64,000 nucleotides of DNA from positions 480,001-544,000 of the forward strand of contig CBDHDF010000011.1 of NCBI GenBank assembly GCA_965261545.1, in the 5' to 3' direction. The translations under genes and the position numbers were made by a program. This document shows, piece after piece, positions 1 to 64,000 of this stretch (its first letter is position 1; the number at the start of each line of letters is the position of its first letter). This DNA comes from Bdellovibrionales bacterium (lineage in GTDB: Bacteria; Bdellovibrionota; Bdellovibrionia; Bdellovibrionales; UBA1609). The notes below the pieces were generated by a model, which saw nothing but the letters and a program-made list of their open reading frames with translations, was not told the origin of the DNA and made no database searches.

Positions 1-847
1 GAAGAAAGAATTCTGTGAGAGCAAATGCGCTGAGGTACTTTTGACCATCCAGATCCAAATATTTGATGCTCTTGGCATAATGGGACCCAACAAGTACGAT
101 ATCATCTGCTTTACTGTAGTAGTCCATGGCCTCTTGCGTGTCGCCTATTTCAACGATATTGACTTTATCAGGGGAATCATCCCTGAGCAAAGGGTGGGAT
201 GAGTGTCTTTTTAGGCTCATTTTTTGAGATGTGAAATTTGTTACCTGATAAGGTCCAGATAAATTGCTAAGATTTTCCTTTGAAGGGTTGTCTGGATAAT
301 CCTTGGGAGCGACACTCATTTCTGGAATACTTAATTTATAGATGAGCGCATTGAGTGGGTTTTTGAGCTTTATTTCTATGGTGTTCCCATTGAGGGTCAT
401 AGATTCATTAATATCTGCGCTTAACAAGGATTTGTAGATGTCTGAATGCTTCATCTTTGGAGAGGAGATGGCACGCTTCAGGCTCAAGAGAGTATCTTCA
501 GGGGTAATGGGGGCGCCATCATGAAATATGTATTTACCAGATAAAGATAGGTTGAGGGTCTTTTTATCTTTGGAAAAAGACCAACCATCTGCCAGAGCAG
601 TCTTTACGTCGGAGTTATTTCCAACTCGAACCACTGTTTCACCAATATTATTCAGTATGAAGATGCTCCAAAGGCTGGCTCCATCGGAGATATTCCACGA
701 TCTTTCAAAGTGAAGGTTGGGAAAAATCACAGTGAGCTTATCTGGTGAAGAATTTTCTTGGTCATGGTTCTTATGATTCACAATAACTCCAATCAATACA
801 ATAGCAATAATAGCGCAGACAAGAGTGCCAAGAAAAATTCTTCTCAT
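1..847 (-). CDS. Family-5 (OppA/DppA/NikA-like) solute-binding domain protein with N-terminal membrane anchor; runs off the left edge
   Basis: Not in the ORF track. Hand translation from ATG at 847 gives MRRIFLGTLVCAIIAIVLIGVIV...ALADGWSFSKDKKTLNLSLSGKYIFHDGAPITPEDTLLSLKR, the family-5 LA..W...FHDG.P.T..D signature. ATGA overlap with the upstream ORF. Confidence 0.8.
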   Translation of the reverse strand, partial: MRRIFLGTLVCAIIAIVLIGVIVNHKNHDQENSSPDKLTVIFPNLHFERSWNISDGASLWSIFILNNIGETVVRVGNNSDVKTALADGWSFSKDKKTLNLSLSGKYIFHDGAPITPEDTLLSLKRAISSPKMKHSDIYKSLLSADINESMTLNGNTIEIKLKNPLNALIYKLSIPEMSVAPKDYPDNPSKENLSNLSGPYQVTNFTSQKMSLKRHSSHPLLRDDSPDKVNIVEIGDTQEAMDYYSKADDIVLVGSHYAKSIKYLDLDGQKYLSAFALTEFFL

Positions 848-1131
848 TTCTCGTCAAGGCAAACTGTAACTGGACGATTTTCTGCCAACTCAAGTATGGG
901 TTCAATATGCGATGGATCAACAGGTACGACCTCACTGGTTTCTTCTAGGCAAATTATGATCTCTTTATTTTTATCAAAAATTTGATAGCATCCTGGTTCC
1001 AAAATGTTTATGTCCTCCTCTTGTTCTGAGCCTTGAGATCCTGGGCCTTGAGAATAGCCAGCGTTGGCCAAGAACATAGGGGTTAAGATAAAAGAACCGA
1101 TTGCAAGTAGGCATATTTTTAATATTTTCAT
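844..1131 (-). CDS. Small secreted protein (Sec signal peptide, acidic, 3 Cys in the mature part)
   Basis: MKILKICLLAIGSFILTPMFLANA|GYSQGPG signal-peptide pattern; GGAGG RBS; translationally coupled to the next gene. Confidence 0.75.
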   Translation of the reverse strand: MKILKICLLAIGSFILTPMFLANAGYSQGPGSQGSEQEEDINILEPGCYQIFDKNKEIIICLEETSEVVPVDPSHIEPILELAENRPVTVCLDEK

Positions 1132-1177
1132 GACTATTCCTCCATATATTATTTTTATTGGTTGTTTGGTTGTTTGT

Positions 1178-2758
1178 TTATTGTTGGTATGTCTTTTCTT
1201 TACTCAATGAAACATTGTATCTATCCATTTTGGATAAAATATTAGATTCCGAGATACCCAAGAGTTGAGCCATCTCTTTTTTGGTCTGACATCTTAGAGA
1301 GGCTTCTTCGAGAAGTTTTTTCTCAAACATTCTCTTGAACTCTTTGATCCCTGGGAATTTTTCAGTTAAAAAACGAGTGGGTAGACTCTCAAAATCCGAG
1401 TATTCAATATACTCGGTGGGTTTTTTGCTATGAAACACAGACTTTCTTGAAACCCCTAAGATAATTTTCCAATTAGAAAAATCCAAAGCCCCATTCCTGT
1501 CAGATTTAGAGCTTATCATAAGTCTTTCAAGGTCATTTCTGATTCCTCGGATGTTAAAGGGTATATTGTCTCGATGGAGATATTCCTTTAAGTCATCGGG
1601 AAGATCTTCATAGGAAAAAATTTTTCTCAGATTCTCTTTCTGAAGGTTATTGATAATAGATTGACAGATATGGGGGATGTCCTCCTTTCGTTCTTCAAGG
1701 GGTGGGAGGGGGATATCAAAGGTGCAGATTCTCGCATATAAATCTTCACGAAATTCCTTTTTCTCCACCATCTCTTTTAGATTTTTGTTTGTGGCAAGGA
1801 TAATGCGGGCCGTAGTGGTGAAATTTTTATTCCCCCCCACGCGGCAAAATTCTCGTTCCTCAATCACCTTTAAGAGCTTGGCTTGAACCTCAAGGCTTGC
1901 TTCTCCAATTTCATCAAGAAACAGGTCCCCACCATTGGCGAGTTCAAAAAGCCCCTGTTTTGCTGTGTTAGCCCCAGTAAAAGCCCCTCGTTCGTGGCCA
2001 AAGAGTGTGCTGTCGGCAAGGTCTTTGGGTATATTTGCCATATTGATATTAAAAAAGGGGCGGTTCTTTTGCTGTAGAAACACAGCTCTCAAAGATCCAA
2101 GTCTCTTAGCTGCCACTGTTTTTCCTAGACCTGACTCACTCAAGAATAAAACAGGTGTGGAGTATTGGGCCAGTGTTTTCAGTTGTATCTCTATGCCTTG
2201 CATAGCTGAAGATTTATAAACATATGCTCCCATGGGCTGTTTATCCATCATTTTTTCTCGAACTCTTTGGAGTTCTAGCTTGGCTTTTTTGAGGGCTTTG
2301 AGAATTTGGGCATTTCTGTATGCCAGATAGTCGGGACTCGTGCTTTTCACAACATATCCACAGGCTCCCATTTGTATGGCCTCCACGGCAAGCCTTGTAT
2401 CATCATGGCCCGTCACCACAAGAATCTGGGTGGCAGGCTGAATATCAAGTATCTCTTGAATGTGCTGCATTCCATCTACATTTATCCCGCGATCATCCAC
2501 GCCGAGGTCACGATCCAATAGGATGACATGCAATGTTTGTCTACGAAGTATTGAGAAGGCATCACTTATGTTTGAAGCTAGGTGAATATTAATTTCATTA
2601 AAGGAAAGCTCCAATTTTTGAAGAAGATCCATCACACTCATTCGGTTCACTTTGAGCGCTGATTCCTCATCATCAATAATGAGGACACTCACTTTAGGAT
2701 CTTTATGCTCATGCTCATGGTTTCTCATTGGGCCAAGCCTCCTGTTAGAAAAATTCAA
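1178..2758 (-). CDS. Sigma-54-dependent response regulator (REC-AAA+-HTH, NtrC-like)
   Basis: REC motifs IIDDE/ILLD/VVTG; Walker A SESGLGKT; GHERGAFTGA; Walker B LFLDEIG; FREDLY; C-terminal HTH KEMAQLLGIS. Confidence 0.93.
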   Translation of the reverse strand: MNFSNRRLGPMRNHEHEHKDPKVSVLIIDDEESALKVNRMSVMDLLQKLELSFNEINIHLASNISDAFSILRRQTLHVILLDRDLGVDDRGINVDGMQHIQEILDIQPATQILVVTGHDDTRLAVEAIQMGACGYVVKSTSPDYLAYRNAQILKALKKAKLELQRVREKMMDKQPMGAYVYKSSAMQGIEIQLKTLAQYSTPVLFLSESGLGKTVAAKRLGSLRAVFLQQKNRPFFNINMANIPKDLADSTLFGHERGAFTGANTAKQGLFELANGGDLFLDEIGEASLEVQAKLLKVIEEREFCRVGGNKNFTTTARIILATNKNLKEMVEKKEFREDLYARICTFDIPLPPLEERKEDIPHICQSIINNLQKENLRKIFSYEDLPDDLKEYLHRDNIPFNIRGIRNDLERLMISSKSDRNGALDFSNWKIILGVSRKSVFHSKKPTEYIEYSDFESLPTRFLTEKFPGIKEFKRMFEKKLLEEASLRCQTKKEMAQLLGISESNILSKMDRYNVSLSKEKTYQQ

Positions 2759-2891
2759 GAGAAGTCGTTGTTTGGATATTTTTGAAAAATTATTTTATTT
2801 ATTTTTAAAAGTTATTGTTTCTTTTATACCTTTCCGGCCTCTTTGTCAAGAGAAGATCGAGAGAAATTATTACATGCTCTATTTTTGTATA

Positions 2892-2934
2892 TTCTGAAAA
2901 CAGAACTTTTCAATTATAAATTCTAAAAATAGAA
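2892..2934. promoter_or_regulatory. Two palindromes, candidate upstream activator sites
   Basis: TTCTG-AAAA-CAGAA (2892-2905) and TTCTA-AAAA-TAGAA (2921-2934), about 60-100 bp upstream of the -24 element. Confidence 0.5.
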
Positions 2935-2988
2935 TAATTCAAGATATCAAGAATTAAGTATATTCAATAACTTAGCTTATTTTCAGAG

Positions 2989-3005
2989 TTGGCAAGAAAC
3001 ATGCA
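2989..3005 (+). promoter_or_regulatory. Sigma-54 (-24/-12) promoter
   Basis: TTGGCAAGAAACATGCA has GG(2991-2)-N10-GC(3003-4). IHF-like ATTCAATAACTTA at 2962-2974. Divergent from a sigma-54 activator gene. Confidence 0.7.
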
Positions 3006-3198
3006 ATAGATATTCCTGAAGTCTATTTCTTAGCGACGACATGATTCTTTGTCATATCAGTCTCACTCAAGAAATAAGCGTCGAAGAAAATTTCCCCCCT
3101 ATAAATGGGTATTTGTTAACCCCCTAGAGGGCTACTGTTAACCCCCCCCCGTGTACAATCACCGTATATGAGGGGGTAAAAAAATATAAAGCAGAAAT

Positions 3199-3855
3199 AT
3201 GAATAAATTTTACACACCTGAGATCGTAGCAATGGCATGCAATTTTACAGCATCTCGGTGGAAGGAAGAAAATGAAACCTTAACCCTTCATGCACTGAAG
3301 GCACACTATGTGGAGATATCAATGAAAAAGAACAAGATAAGCCAACCTTGGATGAATCATAAGAATCAATTGAAATCTAACAAAGAGATATTAGAAATAT
3401 GCCCCCATTGGTCAACGGGGCAGTGGGAGGGGTATCTTTCTTCCACTGATGGAAAGCGTACAGAAAGCCTTATGGAGGACGCACACTTTACAGAAAATAC
3501 CTCTCAAGAAGATTATAAGAGCGTCCTCCCCTCGGCTTCAAAAGAGAAGAACCTTAAGCTCCTAAAGGAAACTTTGGGTGAAATTCTCAAACAACTTTCA
3601 GATAACCAAAGGCAAGTCATTCATTGCCTTTTCTGGGAAAACCTTAGCTTTGGTGAGATATCAAAAGAACTTGGCGTCAGTCGAGTGGCCATCCTGCAAA
3701 CAAAAGACCGTGCTCTTAAAAAAATATCTAAACTCTTATTGAAGGAAGTTTCAAGAAGAAATGGAAGCTTTGAGGAGGTGAAAACCAAAAAACAGTGTTT
3801 AAAATCAAAATCTAAAAATTCTTATTCCAATACAGATCCAATGGTAGCCAGCTAG
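3199..3855 (+). CDS. Sigma-70 region-4 HTH protein
   Basis: LSDNQRQVIHCLFWENLSFGEISKELGVSRVAILQTKDRALKKI; the true start may be further downstream. Confidence 0.8.
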   Translation: MNKFYTPEIVAMACNFTASRWKEENETLTLHALKAHYVEISMKKNKISQPWMNHKNQLKSNKEILEICPHWSTGQWEGYLSSTDGKRTESLMEDAHFTENTSQEDYKSVLPSASKEKNLKLLKETLGEILKQLSDNQRQVIHCLFWENLSFGEISKELGVSRVAILQTKDRALKKISKLLLKEVSRRNGSFEEVKTKKQCLKSKSKNSYSNTDPMVAS

Positions 3856-3937
3856 AGGATAAATCAGTTGGCTACAATAAATAAAGGCATAGATAAAAAG
3901 TAACGATTCACCCTTTTCTTCTGGAGGTCATAAATTT

Positions 3938-4207
3938 ATGACTATGAAAACTAGATTTTTAATTGAAGATGATATGATTGTAAGATCACTTGTGAAGCAA
4001 CTTCCTCGCCAACAACGCAAAGCTATTCTGCTTCGCTTTTGGAAGGATTACTCCTTACCTGAAATTGCAATGAACCTAAACATCACCACAAAGAAAGCTT
4101 CTAAATTATTAAAGAAAGGATTGTTGAAAATAAAATTTGGGTGCATAGAGCATCCAAATTTTTTAAAGTCAGCAAAGTGTTCTTTTGGAAGAAATGAAAT
4201 TCACTAA
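3938..4207 (+). CDS. Small sigma-70 region-4 HTH protein
   Basis: LPRQQRKAILLRFWKDYSLPEIAMNLNIT...LKKGLLKI; GGAGG RBS. Confidence 0.8.
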   Translation: MTMKTRFLIEDDMIVRSLVKQLPRQQRKAILLRFWKDYSLPEIAMNLNITTKKASKLLKKGLLKIKFGCIEHPNFLKSAKCSFGRNEIH

Positions 4208-4230
4208 AAATTATTTGAAGGAGATTACCC

Positions 4231-4674
4231 ATGGTAAATGTATTTGATATATTTAAAGGTCACAGGAATAAGGATGGGAAAGTTCAAAGAATCAGAAAAT
4301 TAGGTCATGCCTACTATTGTGAAGATTCTGGCTTCTGCGAAGTCAAGATTCATGGGTCTAGTGACTCACAATATATTTTAGAGGCTGAAAACAGTGTTCT
4401 CAAAGACTATGACTACAATATATTTTACGAGGACCTCGAAAATAAAGATTTGGAACGAGTGGGAGTGGGCTACCTTTTGCATGGGCCTAATGTGGGACTG
4501 GTTCGTCTTGAATGGGATTCTTACGATAACTCTGATGCTTATATCGACTTGTCGCCCTCTTCACCTCATTCCTCCTCTCGATTAGAAAATTCGCAAACCA
4601 TTCAAAATTCTCAAGATCCTCAAGGATCTCAAGAATCTCAAAACTTTGAAATTTTTGTGAAAGAAATTGCCTAG
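4231..4674 (+). CDS. Hypothetical protein, probable paralog of 4790..5188
   Basis: AAGGAG RBS; shared G.A.Y...QY.L.A...VG.G pattern. Confidence 0.7.
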   Translation: MVNVFDIFKGHRNKDGKVQRIRKLGHAYYCEDSGFCEVKIHGSSDSQYILEAENSVLKDYDYNIFYEDLENKDLERVGVGYLLHGPNVGLVRLEWDSYDNSDAYIDLSPSSPHSSSRLENSQTIQNSQDPQGSQESQNFEIFVKEIA

Positions 4675-4789
4675 TGATGGGCTCTATCCATCCCTTCCGG
4701 GCGAAAGGTTCAAAGGAAAAAACTAAGACTAAAGCTAAAGCCTATATCAACATCAACTTTAAAAACTATAATTTTATGGAGGCATTGAC

Positions 4790-5188
4790 ATGAGTAACAT
4801 TGACATGAGTAACAAAAAAAATAATCACTCTCTCTCTAAGAAAAGATCAAATGAGGTTCTCATTTTAGGTTGGATGGACCCAAGAAATGATATTGTTCAC
4901 CATGCTGGAGTGGCTTTTTACAATCCAAACTATGGTGAGTATCTCTTAAAGATTGATGAAGAGCCCAATGAGAAGCAATACTTTTTAAAAGCCTTTGAGT
5001 GCAGTGATGATGGGTCCACCAGCTACAGAATGGAACTTGTCATCAAGCGCAAGAATGGCCAATTTCTCAAGCGTAAACTTGTAGGCTTAGGGCATCGCCA
5101 CAAAGGAACTTATGGGAATGTCTTTATTGACTACGGGTCCAAGTTTAAAACTCTTGTGCTGTACCTCAAGGAATATCCATGTGTTTAA
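4790..5188 (+). CDS. Hypothetical protein, probable paralog of 4231..4674
   Basis: GGAGG RBS; overlaps the start of the pilin gene. Confidence 0.7.
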   Translation: MSNIDMSNKKNNHSLSKKRSNEVLILGWMDPRNDIVHHAGVAFYNPNYGEYLLKIDEEPNEKQYFLKAFECSDDGSTSYRMELVIKRKNGQFLKRKLVGLGHRHKGTYGNVFIDYGSKFKTLVLYLKEYPCV

Positions 5189-5481
5189 GAAGCCTAGGAC
5201 TTATATGTCTACTCATGGGAATTTTTCTTTTGTCTAAGGACTTCACCTTGGCAGGTCTAGGGGGCATCGGTTTTGAAAGTCGTATTCAGAGCCTCACTAA
5301 TAGTCTTATATCGGTGATGCTGCCCACCATTGCCATTTTAGGGTTGGTTTACGCCGCTATTCAAGCGGCCATGGGGGATGAGGGAGCAAAAAAGCGAATG
5401 CTCCTCGTGATTGTTGCCTGTATGATTGGTTTTCTTGCCCCTATGATTATTCGCTGGTTTCAATCGGCGGTGGGAGGGTGA
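5179..5481 (+). CDS. VirB2/TrbC-like conjugative pilin
   Basis: 100 aa with a signal peptide and two hydrophobic helices; lies before the virB3- and virB4-like genes. Confidence 0.7.
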   Translation: MCLRSLGLICLLMGIFLLSKDFTLAGLGGIGFESRIQSLTNSLISVMLPTIAILGLVYAAIQAAMGDEGAKKRMLLVIVACMIGFLAPMIIRWFQSAVGG

Positions 5482-5612
5482 TAGCAAAAAAAATGACAAA
5501 TGCTAAATGGTGGATGCATCTAGGTGATGGAGATTATTCGTGAGAGGGAGATCATCCGTGAGAGGATAATGAGATATGAATATGATAGAGATCAGGCAAG
5601 GGGGCTTAAATA

Positions 5613-5963
5613 ATGGAGATCAGAAGATCGGAAGTGCACCGAAATCTTGATGCTAAGTTTAAGGTTGGGGGGCTTGAGGCCCTCGACCTTTTTATTTCTC
5701 TTATTCTTGGAGCCATTATGAGCCTTTGTTTTTCTGAAACAATTTTAGAATTTCCCATGGTTTTTGGAATTCCCATGCTGGTTCTTGCCATCTTGTACTT
5801 TGGGAAAAGAGGCAAGCCCGAAGGTTTCCTACTTGATACTCTTCGCTTTTATCTTGAGCCAGGTTTTTTCTCATCGGGGCAAGAGCCAAGGGAAATTTAT
5901 CGGATGAGGAAAAAAATTTATGATAATTCCTCCTACAAAGAAAACCAATGCAAGAAACTGTAA
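5613..5963 (+). CDS. VirB3/TraL-like inner-membrane protein
   Basis: 116 aa, two TM segments, KRGKPEGFL motif, directly upstream of the VirB4 gene. Confidence 0.65.
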   Translation: MEIRRSEVHRNLDAKFKVGGLEALDLFISLILGAIMSLCFSETILEFPMVFGIPMLVLAILYFGKRGKPEGFLLDTLRFYLEPGFFSSGQEPREIYRMRKKIYDNSSYKENQCKKL

Positions 5964-5984
5964 AACACCAATGCAAAAAAACAA

Positions 5985-8546
5985 ATGAAAGGAAGTCCAA
6001 TGAAAAAAAACCACATGAAAGGAAATCAGAACTCTATGGATGCCCTCGCAAGTGAGTTGGAATTTTGGCACTTTGATGAAGATATAATGGTTTTTAGGGA
6101 TGGGTCCCTTGGGAGCGGCTTCCAGCTCTCAGGCTTTGATATGACCTGCGCCACCAATGAGCAAATCAATCAAATGACCCAGCACCTTGAAGACCTTATG
6201 GTGGCCTCAGAAGAAGGGCTTAAGTTTCAAGTTCTTTACAAACTCTCCCCTTATGTTGAGAAACTTATTGAGGATCACCGAAAGCTGTCTGAGAAAATAG
6301 AAGGACCTTACCAGAGAGTCGTCCAGGCTCGCCTCGGGTTCTATCGTCAAAACCAGATGGAGAAGAAATACTTTTTCCCTGAGATTTACTTCTTTGTTCG
6401 CAGCCAGCCCTTGGGAACTCAAAAACAGGGGCTTTTTTCTTCAAGCCACCACTTTACCTCTCTCCTAGAAAAAGACTTTGAGCAGGGAAAAAGAAAATTT
6501 ATGCGTTCTCTTCATCAGGTGGAGTCTCACCTTGTTTCCGCAGGGCTAAGCCCCAAGCCTTTGGTCCGTGAAGCTTGGTTCCAGCTTATTTTTGAACACC
6601 TCAATTTCGAGAGGTTTGAACGAAGCCCGGAGGGGCGAAGGGAAAAAGTAGACATTCCCCATTATCGTCCACCTAAAACCCTCTTTGACCCTTCCGTAAG
6701 TGAGCAACTCACTCTCACTGATTTCATATGGGATAAAGATGCTATCTCTATGGGAGGCTATAAATTTCGCACACTCAGTCTTGCCACCCTCCCCGAAGGA
6801 CAAACTTGGGCCTCCATGGCTCATGTTTTTTCCACGCTGCCCTTTCACTTTTGGATAAGTCAGTCCATTCATCTCTTGAACCAGAGGAAAGAAAAAGGCT
6901 CCCTAGAACTCAAGAGAAGAATCGCCTACTCCATGGCTTCGGGAAGTCAGAATGTCAGTGACCTTGATTCAGAGAACAAGTTAGGGCAAATAGAAGGGCT
7001 CTTGTCCCATCTTATTGAAGGTTCAGAGAGATTGGTTTCTTCAGACTTTAATGTGATTATTTGGGCAAAATCTCAAGAAGAGCTTGATGATAAAACCGAC
7101 GAGATTTTTAAAACCTTTCGTTTGCTCAACCAAGCTGAGGGATTGCAAGAGACCTTGGCTGGAAAAACAGCTTTTCTTAAATCTCTTCCAGGATGTTGCG
7201 AGGGACTTCGTCACAAGAAGATGAAGTCCAGTAATGCCGCCCACCTTATGCCGGTCTTTGCCAATTGGCGAGGAAACCCAAGGCCCGTATGTCTCCTTCC
7301 CACAAGAGATGGGGAGCTTTTCTCACTGGACCCCTACGCCGAACACCTTCCCTCATGGAATGGCATTGTTTTTGGCTCCTCAGGAAGTGGCAAGAGTTAC
7401 ACGCTGGTTCAACTTATGGCCATGTTCTATGGAAAGGTCACCCGTAGTCCATCGGGAAAAGTTCATAGGCCAAGAATTGTGTGGATTGACAACGGGGCTT
7501 CATCGAAAAGGCTCATTGAAGTTCTAGATGGTGAATTTGTGGATTTTAGCTTGGAGTCGGATTTGTGCCTTAATGTGTTTGACCTCAAGAAGGGGGAAAC
7601 CCAACCAAGTTCCCATAGAGTTCGCACCATCCTCGCCGTGCTTGAAATGATTCTCAAGGATGAAGATCAAAAAAGTCTTGGCAAGAGGGAGAAGGCTCTT
7701 TTAGAAGAGCAGATTTATAAAGTCTATAAAATTCATAGTGAAGAAGAGCGCGAAGAATATGGAGAAGAGCTAAGAAAATTGCCAACACTGTCTGATTTTA
7801 AATCCCTCTTAGATGGTCATCGTGACCCTAAGATGAGGCGGTTTGGAGAAATCCTCTATAGTTGGACAGGTTCTTCATCTTATGGTCACATGCTTGATGG
7901 TTCCACCAATGTGAAGCTCTCAGAAGACCTTGTCTCTGTGGAAGTTCGCCACTTAAATGACTACCCCGACCTTAAGGATGTCATACTTTTGATTTTAACA
8001 TCTTATATTCAAGATGTGGCTTCGTCGGATATCGAAAGGGAGTATCTTCTGATTATTGACGAAGCAGAAAGACTCTTACAATCAGAGCTAGCAAGGCAGG
8101 TGGTTATCACCTGTTATCGCACTTGGCGAAAATTTAAAAGTGGCATTTGGTGTCTGAGTCAGAATTACAAAGACTTTATGATGGATGACTCCCTTAAAGA
8201 CGCTCTGATGACCAACACCACCAATATTATTATCCTTCCTCAGCGTAAAATTGACTGGAATCATTTCCAGCAAACCTTTGACTTCAATGATGTTCAGGTG
8301 GAGCGAATCAAGAGCTTATCCATATGCAAAGGGGAGTACAGTGAAATGTATTACCTTCAAGGAGATAGGGACACCATTTTACGGTTGACTCCCGAACCCT
8401 TGAGTCATTGGTTTTCCACATCCGATGCCAACCACAAGACTCGCATCTCCCATGTCGAGACTGAGTTTCCAGAGATGAGTCAACTGGATGTTTTGGAGTA
8501 TTTGGCTTTTTCACAACCAGAGGGTGAGGAGGCCAAAGAGCCCTGA
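5985..8546 (+). CDS. virB4: VirB4/TraC-family T4SS ATPase
   Basis: 853 aa; Walker A GSSGSGKS; IVWIDNG; Walker B LIIDEA; RTWRKF..SQN motifs. Confidence 0.9.
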   Translation: MKGSPMKKNHMKGNQNSMDALASELEFWHFDEDIMVFRDGSLGSGFQLSGFDMTCATNEQINQMTQHLEDLMVASEEGLKFQVLYKLSPYVEKLIEDHRKLSEKIEGPYQRVVQARLGFYRQNQMEKKYFFPEIYFFVRSQPLGTQKQGLFSSSHHFTSLLEKDFEQGKRKFMRSLHQVESHLVSAGLSPKPLVREAWFQLIFEHLNFERFERSPEGRREKVDIPHYRPPKTLFDPSVSEQLTLTDFIWDKDAISMGGYKFRTLSLATLPEGQTWASMAHVFSTLPFHFWISQSIHLLNQRKEKGSLELKRRIAYSMASGSQNVSDLDSENKLGQIEGLLSHLIEGSERLVSSDFNVIIWAKSQEELDDKTDEIFKTFRLLNQAEGLQETLAGKTAFLKSLPGCCEGLRHKKMKSSNAAHLMPVFANWRGNPRPVCLLPTRDGELFSLDPYAEHLPSWNGIVFGSSGSGKSYTLVQLMAMFYGKVTRSPSGKVHRPRIVWIDNGASSKRLIEVLDGEFVDFSLESDLCLNVFDLKKGETQPSSHRVRTILAVLEMILKDEDQKSLGKREKALLEEQIYKVYKIHSEEEREEYGEELRKLPTLSDFKSLLDGHRDPKMRRFGEILYSWTGSSSYGHMLDGSTNVKLSEDLVSVEVRHLNDYPDLKDVILLILTSYIQDVASSDIEREYLLIIDEAERLLQSELARQVVITCYRTWRKFKSGIWCLSQNYKDFMMDDSLKDALMTNTTNIIILPQRKIDWNHFQQTFDFNDVQVERIKSLSICKGEYSEMYYLQGDRDTILRLTPEPLSHWFSTSDANHKTRISHVETEFPEMSQLDVLEYLAFSQPEGEEAKEP

Positions 8547-8595
8547 AATTCAAGAATATGAAACCAAAAGGTCATGAAGTCAAGGAGTGATGAAC

Positions 8596-9864
8596 TCACT
8601 CTTGCTCCCCATCGATAATGGTCCAGCCCTTTCCCTTTAAGCTTGTACGAGCTGATGCAGCACTGGAGTTATATTTTAATGTGCCCACATTAATTGTATT
8701 ATGTCTTGTTGTAGGTGTGCTTTTGTTGAATTGTATTAGAAATTTTGAATAATTTTCAATGGATAAAGATGAATTTCTAAGGAAACCACTTTGGTTGGAA
8801 ATGTTCGAAAAGTTCCACTTACTTACATCTGGGTTTGCTTGGGTTGCATTGTCAAACATATATTCCATATTTGTGACCTTAGAAATATCCCACTTACTTA
8901 CATCTGGGTTCGCTTGGGTTGCATAATAAAACATATCCTGCATATGTATGACATTGGAAGTATCCCACTCACTTGTATCTGGGTTTGCTTGGGTTGCATC
9001 AAAAAACATAGCTCTCATATCTGTGACCTTGGAAGTATTTCCTCCAAAGACTGTTTTGAGCAAAGAATTGTCTTCAAAAGCATAAGACAAATCTTTCCAT
9101 CCTACATTTCCAAGATCGTTCACCTGAAGTAAACTATCTTTTGAAGAATCCACGTTATTTTGGAATCCCTCACAAAGTCCCATAATTGTGACTGTATACA
9201 CGTTATCGATAAAGTAGGTATGTACCTTATCGGGATCATCAAAAGACGTCACTTCACTGACACCACTGTTATCTCCCCAATCCACAATAAAATCATATTT
9301 TAAATTTGGTTTAAGGGGAAGGGTGAATTTATCTTTACTATCGATAGACCATACTGTTACAAAATGATGGATATCATTGACGACAGCAACACTTTGTGTG
9401 TCCTCTCCATGTGTCACTGTGACCATGATTTCGTCTGATGTTGCTTGGCTCACATCGAAAGCTCCTGTAAAGACATTGGAACTACAAGGCACTTCTACAG
9501 AAGTGATTTGAGGTTCTCCAACAATCACCGACACGTTTCCATTCATATTTGAATCACAGATTCCTTGTATCGTGTAGGACCTTGAATTGGATGAATGAAG
9601 GGAGGCCAATGGTTCATTGATACTTAGTGTGGGGCGCTCACTCGGTATCGGGTTGGAGTTCGACGTGGGAGCCGTGTTTGATGTAGGAGTGGTGCTCGAC
9701 GTGGGAGCCGTGTTCGACGTAGGAGTGGTGCTCGAAGTAGGAGAGGTAACAATACTTTCTTGATTTTGCTTGTCGCTATCGTTCTTCTTGCAACCGATAA
9801 GGATTGTCAAAGATAAGGTGATTAAAATTTCATGGATTGTCTTCATTTTTTTGTTGTTTCTCAT
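8596..9864 (-). CDS. BspA/DUF285 repeat surface lipoprotein with Thr/Pro/Ser linker and PKD-like segment
   Basis: Lipobox LIGC; 18-bp TPTS repeats (~9652-9745); FIVDWGD; 25-aa repeats of the type NPDxSxWDxSxVxxMxxMF. Confidence 0.85.
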   Translation of the reverse strand: MRNNKKMKTIHEILITLSLTILIGCKKNDSDKQNQESIVTSPTSSTTPTSNTAPTSSTTPTSNTAPTSNSNPIPSERPTLSINEPLASLHSSNSRSYTIQGICDSNMNGNVSVIVGEPQITSVEVPCSSNVFTGAFDVSQATSDEIMVTVTHGEDTQSVAVVNDIHHFVTVWSIDSKDKFTLPLKPNLKYDFIVDWGDNSGVSEVTSFDDPDKVHTYFIDNVYTVTIMGLCEGFQNNVDSSKDSLLQVNDLGNVGWKDLSYAFEDNSLLKTVFGGNTSKVTDMRAMFFDATQANPDTSEWDTSNVIHMQDMFYYATQANPDVSKWDISKVTNMEYMFDNATQANPDVSKWNFSNISNQSGFLRNSSLSIENYSKFLIQFNKSTPTTRHNTINVGTLKYNSSAASARTSLKGKGWTIIDGEQE

Positions 9865-10359
9865 TTTCTACCTTGATCTTCAAAGAAGGAACTTGTTCCG
9901 TTACTACTTCTACTAAATAGTTCGGTAAATTGTTTGGTTGAGTGAAGTCAAAGGGGTGTGCTAATAATATACTGTAGAAATTACCGTCCTTTAGTCTAAC
10001 TTAATACTATCAGTTTAAGAAGAATCTACCCACAAGATTGACTCTGCAAGTGCTTTGTATTGAACTTTTAAGGGATTGATGAAAATTTTAAGGCCTTAAA
10101 CCGACAGTGTCGAGCTCAACCTATGACTAAATGCTGATTGAAGAGGGCACAAATTGACGCTGTGGGTATATAATCTACAGTATATCGTTAGCACACCCAG
10201 TCAAAGTATGATGATTTAAGATGAGAAATATGCATAGTAATTTCATTCTAGTACGATTTTTTCCCAAGAAATACGAATCGCCAACAATCAAATAACCAAT
10301 GGAGCAAACCATAACTACACACAACACAACACAACACAATACAATGAAAAGGAGTACAT

Positions 10360-11079
10360 ATGTTTTTTAAGGTAAATATTTTTGGCACCAATATTTTCAT
10401 GATTCTGATCTTTTATATTTCCATCGTTTCTCCACCGGCTTATGCCATTGTTGGGGATTTGGGTGCCGGCTGGGCGCAGGTTCCCTACTTGGTCAAGATA
10501 TTGGATGAGAACCATAAACGCTACCAACAACTCAAGAGGATGATGGATCAATCCCAGAATTCCAGTGACTACCTCCGAGGTATTCACTATGGAATTGAAA
10601 ATATCACGGGACTCATGAGCAGCTTGCCGCTTAAGGATCAGGGAATTCTCAGTGATCTCCGTAGTTTTAATAACTCCATTGAGACGGTTTACCAAGTTTA
10701 TGGCAAGATTCCCAAATCTCCGGAAGAGGCTTTTCACAGGCTTCACGATGAAAGTATCGCTGAATCCCTTATGATGATTGCATCATCCAAGGATTACTCC
10801 AGATCACAGGAGGCAAATTCAAACTCACTCATACAGCAAGCATCTTCATCTTCCCCCAAAGGAGCTGCTAGAGCTACAGCCGTTTCCAATGCCATGATTC
10901 TTGAAAGTATGAGCCAATTGATTCGTCTTCAGAGTCAAAGCCTCAAACTTCAAAGTGAAATGCTGGCTATGAGAAACAAGAAGGAAAAGTCCAGTGTGAG
11001 GTCCTATCAGAAGGTGTCTCAACAATTGAGATCATCTCTTCAGAAGATATCAAGGTCCGATAGGTTCATAAAGTTTTAA
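10360..11079 (+). CDS. Secreted helical conjugation protein (VirB5/TrbJ-like)
   Basis: Signal peptide ending AYA; Gln/Ser-rich helical sequence; abuts the VirB6-like gene. Confidence 0.55.
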   Translation: MFFKVNIFGTNIFMILIFYISIVSPPAYAIVGDLGAGWAQVPYLVKILDENHKRYQQLKRMMDQSQNSSDYLRGIHYGIENITGLMSSLPLKDQGILSDLRSFNNSIETVYQVYGKIPKSPEEAFHRLHDESIAESLMMIASSKDYSRSQEANSNSLIQQASSSSPKGAARATAVSNAMILESMSQLIRLQSQSLKLQSEMLAMRNKKEKSSVRSYQKVSQQLRSSLQKISRSDRFIKF

Positions 11080-12168
11080 ATGTTTGGTTCACTTGCGGGT
11101 ATTGCTAAGGATATTCGGGTAGAAATTTTAGAAATTTATTGGATTCTTTTGATTCCACTTGTTCTCTTACTTGTTATTATGGAGTCTCTTAAAGGGTCTG
11201 GTAACACCGTAGATGTGTTCGATATTCTAAGGCGTGTTGTGGTGTCCATGATTATGCTGTTTTCCCTTGATTACACCATCCATATGATCGGCATGGTGGG
11301 TGATGGTGTGATCGGGAAAATAGATAAGATTGCCAATGTGTGGGAGGTGCTCACTCACCTTGGCCCCAAGGAAAAGGACCTTTCTGGGGGGCTCTTTGAT
11401 TTGAGGGGGCATATTTTATATATCTTCTCTTTGATTTCTTACATTGTCGCCCTTTTGGGTTTCTTTGTGGCCGAAGCTCTCACTCACTTTGTGTGGGTGG
11501 TGTTATTTACCATTTCTCCGTTAATGATTCTTGCCTATGTTCCGAAGTCCACATCCCATATAACGGTTAACTTGTACAAGGGGCTTATCAAAGTAGTGAT
11601 CTGGAAGATCTTATGGACTGTGCTTGGAGTTTTACTTCTTAAATTGGCCATGAGTCCTCAGTTTCATAGCATGGAAGACTTTATTATGTCCATTGTCCTC
11701 AATTTGTGCATTGGACTCAGCATGCTCTTTATTCCCATTGCCACAAGGTCTTTGATTAATGATGGCTTAGAAAGCGCGGCGTCTGCTCTAGCTTCAGCCC
11801 CAGCCATGGCCACAGTGACGGCAGCTAAATTTTATGCCCAAAAATTTGCCAAGCAGGGAATGATTCATACCCTTGGAGCTGGACAGTCTCTAGGGCAATT
11901 TATGGCTAAACCCCTGTCAAGAACCCTTCTTGCAAAGCCAATGGTGGGGCCATGGATGAGACCACTGGCCAACCGAATGGAGAGAATGGCTAAGAAGACA
12001 AATCCTAATAGGGGCGTCAGTGCTAATTTTAATATGAGTACTCCTGCCAATATCAATGCTTCGGCAGAAGAAAGGGCTCAACTTCAGACACACGTCACAA
12101 AACAAGAAGGCATAGAGAGAAAGCAACCACCACCACCTTACATTGATAAAGGGAGACCCCAAGAATGA
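11080..12168 (+). CDS. VirB6/TrbL-like polytopic membrane protein
   Basis: About 6 TM segments, an Ala-rich tail, and its position in the T4SS cluster. Confidence 0.65.
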   Translation: MFGSLAGIAKDIRVEILEIYWILLIPLVLLLVIMESLKGSGNTVDVFDILRRVVVSMIMLFSLDYTIHMIGMVGDGVIGKIDKIANVWEVLTHLGPKEKDLSGGLFDLRGHILYIFSLISYIVALLGFFVAEALTHFVWVVLFTISPLMILAYVPKSTSHITVNLYKGLIKVVIWKILWTVLGVLLLKLAMSPQFHSMEDFIMSIVLNLCIGLSMLFIPIATRSLINDGLESAASALASAPAMATVTAAKFYAQKFAKQGMIHTLGAGQSLGQFMAKPLSRTLLAKPMVGPWMRPLANRMERMAKKTNPNRGVSANFNMSTPANINASAEERAQLQTHVTKQEGIERKQPPPPYIDKGRPQE

Positions 12169-12466
12169 TGATCGAAGTTATCATAGAAAAAACCTGTCAG
12201 GATATGGAGTGCAAAATGAAAAGAGCTATAGAGAGAAATCGGGGGAAGCTTGTGGGGACAAAGGGGACAAATGAAGGAAAGTTTGTAGAGAAAAGTTTAG
12301 AAAGAAGCATAAAGACAGACAACAGGAAAATCATGGGGAGAAGCACCGTGAGAGATACTAAGAAATGTACTGGGAAGTGTGTTGAGAGAAGTGCATACAG
12401 AAGTACTAGAAAATTCATGAAAGCATTTGCAGAAAATATCATGAATATTATGAAAATAGGTCTACC

Positions 12467-13039
12467 ATGAGTTCATCCACAGCCATGAGTGCGTGGAAAG
12501 ATATTCATTCTCTATTAAGAACGCATAAGCTTATCAATCTTGGATTGATAGTCATTTGTATTATGCAGGCATTGACAATCGCTCTTCTATATTTGGATGA
12601 CCCTATTGTGGTTATCAAGGAAGGGCGAAAGAAGAGTTATTTGCGAGCCCAAAGGGCTCGTATACCTCTTTCGGAAGAGGATATCAAGAATTTTGTGGAG
12701 GACTTCTTACGCATCCGCTACGAATGGGAGGCCCTTCATCCCAAAGCCATGAGAACAAGCCTCAGCCCTTTGGTGACTGATGGTTTGAATAAGAAGATTT
12801 TTAAATTCCTCGTTCATCTCAAAGAAAATGACTTTAAGGATAAGAAAATATCTCAAGTCATTGTCAACCTCTCTGTGACTGTCACAGAAACAGAGGTGGT
12901 GGCACAATTTGACAAGCTCCTCAGAGTCGAGGGTCTGCCTATACCTGTTCCCACGAGGATCTCCCTAAAACTGATCCAAGATAAATCCAACGCTTGGAAC
13001 CCCATGGGCCTTCTCGTCAATCAAATGTTAGAACATTAA
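12467..13039 (+). CDS. VirB8/TraK-like bitopic protein
   Basis: One N-terminal TM; IKNFVEDFL helix; C-terminal NPMGLLV, the VirB8-type NP.GL motif. Confidence 0.75.
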   Translation: MSSSTAMSAWKDIHSLLRTHKLINLGLIVICIMQALTIALLYLDDPIVVIKEGRKKSYLRAQRARIPLSEEDIKNFVEDFLRIRYEWEALHPKAMRTSLSPLVTDGLNKKIFKFLVHLKENDFKDKKISQVIVNLSVTVTETEVVAQFDKLLRVEGLPIPVPTRISLKLIQDKSNAWNPMGLLVNQMLEH

Positions 13040-13175
13040 TTTTATAGATATTGATTTTCATAGAGAAGAGGGGGCTCGATGAGATTAGGTTCCCAGATAT
13101 ACCCAAATTCTCTAGAAGCCAAGGTGGGCCAATGAAATTAGACCCCCTTGAAGCCCAAGGATGGGTGAACAATTG

Positions 13176-13961
13176 CTATGAATCTTGGCATGCTTCCTCG
13201 TCAAAAGTCAGGTCTTCAAAAATTACCCTGTACCACAAGTAGTAAAAACAAATGGAAACAGGTGTGGTGACAAAAATATAGGGTATAACCAGAAAAATGA
13301 AACAAATAAATCCAAAAATAGCGAATAAAATCAATCCGAAAGTAAAGGGTAGAGTATTTTTTAAAATACCTTGTAAGCTTTTAATAAAGGATTTCTTAAA
13401 ACCTATTTCCGGATTAAAATATAAAATGGGATAGATAAATATTAAAATAAAGTGAATCGAGCTAAGAATTAAATTAAAAAAAGAGTTGTAGATCATAGAC
13501 GCAAAGATAGATCCAGAAATAGATTCAGGAGATTTTATCACAAGATCAATCCGATAACCACAATAAAGAAGGAAAGAGACAGCTATCAGAGGAAGAAGTG
13601 GTTTCATGATTTTTTTATCCATCAGGTCAGCGAGAATTTTTTTCATTGAATAGGGTTCTCCCCTTTCCCAATGAAAGGAGCAGATTGTATAAACGATTGT
13701 GATGAGGCTCATAATTAGAGAAGTGATGATAACTTTAATGACTTCCACTAACCAGATTTCGTCTTCTGATAAAAAAGTAGACCACCCCAAAAAGGAATTT
13801 AAAGTAGTGTTTGTAATAAATAGAATGATAAGATCCAAAGATATATCAAGAAGGATGATAAAGGATAGAAGAAGAGAGAGTTTATAATTGACTGTGGCAA
13901 GATCCCAAGCTTTCCATAGTATCTTCCAACCCGTATTCATTGAAACTTTATTTATTTTCAT
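13176..13961 (-). CDS. Integral membrane protein of unknown function
   Basis: About 6 hydrophobic segments; GW...AW N-terminal pattern. Confidence 0.75.
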   Translation of the reverse strand: MKINKVSMNTGWKILWKAWDLATVNYKLSLLLSFIILLDISLDLIILFITNTTLNSFLGWSTFLSEDEIWLVEVIKVIITSLIMSLITIVYTICSFHWERGEPYSMKKILADLMDKKIMKPLLPLIAVSFLLYCGYRIDLVIKSPESISGSIFASMIYNSFFNLILSSIHFILIFIYPILYFNPEIGFKKSFIKSLQGILKNTLPFTFGLILFAIFGFICFIFLVIPYIFVTTPVSICFYYLWYRVIFEDLTFDEEACQDS

Positions 13962-14029
13962 TTTGAATGACTTCCTGTGTAACGATTATTTATGTTATCT
14001 CTACCTTAAGAGTTGAAGATATGTATTTT

Positions 14030-14881
14030 TCAACAAAGAGAGTCAACAATTTCATGAACATTTTGTAAATAGCTGCGACCGAATAAATTGAGGTGGTTGA
14101 GAAGGTGGTAGAGTTGGTATATAGGGAGCCTTTGTTCGCTTCCTTCTTCTAGGGGCCACTCTTTTTCGTAGTTTTCATAAAAATCTGGGGAAAATCCTCC
14201 AAATAACTTACACATGGCCAATTCAGCTTCTCGATGACCATAGTAAGTGGCAGGGTCAATAAGGCAAACCTCTCCTTGGGAGTTCACAAGGTAGTTTCCT
14301 CTCCACAAGTCTCCATGGAGAAGGGACGAAGGCTCTGTGGTATCAAGTAAGTTGTGGATATTTGATTTGAGGGAAAGAACCTTTTCTTCCAATTGTTTTT
14401 CAATAGCTCCTTTCTGAACACCTTTAGAGATTTGATAGAGAAGGCGTTTTTCCCAAAAGAACTCAGCCCAAGGCAGCCCCTCTGGGTTGAGATTGATCTG
14501 AGGGGCCAGCCCCAAGAAATTATCTTCGACAAAGCCGCACTGGGGAGAGGTGTGACGATGCAGACAGGCTAGTTTGACTCCAAAATCAGAAAAGAAATTC
14601 TTTTTAGGGGGAGTTGGTTTCATAAAGTCTAGCAAAATAAAATACTCCGTTGCATGAACAACAGAGATTATATCAAGGGCTCCGGTCATTCTTAGTTCAT
14701 TCAAACCTCGTATCTCTTTGAGGAAGGCCGAATTTGCCTCATTTTTATGCTTGAGGAAGTATTTTTTTTGAGAGGTTTGGAGGAGACTTCCTCCAGACAA
14801 GGATTTTGAAGATTCAATTTTTACACCTAAGAAGTCACTGATTTCTTCAAGAAAATTCACCATAATTTTTAAACTCCCCAT
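14030..14881 (-). CDS. Fructosamine-3-kinase family protein
   Basis: YFLK, LACLH, DNFLG, LLHGDLWRGN, IDPATYYGHREAELAM, LYHLLNHLNLFG. Confidence 0.92.
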   Translation of the reverse strand: MGSLKIMVNFLEEISDFLGVKIESSKSLSGGSLLQTSQKKYFLKHKNEANSAFLKEIRGLNELRMTGALDIISVVHATEYFILLDFMKPTPPKKNFFSDFGVKLACLHRHTSPQCGFVEDNFLGLAPQINLNPEGLPWAEFFWEKRLLYQISKGVQKGAIEKQLEEKVLSLKSNIHNLLDTTEPSSLLHGDLWRGNYLVNSQGEVCLIDPATYYGHREAELAMCKLFGGFSPDFYENYEKEWPLEEGSEQRLPIYQLYHLLNHLNLFGRSYLQNVHEIVDSLC

Positions 14882-14975
14882 CTAAAATCATAGAGATGAA
14901 TCATACAGATAATTTGATGTCTCTCATAACCAAATTATCGCATCAGACCAGAGAAAGGTCAAAGAAAGGATTTTT

Positions 14976-15926
14976 ATGAAAATGACTCATTTAACGACTT
15001 ATCGAATGACCCATGTGATTTACATGAATCATGTGATCCGTATGAACCATGTCACTCATATAATAATTCATTTTATTACTAATAAGATCAATAATATCAC
15101 TCATAATAAGAGGTGGGTCATTGACGCCTCAAGATTTCCTTTGGTTTTTATTTTAGTGCTCATTTTGATTTTTTCAGTCTCAACTGCCTTTTCAAACAAA
15201 ATCAGAACCATAAGAGTGAATGATAGGGAAATGTCTCGAATCCAGTTAAGAATGGGGCGGTCCTCCATTCTTCGCTTTTCTGAAACCCCAAGGAAGGCCG
15301 TCATTGGAAACCAAAATTACCACTCCATTGAGTTTATTGACAATGATCTCACGATCCAACCCTTGGACAAAGTGGAAACCAACCTCTTTGTCTACACTCC
15401 TTATCATACCTATGGTTTCTTGCTCGATGTATGTGACCACTGCCCATATGATGATTTCTTGCATGTCAAATGGAAGCCGAAACCTCTAAAGTTTTTGTCG
15501 GTGCTATCTCATCAGAAGAATCAAAAGGAAGGGGCAAAATCAAAAAAATTGATGCCAAGGTTCCATCCTATTGATATTGATTTAGTACTTCCCATAGGTC
15601 GCTCCCTTTTCGTTAAAATCATTCAAACGATGGTGGCTTCTAAGCCATCATTGCGATCACTACCATCATTGCGCATTATAGATATTCAGATCAAGAACAA
15701 AGGTGTTTCTCACAAAAACATTGAATCCCTCCAAATATGGGCCACAAGAAAGGGAAAACCTTTGAACCCTCAAAGCTATGTAGTGGGCAAAGATCATCTG
15801 AATAACCATGAGAGTTCCAAGGCAAGGCTCTTTATCTCTTCCAAGGAGAAGAAGGCTTTTACACTTCATGTCACCTGTGGAGATGAAAAAGGAAAAATCA
15901 TCATCCAAGGGAAGTACCTCCAATGA
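14976..15926 (+). CDS. VirB9/TrbG-like core-complex protein (true start probably downstream)
   Basis: Signal-like segment then beta-rich RIQLRMGRSSILRF...LTIQP...TNLFVYT; precedes the VirB10-like gene. Confidence 0.6.
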   Translation: MKMTHLTTYRMTHVIYMNHVIRMNHVTHIIIHFITNKINNITHNKRWVIDASRFPLVFILVLILIFSVSTAFSNKIRTIRVNDREMSRIQLRMGRSSILRFSETPRKAVIGNQNYHSIEFIDNDLTIQPLDKVETNLFVYTPYHTYGFLLDVCDHCPYDDFLHVKWKPKPLKFLSVLSHQKNQKEGAKSKKLMPRFHPIDIDLVLPIGRSLFVKIIQTMVASKPSLRSLPSLRIIDIQIKNKGVSHKNIESLQIWATRKGKPLNPQSYVVGKDHLNNHESSKARLFISSKEKKAFTLHVTCGDEKGKIIIQGKYLQ

Positions 15927-17029
15927 AGGTTTTTCAGAAGGTTCTTCATAGGTTGGGTTCGCTTGTTATCAAAAAAGATGGGGGTAAGGATGTTCTTAAT
16001 CAAAGAAAAATCTCTATGGCTGTAAGCACAGTGGTCATTTTGGTTTTTTTCATGACTCTCTTTCTTAAGAGCTGCAAAGACTCCAGCAAATTGATGACAG
16101 TGAACAATGGGACGGCGAAGGCTCTTTTTGCACAGAACGAAAAAGCCCAATCACCCCATAATAAGTCAAGTCATGGCAATATTTCGGTTCATGCCAATAC
16201 GAATACCCATGGCACCAAAGGTTCTCCGGTTGTGAGCCAGCTACTCAAATCTTCGGAAAGCGAAAATTCTTCTACGAAAGGAGAAGAGTCTTCCACACAA
16301 GGGCAAAGGCCGAAAACCTTTCGAAGGGCCATTTCTCAAACAGAAAAAGCTCAAGCAGCGACCTCTCGAAAGCATCATTCTCCCCCTGCCAAGTCAGAAA
16401 CTTTTTCCATAAAGTACAAAGCCCCCCAAGTGATTCGTCGCAAAGTCAGTGAGGGAGGAGTTATGGGTCTTCCCCTAGGAACCCATATTAAGGGAAGGCT
16501 TCTTACTGCCATTGATACACGAGAGACCACACAACTCTACAAGGTGTTGCTTCCTGAAGGTGGGCAAGACAAAAACGGTAGCTTCATTCCTAGAAATTCA
16601 ATTCTCTTTGGAACAGTGAGGTATCCAGGACAGGGAAAAAAAGTTTTTATGGAATTTACAAAAATTCTTCTTCCAAATGGCAGAGAGGGGAAAATTCATG
16701 CCCAAGCACTCCATCCTAAAGATCAATCCCCAGGGCTTGTTGGTGATTTTCATGGTCAAGCCATGAAGAAAATTGCTTCCACATTGGGGCTTGGCGTTTT
16801 ATCTACCATGACCGAGACTTTGACCAAGAAGGAGTTCCATGGCCAAGGGGCTCACCTCACTCCTAGAGCGACAGCCAGAAATGCTTTTTATCAGGGAGTT
16901 TCCAAGGCCAGTCAAATGGAAGCCCAAAGGCGAGCGAATCACATGGGAAAGCAACCTGAATATGTCACCCTGCCAGCAGGGCAAAAAATAATCGTCAACC
17001 TCTTAACAACTTATTATGGTGAAAAATGA
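15923..17029 (+). CDS. VirB10/TrbI/TraM-like protein
   Basis: TM, disordered linker, then LPLGTHIKGRLLT, IPRNSILFG, F..ILLPNG, GLVG and VTLPAGQKIIV. Confidence 0.8.
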   Translation: MKVFQKVLHRLGSLVIKKDGGKDVLNQRKISMAVSTVVILVFFMTLFLKSCKDSSKLMTVNNGTAKALFAQNEKAQSPHNKSSHGNISVHANTNTHGTKGSPVVSQLLKSSESENSSTKGEESSTQGQRPKTFRRAISQTEKAQAATSRKHHSPPAKSETFSIKYKAPQVIRRKVSEGGVMGLPLGTHIKGRLLTAIDTRETTQLYKVLLPEGGQDKNGSFIPRNSILFGTVRYPGQGKKVFMEFTKILLPNGREGKIHAQALHPKDQSPGLVGDFHGQAMKKIASTLGLGVLSTMTETLTKKEFHGQGAHLTPRATARNAFYQGVSKASQMEAQRRANHMGKQPEYVTLPAGQKIIVNLLTTYYGEK

Positions 17030-18561
17030 AAAAAAACTATAGTCATAAAAATCAGAAGGGAATTGAAGACTTTGTCATGGTTCTTGGACAAGGTGTTTTT
17101 ATTTTCTCTAAAATTTGTTGGTTTGGAATAAAAAGGGCTCGCGAGGAGAGTCTTGAAATGTTGCTTCGTTTTGCTGCTATAGCCAGTTTTTTGGCAGCTC
17201 TTATTCTTGGAGAACCCAATTATTTGCAGAATGTCATTGAATTTATATGGGGAGATCCACTTCATTTCTACTTCCATCTCTTTTTTACAATGAGTCCCAT
17301 GACTCAATATTGGGTTCTTTTGGGTTTCCTGACTGTCAGTGCACTTGCAGTCATGGGTTTTCCATATTTTCGGAGAAAGATGGCTTTTCAAAAAGCCATT
17401 GAAAGATCAGGACTCAAAACAGCCCTTGGTGAGGTTCCCCAAGTTAAATCTATCATCAGCGTGGGAGAACATCGTTCCAAGGTTATTGTTGAAACCCTCG
17501 GTGTGGGACTCAATAAGTTTGAAACTCAAAGAGACAGTCTCACAGCGGGCTTTCGCCAAACCATTGAGAGCATCATGCTCCACGAGGACAAGGGAAAGGT
17601 TGTGATTGATCTTTGTGAGTGCGATCTACCTAAGATGATTGGTTTTCACGAAATCTATGCCCATATCAAAGAGCCCTACTCCTTTATCATTGGTCAGAGT
17701 TTGAAAGGTCCTATGGTTCAGCCCCTTCGCTCTTTGCCTCACTTGCTCATCTCAGGGGCTACGGGAGGGGGTAAATCTATTTTCTTTCGCACCACCGTTC
17801 TTTCGCTTCTAAAAAGCTCACCCTATCTTCAGGTTTATCTTCTGGACCTCAAGCGTGGGGTTGAAGTCAAAGAATTTGAAGCCCTCCCCAATGTGACCAC
17901 TGCCAAGGATGAGAAGGAGGCCACACATATTTTACAGTCTCTTGTGGAAGAAATGCATCGGCGTTACCACTTTTTAGAAAGTCATGGTTATAAATGCATT
18001 GATCCGTCTAGGGATGAACTCGATTTGATTGTCGTGGGAATTGATGAGGCCGCAGCTCTTTTTGGAAATAAATCCAATGAACTGGCAAGAAAGCACATTG
18101 GCGAATTGGCAAGGCTTGCAAGGGCTTCAGGCATTCATCTTGTGCCCTCCACGCAAAAGCCTGTGAAAGATGCCATTGACACAGAGATATTGGACAATCT
18201 CACAGGGCGTATGACCTTTCGTATGGTGTCCTCAGCAGCATCCAATGTCGCCATGGGAGGGAATCTTGCCAAAAAACTCCCTGCCATTAAGGGGCGAGCC
18301 ATGTGGACCTATGGAAGTCATCACCAAGAAGTGCAAGCACCCTACATTGATGATGAATCACTCAAACAGGAGCTTGAGATTATCCAACAAGAATTCACCG
18401 ATGGTCTTCGCAGGAATTTCCAGCCTCTTTTGGGAAAATCTCGAAAATCGTCTATCACTAAGGCAAGGGAGAAGGGATGTGAGAAGAAAGTTCATGAAAG
18501 TAAAAAGGAGATTCATGGGAATGAGGAGAAGGATGTACAAACAAGTCGGAGGAATCTATAA
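17026..18561 (+). CDS. FtsK/SpoIIIE-domain ATPase, probable TcpA-type coupling protein
   Basis: N-terminal TMs; PHLLISGATGGGKS; LLDLK; EMHRRY; IDEAA; LARLARASGIHL..TQ. Confidence 0.88.
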   Translation: MKKNYSHKNQKGIEDFVMVLGQGVFIFSKICWFGIKRAREESLEMLLRFAAIASFLAALILGEPNYLQNVIEFIWGDPLHFYFHLFFTMSPMTQYWVLLGFLTVSALAVMGFPYFRRKMAFQKAIERSGLKTALGEVPQVKSIISVGEHRSKVIVETLGVGLNKFETQRDSLTAGFRQTIESIMLHEDKGKVVIDLCECDLPKMIGFHEIYAHIKEPYSFIIGQSLKGPMVQPLRSLPHLLISGATGGGKSIFFRTTVLSLLKSSPYLQVYLLDLKRGVEVKEFEALPNVTTAKDEKEATHILQSLVEEMHRRYHFLESHGYKCIDPSRDELDLIVVGIDEAAALFGNKSNELARKHIGELARLARASGIHLVPSTQKPVKDAIDTEILDNLTGRMTFRMVSSAASNVAMGGNLAKKLPAIKGRAMWTYGSHHQEVQAPYIDDESLKQELEIIQQEFTDGLRRNFQPLLGKSRKSSITKAREKGCEKKVHESKKEIHGNEEKDVQTSRRNL

Positions 18562-18565
18562 ATAA

Positions 18566-19432
18566 ATGAAGATAAAACAAAGTCAACTAGAAATGATTCA
18601 GGATCAAATGGAAATGAATCATAAACAAATAGGCATGAACCAAAAACAAATAAAATCCATTCAAAGTCAATTGAAAGAAAGGAGAGGACGACCCAAGGGT
18701 GTTATTCTCACAGAAAGAGATATAAAGATACTTCAATTTATTTTTGAGCATAAAGTTGTAAGTCGAGATCAGATCAACATTTATTTTTTTGATGGTGCCT
18801 CTAAGAGCACAGTTAATGGCAGGCTTAAAAAGATATTTGAACTTGGGCTTATTCAAAGAATGCTTATTGAGCAAGGGAAAAGGGTGATTTACACCTATAG
18901 TCTCACACCCAATGGCTTTAACAAAGTTAAACCCCTCATAGCCTATGGCACCCAAGGAAAAGTGACTAAAAGTTACGCTCCTTTGCACGATATGATTCTC
19001 GTGGATATCAGAAAAGCTTTTGAGTTCAAAGATTCTGTAAAGAACTACTGTACGGAAAATATCCTTCAGAGTTGCCCGAAAATTGCAGATGAGTACCAGG
19101 GGTTTGTCAATCTCAAAAGCGATGGAGTTGTCTGTGTTGAAACCAAAGTGGGTATTTTAAATTTAGCTGTTGAGTTTGATTCCTGTGTAAAGTCTAAGAA
19201 GAGATATCACAAGAAGATAGATGCCTACTACTGGGAATCAAAGGTTCATGGGGTTTTGTATATCTGCGCAACTTCATATGTCTTAAATGCTTTGCATAAA
19301 GTGGAAAGGGAAGTTTCCCAAAAGCACCAATGCTCATCGAAGATATACTTTGCACTTCTGAATGAGATCACTATGGATAAGAAGGAATTGATATTTAGAG
19401 ATATTGAGAATTACATCTTCAGGGTTCGATAG
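18566..19432 (+). CDS. Replication-relaxation (Replic_Relax/MOBC-like) protein, candidate relaxase
   Basis: wHTH LTERD..IL..I...RL..I..LG; HD; SDG...LAVEFD (PD-(D/E)xK-type D-xn-ExD); follows the FtsK ATPase gene. Confidence 0.7.
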   Translation: MKIKQSQLEMIQDQMEMNHKQIGMNQKQIKSIQSQLKERRGRPKGVILTERDIKILQFIFEHKVVSRDQINIYFFDGASKSTVNGRLKKIFELGLIQRMLIEQGKRVIYTYSLTPNGFNKVKPLIAYGTQGKVTKSYAPLHDMILVDIRKAFEFKDSVKNYCTENILQSCPKIADEYQGFVNLKSDGVVCVETKVGILNLAVEFDSCVKSKKRYHKKIDAYYWESKVHGVLYICATSYVLNALHKVEREVSQKHQCSSKIYFALLNEITMDKKELIFRDIENYIFRVR

Positions 19433-19672
19433 GTTATCTATGGGTCCTGTCGGCACCTACTGTTGAGTACCTGTCACTGAATCCTAGAAAAAATCTGTAA
19501 CCTATTGAAATCATGATAATCTTGCTCTGGAGGCGAAAAGTAGTCATAAGATTTCACATATTCAAATAAAAATCACTTTCGAGAGTCATCTTAAGAGCAT
19601 CTAATAATCACTTACAATTATCTATAGTCATTTTAACAAGGACGAATAACCTTTTAATAAGGAGAAATAACC

Positions 19673-20272
19673 ATGGAGAATAGAATTAAAATTTATTTGA
19701 TAATGGGAAGTCTATTGATATCTTCTTGCGCTTCCACTCAGAAATCTGTGTTTACAGGTATGGGGGTTGGAGCCATGACCGGTGCTGCTACAGGAATTAT
19801 CATCAATAAAAGGAACAAGGAAAAGTGGGCTTTACAGGGCCTTGTCATAGGAGCTACATTGGGAGGTTCTAGTGCTTATGTTGTTCACCACTCCCTGAAG
19901 AAGAGGGATGAAAAAATCAAAAAAGAAACCCTACTCCGGTTTAATGAGTTCATGTCATCCATGTCTTTTGAAGGAGATTCTAGAGGAAGACCAAGACAGA
20001 ACACCAAGGAAAGAGGAGTTAAAGACTTCAAAGTTGCAACTCCTGAAGTCGATAAGAATTGTTCTGATTGGGAGATTAAAGGAAATCGGCTTGTCGAAGG
20101 GCACTGTGTGTGGGTCATCCATGGGCAGTCTTTTTGGCTGCCAGTCTCAGGTCTCTCTTCCTCCTTCCCTTCCACACCATCTGGTTCTCTCCATCCTCCC
20201 CATTCTCCGAGATCACCGAAAACTAGTTGGAAGGCAATGCATCAAAGAGTTCCACAGAAGGCCCACAGATGA
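19673..20272 (+). CDS. Glycine-zipper lipoprotein
   Basis: Lipobox ISSC; GMGVGAMTGAATG...GLVIGATLGG; AAGGAG RBS. Confidence 0.75.
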   Translation: MENRIKIYLIMGSLLISSCASTQKSVFTGMGVGAMTGAATGIIINKRNKEKWALQGLVIGATLGGSSAYVVHHSLKKRDEKIKKETLLRFNEFMSSMSFEGDSRGRPRQNTKERGVKDFKVATPEVDKNCSDWEIKGNRLVEGHCVWVIHGQSFWLPVSGLSSSFPSTPSGSLHPPHSPRSPKTSWKAMHQRVPQKAHR

Positions 20273-20769
20273 AGGAAGAACATCCAAAAGTCATGGAAAA
20301 GAAGGGTATATTCGAAAAGAATCATCAAGGAGCCATGGAGAAAAGTCAACAAGGAGCCATAGAAAAGAGTCAAAAAGAAAGGATAGAAAGTATAGAGAGT
20401 AATAGGTGTAAGAAAAAGAGTGCTGCCTGTAGAATCCTATTAAATGAGAAATCCTCAGGTTTTCTTGCTCAACTTATTGAGAGATTGAAGGAAGATTCAT
20501 GCAAAACAGATACCTCTAAAGTTGTAAATTCTATTTTAAGAATCTTCTTTCAGAAGTATGAACATTTAGAGCGTGAGCACCTTGTTCATGAATTCTTCGA
20601 TAAGAAAAGCTACCTTAAGAAAATCATCCAAAGTGTTTCCGATGAAGAACTGGATAACTCCATTGAGACCTATTTAGGAAAGGTCAGTCATCATCAGGGG
20701 CATGGGAAGGGAAAGTCAAAACGAAGATCAAAAACTAACGATGGTTCAAATAACAATAAAGACTGTTAA
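20227..20769 (+). CDS. Hypothetical protein
   Basis: Globular C-terminal half; repetitive N-terminus. Confidence 0.6.
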   Translation: MEGNASKSSTEGPQMKEEHPKVMEKKGIFEKNHQGAMEKSQQGAIEKSQKERIESIESNRCKKKSAACRILLNEKSSGFLAQLIERLKEDSCKTDTSKVVNSILRIFFQKYEHLEREHLVHEFFDKKSYLKKIIQSVSDEELDNSIETYLGKVSHHQGHGKGKSKRRSKTNDGSNNNKDC

Positions 20770-20919
20770 AAATCGAATAAATCTGGAGCCTAATGAGAGC
20801 CTGGAATCGAATGAACCTGTAAATTTAATGAATCCAAGAAATCAGAAAATCATATCAACAATGAAGCAATGAACATTTCAAATCTAACAATGAATCTTTC
20901 AAATTAAGGAGTCAACACA

Positions 20920-21870
20920 ATGGATAAACTTATTTTATTAACGATCGTTCTTATATCAATGATACTTTCTTCCTGTGACACATTGGAAGAGGCCCCACGG
21001 AAAGAACCCCAAGAAATCACGAAGGAGGGCATAGAAGGCCCAGAAGGTGCAAAAGAGGGTGAAGGTGAAGATTCTGGGGCAGAGGCCACGGAAGAGCCTG
21101 AAAAGGCCATCATTGACGTTATTTTTGAAAACACGGTGGTGGATCAAGACACTTTCGTGGGTGATGTTAAGGTGGGAGATGAAATCATCATTCACCTTGA
21201 AGGTGGCGTAAAGACAGTGCCAAAGTTCTCAAAAATCTATAGCAAAACGGTGACTTCTTCATGGATCAAGTCTCAATGCGAATTGAGTCACATAAATGTT
21301 TCTCAAAAGAAAGGTGGGAAGGTGCATGACTGCATTGAGATTAAAGAATACGGGGATTGCAATATTTTCCGCCGTGACTATGTTGGCGAGGTAGAATCTC
21401 CTATTGTTGAGTTTGCAAGGGAGTCTGAAAATATTCCCGTATACTTTACCCTTGGAGGAAAGCCTTACAGCCTTGACAAGATCAATTTCCCTGAAGGATC
21501 TTCTGATGAATCTTCTGTCACGGGCTCCCTAAAAATCACTGAGGGAATGGTTCAAGAACCTGGGATGCTTTATCTTCAGCCTGTAAATACATCTGAAGAA
21601 ATAGTAAAGGTTGGTTTTTTGGGCTATGGCCATTGCCCAAACAGAAATAAAAGGGAGTTTCAGATCAGTCCACCCACGGCCCTGCAATTCCATGAAGTGA
21701 GCAACCATGTGAGAAGAAGGTTCCAAGTGAATCTTAGCATCATCAGAAGTCCCAGTCTCAGACCCTCCACCTCCAGCCTCAAACCCAATGAGGGGCAAAA
21801 GAGTTTCCATTTTTCCACTTATGGTAAAGAGCCTTTAATTGAATCATCTCAGGGAGGCTCTCCAGAGTGA
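20920..21870 (+). CDS. Hypothetical lipoprotein
   Basis: Lipobox LSSC, acidic linker, AAGGAG RBS. Confidence 0.75.
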   Translation: MDKLILLTIVLISMILSSCDTLEEAPRKEPQEITKEGIEGPEGAKEGEGEDSGAEATEEPEKAIIDVIFENTVVDQDTFVGDVKVGDEIIIHLEGGVKTVPKFSKIYSKTVTSSWIKSQCELSHINVSQKKGGKVHDCIEIKEYGDCNIFRRDYVGEVESPIVEFARESENIPVYFTLGGKPYSLDKINFPEGSSDESSVTGSLKITEGMVQEPGMLYLQPVNTSEEIVKVGFLGYGHCPNRNKREFQISPPTALQFHEVSNHVRRRFQVNLSIIRSPSLRPSTSSLKPNEGQKSFHFSTYGKEPLIESSQGGSPE

Positions 21871-22642
21871 TTGACTCAGAGTTTTTCAACATAAAGGTGC
21901 TGTCAATGGCACTCCTGAGTTCAGCAACATTCCCTGGCCAGTCATAAAGCTTCAAAGCTGTAAGAGCGTCTGGTTGTATGCCTATGGTTCTGTTGGGGGG
22001 AGACTTTGCTTTAATAAAAAAATGAATAAGGCTTTCAATATCATCCCTCCTCTCCCTTAGAGGAGGGACCCAAATGGTAGCGAAGCTTAAGATATCCAGT
22101 AATTCTTTTAGGAACGTTCTTTGTGTCACCATCATTTCTAGATCACAGCTCGATGTTGCTATGATTTGGGTATGACATGTGACCTCCTCACTCCTTTCAA
22201 GAGAAAAAAACTTCTTTTTTCTAAGTAACTCTGCCAACTCTTTCTGTGCTCTCAAATCAAGGGAGTCCACGTCATTAAGAAGCAATGTGCTTTTGCCTAA
22301 AACCTCAAGCCAGCCGGGGCTAATAATGAGATAGCCTCTAGGTGCCCCGACATCATACCCCAATAATTCTTCTGTAAAGTTCTGGACAAGAAAATTGGGG
22401 CAATGAACAGAAAAAAGGGGGCTGTATCGGCGGCTGGATTTTTTATGAATGACATGGGCCACTTGCTTTTTGCCAGCCCCTTTTTCCCCTCGAATCAAAA
22501 TCGGAGTATCCATAAGACTGATTTGGTGAATTTCCTTAGAGAGTTGGCTTATTTTCTGAGAAGAACCTATAAGGCTCACCCCAAGGTTATGTTTTGGGGG
22601 AGTTCTTCTTGCTTTTTTGTATAAACCTATAATTTTCTGCAT
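21779..22642 (-). CDS. Degenerate sigma-54-interaction AAA+ protein without REC or HTH
   Basis: GEKGAGK; GAFTGA replaced by GAPRGY; Walker B reads LLLNDVD; VPPLRERRDDI; YDWPGNVAEL. Confidence 0.85.
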   Translation of the reverse strand: MQKIIGLYKKARRTPPKHNLGVSLIGSSQKISQLSKEIHQISLMDTPILIRGEKGAGKKQVAHVIHKKSSRRYSPLFSVHCPNFLVQNFTEELLGYDVGAPRGYLIISPGWLEVLGKSTLLLNDVDSLDLRAQKELAELLRKKKFFSLERSEEVTCHTQIIATSSCDLEMMVTQRTFLKELLDILSFATIWVPPLRERRDDIESLIHFFIKAKSPPNRTIGIQPDALTALKLYDWPGNVAELRSAIDSTFMLKNSESITLESLPEMIQLKALYHKWKNGNSFAPHWV

Positions 22643-22752
22643 TTTGATGCTCTTATTTTTGGATGACCAAGTATCTTGTTCAATCGACGTGTCAGCTTAT
22701 CAGAAGCGTAAGTTTATGGGATAGAAACAGTGCTATTCGCTTACTCTGAGAC

Positions 22753-22803
22753 GTTCGTCATAGCGAATTTTACACTTAGCACGAAATGTTCGCTATAGCG
22801 AAC
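22753..22803. promoter_or_regulatory. Twin operator palindromes upstream of the XRE gene
   Basis: GTTCGTCATAGCGAAT (22753-22768) and the perfect palindrome GTTCGCTATAGCGAAC (22788-22803). Confidence 0.65.
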
Positions 22804-22836
22804 TATAACGCAATGTAGAAGAGATAAGCTTAACCT

Positions 22837-23064
22837 GTGGACGAGATTGATTTAGAAATAAAAAAACTTGAACTTGGCGAAGCCATTGCCGTTTTTAGGA
22901 GAAAAAAAGGGCTTTCTTTGACAAGGTTAGCCTATGAGGCTGGTGTTTCTAAGGGAAATTTATCAGATATTGAAAAAGGCAAAAAAGACCCTAGACTTTC
23001 CTCTTTACTACTCATCGCAAACGGGCTGGATATTTCAGTGTCAGTGCTATTCAAGTCAATTTAA
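22837..23064 (+). CDS. XRE-family HTH regulator
   Basis: RRKKGLSLTRLAYEAGVSKGNLSDIEKGKKDPRLSSLLLIANGL. Confidence 0.9.
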   Translation: MDEIDLEIKKLELGEAIAVFRRKKGLSLTRLAYEAGVSKGNLSDIEKGKKDPRLSSLLLIANGLDISVSVLFKSI

Positions 23065-23166
23065 TTGACACGCTGAGCCTAGATTCAGCTCGGAATAACT
23101 ATTTTGTAGATAAAATAGTCTTTCATACCTACATGAATTCTTCAATAAGCCATTTATTATGTCTAT

Positions 23167-23472
23167 ATGGCGAACCCTAAAAAATTGTCTGCCACCAAAG
23201 GAACCGCTTCACGCCAACGGAAGAATTCATTTGCAAGCAATGAGCTGCGAGTTCTTAAAAGTTTTGGTAGGCAAGTCAACTATGACATATCGCATGATAT
23301 TGACTCCAAGCGTCCAGTAGAGCAGCTTTCTTTTGACGCAGATATATCGCGAGCTGCTATCTATGAAATAACTGCGGGCAGAGGTAACCCCAAGTTAATC
23401 ACTATGTATCGTTTGGCAAGAAGCCTTGGCTATAAAAAGCTAAGTGATTTACTCATATCTTCTGGACTCTAG
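23167..23472 (+). CDS. XRE-like HTH protein
   Basis: EQLSFDADISRAAIYEITAGRGNPKLITMYRLARSLG. Confidence 0.75.
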   Translation: MANPKKLSATKGTASRQRKNSFASNELRVLKSFGRQVNYDISHDIDSKRPVEQLSFDADISRAAIYEITAGRGNPKLITMYRLARSLGYKKLSDLLISSGL

Positions 23473-23534
23473 TCGATCCGCTCACAAGATAAGATGTGGT
23501 TTCGTAGTTTTATTCCAAGAACAATCTTATTATT

Positions 23535-23771
23535 TCAATAAATAATGGTCATGTAGTTTATGATCTTGCCATTTTCTTCCGTTTCTTTGGGCATACAGTA
23601 TAGATCGTATAATTTTATTGATTTTTTCTTGAGTGCTTCATTTTTCTCTACGAAGATGAGCCGCAATAGACTGTCTTCAAAAGTATTAGATATTATTCTC
23701 TTGTGATGAGATTTTCCACCTATAACGAGCATTTCTAACTCTTTTTTTCTAAGATGGTGCTTGATATGCAT
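23535..23771 (-). CDS. Hypothetical protein
   Basis: AGGAGG RBS; follows 23799..24080 on the same strand. Confidence 0.5.
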   Translation of the reverse strand: MHIKHHLRKKELEMLVIGGKSHHKRIISNTFEDSLLRLIFVEKNEALKKKSIKLYDLYCMPKETEENGKIINYMTIIY

Positions 23772-23798
23772 TCTAACCTCCTATGAGTGAAGAATTAA

Positions 23799-24080
23799 TT
23801 ATTTAGAGCCTTCTTTAATATTACCAGATGGCTCTTTAGTCATAGATGAAGCATCGCAACAGGTTCGAAGTATTTCTTCTTGAATAGATAGGTCTTCGGC
23901 AAGAAGCTTTATAAGCTTACCTACCCCAAAGAATTCGTCTGGAGACATACAGCTATGTTGTGATTGAAACTCAAAAAGAGAGCCTAGCCCATTGAATCCA
24001 CTTTGAATCTCAAAGAGTCGGTGACAAATATTCTTAAGTTTATCTTTTGTTAAATGTTCAAATTTTTCCATGGATTCCAT
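23799..24080 (-). CDS. Hypothetical helical protein
   Basis: 93-aa ORF with plausible composition. Confidence 0.55.
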   Translation of the reverse strand: MESMEKFEHLTKDKLKNICHRLFEIQSGFNGLGSLFEFQSQHSCMSPDEFFGVGKLIKLLAEDLSIQEEILRTCCDASSMTKEPSGNIKEGSK

Positions 24081-24426
24081 CCGTTATTTTTGAGTGTGGT
24101 TCTTCTGAATGTGGTTGCGGCCATGGCCTACACCCATTTTGGCCGTTTTGAAAAGGGCCAAACTTTATTTTTTTGCCCATCGTCAAAAAAAATCCTCAGA
24201 ATGGGGGTTTTTGAGCCTTCATGCCCCATTAAGTTCATAAGATAGGGGATTTCCCAATCTTCAAGCCCCCATGAACCCAACCCAGTTTTCAATCTATCAC
24301 GGTGCTCTAGCCAACGCAATTTATGAACCCACCTACGGGACCTAACTTAACCCACACCACACCTATGAAGGAGGTATTTCATGATTCATTCAATATTTTT
24401 TTCAATGTCTTTTTTGCAAGAGGCTT

Positions 24427-25512
24427 ATGCTTAACAAAAATATATTAGGGAAAGATTTCTTCAGTGAAGATCATTGCTGGCAATACGAAATGAGAAAAAA
24501 GAACCTCGCCAAGGACCTAAAAATGGTCGGTCTTACTTATAATGAAATGTCTAAACTTCGAGTCTCTCACTTTGATTTTTTCCATGTTTCAAAAAGTAAT
24601 AAAGAAATGTGTAAAAAAGTGAAAGCCTTTATTCTTCACCATGAATGGCTTGGCAAAATGCCCCATCGTCCTACCCATCGCTTTATAGCGACCTACAAAG
24701 GACAATTGGCTGGTGCAATTGTGATGGCCACGCCCAATGCATTTTCTCATCTTTTGGGTAAAGAAAATCGTGACAAAGAGAAGCTTATCAGTCGGGGAGC
24801 TTGTATTTCTTGGAGCCCCAAGAATCTGGCAAGTTCCCTTGTAATGTTTTCTGTCCGCTGGATGGTGAAAAACACTTCCTATCGTTATTTCTCAGCCTAT
24901 TCAGACACTGAAGCCAGAGAGATGGGAACTATCTACCAAGCTTCTAATTTTATTTATCTAGGACAAAATTCAGGGGCACGTTTTGAATATTATGACCCTC
25001 ATGACCCCGAAAAGGGTTGGTTCAGTGACCGGAGGTTTAGAAAAATAAGTAGTTATAAGAAATATGCCCTTGCTCTTGGCATTCATTGGAAGAGTGACTG
25101 GAACAATAGGGATCATATCCATTGGGAGCGAATTCCCGAGGCTCTTGTGACTCAACTTAGAGAAGCCTCAAGAAAATATCAAGCTTGTTGCCAACGTCGT
25201 AGGCTTCCAAGAAAGCATAAGTATGTCTACATCTTAGGAAAGAGCAAAAGGGAGACCAAGAAACTCCTAAAAATCTTTAAGGACAGAAATTCAGAGAAGC
25301 AAAATTTGGTTTATCCCAAATTTCGAGGACCACAAATGAATCAAGGGTTACAAGTGAGCCGAGAGTTACAAATGAATTGGCCTGTTCATATGAAACTCAA
25401 GTTTATGCGGCCGTTCATTTCACAAGACGATGATTCAGAAAATTCAAAAACTTCAGAAACTATGGATGGTGTTATTGACAAAATGGCCGACTCCATGGTG
25501 GCCATAAAGTAA
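24427..25512 (+). CDS. Mom-family (GNAT-fold) adenine-modification protein
   Basis: FILHHEWLG...LAGAIV...LISRGAC...PKNLAS...AYSD...GTIYQASNFIYLG. Confidence 0.7.
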   Translation: MLNKNILGKDFFSEDHCWQYEMRKKNLAKDLKMVGLTYNEMSKLRVSHFDFFHVSKSNKEMCKKVKAFILHHEWLGKMPHRPTHRFIATYKGQLAGAIVMATPNAFSHLLGKENRDKEKLISRGACISWSPKNLASSLVMFSVRWMVKNTSYRYFSAYSDTEAREMGTIYQASNFIYLGQNSGARFEYYDPHDPEKGWFSDRRFRKISSYKKYALALGIHWKSDWNNRDHIHWERIPEALVTQLREASRKYQACCQRRRLPRKHKYVYILGKSKRETKKLLKIFKDRNSEKQNLVYPKFRGPQMNQGLQVSRELQMNWPVHMKLKFMRPFISQDDDSENSKTSETMDGVIDKMADSMVAIK

Positions 25513-25519
25513 GGCATTT

Positions 25520-26017
25520 GTGGTTGTTCCAAAAAGGAAACCCATAAGCTTCGATTCATCGGGAGGACATTGTCATGCATGGGAAGAGCATTGTCATTCG
25601 CCAGAAAAACGTAGGAACTCGCTGGGAAAATACGACAATTCACCAGAAAAATATGACAACTTATCGAAAAATCATGGCAATTTGTCGGGGAGAAATCAGA
25701 GTTCGGGAAGACATTGCAGAAAGTGCCAAAAATTTAAAGATTGGGAGGGTTTTCACCGAAAACCCTTGGGCCACCAAGGGCGTGACAGCCAGTGCAAGGA
25801 GTGTCGAAAAAAGGCACAAGTCAGGCGAAGAAAAGAAAGAAGGAAAGAAATGCAGAAAATCAAAAAGCAAGAGTATAGGGAAAGGCATATTCACATCAAT
25901 GGTAATGACCTCACTGTGGAAAGTATCATTGTGGGCGAACCAAGCCCGGATCTTCTTGTGGATGTTGCCATGATGATTGCCCACGCCTATCTTTATCGGG
26001 GAGTTCCACATGACTAA
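25520..26017 (+). CDS. Zinc-finger (CxxC...CxxC) basic protein next to the recombinase
   Basis: HCRKCQKFK...F...G....QCKEC followed by a basic helix. Confidence 0.55.
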   Translation: MVVPKRKPISFDSSGGHCHAWEEHCHSPEKRRNSLGKYDNSPEKYDNLSKNHGNLSGRNQSSGRHCRKCQKFKDWEGFHRKPLGHQGRDSQCKECRKKAQVRRRKERRKEMQKIKKQEYRERHIHINGNDLTVESIIVGEPSPDLLVDVAMMIAHAYLYRGVPHD

Positions 26018-26025
26018 ACGAGGAG

Positions 26026-27954
26026 TTGCACATGGCTAGAAAAAGAATGAGTCATAGGGAAATGAAAAAACTTGTTTTTAAAGTTGTTGATGACTGTAAA
26101 AGACTTGCTGACAATCATGTTAAAAACTGGAAGCCCACCAATAAGAGTTGGTCCACCATTGAGGGAGCCGTGTATCTGAGACTTTCCGACAATGCCCAAG
26201 TGGCTGTGGAAAGGGGTTCTCTGGAACAACAAATTCACATTGCCGTCTCAGAAGCCCAATATCGTTCGGAACAGGAAAAGATCAACTACAAGATCAGCGA
26301 GTTTTATATTGAACCCGGAGTCACAGGAACCCATGACAATCGGCCCGAGTTTATAAGGTTGCAGCAGAATATTCTCCTTAAGACCCATCAATTTATTATC
26401 TTCAAGGAAATTTCCCGACTGGTGCGAGACCTGGAAATCTGGAAGCGATTTTTCAAGCTCTGCCAAAACCATGATTGTGAAATTTGTCTGCGTGGCCTTC
26501 CATTTAATCCCAATGATCCGGCTTCCATTTTGCAGTTAGATCAACTGGCGGCCTATGCTGAGTTTGAATCACGCACCACTTCCAAGCGCATCAGAGAAAG
26601 CAATCATTCCGCCCTTATCACTTCTGGGAAATTCAATGGAGATTACCCTTTGCTTGGTTTTGACCTTGTGACCAATGAACACGGGGAGGGAACGGGGGTT
26701 TACAAACCCAACCCCAAGGAACTCAAGCAAGTGGAGTGGGTCATGACTTCTTTTCTTCAGGTGGATAAGTATGGAACCCTTCTCAATATATGCAAAGAAC
26801 AAGGTATTCAAAACAAGCACGGAAAACCCTTGAGTCGAAATAGCCTCAAGGCTCTGCTTACCAACCCTCGCTATGTGGGCAAGTGGTATCGCAACCCCCA
26901 TAGTAAGGATAAAAGGCAAGACAAGCTTATGCCCTACGACCGTTATATGGAGGTGAGTTTTGATTATGGCTGTGTCATCAATGAGAGGCTTTGGAGCCAA
27001 GTGCAAGAGAAGGTGCGCAGCATGGACCAGTCACGGGCCAAGGGAGTGAAAAGGTGCTACCCTCTTTCGGGGCTTCTTTTTTTAGAGGATGGTACCCATT
27101 TTATAGGGACTGGTGCCTGGGGGCGTCAATACAAGGCCACTTATTATTACAATGTCTCCCACAAGCTTCGAATACCCACAAAGATTTTTGAGAAGGAAGC
27201 TGAGAAAATGTTATGTCATGTCAAAAATCACTCCAAGGAGTTCCAAGGGGCTCTTGTGAAGCTTACCCAAAAAAAGGATAGCACTTTGGAGAGGATCAAG
27301 GATAAGATGCAAAACATTGAAGAGCAGTTTAAGAAACTTGCCACCCAAAGGGAGCAGCTCGATAAGCGGCTGAACTTCCTCTTGGCGGATGATAGCCATG
27401 GTCGTGGAGGCGGTGGAAGTGAAGGCGATAGTGGTAGTGGTGGCAGTGACGGCTGTAGTAATAGTGGCAGCAGTGGCAATGATGGTAGTCACGGCAATGG
27501 AGACCCTAGCAGTGATGGCCGTGGTGGTAGTGATAGTAGTGATCGCACTACTGGCAATGATGAAAATATGGAAATGGCTCTCGCCTTCAAAGGCGAATAC
27601 AAAAAACAATTTGTGAAGCTAAGAGACCAAGAGCAAGAACTCAACCATCAGAGAGAGAAGATGCGACGGATCCAAGCTCAATTCACAACACCTCTCCCCC
27701 AAAAAGAAGAAGAAAGGCAGAAGTTGGTGAATGACGCTCTCCAGCATGTCCAGAAAAAGGACCTTGTCGCCCTGAGAGCCATTTATCGAAAATTTTTTGA
27801 GAAGATCATCGTAAAACCCTTGGATAGCTCCAGGGTTCAACTGCAATTTGTCTTCAAAGACTCGTCCTCGACCCTTTTTCGCAGGGTTGAGGACGCATTC
27901 TGCATATCGGTTGGAATGGTGGAGGCAACAGGGATCGAACCTGCGACCTCTTGA
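26026..27954 (+). CDS. Large serine recombinase (ICE integrase)
   Basis: YLRLS catalytic Ser; SLEQQ; RPEF; SRLVRD; AEFESRTTSKR; LTNPRYVG; coiled coil. Confidence 0.92.
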   Translation: MHMARKRMSHREMKKLVFKVVDDCKRLADNHVKNWKPTNKSWSTIEGAVYLRLSDNAQVAVERGSLEQQIHIAVSEAQYRSEQEKINYKISEFYIEPGVTGTHDNRPEFIRLQQNILLKTHQFIIFKEISRLVRDLEIWKRFFKLCQNHDCEICLRGLPFNPNDPASILQLDQLAAYAEFESRTTSKRIRESNHSALITSGKFNGDYPLLGFDLVTNEHGEGTGVYKPNPKELKQVEWVMTSFLQVDKYGTLLNICKEQGIQNKHGKPLSRNSLKALLTNPRYVGKWYRNPHSKDKRQDKLMPYDRYMEVSFDYGCVINERLWSQVQEKVRSMDQSRAKGVKRCYPLSGLLFLEDGTHFIGTGAWGRQYKATYYYNVSHKLRIPTKIFEKEAEKMLCHVKNHSKEFQGALVKLTQKKDSTLERIKDKMQNIEEQFKKLATQREQLDKRLNFLLADDSHGRGGGGSEGDSGSGGSDGCSNSGSSGNDGSHGNGDPSSDGRGGSDSSDRTTGNDENMEMALAFKGEYKKQFVKLRDQEQELNHQREKMRRIQAQFTTPLPQKEEERQKLVNDALQHVQKKDLVALRAIYRKFFEKIIVKPLDSSRVQLQFVFKDSSSTLFRRVEDAFCISVGMVEATGIEPATS

Positions 27955-27992
27955 ATGCAAATCAAGTGCTCTACCAACTGAGCTATGCCCCC
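27917..27992 (-). tRNA. tRNA-Ala(UGC), 76 nt, CCA encoded
   Basis: GGGGGCATAGCTCAGTTGGTAGAGCACTTGATTTGCATTCAAGAGGTCGCAGGTTCGATCCCTGTTGCCTCCACCA; G3:U70 pair; anticodon TGC. Confidence 0.97.
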
Positions 27993-28713
27993 ATGCAAAC
28001 CGCAACAAAACGGATAGTTCAATAGCTTAGATGTTTCTGCGTAGAAAATCGCAAGGCTAAGCAAAGGCTTACTTATTTCATGTTCGTGGTGATAACAAGC
28101 GATTGCGCATAGTGTAATTTCTTTTTGAAGAGTTTTTGGCTTTTTTTTTTGACTTCCTTTCTCTCCATGAGTTTAAGTTAATTTCTAAGTAATTATTCAG
28201 GGGGTGTTATTTTAAGTGTTAAGACTCTCTTAATTTTTGATCGGACGCCTTTTGGATACACCTACTTGCACTCAAGTCGAAAATAGAAGGGTTTGACTGT
28301 TTAAGCGTACCCCTCTGAATAATTAAATTTCTAAAAGTATAAATTAAGAACTCGACTTGGTTTATTACTCAAAAAGAAAAAGAATAGGAACGAAATTTAT
28401 ACCTTTAAAAATTTATTGACCTTTCAGATAATCAATGTTAGGACTTTTATTGGTTGTGACTTTTGGATGAAAGTAAAAAGAGAGCAAAAATAAAGAACAT
28501 AAAGAATAAAGAGGCTGGGGGGAAGTATTTTTGTAACAGCTCACATCGTTATTGGTTTCATAGGAAAACCTATGGTTTGCGGTCTTACACTTTTCCTTTT
28601 GTTAGAGGGCAGGGGTGGTGGTTACAGGTTTTTCTTAGGCCTCGAACGAATACTTGACTTAATGCTTTCAGTTAATACTCACTATATTTCAATTAAAACT
28701 CATCACATACGAA

Positions 28714-28752
28714 GTGAGATCTATGGAGCGGCTTGTGCTCCATAGATCTCAT
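28714..28752. repeat. Strong intergenic hairpin
   Basis: TGAGATCTATGGAGC-N7-GCTCCATAGATCTCA, a perfect 15-bp stem. Confidence 0.8.
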
Positions 28753-28860
28753 AGGTAAGCTTAGGGGGCACCAGCTTTATTCTATATTCTCTTACTAAAA
28801 GAGAGAAACGGGTAAAACGGGTAGGTAAGCTACAGCGTAATAAATTAAATAGAGGGATGT

Positions 28861-30021
28861 ATGGGGCTTCTGAGACCTTTTTTTCGAAATTTTTCTGTTT
28901 TAATCTTTGCTTGGGCGTTAATGACCACGGGCTCTTTAGCGTCAGACGAAAATATCACCAGCTTGCCACCTTCAACCGGCTCTCTTAATGTTATCAACTA
29001 TAATTTATGGCATGATATTGGTCAGGGTATTTTCAAGCGAAAGGGGCTTGATCCACCCAACCATAAAAAACAACGCTTTCAAACTCAGCTTAAAGAGTTG
29101 GAAGAGGCTCGTCCTGATATTTTATTTTTACAAGAACTGAATCCAATTTCATCTTTCTCGAAAAAAATAGCTCAAAAGTTGGGCATGTTTGGTATTTATC
29201 ATGTTACAAACTGTGGAATCTCTGTTTTAGGCTTAGGAATTCCCACTAATTTAAGTATGGGAATTGCTATTCTTGTACGTCCGCCTTTCCAAATTAAAAA
29301 AATCAAGGGATTCAAGCTTAGTGGTCCCTTCGGGTTTTGTCATAATCCTCTTTTTACATTTCAATATGATGAATTTAGGTATGGACTTTTTGCTATGGCA
29401 AGTCATCCAGACTATGGTTCCATGTTGCTAGTGAATACTCACTTTCACCATGGCGTAAAGTGGAGCCCTCAAGTTCGTGAAAAACTTAACACATGGGAAA
29501 GCAATGAAGTTCTTACGAGTGCACAAAGAGTAGAGATCGAAGAAACCATTGATGACTCCAACCTAAGAAGAATGCAGGAGTTACAAAATCTTTTCAATAA
29601 AGTTGAACAACTTCAGAAAGATAATCCGCTTCCTCTTATTTTAGCCGGAGATTTCAATTTCACTGTCCATTCTCTTATTTATAAAGAACTTATTGAAACC
29701 TATCAGCTTCGAAACACTATGTCTACCTACTTTCCCCGTCCGTACACATGGGATCCCTTAAAAAATAAAAAAAATCACCAATATACATCGCTTTTTGGTT
29801 TTTCGGTATCTACCTTTGACATCAAGGAAGTGCAAGATTTCTTTAGGAAATATAATGGGCGCCCAAGACGAATTGATTATATTTTTCTTAGTTCTCAATT
29901 TGAAGAAGTTATCTCCAGTGCTCTTTTTGGCCATAAACCAAGTCTTGATGGCATTATAGGATCCGATCATTTTGAAGTTATTTCAAATCTACATCTAAAA
30001 AAAATAAGTAGAAGTGTATAA
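28861..30021 (+). CDS. Secreted endonuclease/exonuclease/phosphatase (EEP) family protein
   Basis: Signal peptide; NYNL, LQE, NTH, AGDFN, RIDYIF, SDH motifs. Confidence 0.9.
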   Translation: MGLLRPFFRNFSVLIFAWALMTTGSLASDENITSLPPSTGSLNVINYNLWHDIGQGIFKRKGLDPPNHKKQRFQTQLKELEEARPDILFLQELNPISSFSKKIAQKLGMFGIYHVTNCGISVLGLGIPTNLSMGIAILVRPPFQIKKIKGFKLSGPFGFCHNPLFTFQYDEFRYGLFAMASHPDYGSMLLVNTHFHHGVKWSPQVREKLNTWESNEVLTSAQRVEIEETIDDSNLRRMQELQNLFNKVEQLQKDNPLPLILAGDFNFTVHSLIYKELIETYQLRNTMSTYFPRPYTWDPLKNKKNHQYTSLFGFSVSTFDIKEVQDFFRKYNGRPRRIDYIFLSSQFEEVISSALFGHKPSLDGIIGSDHFEVISNLHLKKISRSV

Positions 30022-30179
30022 CAGCATTAGCATATATATGTATGAGAACACGATAAAGCATATGTATGATAGGGTAGGGATAAAAAAGAATCAATGAAAA
30101 AAAGATATGAAATTATGAATGTTCAAAGAGAAATTGATATACATGAGATATATCTATATGGATCTTATAGGAGTGTTTC

Positions 30180-33100
30180 ATGATAAGTTTAGGGGAACAT
30201 TTTAAAGAAGAATTCTCAAATATTATTCAAGAGCGTGGGAAAATTTATCTTAAAGAAAAAAAGATAAAAATTATTGCTCGTGATAATAACTCTATTGTTT
30301 TCGATGTTCATGGCACACAAGAAAACTATACTTGTTATATAGATTGGAAAAAAAATGAAAAGGAACAAGTGCTTTCAGTTTCTTGCCCTTGCCCTCATTA
30401 CAAACAAGGCTATAACTGTAAGCACCTTTGGGCCAGCATACTTTATGGCGATGAAAAGAGAGTTTGGAATAACAACATCACTGGTTCACGTCCCATTTAT
30501 CTCTTGAGAGATAATGAATCTTATAAATTGAAAAATGAGTCTATTCAGAGTGAACCTAGTAATTACAAAACTAAACTTTCCCATGAGGGCCATGAAGATT
30601 ATAAAGGTCAAGAACTACAGTACCTTCCCATCGCAAAAGTTCATCAGATATCCGAACAAGAACCAAAGCCATGGAAACAATGGGCTCAGAGTTTATCTCA
30701 ATCTTCTCTTTCACTCAACAAACAAAGATCCAAATCTTTCCAAGCTTACTACATCATAGATTCTTCAAGCTCTTCAGATTCTTCTCAAAACACATATGAA
30801 TATAAGGTTCCGATCAAGCTTTACTTCCAAGAAGTGGGAAAAGATATGGAAAGTGCCCCTATAAAACTGGGGATTTCTGAGCAAGAGGTTCCCCTTTTTA
30901 AAGATTTCCAAGATAGAGAAATCCTCAAAGTCTTATTTTCATTACTAAAAGAAAACCCCTCAGACTATGGAGACATACCTCCTATTTCGATGGTATTTAT
31001 ACCTCAGAACTTTCAAAATTTACTTCTTTCAAAGATGGTAAGCACTGGACGTCTCTTTTTGGGATCTCTCCATACAGAGCAAGGAAGTTTTTCTACCCCT
31101 CTTAAGCACCAAGAGTCTGTAGGTTCACTATCTGTCGAAGTCATAGAAGTTCCTAGTGGATATCAGGTTACCGGCAAGCTCAATCATCCCATTGAAGAAA
31201 AAGAGTGGGATGTCACAGAGGTTCCTCTTATTACCAAAGAAGGAATCTATGCCACAAATACACATATTGGCCATTTGGATGCTAAGTACTACGATTGGCT
31301 TCAGTTTTTGAGGAGTTTAAAAGGTGAGACCATTACTAAAGATGAGGGGGGCTTTCTTGTTATGACTCTTTCGGCCATTGCTGAGACTCCTCCTATTCAG
31401 TGGCCTGAATCTTTAAAGTGGCGTAAAATTTCTATTCGCCCTCAACCGAAGGTTATCATAGATTATCCAAGCCATGGCTTTTATACAGGTCTATGTGCAC
31501 AAGTAAGATATATGTACGAAGATAAAGATATTGGTCTTCGAATAAAAAATAAATATGTTACAAATGAAGAAAAGAGGATTTTATATCTAAGAGATACATC
31601 CTCTGAAAATGAATATTTACAACAATTGATAGAGTGTGGATTCTCAGATACTCCTCCCTACCTAAGCGATTATGATTTTTGTCTTTCTCAGAGTCAATTT
31701 CTTCCGGCTATTGAAGAGCTAATTGCCAAAGGCTGGGAAGTAGAAGCCTATGGGAGAAAAGTCAAAACAGCCCAGAAATTTAACTTGTCAGTTTCATCTG
31801 GTATAAACTGGTTTGACTTAGATGCCGAAATTGATTTTAACAGTTCTGATTCTAACACATTGTCAGTCACTCTCCCATCTATTCTTGCATCTCTTAAAGC
31901 CGGCCATAAACTTATACCTCTAGGCTCACAAGAGTTTGGTATGATACCTGAGGAATGGCTTGAGAAGTACGTAAAACTTGCAAATATGGGAGAGAGACAT
32001 AAGGACAAAGACAAAAACAAAAATACAATTAGGTTTACAAAGGCCCAAGGCTTCTTTCTTGATGAATACCTCTCAGAAGAAGAAGATGTTAAATTCGATC
32101 TCGATTTTAAGAAATTTCAGAAGAATATCAAAAAATTTAAGATGCAAAAGGAAAGTGAGCCCTCCAAATTTTTTAATGGTACTTTAAGGAATTATCAAAA
32201 ACAAGGTCTCTCCTGGATGGAGTACTTAAAGCACTTTGAAATTGGTGGTATTTTAGCTGATGATATGGGTCTTGGGAAAACGATACAGGTTCTTTCTTTT
32301 TTACAGAAAGAGGTAAGGAAAATAAGGCGAAATAAATGTCATAAACCTAGCCTTATCATCGTTCCAAAAAGCCTCGTTTTTAATTGGAAAAATGAAGCCA
32401 ACACGTTTACTCCTAAAATGAAGGTCGCCACTTACGTTGGTTTGAATCGATTGGAAATGCTTTCAGAAATGATTGAAAATGATATTGTTATTACCACCTA
32501 CCACACACTAAGAAGAGATTTCCATTGCTTTTCTAAGCAATCATTTCATTATGTGATTATAGATGAAGCCCAGGCCATCAAAAATGACACATCTCAAATC
32601 AGTCAGGCATGTAAAAAGATACCAGGTCGAAACAAACTTGCTCTCACAGGGACTCCCGTTGAAAATTCTATTACAGATCTATTTTCCATTATGGATTTTA
32701 CCAACCCAGGACTTATCAGTGCTCCTCTAAAGAGACAATTTAATAAAAAAGCAACTCTTGTTAGCTCTTCCAACCATAAAGAGTTAGCATCTCTTAATAA
32801 GGCTCTCTCCCCTCTCATTTTAAGAAGAACAAAAGAACAGGTTCTCAAGGATCTTCCTAGCAAGTCAATAAGTACTCTCAAGTGCGAATTATCGTTCAGA
32901 GAAAAGAAAATATATAATGACTTGAAATCTTACTACCAAGTGAATTTATCTAAAAAGTTTGCCAAAAAAGGATTTAAAAGAAGTAAGATAGATGTTTTAG
33001 AAGCCTTATTGAGGCTAAGGCAAGCGGCATGTCACCCTCGCCTTCTCAACAAAGGTCATCGTAATTGCAGAAGTGCCAAAATGGACACTCTACTTGAAAG

Positions 33101-33578
33101 GCTTCAAGAAATTAGTAGCAGTGGGCATAAGTGCCTTGTTTTTTCACAATTTACTTCTTTCTTAAAAATTGTTCAGAACCAACTGGATCGTGGTAAAATC
33201 AAGTATTGTTACTTAGATGGACAAACTTCAAAGCGACAAGAGTTGGTAGATACTTTTCAAACAGACCCTCGATTTAAAGTTTTTCTTATTAGCTTGAAGG
33301 CTGGAGGAGTAGGGCTCAATCTTACGGCAGCCGATTATGTTTTTATTTTGGACCCATGGTGGAACCCCGCAGCTGAGTTTCAGGCCATTGACCGAACTCA
33401 TCGTATAGGTCAGAAAAATAAGGTCATGGCCTATAAGTTGATCTCAAAGGGCACTGTGGAAGAAAAAATTCTTCAACTCCAAGAAACTAAAAAAGAACTG
33501 TCAAATGCCATTCTTAGCTCTGATACAGGGATGCTTAAAAAGCTCTCCATGGAGGATCTTAATTTCCTATTGACTTGA
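30180..33578 (+). CDS. SWIM zinc finger + SNF2-family helicase
   Basis: CPC...CKH; LADDMGLGKT; DEAQ; LTGTP; FSQF; SLKAGGVGLNL; DPWWNPA; QAIDRTHRIGQ. Confidence 0.95.
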   Translation: MISLGEHFKEEFSNIIQERGKIYLKEKKIKIIARDNNSIVFDVHGTQENYTCYIDWKKNEKEQVLSVSCPCPHYKQGYNCKHLWASILYGDEKRVWNNNITGSRPIYLLRDNESYKLKNESIQSEPSNYKTKLSHEGHEDYKGQELQYLPIAKVHQISEQEPKPWKQWAQSLSQSSLSLNKQRSKSFQAYYIIDSSSSSDSSQNTYEYKVPIKLYFQEVGKDMESAPIKLGISEQEVPLFKDFQDREILKVLFSLLKENPSDYGDIPPISMVFIPQNFQNLLLSKMVSTGRLFLGSLHTEQGSFSTPLKHQESVGSLSVEVIEVPSGYQVTGKLNHPIEEKEWDVTEVPLITKEGIYATNTHIGHLDAKYYDWLQFLRSLKGETITKDEGGFLVMTLSAIAETPPIQWPESLKWRKISIRPQPKVIIDYPSHGFYTGLCAQVRYMYEDKDIGLRIKNKYVTNEEKRILYLRDTSSENEYLQQLIECGFSDTPPYLSDYDFCLSQSQFLPAIEELIAKGWEVEAYGRKVKTAQKFNLSVSSGINWFDLDAEIDFNSSDSNTLSVTLPSILASLKAGHKLIPLGSQEFGMIPEEWLEKYVKLANMGERHKDKDKNKNTIRFTKAQGFFLDEYLSEEEDVKFDLDFKKFQKNIKKFKMQKESEPSKFFNGTLRNYQKQGLSWMEYLKHFEIGGILADDMGLGKTIQVLSFLQKEVRKIRRNKCHKPSLIIVPKSLVFNWKNEANTFTPKMKVATYVGLNRLEMLSEMIENDIVITTYHTLRRDFHCFSKQSFHYVIIDEAQAIKNDTSQISQACKKIPGRNKLALTGTPVENSITDLFSIMDFTNPGLISAPLKRQFNKKATLVSSSNHKELASLNKALSPLILRRTKEQVLKDLPSKSISTLKCELSFREKKIYNDLKSYYQVNLSKKFAKKGFKRSKIDVLEALLRLRQAACHPRLLNKGHRNCRSAKMDTLLERLQEISSSGHKCLVFSQFTSFLKIVQNQLDRGKIKYCYLDGQTSKRQELVDTFQTDPRFKVFLISLKAGGVGLNLTAADYVFILDPWWNPAAEFQAIDRTHRIGQKNKVMAYKLISKGTVEEKILQLQETKKELSNAILSSDTGMLKKLSMEDLNFLLT

Positions 33579-33692
33579 CATGATCTGATGACATGAGAAT
33601 ACGAACTGAATCGATTGCAAGGTGATTGAAAACCAACTTGAGAGTCCGCAGTTTTTGTCCATAAGGGGGCTAAGTTATACCTCCCCAACACT

Positions 33693-33770
33693 CAATGCCG
33701 TTTCCTTAAGAAAAATCTCTTGAAATCATTAGATAAATCGACAAGAATAAGACTTGTTTTATTTTACACC
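33693..33770 (+). mobile_element. Left-end remnant of IS4-family element A
   Basis: TIR CAATGCCGTTTCCTTAAG; near-identical to 60986 onward. Confidence 0.9.
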
Positions 33771-34143
33771 GGGACTGTAAAAATAATTGTGTAACTGCAA
33801 TTTTTTTCTTAAATCTTAAAGCCACTTATGTGGCTCCACTCCTGGTAAAAAGCACAGCCCCATATTATTCGTCAATGTATAATTGACATTTTTTCCTTCA
33901 AGCGATTTTGTCAGTCACAATGCATTATAATTTAATTGGGAGATGGAGCCGTAATGGGATCATACCAGAACTGGAAAGAACTCAAATAAATAATTATCAT
34001 CTTGGTTGGAAAAAAATCAGCAATAGCTCTCTCAAAAAAATGGAAATTCCAATCTCATCAAAGGGTTCATGTGTTTAGGTTCCCATACTATATTACCCCC
34101 TTTTTTTTATTTTTTTTAACTTGGGATATTCGAGAAATACCAG
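33771..34143 (-). mobile_element. Right-end fragment of a variant IS256-family element
   Basis: GGGACTGTAAAAATAATTGTGTAACTGC IR; reverse complement of the IS256 tail with SNPs and a ~65-bp indel. Confidence 0.88.
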
Positions 34144-34144
34144 C

Positions 34145-35424
34145 TATAGTGGACCCCAAAAACAGACTGGTTGCTAAGTTACACCGCAGCGGGTAAAAAG
34201 CCCCTCATAGGAGGGGATAATGAGAAAGAAACACAGCGCACAATTTAAGGCCAGAGTCGCACTTGACGCCATTCGTGAGACTGACACAATGGCAGAGTTG
34301 GCCTCCAAGCATGGAGTTCACCGCATCCAAATCCAAGATTGGAAGAAGCAAGCTATTGAAGCCATTCCTAAGGCCTTAGCGAGCAAAAAAAAGGACAACA
34401 ACGAGGTAGAAGAACAAAGAAAAACCATTGATGAATTGTATCGGCAAATAGGGCAGTTAAAGGTTGAAAATGATTGGTTAAAAAAAAAATCTGAGAGCTT
34501 CAATGCCTGAGAAAAAAGCCGCTATCAATTGGAAACATCCAAATATTTGTGTCACTCGCCAATGTGAGTTGCTAGGACTCTCTAAGGGAGCCTTGTACTA
34601 CAAGCCCATACCTGAGAGTGCCTACAACTTAAAACTGATGAGTTTAATTGACAAACAGTACTTGGAGACCCCTTTTTATGGGAGCCGTAAAATGGCAGCT
34701 CACTTAAGACTTAATGGCCATGGGGTCAACCGCAAGAGGATTCAGCGGCTCATGGAAAAGATGTGTCTTTTCGCTATCTTCCCAGGTCCAAACACCAGTC
34801 AGCGAAACCATCAGCATAAGGTTTATCCCTACCTACTTAAGGGGCTTAATATCTGCTTCCCCAACCAAGTGTGGGCTACTGATATTACTTTTATAAGGTT
34901 GTCTGGTGGCTTTGCTTACTTGGTAGCTGTGATAGATTGGTTTAGCCGATTTGTTCTGTCTTGGAGACTTTCTAATAGCCTTGAGACAACTTTTTGTTTA
35001 GAAGTCTTTGAGGAAGCCATAGAAACATTTGGTTGCCCTGATATCGTCAATACTGATCAAGGGTGCCAATTCACTTCTGAGGTTTTCACAAAATTATTGA
35101 AAAATCATGGAATCTCGATCAGTATGGACGGCAAAGGCAGGTGTTTAGACAACATCATGATCGAGCGGCTTTGGCGGTCTGTTAAGTACGAAGAGGTTTA
35201 CTTGAAAGGCTATCAAGACAAATCAATGGTTCAAGCCAACAAAGGTTTTAAAACGTATTTTAATTTTTATAATAATAAAAGGCCACACCAGTCTCTTCAG
35301 GATTGCACCCCTTATCAGGTGCATATGGGAGAGGTGGATTTAACACATTAACACGGGGCTTCTTTGTGCGCTGTGGTGTAGCTTAAAAATCAAGTTTTTC
35401 AGTCTGACATTGGGGTCCACCTCA
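34145..35424 (+). mobile_element. IS3-family element
   Basis: IRs TATAGTGGACCCCAAAAACAGACTG / TGAGGTGGACCCCAATGTCAGACTG; orfA/orfB organisation; no target duplication. Confidence 0.9.
34220..35351 (+). CDS. IS3 transposase OrfA (34220-34510) and OrfB (to 35351), probably joined by a -1 frameshift
   Basis: HTH OrfA; A10 run at 34480-34489; [32 protein letters not shown]. Confidence 0.92.
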
Positions 35425-35996
35425 TACCGTCTTAAGAGCGATTTGGTAGCCTTCGTAATTTGTTCCTGAACTTTATCTGCTTCCTAAATTTCTGATAGAG
35501 CCCCGCAACAAAAAGGGGGATGCTACCTGAAATCCCTAAAAGTTGTAACTAGGTTTAATGTATTGCGTTAACTTTCCTCTCTTCCTATGGAATTGGCTGC
35601 TGTCAACGGTTTGAGAGGTTTAATAGTATTAATATATTTAATATGATTCATAAGAATTTGCTGCGAAAGGTCCTCTTCGTCCCCATTGGATAGATGAGGC
35701 ATAGTGGTAGCCACAGCCACCGTCACATTTGAAACAGATAAAAAACATCATTTTGTCTTGGGAAGCCCATCTATTTGGAAGGCTGAAAAAATATCCTTTT
35801 GTTTTTTAGACAGCTCTCCAAGCATCAGATCACCTGTAGCTAATTCATAAAATTTTAATCGGTCCATCATTTTGTAAATTTCTATTTTAGACATTTTTTT
35901 ATATAACTTCTTATCTTTCATAACAGTATCAATATGTGAAATTAAAATTAAAGAGAGAAAATTAATAAAGATGCTTCCCCTCATATTCATGAGAGA

Positions 35997-37885
35997 GAGC
36001 CTGTAAACTATTTTGTGTAACTGCCGAATCATATTAGGATGAACTATCATCCTGAAAGGAGAAGGCAGAATGGATATCAAGACAATAGGCAAGGAACTAG
36101 CGAAGAACGTCAAGACCCAAAAGGATTTATCCGACATAACGGGTCAACTGATGAAGGTTGTTTTAGAGACGGCCCTTAATGCGGAAATGGACGATCACCT
36201 AGGTTATGAGAGGCATGAGAAGTCTGAGACCCGCAAATCCAACACTCGCAATGGTTACAGTAGAAAGACCATAAAGGGAGAGAAAGGCGAGGTGGAGCTT
36301 CAGGTCCCCCGTGACCGAAGTGCCTCCTTTGAACCTCAAGTCATTCCCAAGGGTAAGACTCGTCTTGAGGGCTTTGAAGACAGTATCCTGACCCTCTATG
36401 CGAGGGGAATGACGACCAGGGATATTCAAGGAGCTATCAAAGACCTCTACCATGGTGCAGAGATATCCCACTCAGTGATAGCCAACGTGACGGATGCTGT
36501 TATTGATGAAGTTACGGCTTGGCAGAACCGCCCCTTGGATAGCACTTACCCTATCGTATTTTTGGACTGTATCGTGGTGAAGGTCCATCAAGACAAGAGA
36601 GTTATTAATAAGGCGATTTACCTAGCTCTTGGTATTACAGAGGAGGGTCAGAAAGACTTGTTGGGCCTATGGATTTCTGAAAATGAGGGTTCAAAGTTTT
36701 GGTTGAGTGTTTTGACTGAGCTGCAAAATCGAGGGTTGAAAGATGTATTTATATTTTCTGTAGATGGTCTTACAGGTTTTCCTCAAGCCATTTCAGCGGC
36801 TTTTCCCAAGTCTAAAGTGCAACTGTGCATTGTCCATATGGTCCGCAATTCCCTTCGCTATGTTCCTTCCAAGGATATGAAAGCTGTCGCCCAAGACCTC
36901 AAGTCCATTTATGGCTCTACGACTCTGACAGAAGCTGAAAAGGCCCTTGAGGAATTTTGTACCAAGTGGTCTTCAAAGTATCCTAATATTGAAAAGTCTT
37001 GGCGTAGGAATTGGGACAATCTCATCACTATTTTCGATTATCCGGATGAAATCAGAAAGATTTTTTATACCACAAACGCCATAGAGTCGTTAAATAGCGT
37101 GATCCGCAAGGCGATCAGAAATCGTAAGATATTTCCCAGTGATCGGTCGGCTTTAAAAGTTGTATATTTAGCGATAAAAATGGCCTCTAAGCGATGGACA
37201 CGACCATTACACAACTGGAAGCCAGCCATGAACAGGTTTGCCATTGAATACGGTGACCGTTTTGACAACTAAGTTTTTTAATAAGGTCCACCACCTGCCT
37301 TATAAGGGGGCTTAAAAGCCCCTCTAAGGCGTTGACAGAAGTACTGGAATACCGAGACTATGGTTAGGGTAATATAGTATGGGAACCTAAATACATGCCC
37401 TCTTGGTGCAGATTTGGGTTTCCATTTTTTTTCATATTTCATCCCAATTCTGGTATTTCTCGAATATCCTAAGTTAAAAAAAATAAAAAAAAGGGGGTAA
37501 TATAGTATGGGAACCTAAACACATGAACCCTTTGATGAGATTGGAATTTCCATTTTTTTGAGAGAGCCATTGCTGATTTTTTTTCAACCAAGATGATAAT
37601 TATTTATTTGAGTTCTTTCCAGTTCTGATATGATCCCATTACGGCTCCATAATACAATCAAAAGTCCAGAGTAACTAAAGAGGCCAATTATATAGACCAG
37701 CGAAGATGTCCACCTCCCCATTAACTTATAATGCATTGTGACTGACAAAATCGCTTGAAGGAAAAAATGTCAATTATACATTGACGAATAATATGGGACT
37801 GTGCTTTTTACCAGGAGTGGAGCCACATAAGTGGCTTTAAGATTTAAGAAAAAAATTGCAGTTACACAATTATTTTTACAGTCCC
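35997..37885 (+). mobile_element. IS256-family element, intact copy 1
   Basis: IRs GAGCCTGTAAACTATTTTGTGTAACTGC / GGGACTGTAAAAATAATTGTGTAACTGC; 8-bp TSD ATGAGAGA. Confidence 0.95.
36070..37272 (+). CDS. IS256 (Mutator) transposase
   Basis: RNGY, VPRDR, FLDC, VDGLTGF, QLCIVHMVRN, YTTNAIESLN. Confidence 0.96.
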   Translation: MDIKTIGKELAKNVKTQKDLSDITGQLMKVVLETALNAEMDDHLGYERHEKSETRKSNTRNGYSRKTIKGEKGEVELQVPRDRSASFEPQVIPKGKTRLEGFEDSILTLYARGMTTRDIQGAIKDLYHGAEISHSVIANVTDAVIDEVTAWQNRPLDSTYPIVFLDCIVVKVHQDKRVINKAIYLALGITEEGQKDLLGLWISENEGSKFWLSVLTELQNRGLKDVFIFSVDGLTGFPQAISAAFPKSKVQLCIVHMVRNSLRYVPSKDMKAVAQDLKSIYGSTTLTEAEKALEEFCTKWSSKYPNIEKSWRRNWDNLITIFDYPDEIRKIFYTTNAIESLNSVIRKAIRNRKIFPSDRSALKVVYLAIKMASKRWTRPLHNWKPAMNRFAIEYGDRFDN

Positions 37886-40800
37886 ATGAGAGAATGAACT
37901 CGACTTCTCCTTCCATTAATATCATGCTTGAATGAGAAAAATACTTTCTCAATGATATCTTTGTTTCGATATAAACTCAATATATTTGTTTTCTTTAAAT
38001 CATGACTATTTGTAATTAATATCATAATACCCAGCGTAGAAGATTCTTCATTAATATTTTCTTCATTTAAAGAAATCTTAAATGGAGTGCAATCAGAGAT
38101 ATTGAGAAACCTTTTTTTATTTCCTAAAGTTTCTTTCATATAGGAACTAGCTTGTTCTTCTGATTTCAAATCTTTCTCAAGAAAGAGTTTCATAAAATCA
38201 AGCAACTCTTTCATTAACACAGATTCCTCATAAACCCTTCTTTCTTTGTCTAAGAAAATATGAGCCGTACAATCAAATCCTCCGATTTTTATTGATTCTT
38301 TGCAATGCGAATAAATTTCCTCATTAAAAGTAAAAGAGCATGATGGAGATTTTATTTTCTCATTTAAAGCCACAGCAAGCTCTCTTGAGAGTTTTGTTCT
38401 AAAACTCATGGGTATCAAATACTTCAATTCCTTACGATGCAGTCCCTTAATATTTTCTACACTAGAAAAACCCTTATCCATAACTAAACAATCTAAATCT
38501 AATTTATAACTTGTTATGATCTCAATAATATTCGATAAAGTTTTGACATCCGGTATACTTCCAGGATAGATTCTGTACGCTATAGGCGTATGAGTTTTAT
38601 TGTCTTCAGATTTCCTACTTATCAGACCTAAGTTTATTTGTTCGAGATTCTCTCCATCTCTGTTGTAACCTTTCTCTAAAAATTCATTATTCATAGAGTA
38701 GGAAGAAAAGGATGTGATGTCAAACATTACCGTACCAGAACCCTTCACTTGATTTATCCATTCGCTAAAGAAAGATTCTATCTTTTTTTGATCTCTCCCA
38801 AGATCACATAAGAGATTGCTTATTTTTTGTGACGACATAAAATTTTTCTTTGAAACATAAGCTTCTTGACACCACATATCGTAAAGATAAAAGGGCTCTC
38901 TTTTGATTATTTTAAAAAAAGCTAAATGCAAATAATGTTCGTAATTATCTGGATAAATTTTAGACAATGTTTTTAGAAGATTTAGTTGTTCGCATATTTT
39001 CTCTAAGAAAAATAAGGCTCCCACATTATAGGAGCCTATGGGAATCTTTTTTCTTTTGGTCTTAATTTGACCTGTAAACTCATCCTTTCTTCCAAGGTAG
39101 ATGCGTTTTTGCCTGGCCTGCTTTTTTTCCTTGTCCCAAAAGCTTTCAACTTTATAGACATAGGTTTTTCCCTTATTTTTTTGCTCAAAAGTGTATGACA
39201 TCGTTAATATTGTAACTATGCTTTTGAAGAGATGACAATCTCTTAATCAAAGTGAAGGCCTTCTCAGACAATAATCAGGACTTAAGTCCTACACCTAGTT
39301 ACAACTTTTAGGGATTTCAGGATGCTATCCATTATGAAATCAAGAATCAGTTTAAAGTTAGGTTTTTTGTAGTCATTTTTTACCAACTGATTCACACTGT
39401 CTTCATCCTCATTTATGCTCATTTGAATCTTTGTATAATTGAAGAGCCAAAAATAAGAATACAGCTCTTGCAATATTCCATTAAGGCTTGTTGAGTGCCA
39501 CTGCTCCATTTTCATTGTCGATGTAAAATCACGAAATGTCGTTTCTATTTCCCAACGACGAGAGTAAAGAGCAACCATATCCTTCTTGTCCAAGGAGCCA
39601 TGCGGAAGATTAGTGGCCAAAACAGAGAACTCCCCAGTCTTTGGGTTTTTATACTTATAGAGATGAATGACCACCCCCTCAATAACCATTTGTGAATACC
39701 AACCTGGGCCATTAAATAAATTTACGATGGGGATAAAAGTAGAGCCTCGCTTACAACGCGCAATAAAGAAGTTACTGGCTTGAGCATGGGCCTTAATAAT
39801 CTCTGTAGATAAATAAAGCCTATCGTAGAGAGTTATGCTATTACTCTCAAAACTACCTATCATTTGAATAGCATTGGCGATTTCGTTGAGAGCGGGAGAA
39901 TAGCAAAGATTCTTTGTCACACCCGATAAAACGTCATAAGCATGAGATAGATACATACGTAAGAAATGAGTTTCCATCTCATTTGGGCAAGGGTACCCAC
40001 AATAACCCTCCTTTAAAAGATCTTTAGAGCGAGGAAGTGCTAATTGGTCGCCATCTATGGCATAGATATAAAAGCCATGAAACGTTTTTCTCAATGGTTC
40101 GTAGTCTGTAATCAGAGATTCAAAGATATTTTTAAAAAATAGGTAAGAAATACTTTGACGTATCTTGCTGAGACTGCTTTTGACTGGCATGAGAAGCAGG
40201 TCACCAAAATGAGTCCATACCGTCTTAAGAGCGATTTGGTAGCCTTCGTAATTTGTTCCGGAAATAAGATAGATAATAGTAAAAAAGAAAATTTGAGGAT
40301 TAAATTTTCGATTCCTTTTTTGTTTTTCTGGATCGACAAGGTGCTCTGGCTTGAAGGAAGAATCAAGTTTTGGTAGAATAAAATGGTCATCTGTGACGCG
40401 AACTCGTCATTTGGGGGCTTTCGAGATCAATATTGGATTGCATGTGACTTACTCCTTGGTTGAGGGTTGGGTGTAAAGAGCCTGTAAACTATTTTGTGTA
40501 ACTGCCGAATCATATTAGGATGAACTATCATCCTGAAAGGAGAAGGCAAAATGGATATCAAGACAATGTGTGCCACGAAGTCACGGAGGTGACATGCTGA
40601 TGTGAAGATGGAGGTAGGTCCTCCGCACTCGGATTTCAGGATTTGAGTGCAAACAACCTTGCTGCTGCATGGGAGGCAAGGCCCTTGTAGTGAGCGAGCA
40701 AGGAAAAGGCCGTAGTAAACGGTCATGTAAGTACTAGGGAGATGAGCGAAAGCAAACCCACCGACGACGCATCGAAAGATTAACAGTCGCGTCAAAACCG

Positions 40801-41250
40801 AAGGAAGGTTGTCTCCGTCGGGATAAGTCTAGAGGAAGCCTGATGACCGATCTAGACGGCGTGCGGTGTATAGGGGGCATGAACCTAGTACAGGCTTCGT
40901 ATCGGAACGTGGGAACCTGCTGGTGGATGATAAGGGAAACGCTATAAGGGAGACCCCCGAAGTGCTAAATACCGATGCCACCAACCAGGGGCAGAGTGAT
41001 TCGTAGTAGTGATGAAGTTCTTGTAATGAGAATGGAGCGAAGGGGTCACATGATTTATGGAAGTAGTCAGGCCACATAGGTGTTCGTGGTTTTTTTCTAA
41101 TTTTAATTCCGAATTAATGGAAATACTTTTCAAGCCTCCTTTTTTACATAGAGGGAAGTGGGCGATTTATAAATATTTATAGATGGTATTTTGAGAAATG
41201 GACGCAGATTGACATTTGATATCCACGACAAGCCATGTGTTTTAAGAGAC

Positions 41251-41714
41251 TTAATTGTGTAACGAAAGAACTGTGGACTTTTGGGAACAACAGAATTTAA
41301 ATTTCTTTCCACTTCCGCATGGACAGGATTGATTTCTTTCAATTTTTTCGCTTTGGTCATTTTTCTGCTGTGATGCCGACATATCTTCAGTTACAATTTT
41401 TTTTTCTTTTCATCTTCCAAATCCTCATGCAAATTATCAAAAAGAATATCTCCTAGATTCTGGTGAAAGTAACGATTTTTAAATTGAGATATGAGCATCA
41501 TAAAAATACATGTAAGAACCAAAAGTGTGAGTGAAGCAAAAAACAAATAAGATGCTTGCATCTGAGTTAATGGGAGGATGAGTGCCAGTAAATAACCAAA
41601 TCCAAATACCAATAAGGAAATAAAAAGAGATATAAAGGATCCCAAAGAAAGTAATATTAAAAGTCCAAAAATCATTGCTATTTTTTGCTCCTGTCGAATA
41701 CAATGAATCCGCAT
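41251..41714 (-). pseudogene. Passenger membrane protein with C-terminal SEC-C motif, frameshifted
   Basis: One base shorter than copy 2 in the poly-T tract near 41405, which disconnects GRNQSCPCGSGKKFKFCC. Confidence 0.75.
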
Positions 41715-42915
41715 AGATACAAGTGAGTTATCTACAGACTTAATGATTCTCGCGTTAGTATCTTAATAGGTCAAGATTAATTGGAGGAAATTTTTATTTT
41801 TTAAACGCAGGGGGCAAATATGAGCACGGAAGCTCAAACACTTAAAACGATCAAAAAATGTTTCAAGAAAGTTATTCCTGAAAAGGACTCTCGGGCAACC
41901 ATTCCACCTCTTGAGTTTATTGTGGCTCTTGTCTTGTCATTCCAGGGAGACTCTAAGACATATTCAATAGAGGGGATTAGGAGGTTTATGATAAGTCATT
42001 TAGGGTTAAGAATTGAAAGACACAGCTTCTGGGAAAGACTCTCTAGAAAAAGATTAAAAAAGCTTCTGAGTAAACTGGTTGAAATGCTCATGATAAAGCT
42101 ATCTCATGGAGCTTTTCATGGGAGCAAAGCCATATTATTACAACTGGGAGTCTCAGACGTTCTTCTTGTTGACTCAAGCACAATAAGCCTTTGGGATGGA
42201 GCATCTGAGAATTTTCCAGGGACAAGAACAAACGCAGGAATTAAATGGCACGCTTGTTTCAGTTTATTCAGTGGTATAATGACTTGGTTCGAATTAACTC
42301 CGTCTTCCACTAACGATAGGAAGTGCTTTCCTGATATAAAGGAACTCGTTGGAAAATTAGTCATCTTTGATTTGGGATATTGGGACTATGGCTTATTGTC
42401 ATCTATTCATGAAGCTAAAGGATTTTTCTTGTCTAGAGTGAAGTCAAATGCCTCTATTCTTATTGATGCTGTTGTTGAAGGTTTGCCAGATTACTATGTT
42501 GGAAAAGAGTTCTCTGATATTAAACTCAAGAAAAAAAACGATGTTGTTGAATTTATAGGCAGTGTCTTGTCCAATGGTAAATGGGTAAGTTTGAGAATTG
42601 TAGGCTTCTGGAATTCCTCCGAAAAACGCTATCATTGGTATTGCACGAATTTAGATGTGGCAGCGGAGTCCATATATCCAATTTATCGTTTACGTTGGCA
42701 ATGTGAACTTATTTTCAAATCTTGTAAGAATTCTTTGAATGCAAATCAGATCACCTCAAACGATCAAAATATCATAGAGAGTCTTCTTCTTGCTTCATTA
42801 GCGGCTCACCTCACATCAAGTGTTGTTTTGAGGATAGGAAGAACTAAACTCAATAAGGAACAAAATGACTCCACATCGTTTCAAAGAGTTGCTAAGGTTA
42901 CCGTCTTATTAGCCT

Positions 42916-44814
42916 CCTGAAATCCCTAAAAGTTGTAACTAGGTGTAGGACTTAAGTCCTGATTATTGTCTGAGAAGGCCTTCACTTTGATTAAGAGATT
43001 GTCATCTCTTCAAAAGCATAGTTACAATATTAACGATGTCATACACTTTTGAGCAAAAAAATAAGGGAAAAACCTATGTCTATAAAGTTGAAAGCTTTTG
43101 GGACAAGGAAAAAAAGCAGGCCAGGCAAAAACGCATCTACCTTGGAAGAAAGGATGAGTTTACAGGTCAAATTAAGACCAAAAGAAAAAAGATTCCCATA
43201 GGCTCCTATAATGTGGGAGCCTTATTTTTCTTAGAGAAAATATGCGAACAACTAAATCTTCTAAAAACATTGTCTAAAATTTATCCAGATAATTACGAAC
43301 ATTATTTGCATTTAGCTTTTTTTAAAATAATCAAAAGAGAGCCCTTTTATCTTTACGATATGTGGTGTCAAGAAGCTTATGTTTCAAAGAAAAATTTTAT
43401 GTCGTCACAAAAAATAAGCAATCTCTTATGTGATCTTGGGAGAGATCAAAAAAAGATAGAATCTTTCTTTAGCGAATGGATAAATCAAGTGAAGGGTTCT
43501 GGTACGGTAATGTTTGACATCACATCCTTTTCTTCCTACTCTATGAATAATGAATTTTTAGAGAAAGGTTACAACAGAGATGGAGAGAATCTCGAACAAA
43601 TAAACTTAGGTCTGATAAGTAGGAAATCTGAAGACAATAAAACTCATACGCCTATAGCGTACAGAATCTATCCTGGAAGTATACCGGATGTCAAAACTTT
43701 ATCGAATATTATTGAGATCATAACAAGTTATAAATTAGATTTAGATTGTTTAGTTATGGATAAGGGTTTTTCTAGTGTAGAAAATATTAAGGGACTGCAT
43801 CGTAAGGAATTGAAGTATTTGATACCCATGAGTTTTAGAACAAAACTCTCAAGAGAGCTTGCTGTGGCTTTAAATGAGAAAATAAAATCTCCATCATGCT
43901 CTTTTACTTTTAATGAGGAAATTTATTCGCATTGCAAAGAATCAATAAAAATCGGAGGATTTGATTGTACGGCTCATATTTTCTTAGACAAAGAAAGAAG
44001 GGTTTATGAGGAATCTGTGTTAATGAAAGAGTTGCTTGATTTTATGAAACTCTTTCTTGAGAAAGATTTGAAATCAGAAGAACAAGCTAGTTCCTATATG
44101 AAAGAAACTTTAGGAAATAAAAAAAGGTTTCTCAATATCTCTGATTGCACTCCATTTAAGATTTCTTTAAATGAAGAAAATATTAATGAAGAATCTTCTA
44201 CGCTGGGTATTATGATATTAATTACAAATAGTCATGATTTAAAGAAAACAAATATATTGAGTTTATATCGAAACAAAGATATCATTGAGAAAGTATTTTT
44301 CTCATTCAAGCATGATATTAATGGAAGGAGAAGTCGAGTTCATTCTCTCATGAATATGAGGGGAAGCATCTTTATTAATTTTCTCTCTTGAATTTTAATT
44401 TCACATATTGATACTGTTATGAAAGATAAGAAGTTATATAAAAAAATGTCTAAAATAGAAATTTACAAAATGATGGACCGATTAAAATTTTATGAATTAG
44501 CTACAGGTGATCTGATGCTTGGAGAGCTGTCTAAAAAACAAAAGGATATTTTTTCAGCCTTCCAAATAGATGGGCTTCCCAAGACAAAATGATGTTTTTT
44601 ATCTGTTTCAAATGTGACGGTGGCTGTGGCTACCACTATGCCTCATCTATCCAATGGGGACGAAGAGGACCTTTCGCAGCAAATTCTTATGAATCATATT
44701 AAATATATTAATACTATTAAACCTCTCAAACCGTTGACAGCAGCCAATTCCATAGGAAGAGAGGAAAGTTAACGCAATACATTAAACCTAGTTACAACTT
44801 TTAGGGATTTCAGG
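42916..44814 (+). mobile_element. IS1634-family element copy 2
   Basis: 29-bp TIRs; 6-bp TSD TAGCCT. Confidence 0.93.
43036..44592 (+). pseudogene. IS1634 transposase with a nonsense codon
   Basis: TTA in the other copies is TGA at 44389-44391; the frame continues to 44592. Motifs FDITS, GYNRDG, DKGF, IEKVF. Confidence 0.85.
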
Positions 44815-45125
44815 TAGCCTCTGATTTTATCAAATATCTCCTAAGCTCATCTCAAAAGTATTTAAATATTTTGATAGAGAAGATCAAGATATTCTCCCAT
44901 GAAATTTATGACACAAACTACCGACGGCGAAAAACATCAATGAATATGGCTAAAAAGGTCTTGCTATGAAAGAATTAAAAACCACGAACACCTATGAGTC
45001 AGGCCAACTTGGTTATGCTGAGGAGGAGCCTAATGAAACGGAAAATCATAGGAGCCGTGTGAGGGGAGACTTTCAAGCACGGTTCTGTGAGGGGCAGTGG
45101 GGGAAGTTCCCACTGCCTACTCGAT

Positions 45126-45747
45126 GTGTGCCACGAAGTCACGGAGGTGACATGCTGATGTGAAGATGGAGGTAGGTCCTCCGCACTCGGATTTCAGGAT
45201 TTGAGTGCAAACAACCTTGCTGCTGCATGGGAGGCAAGGCCCTTGTAGTGAGCGAGCAAGGAAAAGGCCGTAGTAAACGGTCATGTAAGTACTAGGGAGA
45301 TGAGCGAAAGCAAACCCACCGACGACGCATCGAAAGATTAACAGTCGCGTCAAAACCGAAGGAAGGTTGTCTCCGTCGGGATAAGTCTAGAGGAAGCCTG
45401 ATGACCGATCTAGACGGCGTGCGGTGTATAGGGGGAACCTAGTACAGGCTTCGTATCGGAACGTGGGAACCTGCTGGTGGATGATAAGGGAAACGCTATA
45501 AGGGAGACCCCCGAAGTGCTAAATACCGATGCCACCAACCAGGGGCAGAGTGATTCGTAGTAGTGATGAAGTTCTTGTAATGAGAATGGAGCGAAGGGGT
45601 CACATGATTTATGGAAGTAGTCAGGCCAACTTGGTTATGCTGAGGAGGAGCCTAATGAAACGGAAAATCATAGGAGCCGTGTGAGGGGAGACTTTCAAGC
45701 ACGGTTCTGTGAGGGGCAGTGGGGGAAGTTCCCACTGCCTACTCGAT
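45126..45747 (+). ncRNA. ORF-less group IIB intron copy 2 (622 nt)
   Basis: Starts GTGTG immediately after copy 1; ends ACTCGAT before exon AGGCAAG; lacks 4 nt relative to copy 1 near 45435. Confidence 0.92.
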
Positions 45748-46031
45748 AGGCAAGGAACTAGCGAAGAACGTCAAGACCCAAAAGGATTTATCCGACATAA
45801 CGGGTCAACTGATGAAGGTTGTTTTAGAGACAGCTCTTAATGCGGAAATGGACGATCACCTAGGTTATGAGAGGCATGAGAAGTCTGAGACCCGCAAATC
45901 CAACACTCGCAATGGTTACAGTAGAAAGACCATAAAGGGAGAGAAAGGCGAGGTGGAGCTTCAGGTCCCCCGTGACCGAAGTGCCTCCTTTGAGCCCCAA
46001 GTCATTCCCAAGGGTAAGACTCGTCTTGAGG

Positions 46032-47448
46032 CAATGCCGTTTCCTTAAGCCACCACACCCCTCTGCCTCTGCGTTAAGCTATTTCTTTTAAAAGAACTCC
46101 CAGCCCTTTTGATAGACCTTTCATAGCTTCTTTTGAAGTGCCTCCTCTTCTCCATTGAAATCTTCATCAGCAACTTTATCTGCTTCCTAAATTTCTGATA
46201 GAGCCCCGCAACAAAAAGAGGGATGCTATCCATTATGAAATCAAGAATCAGTTTAAAGTTAGGTTTTTTGTAGTCATTTTTTACCAACTGATTCACACTG
46301 TCTTCATCCTCATTTATGCTCATTTGAATCTTTGTATAATTGAAGAGCCAAAAATAAGAATACAGCTCTTGCAATATTCCATTAAGGCTTGTTGAGTGCC
46401 ACTGCTCCATTTTCATTGTCGATGTAAAATCACGAAATGTCGTTTCTATTTCCCAACGACGAGAGTAAAGAGCAACCATATCCTTCTTGTCCAAGGAGCC
46501 ATGCGGAAGATTAGTGGCCAAAACAGAGAACTCCCCAGTCTTTGGGTTTTTATACTTATAGAGATGAATGACCACCCCCTCAATAACCATTCGTGAATAC
46601 CAACCTGGGCCATTAAATAAATTTACAATGGGGATAAAAGTAGAGCCTCGCTTACAACGCGCAATAAAGAAGTTACTGGCTTGAGCATGGGCCTTAATAA
46701 TCTCTGTAGATAAATAAAGCCTATCGTAGAGAGTTATGCTATTACTCTCAAAACTACCTATCATTTGAATAGCATTGGCGATTTCGTTCAGAGCGGGAGA
46801 ATAGCAAAGATTCTTTGTCACACCCGATAAAACGTCATAAGCATGAGATAGATACATACGTAAGAAATGAGTTTCCATCTCATTTGGGCAAGGGTACCCA
46901 CAATAACCCTCCTTTAAAAGATCTTTAGAGCGAGGAAGTGCTAATTGGTCGCCATCTATGGCATAGATATAAAAACCATGAAACGTTTTTCTCAATGGTT
47001 CGTAGTCTGTAATCAAAGATTCAAAGATATCTTTGAAAAATAGGTAAGAAATACTTTGACGTATCTTGCTGAGACTGCTTTTGACTGGCATGAGAAGCAG
47101 GTCACCAAAATGAGTCCATACCGTCTTAAGAGCGATTTGGTAGCCTTCGTAATTTGTTCCGGAAATAAGATAGATAATGGTAAAAAAGAAAATTTGAGGA
47201 TTAAATTTTCGATTCCTTTTTTGTTTTTCTGGATCGACAAGGTGCTCTGACTTGAAGGAAGAATCAAGTTTTGGTAGAATAAAATGGTCATCTGTGACGC
47301 GAACTCGTCATTTGGGGGCTTTCGAGATCAATATTGGATTGCATGTGACTTACTCCTTGGTTGAGGGTTGGGTGTAAAATAAAACAAGTCTTATTCTTGT
47401 CGATTTATCTAATAATTTCAAGAGATTTTTCTTAAGGAAACGGCATTG
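46032..47448 (-). mobile_element. IS4-family element A, full-length copy (1417 bp)
   Basis: 18-bp perfect TIR CAATGCCGTTTCCTTAAG; 10-bp TSD CGTCTTGAGG. Confidence 0.95.
46045..47091 (-). CDS. IS4-family DDE transposase (frame stays open upstream to ~47305)
   Basis: AIDG, YDRLY and YSRRWEIETTFR (IS4 YREK-type motif). Confidence 0.9.
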   Translation of the reverse strand: MPVKSSLSKIRQSISYLFFKDIFESLITDYEPLRKTFHGFYIYAIDGDQLALPRSKDLLKEGYCGYPCPNEMETHFLRMYLSHAYDVLSGVTKNLCYSPALNEIANAIQMIGSFESNSITLYDRLYLSTEIIKAHAQASNFFIARCKRGSTFIPIVNLFNGPGWYSRMVIEGVVIHLYKYKNPKTGEFSVLATNLPHGSLDKKDMVALYSRRWEIETTFRDFTSTMKMEQWHSTSLNGILQELYSYFWLFNYTKIQMSINEDEDSVNQLVKNDYKKPNFKLILDFIMDSIPLFVAGLYQKFRKQIKLLMKISMEKRRHFKRSYERSIKRAGSSFKRNSLTQRQRGVVA

Positions 47449-49061
47449 CGTCTTGAGGGCTTTGAAGACAGTATCCTGACCCTCTATGCGAGGGGAATGA
47501 CGACCAGGGATATTCAAGGAGCTATCAAAGACCTCTACCATGGTGCAGAGATATCCCACTCAGTGATAGCCAACGTGACGGATGCTGTTATTGATGAAGT
47601 TACGGCTTGGCAGAACCGCCCCTTGGATAGCACTTACCCTATCGTATTTTTGGACTGTATCGTGGTGAAGGTCCATCAAGACAAGAGAGTTATTAATAAG
47701 GCGATTTACCTAGCTCTTGGTATTACAGAGGAGGGTCAGAAAGACTTGTTGGGCCTATGGATTTCTGAAAATGAGGGTTCAAAGTTTTGGTTGAGTGTTT
47801 TGACTGAGCTGCAAAATCGAGGGTTGAAAGACGTATTTATATTTTCTGTAGATGGTCTTACAGGTTTTCCTCAAGCCATTTCAGCGGCTTTTCCCAAGTC
47901 TAAAGTACAACTGTGCATTGTCCATATGGTCCGCAATTCCCTTCGCTATGTCCCTTCCAAGGATATGAAAGCTGTCGCCCAAGACCTCAAGTCCATTTAT
48001 GGCTCTACGACTCTGACAGAAGCTGAAAAGGCCCTTGAGGAATTTTGTACCAAGTGGTCTTCAAAGTATCCGAATATTGAAAAGTCTTGGCGTAGGAATT
48101 GGGACAATCTCATCACTATTTTCGATTATCCGGATGAAATCAGAAAGATTTTTTATACCACAAACGCCATAGAGTCGTTAAATAGCGTGATCCGCAAGGC
48201 GATCAGAAATCGTAAGATATTTCCCAGTGATCGGTCGGCTTTAAAAGTTGTATATTTAGCGATAAAAATGGCCTCTAAGCGATGGACACGACCATTACAC
48301 AACTGGAAGCCAGCCATGAACAGGTTTGCCATTGAATACGGTGACCGTTTTGACAACTAAGTTTTTTAATAAGGTCCACCACCTGCCTTATAAGGGGGCT
48401 TAAAAGCCCCTCTAAGGCGTTGACAGAAGTACTGGAATACCGAGACTATGGTTAGGGTAATATAGTATGGGAACCTAAATACATGCCCTCTTGGTGCAGA
48501 TTTGGGTTCCCATTTTTTTTCATATTTCATCCCAATTCTGGTATTTCTCGAATATCCTAAGTTAAAAAAAATAAAAAAAAGGGGGTAATATAGTATGGGA
48601 ACCTAAACACATGAACCCTTTGATGAGATTGGAATTTCCATTTTTTTGAGAGAGCCATTGCTGATTTTTTTTCAACCAAGATGATAATTATTTATTTGAG
48701 TTCTTTCCAGTTCTGATATGATCCCATTACGGCTCCATAATACAATCAAAAGTCCAGAGTAACTAAAGAGGCCAATTATATAGACCAGCGAAGATGTCCA
48801 CCTCCCCATTAACTTATAATGCATTGTGACTGACAAAATCGCTTGAAGGAAAAAATGTCAATTATACATTGACGAATAATATGGGACTGTGCTTTTTACC
48901 AGGAGTGGAGCCACATAAGTGGCTTTAAGATTTAAGAAAAAAATTGCAGTTACACAATTATTTTTACAGTCCCGGTGTAAAATAAAACAAGTCTTATTCT
49001 TGTCGATTTATCTAATAATTTCAAGAGATTTTTCTTAAGGAAACGGCATTGACCCTTAACC

Positions 49062-50070
49062 CAATGCCGTTTCCTTAAGCCACCACACCCCTCTGCCTCT
49101 GCGTTAAGCTATTTCTTTTAAAAGAACTCCCAGCCCTTTTGATAGACCTTTCATAGCTTCTTTTGAAGTGCCTCCTCTTCTCCATTGAAATCTTCATCAG
49201 CAACTTTATCTGCTTCCTAAATTTCTGATAGAGCCCCGCAACAAAAAGAGGGATGCTATCCATTATGAAATCAAGAATCAGTTTAAAGTTAGGTTTTTTG
49301 TAGTCATTTTTCACCAACTGATTCACACTGTCTTCATCCTCATTTATGCTCATTTGAATCTTTGTATAATTGAAGAGCCAAAAATAAGAATACAGCTCTT
49401 GCAATATTCCATTAAGGCTTGTTGAGTGCCACTGCTCCATTTTCATTGTCGATGTAAAATCACGAAATGTCGTTTCTATTTCCCAACGACGAGAGTAAAG
49501 AGCAACCATATCCTTCTTGTCCAAGGAGCCATGCGGAAGATTAGTGGCCAAAACAGAGAACTCCCCAGTCTTTGGGTTTTTATACTTATAGAGATGAATG
49601 ACCACCCCCTCAATAACCATTCGTGAATACCAACCTGGGCCATTAAATAAATTTACAATGGGGATAAAAGTAGAGCCTCGCTTACAACGCGCAATAAAGA
49701 AGTTACTGGCTTGAGCATGGGCCTTAATAATCTCTGTAGATAAATAAAGCCTATCGTAGAGAGTTATGCTATTACTCTCAAAACTACCTATCATTTGAAT
49801 AGCATTGGCGATTTCGTTGAGGGCGGGAGAATAGCAAAGATTCTTTGTCACACCCGATAAAACGTCATAAGCATGAGATAGATACATACGTAAGAAATGA
49901 GTTTCCATCTCATTTGGGCAAGGGTACCCACAATAACCCTCCTTTAAAAGATCTTTAGAGCGAGGAAGTGCTAATTGGTCGCCATCTATGGCATAGATAT
50001 AAAAACCATGAAACGTTTTTCTCAATGGTTCGTAGTCTGTAATCAGAGATTCAAAGATATTTTTAAAAAA
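49062..50070 (-). mobile_element. IS4-A copy truncated on its 5' side
   Basis: Right TIR at 49062; identity with the full copy ends at ~50070. Confidence 0.9.
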
Positions 50071-51100
50071 GAGGCCTCTGGCTTATTCTCAAGAGGAGTT
50101 ACGACCCCACATCAAATATTTGTGGGAACAAATGGAAAAAATCTCGGCTGTACGAATAAAAGCCGCTCTACCGGATTGGCTCCCCAATTATGAGTCGTGT
50201 CCTCCCCACTTAAAGCTTCAGTTAGAAAAAATGAGTGCCAGCACCTTGAAGCGTTATCTGAAGGAAATTCGCTTGGCTTCAGTGGTCTCTAAGGGATTGT
50301 CCACAACCTGTCCTGCCCAATATATGAAAAATAAGGTTCCCATCAATACACTGGACTCCAAGGTCACAAGGCCTGGTTATATACAAACAGATACGGTTGC
50401 TCACTGTGGAACGAGTGCCCAAGGCCCTTTTATCAGCTCTCTTACAGTGACCGACATTAACACCACATGGACAGAGTGTCGGGCTATGTTTACCAAGAAA
50501 GGGATGGAGGTGAGAAGGCAAATCAACAACATTAACCAAGCTATACCTTTTAAACTACTGGCCATGAACTCAGACTCAGGAAGTGAGTTCTTAAACAAGG
50601 CTGTCCTTCAATTCACCCAATTATCTAACATCAAGTTCACTCGTTCTCGCCCCTACAAAAAGAATGACAACTGCTACATTGAGCAAAAAAACTTCACCCA
50701 CGTCAGAGAATTGTTTGGCTATGAGAGGTTTGAAGATCCAAGGCTAGTTCCTTTAATGAATGACATTTATAAAAACCACTGGAGTCCCCTCCAGAACTTC
50801 TTTCTCCCCACATTTAAACTTCAGGAAAAGGTACGAGTGGGAGCCAGAATCAAGAAAAAGTATGGCACCCCTAAGACTCCCTATCAGAGAGTTATTGAAA
50901 GTGGGGTATTAAACCATGAGGAGGATGAAGCACTGAGGAGGCGTAAAGCTGAACTCAACCCCTTTGAGCTAAAGAGGGGACTTGAACTAAAACTTAAAGA
51001 GTTTTTCAAATTAGTACGACAGGAAAATATCAAGGAGGTGGCATAAGATGAGCAAAATGACAAACCGCTCCTTGGTGTCGTTTACTTATGACCCAATACG
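50071..51100 (+). mobile_element. 5'-truncated rve/DDE-type IS (transposase frame 50072-51046)
   Basis: QTDTVAHCG, LTVTDI, NSDSGSEF, FTRSRPYKKNDNCYIEQKN; probable end ACTTATGACCCAATACG. Confidence 0.8.
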
Positions 51101-51522
51101 CATTGACTTATGACCCAATACGGGAGTGAGGCCCCAGTAGAAGTCACACCTTTAAAAGGCGTATCCATAACATATGGGAAAGCACCGGGGAGCATCTCCG
51201 GGTCGGGAGGATATTGGTAAAATAGCGGCATGGGCCGGGGTGAGGGCCAAGCCCTTCACCTAGACATTTTTGAATGAGGGATATTCTGGACACAATTTGT
51301 TATGCGTAGAGTTATATGTAGTACCCCATGTTTTTGTTAACATATTAATATCATTGAATTAGCGCGTATGTTCGTGTCGAAGTCAGGAGAAAAAATTTCA
51401 CAAAACCTCCAAATAAACAAAAATTATGTTGATTATATTTATTCTTTATATTAAATTTAACACAATGAATAAGTTAAAGAAATGTGCAACATAAAAAAGT
51501 TTAATACAAGGGGGTTATAAAC

Positions 51523-52041
51523 ATGATAAAAAATAATTTTTCAATATCTCTATTTTTTCTGATCTTAGTTATGTCATCTTATGTTTCTGGTGATACTAAA
51601 AGCCAGATATTATCTGACCCAATTCAAACAAATTTTCCCAAGGAGGATGCAGCAAACTCCGATTTTGACGGCTACTGGGCGACTCCACAACTCACTTATG
51701 CTATGGAGGCAAAAGATGCTTCTGGATTCTGTTCCCGCTTAGGAGGCGATAGCTACACATTTGTATTCAATATTCAAGATAACAGCATGAAAATATGTGA
51801 TATTGCACCTGGAAATGGCTGGGAGAGTCAATGCGCGGGAGGCCTGAAATTTGAAGGTGGAAAGCTCTATCTATTTGACCCAATATGGATTCAATTTAAG
51901 TTCATTGCTCCGAATGTTATTCTGCCATCTGATTCAAATAAGAGCAATAAAGATTTAGAGGCGGCCCTTCTCTTGAGAATTCGTACAGACAAAGAAACAT
52001 TAGACAAATTTTCTTTATGGGCTCAAACCTGCGAATTCTAA
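51523..52041 (+). CDS. Hypothetical secreted protein with 4 Cys
   Basis: Signal-peptide-like N-terminus; AAGGGGG RBS; single-copy within the IS pile. Confidence 0.75.
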   Translation: MIKNNFSISLFFLILVMSSYVSGDTKSQILSDPIQTNFPKEDAANSDFDGYWATPQLTYAMEAKDASGFCSRLGGDSYTFVFNIQDNSMKICDIAPGNGWESQCAGGLKFEGGKLYLFDPIWIQFKFIAPNVILPSDSNKSNKDLEAALLLRIRTDKETLDKFSLWAQTCEF

Positions 52042-52312
52042 ACTAATCCACCATAGACATCCTACAATTTATCAAAAATTCCACCAGATAAATAACCTAG
52101 GAGGGCTGAGCCACGCTTCGCGGGCTTCAGCCTTCCTCCCGAGTCCCGAGTTTGACAGCAGCATCTGCGTTAAAATGCGAAATTTCCAGAAATTGGGGTT
52201 GTACTGAAATATAATGGTAGCTGCTGGAAAAATTAAAATTGACGTAAAAAAAGTGTAGAAAACAAAATAGGATTTCCCGAGTTTGACAGCAGCATCGTAT
52301 TGGGTCATAAGT

Positions 52313-52711
52313 CAATGCCGTTTCCTTAAGCCACCACACCCCTCTGCCTCTGCGTTAAGCTATTTCTTTTAAAAGAACTCCCAGCCCTTTTGATAGACCT
52401 TTCATAGCTTCTTTTGAAGTGCCTCCTCTTCTCCATTGAAATCTTCATCAGCAACTTTATCTGCTTCCTAAATTTCTGATAGAGCTCCGCAACAAAAAGA
52501 GGGATGCTATCCATTATGAAATCAAGAATCAGTTTAAAGTTAGGTTTTTTGTAGTCATTTTTCACCAACTGATTCACACTGTCTTCATCCTCATTTATGC
52601 TCATTTGAATCTTTGTATAATTGAAGAGCCAAAAATAAGAATACAGCTCTTGCAATATTCCATTAAGGCTTGTTGAGTGCCACTGCTCCATTTTCATTGT
52701 CGATGTAAAAT
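52313..52711 (-). mobile_element. IS4-A right-end fragment cut at the IS21 left end
   Basis: TIR at 52313; identity stops at 52711. Confidence 0.88.
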
Positions 52712-54733
52712 TGTTAGCTGACAATTAAAATGCCCCACCGTCGCCAATGAAAAGTGGCCACTTTTCAGAGGAGGACCTATGGTGATTTTTGGCATTGTCA
52801 ACCGAGACGCATATAATCAATTGATATTACTCATAAAAAGGCTCCGAGCTGATAAGAACTCCTTTTGGGTTCTTGTCGACCTGGAAAGGGGCTCCGTGTT
52901 GGAGAGTCCTTCCATGACAGCCTATTCAGGTTCCATATTTGTCATTTGTAGACTGTTTCTGGATTTCAATGAGGTTAAATATATAGTCAAGAAAAGCCTG
53001 TTTAGGCTGTGCCCATTTTCTAAAGTATTTAAATTCCACAAGATTCCAACATTTGCCTCAATTTTCATGGAATTTCTTTCTGAAGACAGGCTTCCCTTAA
53101 AGCCGTCGCCAATTAAAATGTCCCACTTTCAATATGGAGGTTGTCGCCAATGAAAAGTGACCAATCTTCAGGGAGTGTTCAAATACTAGACAATGAAGTC
53201 TCTTCTTCTGATATAGATACTAAGCTCACAGAGTCCCTCCCTTTTGCAACTCAAAAGGTTAGCAATGAGGAGGATCTTATGATTAGTCAATACACTTTCG
53301 GCCGCATTCGTGACCTGAGTCACAGTGGTAAAAATAAGACAGAAATATCTCGTGAATTAGGGATCAATCGTAAGACGGTGCGCAAGTACTGTGAGTCCAA
53401 CACCCCACCGAAGTACAAGGCGAGGTCCAAAAGAACTCGCCCAGATCCCCTTAATGGATATATGGATCGGGTGAAGTACTTTTTGAAGTTGAACCCAAGT
53501 AACACCGCCCGTGAAATATATGAGCTACCTGAAATCCCTAAAAGTTGTAACTAGGTGTAGGGCTTAAGTCCTGATTATTGTCTGAGAAGGCCTTCACTTT
53601 GATTAAGAGATTGTCATCTCTTCAAAAGCATAGTTACAATATTAACGATGTCATACACTTTTGAGCAAAAAAATAAGGGAAAAACCTATGTCTATAAAGT
53701 TGAAAGCTTTTGGGACAAGGAAAAAAAGCAGGCCAGGCAAAAACGCATCTACCTTGGAAGAAAGGATGAGTTTACAGGTCAAATTAAGACCAAAAGAAAA
53801 AAGATTCCCATAGGCTCCTATAATGTGGGAGCCTTATTTTTCTTAGAGAAAATATGCGAACAACTAAATCTTCTAAAAACATTGTCTAAAATTTATCCAG
53901 ATAATTACGAACATTATTTGCATTTAGCTTTTTTTAAAATAATCAAAAGAGAGCCCTTTTATCTTTACGATATGTGGTGTCAAGAAGCTTATGTTTCAAA
54001 GAAAAATTTTATGTCGTCACAAAAAATAAGCAATCTCTTATGTGATCTTGGGAGAGATCAAAAAAAGATAGAATCTTTCTTTAGCGAATGGATAAGTCAA
54101 GTGAAGGGTTCTGGTACGGTAATGTTTGACATCACATCCTTTTCTTCCTACTCTATGAATAATGAATTTTTAGAGAAAGGTTACAACAGAGATGGAGAGA
54201 ATCTCGAACAGATAAACTTAGGTCTGATAAGTAGGAAATCTGAAGACAATAAAACTCATACGCCTATAGCGTACAGAATCTATCCTGGAAGTATACCGGA
54301 TGTCAAAACTTTATCGAATATTATTGAGATCATAACAAGTTATAAATTAGATTTAGATTGTTTAGTTATGGATAAGGGTTTTTCTAGTGTAGAAAATATT
54401 AAGGGACTGCATCGTAAGGAATTGAAGTATTTGATACCCATGAGTTTTAGAACAAAACTCTCAAGAGAGCTTGCTGTGGCTTTAAATGAGAAAATAAAAT
54501 CTCCATCATGCTCTTTTACTTTTAATGAGGAAATTTATTCGCATTGCAAAGAATCAATAAAAATCGGAGGATTTGATTGTACGGCTCATATTTTCTTAGA
54601 CAAAGAAAGAAGGGTTTATGAGGAATCTGTGTTAATGAAAGAGTTGCTTGATTTTATGAAACTCTTTCTTGAGAAAGATTTGAAATCAGAAGAACAAGCT
54701 AGTTCCTATATGAAAGAAACTTTAGGAAATAAA

Positions 54734-56621
54734 GAGCCTGTAAACTATTTTGTGTAACTGCCGAATCATATTAGGATGAACTATCATCCTGAAAGGAGAA
54801 GGCAGAATGGATATCAAGACAATAGGCAAGGAACTAGCGAAGAACGTCAAGACCCAAAAGGATTTATCCGACATAACGGGTCAACTGATGAAGGTTGTTT
54901 TAGAGACGGCCCTTAATGCGGAAATGGACGATCACCTAGGTTATGAGAGGCATGAGAAGTCTGAGACCCGCAAATCCAACACTCGCAATGGTTACAGTAG
55001 AAAGACCATAAAGGGAGAGAAAGGCGAGGTGGAGCTTCAGGTCCCCCGTGACCGAAGTGCCTCCTTTGAACCTCAAGTCATTCCCAAGGGTAAGACTCGT
55101 CTTGAGGGCTTTGAAGACAGTATCCTGACCCTCTATGCGAGGGGAATGACGACCAGGGATATTCAAGGAGCTATCAAAGACCTCTACCATGGTGCAGAGA
55201 TATCCCACTCAGTGATAGCCAACGTGACGGATGCTGTTATTGATGAAGTTACGGCTTGGCAGAACCGCCCCTTGGATAGCACTTACCCTATCGTATTTTT
55301 GGACTGTATCGTGGTGAAGGTCCATCAAGACAAGAGAGTTATTAATAAGGCGATTTACCTAGCTCTTGGTATTACAGAGGAGGGTCAGAAAGACTTGTTG
55401 GGCCTATGGATTTCTGAAAATGAGGGTTCAAAGTTTTGGTTGAGTGTTTTGACTGAGCTGCAAAATCGAGGGTTGAAAGATGTATTTATATTTTCTGTAG
55501 ATGGTCTTACAGGTTTTCCTCAAGCCATTTCAGCGGCTTTTCCCAAGTCTAAAGTGCAACTGTGCATTGTCCATATGGTCCGCAATTCCCTTCGCTATGT
55601 TCCTTCCAAGGATATGAAAGCTGTCGCCCAAGACCTCAAGTCCATTTATGGCTCTACGACTCTGACAGAAGCTGAAAAGGCCCTTGAGGAATTTTGTACC
55701 AAGTGGTCTTCAAAGTATCCTAATATTGAAAAGTCTTGGCGTAGGAATTGGGACAATCTCATCACTATTTTCGATTATCCGGATGAAATCAGAAAGATTT
55801 TTTATACCACAAACGCCATAGAGTCGTTAAATAGCGTGATCCGCAAGGCGATCAGAAATCGTAAGATATTTCCCAGTGATCGGTCGGCTTTAAAAGTTGT
55901 ATATTTAGCGATAAAAATGGCCTCTAAGCGATGGACACGACCATTACACAACTGGAAGCCAGCCATGAACAGGTTTGCCATTGAATACGGTGACCGTTTT
56001 GACAACTAAGTTTTTTAATAAGGTCCACCACCTGCCTTATAAGGGGGCTTAAAAGCCCCTCTAAGGCGTTGACAGAAGTACTGGAATACCGAGACTATGG
56101 TTAGGGTAATATAGTATGGGAACCTAAATACATGCCCTCTTGGTGCAGATTTGGGTTTCCATTTTTTTTCATATTTCATCCCAATTCTGGTATTTCTCGA
56201 ATATCCTAAGTTAAAAAAAATAAAAAAAAGGGGGTAATATAGTATGGGAACCTAAACACATGAACCCTTTGATGAGATTGGAATTTCCATTTTTTTGAGA
56301 GAGCCATTGCTGATTTTTTTTCAACCAAGATGATAATTATTTATTTGAGTTCTTTCCAGTTCTGATATGATCCCATTACGGCTCCATAATACAATCAAAA
56401 GTCCAGAGTAACTAAAGAGGCCATTATATAGACCAGCGAAGATGTCCACCTCCCCATTAACTTATAATGCATTGTGACTGACAAAATCGCTTGAAGGAAA
56501 AAATGTCAATTATACATTGACGAATAATATGGGACTGTGCTTTTTACCAGGAGTGGAGCCACATAAGTGGCTTTAAGATTTAAGAAAAAAATTGCAGTTA
56601 CACAATTATTTTTACAGTCCC
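54734..56621 (+). mobile_element. IS256 intact copy 3
   Basis: IRs as in copy 1; 8-bp TSD GAAATAAA. Confidence 0.95.
54807..56009 (+). CDS. IS256 transposase
   Basis: Protein identical to 36070..37272. Confidence 0.96.
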   Translation: MDIKTIGKELAKNVKTQKDLSDITGQLMKVVLETALNAEMDDHLGYERHEKSETRKSNTRNGYSRKTIKGEKGEVELQVPRDRSASFEPQVIPKGKTRLEGFEDSILTLYARGMTTRDIQGAIKDLYHGAEISHSVIANVTDAVIDEVTAWQNRPLDSTYPIVFLDCIVVKVHQDKRVINKAIYLALGITEEGQKDLLGLWISENEGSKFWLSVLTELQNRGLKDVFIFSVDGLTGFPQAISAAFPKSKVQLCIVHMVRNSLRYVPSKDMKAVAQDLKSIYGSTTLTEAEKALEEFCTKWSSKYPNIEKSWRRNWDNLITIFDYPDEIRKIFYTTNAIESLNSVIRKAIRNRKIFPSDRSALKVVYLAIKMASKRWTRPLHNWKPAMNRFAIEYGDRFDN

Positions 56622-58380
56622 GAAATAAAAAAAGGTTTCTCAATATCTCTGATTGCACTCCATTTAAGATTTCTTTAAATGAAGAAAATATTAATGAAGA
56701 ATCTTCTACGCTGGGTATTATGATATTAATTACAAATAGTCATGATTTAAAGAAAACAGATATATTGAGTTTATATCGAAACAAAGATATCATTGAGAAA
56801 GTATTTTTCTCATTCAAGCATGATATTAATGGAAGGAGAAGTCGAGTTCATTCTCTCATGAATATGAGGGGAAGCATCTTTATTAATTTTCTCTCTTTAA
56901 TTTTAATTTCACATATTGATACTGTTATGAAAGATAAGAAGTTATATAAAAAAATGTCTAAAATAGAAATTTACAAAATGATGGACCGATTAAAATTTTA
57001 TGAATTAGCTACAGGTGATCTGATGCTTGGAGAGCTGTCTAAAAAACAAAAGGATATTTTTTCAGCCTTCCAAATAGATGGGCTTCCCAAGACAAAATGA
57101 TGTTTTTTATCTGTTTCAAATGTGACGGTGGCTGTGGCTACCACTATGCCTCATCTATCCAATGGAGACGAAGAGGACCTTTCGCAGCAAATTCTTATGA
57201 ATCATATTAAATATATTAATACTATTAAACCTCTCAAACCGTTGACAGCAGCCAATTCCATAGGAAGAGAGGAAAGTTAACGCAATACATTAAACCTAGT
57301 TACAACTTTTAGGGATTTCAGGGAGCTATTAGTTGAGGAGGGTTATCGTGGGAGTGAGAGAACGGTTCAGAGAAGAGTTTGTGAGATTCTTGGTTCTCGC
57401 CCCAAGGAGCGTTTTTTCAGCCAAAGATATGATCCTGGAGAACAGGCTCAGTTTGATTTTAAGGAGAAGGTTGCTTTACCATTTGCCGATGGTGTTCAGA
57501 TCGTTCATCTCCATTTTGGAACATTGCCTTGTAGTGGCACCTGTTGGGTTCGTGCCTATCCCTTTCTTGTCTATGAGTGTTTCATCGATGGGGTGCATGC
57601 TTTTTTTGAAAAGATAGGTGGGATGAGTGCGAACATCCGTATTGATAATTTATCTCCCTGTGTGAAGAAAGTTCTTAAAGGAAATCAGCGAATTTACACC
57701 CAATCTTTTGATCGAGCCATCCAATACTATGGATTTAAGGTTCTTCCCTGCCGCGCAGGGAAGGGCTCTGACAAGGGAGATGTGGAGCGTGATATTCGAA
57801 CCTTCAGTTCTCGGATAAAAAATATTGTTAGAAACAAAGGAATTGTTTTTAAAGACTGGGATCATTTGAATCAGTTTTTAGAGTCTTATATGGATCAGCA
57901 TCAGAGTGACTCCACCAAATCTCGCTTTGAGGAGGAGGCCAAAGTTCTTAAGCCTTTGCCTCCACGAGATGAAGATATTCTCTGTAAGGTGAATATTTGT
58001 CAAAGTAATGGTTATGGGACTTTGAGAATAGGTAAAACCACATATTCCATACCTGATGAGGTGATCCAATCTCCCTGTAAAACCGTACAGGGTCCCTATC
58101 ATGTCACGATCTATCGTGCAGGAGGGAAGCAAGAAATTGTCGCTCGCCATCAAAGAAAACCTGATGGGGAGCATAGTCTTCTTCTTGAACATATCCTTCC
58201 TTCTCATAGGTGTTCGTGGTTTTTTTCTAATTTTAATTCCGAATTAATGGAAATACTTTTCAAGCCTCCTTTTTTACATAGAGGGAAGTGGGCGATTTAT
58301 AAATATTTATAGATGGTATTTTGAGAAATGGACGCAGATTGACATTTGATATCCACGACAAGCCATGTGTTTTAAGAGAC

Positions 58381-58845
58381 TTAATTGTGTAACGAAAGAA
58401 CTGTGGACTTTTGGGAACAACAGAATTTAAATTTCTTTCCACTTCCGCATGGACAGGATTGATTTCTTCCAATTTTTTCGCTTTGGTCATTTTTCTGCTG
58501 TGATGCAGACATATCTTCAGTTACAATTTTTTTTTGCTTTTCATCTTCCAAATCCTCATCCAAATTATCAAAAAGAATATCTCCTAGATTCTGGTGAAAG
58601 TAACGATTTTTAAATTGAGATATGAGCATCATAAAAATACATGTAAGAACCAAAAGTGTGAGTGAAGCAAAAAACAAAGAAGATGCTTGCATCTGAGTTA
58701 ATGGGAGGATGAGTGCCAGTAAATAACCAAATCCAAATACCAATAAGGAAATAAGAAGAGATATAAAGGATCACAAAGAAAGTAATATTAAAAGTCCAAA
58801 AATCATTGCTATTTTTTGCTCCTGTCGAATACAATGAATCCGCAT
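58381..58845 (-). pseudogene. SEC-C motif membrane passenger protein with an early nonsense codon
   Basis: GGA in copy 1 is TGA at 58771-58773; the C-terminal KIGRNQSCPCGSGKKFKFCC is intact. Confidence 0.75.
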
Positions 58846-58950
58846 AGATACAAGTGAGTTATCTACAGACTTAATGATTCTCGCGTTAGTATCTTAATAG
58901 GTCAAGATTAATTGGAGGAAATTTTTATTTTTTAAACGCAGGGGGCAAAT

Positions 58951-60195
58951 ATGAGCACGGAAGCTCAAACACTTAAAACGATCAAAAAATGTTTCAAGAA
59001 AGTTATTCCTGAAAAGGACTCTCGGGCAACCATTCCACCTCTTGAGTTTATTGTGGCTCTTGTCTTGTCATTCCAGGGAGACTCTAAGACATATTCAATA
59101 GAGGGAATTAGGAGGTTTATGATAAGTCATTTAGGATTAAGAATTGAAAGACACAGCTTCTGGGAAAGACTCTCTAGAAAAAGATTAAAAGAGCTTCTGA
59201 GTAAACTGGTTGAAATGCTCATGATAAAGCTATCTCATGGAGCTTTTCATGGGAGCAAAGCCATATTATTACAACTGGGAGTCTCAGACGTTCTTCTTGT
59301 TGACTCAAGCACAATAAGCCTTTGGGATGGAGCATCTGAGAATTTTCCAGGGACAAGAACAAACGCAGGAATTAAATGGCACGCTTGTTTCAGTTTATTC
59401 AGTGGTATAATGACTTGGTTCGAATTAACTCCGTCTTCCACTAACGATAGGAAGTGCTTTCCTGATATAAAGGAACTCGTTGGAAAATTAGTCATCTTTG
59501 ATTTGGGATATTGGGACTATGGCTTATTGTCATCTATTCATGAAGCTAAAGGATTTTTCTTGTCTAGAGTGAAGTCAAATGCCTCTATTCTTATTGATGC
59601 TGTTGTTGAAGGTTTGCCAGATTACTATGTTGGAAAAGAGTTCTCTGATATTAAACTCAAGAAAAAAAACGATGTTGTTGAATTTATAGGCAGTGTCTTG
59701 TCCAATGGTAAATGGGTAAGTTTGAGAATTGTAGGCTTCTGGAATTCCTCCGAAAAACGCTATCATTGGTATTGCACGAATTTAGATGTGGCAGCGGAGT
59801 CCATATATCCAATTTATCGTTTACGTTGGCAATGTGAACTTATTTTCAAATCTTGTAAGAATTCTTTGAATGCAAATCAGATCACCTCAAACGATCAAAA
59901 TATCATAGAGAGTCTTCTTCTTGCTTCATTAGCGGCTCACCTCACATCAAGTGTTGTTTTGAGGATAGGAAGAACTAAACTCAATAAGGAACAAAATGAC
60001 TCCACATCGTTTCAAAGAGTTGCTAAGGTTACCGTCTTATTAGCCTCTGATTTTATCAAATATCTCCTAAGCTCATCTCAAAAGTATTTAAATATTTTGA
60101 TAGAGAAGATCAAGATATTCTCCCATGAAATTTATGACACAAACTACCGACGGCGAAAAACATCAATGAATATGGCTAAAAAGGTCTTGCTATGA
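58951..60195 (+). CDS. IS4-family transposase
   Basis: LVDSS, GIKWH, IFDLGY, YRLRWQCELIFK. Confidence 0.93.
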   Translation: MSTEAQTLKTIKKCFKKVIPEKDSRATIPPLEFIVALVLSFQGDSKTYSIEGIRRFMISHLGLRIERHSFWERLSRKRLKELLSKLVEMLMIKLSHGAFHGSKAILLQLGVSDVLLVDSSTISLWDGASENFPGTRTNAGIKWHACFSLFSGIMTWFELTPSSTNDRKCFPDIKELVGKLVIFDLGYWDYGLLSSIHEAKGFFLSRVKSNASILIDAVVEGLPDYYVGKEFSDIKLKKKNDVVEFIGSVLSNGKWVSLRIVGFWNSSEKRYHWYCTNLDVAAESIYPIYRLRWQCELIFKSCKNSLNANQITSNDQNIIESLLLASLAAHLTSSVVLRIGRTKLNKEQNDSTSFQRVAKVTVLLASDFIKYLLSSSQKYLNILIEKIKIFSHEIYDTNYRRRKTSMNMAKKVLL

Positions 60196-60573
60196 AAGAA
60201 TAAAAAACCACGAACACCTATGCCTTCCTTCTTTAGTTCGTAAGCCGCAAGCCATGGTAAGATGGGCTCACCGATCCATTCTTTTTCCAACAAATGTGTT
60301 TGAAAATTTTTATCAATACCTCAAGCAACAAGATTCAAGCCGTGCCGAGCATGAATATTTAAGAGTTATCAACTTGATTCAGCATGTGAGTTGGCAGGAC
60401 TTATCTACAGCCATGGAGCTTCAATTAGAAAGTCGTGAGATTTTCGACTTTAAATCCATAAAAGATTTGCTCTTAGGCAATCCCACCAAAATTAATTTGA
60501 ATGACCAACAAAAACCACTTCAACCTAGATTGTCTCAATATGACAGTCTTGTTCCAAACATAGGAGGTTCTTA

Positions 60574-60985
60574 ATGAATCACGAAGAACTTATAGGTTCT
60601 CTTAAAAAACTCCGACTTCCAGCGATGGCGGATGAATATGTTGCAACGGCTAGAGTTGCCGAAAAAACAAAAAAGACGTATGAACAGTATTTAGGTATAC
60701 TCGTTCAAAATGAGCTTGCTGACAAGCATTCCCAGAGAGTGAAAAGATTGCTTAAGGGGGCCAAGCTTCCTCAACTTAAATCACTCCAAACTTATAACTT
60801 CCAGAAAAGAACGGGAGTGACAGCTCAGCAAATTAATCGGATGGCAGAGGGAGAGTGGGTCAGAAAAGCCTGTAATGTTGTGTTTTACGGAAGCTTTGGA
60901 ATGGGGAAAAGTCATTTGGCCATGTCCCTAGTTCGTTCACTCTGTGAACAAGGCTATCGATGTTTATGGGTCACCACTCATGAAC
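60574..60985 (+). pseudogene. istB: IS21 helper ATPase, interrupted by IS4-A
   Basis: LKKLRLP...GAKLP..K...NVVFYGSFGMGKSHLA. Confidence 0.88.
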
Positions 60986-61679
60986 CAATGCCGTTTCCTT
61001 AAGAAAAATCTCTTGAAATTATTAGATAAATCGACAAGAATAAGACTTGTTTTATTTTACACCCAACCCTCAACCAAGGAGTAAGTCACATGCAATCCAA
61101 TATTGATCTCGAAAGCCCCCAAATGACGAGTTCGCGTCACAGATGACCATTTTATTCTACCAAAACTTGATTCTTCCTTCAAGTCAGAGCACCTTGTCGA
61201 TCCAGAAAAACAAAAAAGGAATCGAAAATTTAATCCTCAAATTTTCTTTTTTACCATTATCTATCTTATTTCAGGAACAAATTACGAAGGCTACCAAATC
61301 GCTCTTAAGACGGTATGGACTCATTTTGGTGACCTGCTTCTCATGCCAGTCAAAAGCAGTCTCAGCAAGATACGTCAAAGTATTTCTTACCTATTTTTCA
61401 AAGATATCTTTGAATCTCTGATTACAGACTACGAACCATTGAGAAAAACGTTTCATGGTTTTTATATCTATGCCATAGATGGCGACCAATTAGCACTTCC
61501 TCGCTCTAAAGATCTTTTAAAGGAGGGTTATTGTGGGTACCCTTGCCCAAATGAGATGGAAACTCATTTCTTACGTATGTATCTATCTCATGCTTATGAC
61601 GTTTTATCGGGTGTGACAAAGAATCTTTGCTATTCTCCCGCTCTCAACGAAATCGCCAATGCTATTCAAATGATAGGTA

Positions 61680-63824
61680 GTTCCTGTCCAGGGAAGAAAG
61701 TTAAGTAGTTTTAAGTATTTACATGCCTTCCCTTTAGATTTTATGCTTTAAAATGGAGTCCATCAAACATAATCCGTGTAAATTCAGTTACTTACATAAA
61801 ACGGAAAAATAAAATAAGTTCCCCCCCCTCTCTTGACGAACCTTTCACAGCCCCTCCCTTTCAGTGACTTATGTGGCTATCAACTGGTTACTTGATATGA
61901 GAGGAAGAGTTGGATCAACCTGTGTTTCCACCGTGGTGATTTCAAACCTCCTTCAGGGAAATAACATTACGTTGCGCATCAACTTCAAAAAATACTTGAC
62001 GTGTTTTTTCAGAGAAATAATTTTTGATATTTTATTCTTCATTTATTTTTTATGTAGGTTTTAGGAGGCGTGGGAACCTCTCTATGAGGTAGAATTCTTA
62101 TCCATGTTCTCCGAGAACCTCTCTGATTTTTTTCTTCTTAAAAGACATCCTTGCTCACTTTTTTCCCTCAAAAAAACGTATGTTAATATAAAAATTAAAG
62201 AGAAACTTTCACCAAAGGGGGGACTATGCGCCATTTGAAGAAGACACAGTTGGGACTCTTTTCCCAATATCCTAACCACCAACTCAGTACAGAATTGCAG
62301 CAAATTAATAACATCATTGATCGCCATCCAGAGTTTGCCCATATGGTTCATGAAGACCTTGTTAAAGAAAAGAAAGATTCTGGTGATATTGGTATGACAT
62401 CGGAGCAAGTTCTCAAGGTGGCTATTCTTAAATCCATAAGAGGTCTTTCCTATCGTGCGTTAGCCTTTAATCTTGTCGATTCAGTATCCACCAGAGCTTT
62501 TCTGGGCCTTGAATTGGAAGAAAATTACGCTCACTCCACCTTACAGGACTTGATTGTTCAAATAAGTGAAGAAACTTGGGGAATTATTAGCGCCTCTTTA
62601 GTTTCAGATGCAAGAGATCAAAAGATTGAGCCGTGTAAGAAAATGAGATTGGACAGTACAGTGACGAAATCAAATATTCATCATCCAACGGATGCATCCC
62701 TTTTATATGACTGCATAAGAGTTACAGAAAGAGAATTTAAAAAAGTTCGTAAAAATGTCATGAAAGATTTTTGGCGACTTATTTCAAGAGAAGATCTTAA
62801 GAGAGCAAAAACCTTGCTTTACAAAATTAATAATTCCAAAAATGATGCGGAAAGACTACCTTGCTATAAGGAGCTTTTAAAAATCGCTACCAAATTGAAC
62901 AAAGGATTACCTGATACCATCAGAAAGATAAAAAAAGAACAAAAATGTGTGAAGATGAATGCTTTGAAAAAGAGTCTAAAACAGTTAGAAAATGTTGCCT
63001 TCTACCTGGAAAAAATCATCTTTCAAACTCAAAAAAGAGTTATTGAGGGGAAAAAAGTATCTTCTGAAAAAAAGGTCCTATCCATCTTTGAACCGCATAC
63101 AGACATTATTGTAAAGGGGCAAAGAGAAGTCGAGTTTGGGCATAAAATCTTTTTGACCTCAGGGCAAAGCAACATGATTTTAGATTGTCAGATCCCTGAT
63201 GGCAACCCCGCAGACTCTGATATGTTTTTAAAAGTTATGAATTCAGTGACACAAACCTATGGGGCTTGCCCTGTAAAAGTAAGTGCAGATGGTGGGTTTG
63301 CTTCAAAAGAAAATCTTGAAGAGGCCAAAGAGATGGGGGCTAAAGATGTTTGCTTCCCAGAAAAAAAAGGAATGAAAATATTAAAGATGGTTAAAAGTGC
63401 TTGGGTCTTTAAAAATCTTCTCAATTGGAGAGCCGGAATAGAGGCTGTTATTTCATTCCTTAAGAGATGTTTTGGTATGAGAGTTGCTTACTGGAAAGGG
63501 CATGATGGTTTTAAGAGGTATGTAAAGAATGCCGTTTGTGCCTATAATTTTGTTGTCTTGGCAAGACATGAATTATCAACTGTCACCTAAATTTATCCAT
63601 TAGGAATAACAGCAATGGACCAGGTCGAAGGTGCTAAAATCTTCCAAAGGTAGGGGTGCGTCTTCAAATCGAAAAAACTAGGGCGCAAGTCGCTTAAAGA
63701 CCTTTTTCCCCTTAATCTGTAGAGTTTGTGTGGCAAATCTCCAACTCTCACTCCCCCATTGAGGCATTGGGAGGCTCAATGGGGAGTGTCAGAGAACAAA
63801 AAATGGGCCTTTCTGGACAGAAAC
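61680..63824 (+). mobile_element. ISNCY/IS5-like element (2145 bp)
   Basis: IRs GTTCCTGTCCAG / GTTTCTGTCCAG; 6-bp TSD TAGGTA. Confidence 0.88.
62226..63590 (+). CDS. ISNCY/IS5-like DDE transposase
   Basis: RLDSTV..SNIHHPTDASLL, SIFEPHT, EFGHK, GNPADS, ADGGF, RAGIEAVISFLKR. Confidence 0.92.
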   Translation: MRHLKKTQLGLFSQYPNHQLSTELQQINNIIDRHPEFAHMVHEDLVKEKKDSGDIGMTSEQVLKVAILKSIRGLSYRALAFNLVDSVSTRAFLGLELEENYAHSTLQDLIVQISEETWGIISASLVSDARDQKIEPCKKMRLDSTVTKSNIHHPTDASLLYDCIRVTEREFKKVRKNVMKDFWRLISREDLKRAKTLLYKINNSKNDAERLPCYKELLKIATKLNKGLPDTIRKIKKEQKCVKMNALKKSLKQLENVAFYLEKIIFQTQKRVIEGKKVSSEKKVLSIFEPHTDIIVKGQREVEFGHKIFLTSGQSNMILDCQIPDGNPADSDMFLKVMNSVTQTYGACPVKVSADGGFASKENLEEAKEMGAKDVCFPEKKGMKILKMVKSAWVFKNLLNWRAGIEAVISFLKRCFGMRVAYWKGHDGFKRYVKNAVCAYNFVVLARHELSTVT

Positions 63825-64000
63825 TAGGTAGTTTTGAGAGTAATAGCATAACTCTCTACGATAGGCTTTATTTATCTACAGAGATTATTAAGGCCCATGC
63901 TCAAGCCAGTAACTTCTTTATTGCGCGTTGTAAGCGAGGCTCTACTTTTATCCCCATCGTAAATTTATTTAATGGCCCAGGTTGGTATTCACAAATGGTT

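Follow-up and report, generated by a model that had tools for sequence, protein, structure and literature searches.

Organization of the locus

The window, i.e., the whole stretch of 64,000 nucleotides that was analysed, contains an IS256-family element whose transposase gene is interrupted at codon 6 by two abutting copies of an ORF-less group II intron (Table 1). The outer boundaries of the pair (40568 and 45747) and the intron-intron junction (45125/45126) proposed in an earlier note were borne out, and the two empty target sites listed there are both real. The description of two plain introns suits copy 2 and the junctions, but it omits 3.9 kb of copy 1 and a 4-nt deletion in copy 2. Copy 1 measures 4558 nt and its domain IV holds a 3922-bp IS4-family insert, inner IS1634-family element included; the first 507 and the last 129 bases of the unit are present and overlap by 10 bp, corresponding to the target duplication of the insert, and apart from this insert both parts are identical to the 626-nt reference unit. 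Copy 2 has a private deletion at unit positions 310-313 and is the only one of the two with a bare domain IV of ~70 nt, a feature that had been ascribed to the introns in general. Terminator-like hairpins in the insert region of copy 1 are not more frequent than in shuffled sequences (4 versus a mean of 4.0).

It had also been claimed that removal of both introns restores the exact transposase sequence with no target duplication. The exon join is indeed seamless and without duplication, but the host IS256 differs from the two empty copies of the window at 5 of 374 compared positions, with differences that match an empty copy at C2:377335-378738, and it carries a second IS4-family interruption. 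As this IS4 element (46032-47448) breaks the transposase, splicing alone would not restore the whole protein, and the locus has probably decayed. The absence of an RT was confirmed for both the unit and the window: all stop-to-stop ORFs in the six frames of the 626 nt are of 87 codons or less, Pfam searches on 29 of the 101 listed ORFs of the window found no RT gene, and none of the 30 RT-domain (RVT_1) matches in the genome falls inside it.

Table 1. Features of the tandem intron locus and of the empty IS256 copies in the window
Feature	Position	Strand	Remarks
Empty intact IS256	35997..37400	+	Target site 36086/36087
IS256 left end and 5' exon	40478..40567	+	ATG 40551; family via NF033543 on empty copy
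IBS2; IBS1	40556-40559; 40562-40567	+	In IS256 5' exon
Intron copy 1	40568..45125	+	626-nt ORF-less unit; domain IV split by nested IS elements
Sites of copy 1			EBS2 40778-40781; EBS1 40808-40813; EBS3 (U) 40871; domains V-VI 45050-45125
IS4-family element in domain IV of copy 1	41075..44996	+	10-bp duplication 41065-41074 / 44997-45006
Transposase ORF of this IS4	41820-42920		Interrupted by inner IS1634
IS1634-family element inside this IS4	42916..44814	+	6-bp duplication 42910-42915 / 44815-44820; ORF 43036-44391
Terminator-like hairpin within IS1634	43200-43222		
Intron copy 2	45126..45747	+	622 nt; lacks 4 nt after 45434 in conserved domain I helix
Sites of copy 2			EBS1 45366-45371; EBS3 (U) 45429; domains V-VI 45672-45747
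IS256 transposase 3' exon, first part	45748..46031	+	IBS3 = A at 45748
Second, high-copy IS4-family element	46032..47448	-	Different from that of copy 1; interrupts IS256 transposase; 10-bp target duplication 46022-46031 / 47449-47458
Remainder of IS256 element	47449..48488	+	
Empty intact IS256	54734..56137	+	Target site 54823/54824

Class and fold of the intron RNA

The group II models of Rfam recognize both copies: domain I is hit twice (RF01999, 88.5 bits, cut-off 36), and so is domain V/VI (RF00029, 66 bits, cut-off 40). The hallmarks of group II introns are present as well, namely the ends GTGTG...GAT, a predicted domain V with the catalytic triad and a predicted domain VI with the bulged A. 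The 626-nt RNA is predicted to fold better than all of 20 shuffled sequences (z -4.2), and in an alignment of 11 sequences 85 of 124 consensus pairs show a double change, which supports the fold of domains I-III.

Bacterial class D is defined by its encoded protein, and of an ORF domain IV of the unit retains no more than a Shine-Dalgarno-like motif and an ATG stub, so the class can be assigned here at the level of the RNA. The core RNA is 58-68% identical to those of eight introns from outside this genome, and over domains I-III the identity to the closest introns in the databases is 66-71%, the complete ones encoding RTs of 419-433 residues. The RT of one outside intron (L024) is 72% identical to the RT of a multi-copy intron of Sinorhizobium meliloti, of 419 aa, and another (L021) has, by eye, the class D motif as given in the available text of PMC4615759. 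In a tree of the RNAs the support for joining this intron family (family A) with a second one (family B, see below) was weak (0.20), and identities only were taken from it.

Introns of subgroup IIC have no EBS2, a short domain V with a CGC triad and a preference for insertion after terminators. Assignment to this subgroup was rejected: the IIB pairings EBS1, EBS2 and EBS3 are all present by sequence, EBS2 covaries, domain V starts with AGC and the main target is a transposase codon. EBS2 was located through its covariation in comparisons with family B and a variant copy (C2:291100); another candidate, UGAUGU near the 5' end, could pair with IBS2 and was discarded since it sits in a conserved stem. 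A nested twintron was discarded too, as the copies abut and neither interrupts the other. Judged on its primary and predicted secondary structure, family A is a IIB intron with class D-like RNA, an ORF-less derivative.

Distribution and target recognition

In the assembly (4.3 Mb, 11 contigs, 96.8% complete), there are 17 occurrences of the first 25 bases of family A and 16 of its last 25 bases, and eight copies are identical 626-nt units, which points to a recent spread. The exact 15-base 5' exon is found at 67 IS256 sites, eight of them occupied and 59 empty, while two further IS256 loci show a 3' junction only. Besides two tandem junctions, the remaining 5' ends have non-IS256 flanks (seven). 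With regard to the bias of class D introns toward the lagging-strand template, the sense strand is G-rich at 7 of 10 occupied and 35 of 59 empty IS256 sites (p = 0.73), and GC skew is patchy. Family B is a second ORF-less family of 647 nt, 71% identical to family A, with seven 5' ends and targets of its own.

At the IS256 site, EBS1 (GUUGUC) pairs with IBS1 (GACAAT) at 6/6 positions, as had been noticed before, and EBS2 (GAUU) pairs at 3/4. Among 200,000 random sites, 0.3% reach 6/6 for EBS1 together with at least 3/4 for EBS2. EBS3 was placed by covariation as well: of the outside introns considered (n = 9), three (L025, L028 and L029) were dropped for want of a defined 3' end, and in the other six, with 3' ends defined by Rfam, the EBS3 base forms a Watson-Crick pair with the +1 base (6/6). 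Family B has an A as EBS3 and a T at +1 in 6/6 ends. In family A, EBS3 is U and the +1 base is A at 11, G at three and C at two of 16 ends; the three G belong to the two tandems and to an ordinary site (C11:779199).

Two decayed ORF-less variants have sites that suit their own EBS better than the standard ones, with 6/6 (EBS1) and 4/4 (EBS2) versus 4/6 and 3/4 at C2:291100, and 6/6 versus 5/6 at C2:494623. As EBS and IBS changed together in these retargeted copies, they provide the strongest indication that insertion was guided by the ORF-less RNA itself. Some misfits are present, i.e., the EBS2 pairing of 3/4 at IS256, the unpaired C at +1 in two 3' ends and one site where EBS1 pairs at only 4/6. 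Taken together, the list of copies (17 5' ends, eight of the units identical), the covariation and the EBS/IBS pairings support the earlier proposal that this is a non-autonomous, class D-like IIB intron moved in trans.

Formation of the tandem

A second tandem, with two intact and identical copies, lies at C2:405046-406297, with a small insert in its 3' exon. Its host IS256 has the reference haplotype, from which the window host differs at nine positions; the two tandems would thus be independent events, unless gene conversion intervened. We consider the following scenario the most probable one, at roughly 80%: an ORF-less class D-type IIB intron, with its RT provided in trans, re-homed at its own 5' junction through a U:G wobble. 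In such a scenario, the 626-nt intron would spread by retrohoming with a borrowed RT, and its RNA would recognize codon 6 of IS256 by EBS1, a short EBS2 (GAUU) and EBS3 (U). The first insertion would leave IBS1 and IBS2 in the 5' exon, with the first G of the intron taking the place of IBS3 and forming a wobble pair with the U. A second intron RNA could then reverse-splice at the exon/intron junction, giving the order exon, new copy, old copy, exon. Such re-homing would have taken place on two or more occasions in this genome, and the window locus would have decayed afterwards. We infer an RNA route for the second insertion from the pairing that the occupied site still offers.

This pairing differs between the two ends of a resident copy. 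The occupied 5' junction has EBS1 at 6/6, EBS2 at 3/4 and a G that can form a wobble with EBS3 (U), while the 3' junction has 4/6 and 2/4, so a new copy should land upstream. Copy 1 is probably the later arrival and copy 2 the first, an order that is read from one private deletion. The opposite placement, in which the second copy entered at the 3' end of the resident one with the last bases of the intron serving as IBS1, is very improbable given these pairings at its own 3' junction, although insertion immediately behind a class D intron is seen in this genome for a different intron family (C11:346167/346168).

The two tandems are found among eight occupied of 67 IS256 sites. A second hit at two of ten loci agrees with the overall occupancy rate (P = 0.44), so a particular preference for the junction is not evident from this number. 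In public sequencing data, a contig of one run has a single 626-nt copy between IS256 exons, and three runs have the empty IS256 junction. No tandem was found at the 5' ends of family B (0 of 7, a small number), which fits its EBS3 (A), unable to pair with G. Counting against the wobble route, the EBS3-IBS3 pairs in the RmInt1 selections, as presented in the available text of PMC4075523, are Watson-Crick only, without wobble.

At the DNA level, the tandems could have originated when a circular intron cDNA entered a resident copy by recombination, or through a duplication by slippage or by unequal exchange. If a precise intron circle were integrated by a single crossover, the identical junction would be expected, group II intron circles are described in the part of the literature consulted, and recombination between intron copies does occur in this genome, as seen in an A/B chimera (C2:463512-464144); the two copies of the C2 tandem are identical as well. 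Nevertheless, we regard this origin as improbable: the intron ends share a microhomology of only 2 nt (AT), yet both tandem junctions are exact, a genome-wide motif scan found no self-tandem junction for family B or the RT-bearing families, and the two copies of the window differ from each other.

It is also conceivable, with slightly less likelihood, that the assembly process created one of the tandems, or both, as artefacts, in which case the 4-nt deletion may be an error too. The genome is crowded with identical IS copies, intron ends double as repeat edges, and the two units of the C2 tandem are perfectly alike. On the other side, an assembler would require reads bearing the 3'-to-5' junction in order to draw a tandem, the window pair consists of two distinguishable copies, one of them with unique IS junctions, and the tandem loci lie in different IS256 haplotypes. 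Among the listed pieces of contigs from four public runs, which merge repeat copies, none bridges 45125/45126, and the contigs aligned to copy 2 carry the four bases that it lacks, again with repeat copies merged. On balance, re-homing of the intron at its own 5' junction, as the earlier note had suggested, remains the supported reading, with laboratory precedents in the available texts of PMC4615759 and PMC12584367.

Splicing of the pair

Copy 2 would be without a good IBS1 until copy 1 leaves, so copy 1 would be expected to splice out before copy 2; alternatively, the proximal 3' site might be skipped in favour of the distal one. Both copies seem to be damaged at the window locus. In copy 2, a 3-bp helix formed by alignment columns 220-222 and 361-363, which is paired in all 11 sequences, has lost its 3' strand through the deletion, and this would be predicted to abolish the function of this copy, provided that the deletion is not an assembly error. 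The two IS elements of copy 1 sit in domain IV, adjoining the stem to which the RT would be expected to bind by analogy with class D introns (PMC4615759, available text). The idea of a working pair that splices sequentially is therefore not supported at this locus, with domain IV of copy 1 invaded, a helix strand of copy 2 gone and the 3' exon broken. The C2:405046-406297 tandem, with both copies apparently intact, would be a better case, and it lends itself to studies of tandem intron splicing, be it sequential or as one lariat between the outermost 5' and 3' sites.

Search for the helper RT and for a parent intron

The earlier proposal implied a cognate RT-encoding intron, and none was found in the assembly. 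A single class D-like RT is present in the genome, at three loci of which none is intact: one is cut at the 5' side and frameshifted, one is split by a serine-recombinase element and has a stop codon, and one is a fragment. An intact class D RT was thus not found in this assembly of 11 contigs and 96.8% completeness. The core RNA of the resident class D intron is 60% identical to family A and 56% to family B, and as it is less similar to family A than some outside introns are (67-68%), it is not the parent. Full-length RT frames were found in three other families (435 codons; 463 codons, two frames; 495 codons, four frames), 30-41% identical to class D RTs.

An RT-bearing parent was sought more widely. 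Sixty relatives yielded one 41-nt match only, and none of 108 genomes of the family had a parent; six of 400 genomes of the phylum had partial matches, the longest with 68% identity over 450 nt, without a parent among them. Pattern scans returned 0, 2 and 1 loci, with longer matches of 67-74%, and in 258 plasmid records the best long matches were of 66-71%, with no parent. For the resident class D RT, the best 120 of 7536 matches (8000 candidates scored) included no intact twin, the next best being 76% identical.

The element that splits the class D RT locus at C11:870506-873720 is a serine-recombinase element; such elements, of 1.9 kb, are inserted in the intron RT genes of four families, and in the literature searched no serine-recombinase element in an intron RT gene was found. 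Its excision alone would not restore the RT at C11:870506-873720, as the second half also has a stop codon.

The helper was most likely a class D enzyme that is now broken, lost or not assembled. In our judgement, a cognate intron that was lost or left unassembled has about an even chance, the resident class D enzyme before its breakage comes second at roughly one in three, an RT of another class is unlikely and any other source more so. A more tentative possibility is that families A and B are orphans that spread recently in a SINE-like manner with no cognate parent, driven by the RT of a distant intron (the resident class D or another class) acting as a general driver, with the recombinase element disabling the supply of helper or, if it excises, gating it. 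The missing helper makes RT promiscuity testable.

Comparison with known systems

Mobilization of ORF-less introns in trans is established (PMC2882425, PMC2504315, PMC4424553), and according to a review ORF-less introns in bacteria are almost always located next to related RT-encoding ones (PMC4424553). Tandem formation through EBS3 has been published for three introns, i.e., RmInt2, EcKTE56.groEL and retargeted RmInt1; these comparisons follow the available parts of the sources. RmInt2, a class D, IIB intron of Sinorhizobium meliloti, resembles family A in its class D-type ribozyme, its IS target, its EBS3 (U) and its tolerance of an EBS2 mismatch, and its head-to-tail product is ascribed to pairing of the EBS3 U with the first G of the intron. 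Unlike family A, which is ORF-less, targets the coding sequence of IS256 and has chromosomal tandems, RmInt2 has its own RT, targets the inverted repeats of ISRm17 and formed its tandem in a plasmid assay (PMC4615759). EcKTE56.groEL (IIB1) forms a 5'-junction tandem by an EBS3(U)-IBS3(G) wobble as well, more often when its ORF is deleted (22.4% versus 4.2% for the full intron), but it belongs to another lineage and has a single groEL target, an engineered ORF deletion and laboratory induction (PMC12584367). Retargeted RmInt1 also inserted in tandem through pairing of EBS3 with the first intron G; there, EBS3 was C (Watson-Crick), the intron was engineered and wobble was not selected in the experiments described (PMC4075523).

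The TeI3 introns of Thermosynechococcus elongatus share with family A the natural loss of the ORF, the presence of many copies, the existence of families that differ in EBS and an RT supplied in trans. They derive from the co-resident TeI4, which has very similar RNA, with working helpers, and form nested twintrons rather than tandems (PMC2882425), whereas the nearest resident RT intron of family A is only ~60% identical in the RNA core and is broken. Thus, of the two features that mark a TeI3-type system, copies at distinct sites with matching EBS/IBS are found in family A, while a closely related RT-encoding intron is absent from its assembly.

In the literature searched, which was mostly open-access main text without supplements, no natural genomic tandem of ORF-less introns was found. 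The window tandem is largely a natural example of known behaviour, to which this genome adds two independent natural tandems, EBS3 covariation in one genome and an assembly without a cognate helper. As an occupied site remains a target, such an intron would not necessarily exhaust its sites, and the U:G wobble route, known from plasmid and induction assays, would here have left its products in a natural chromosome, with an RNA that is naturally ORF-less.

A serine-recombinase element in intron reverse transcriptase genes

Besides the copy at L042, at least 10 further copies of a 1925-bp element were found in the source genome assembly, GCA_965261545.1 (see table). The element is bounded by short terminal inverted repeats and contains a single frame of 544 codons for a large serine recombinase, described as CcrB/XisF-like from matches that lie below cut-offs. 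Group II intron reverse transcriptase (RT) coding sequence, coming from four different intron families, adjoins 17 of the 20 element ends found, and in three of these families the element ends at the PQG...SP motif of the RT. The element appears to parasitise intron RT genes in a site-specific manner; among the papers listed by the literature search, none matched on serine-recombinase elements in such genes.

Coordinates of the elements and introns (contigs C2, C6, C10 and C11 belong to the source assembly)
Feature	Location	Remarks
Serine-recombinase element, 1925 bp	C11:871163-873087	L042
Further copies of this element, examples	C10:177075-178998; C6:252661-254584; C10:793059-794983	
IS1634, 1911 bp	C2:237195-239105	L041; other copies also present
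2161-nt RT intron	C11:346167/346168; C10:509088-511248; C2:263415	L001/L003 (C11)
Family B intron, 647 nt	C2:47262-47908	L030
A/B chimera	C2:463512-464144	5' half family B, 3' half family A
Apparently ORF-less, class D-like intron, ~660 nt	L023:1942-2599	Methylomonas plasmid CP157007.1

Related ORF-less introns and an RT intron adjoining a class D intron

Family B, with six more 5' ends in the assembly besides L030, is a second ORF-less, class D-like intron family with 71% identity to family A (the 626-nt intron of the window tandem), has its own EBS1, EBS2 and EBS3, and has lost the Shine-Dalgarno/ATG stub from domain IV; two of its copies lie in an IS1634 terminal repeat. The flanks of the A/B chimera derive from two different sites, and therefore it is probably a product of recombination. 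The apparently ORF-less, class D-like intron on the Methylomonas plasmid has matching EBS3 and IBS3.

Class D-like introns have at their 3' end a sequence with which the EBS1 loop of the 2161-nt RT intron can pair, and this RT intron adjoins a class D intron 3' end; it is also found inside a family B copy, in antisense orientation. The IS256 3' exon bears a variant of this RT intron's 3' end, an arrangement expected had the intron inserted behind a family A copy.

Insertion sequences and the surroundings of the tandem

Nested IS elements (IS256, IS4, IS1634, IS3-like and IS21 pieces) are densely clustered at 33700-64000 of the window, beside conjugation-type genes that include a VirB4/TraC-like ORF (5985-8546), and a serine recombinase (26026-27954) overlaps a tRNA (27920-27992). 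The region is probably an integrated conjugative region serving as an IS sink. A PARCEL-repeat surface protein with 75-nt repeats is encoded at 8596-9864 (minus strand).

Two family A introns were partly duplicated by the 1911-bp IS1634. Its flanking duplications are long and variable, with 37-409 bp in 16 of the 22 copies checked, an 8-bp duplication in one and none in five; long flanking duplications are already known for the IS1634 family.
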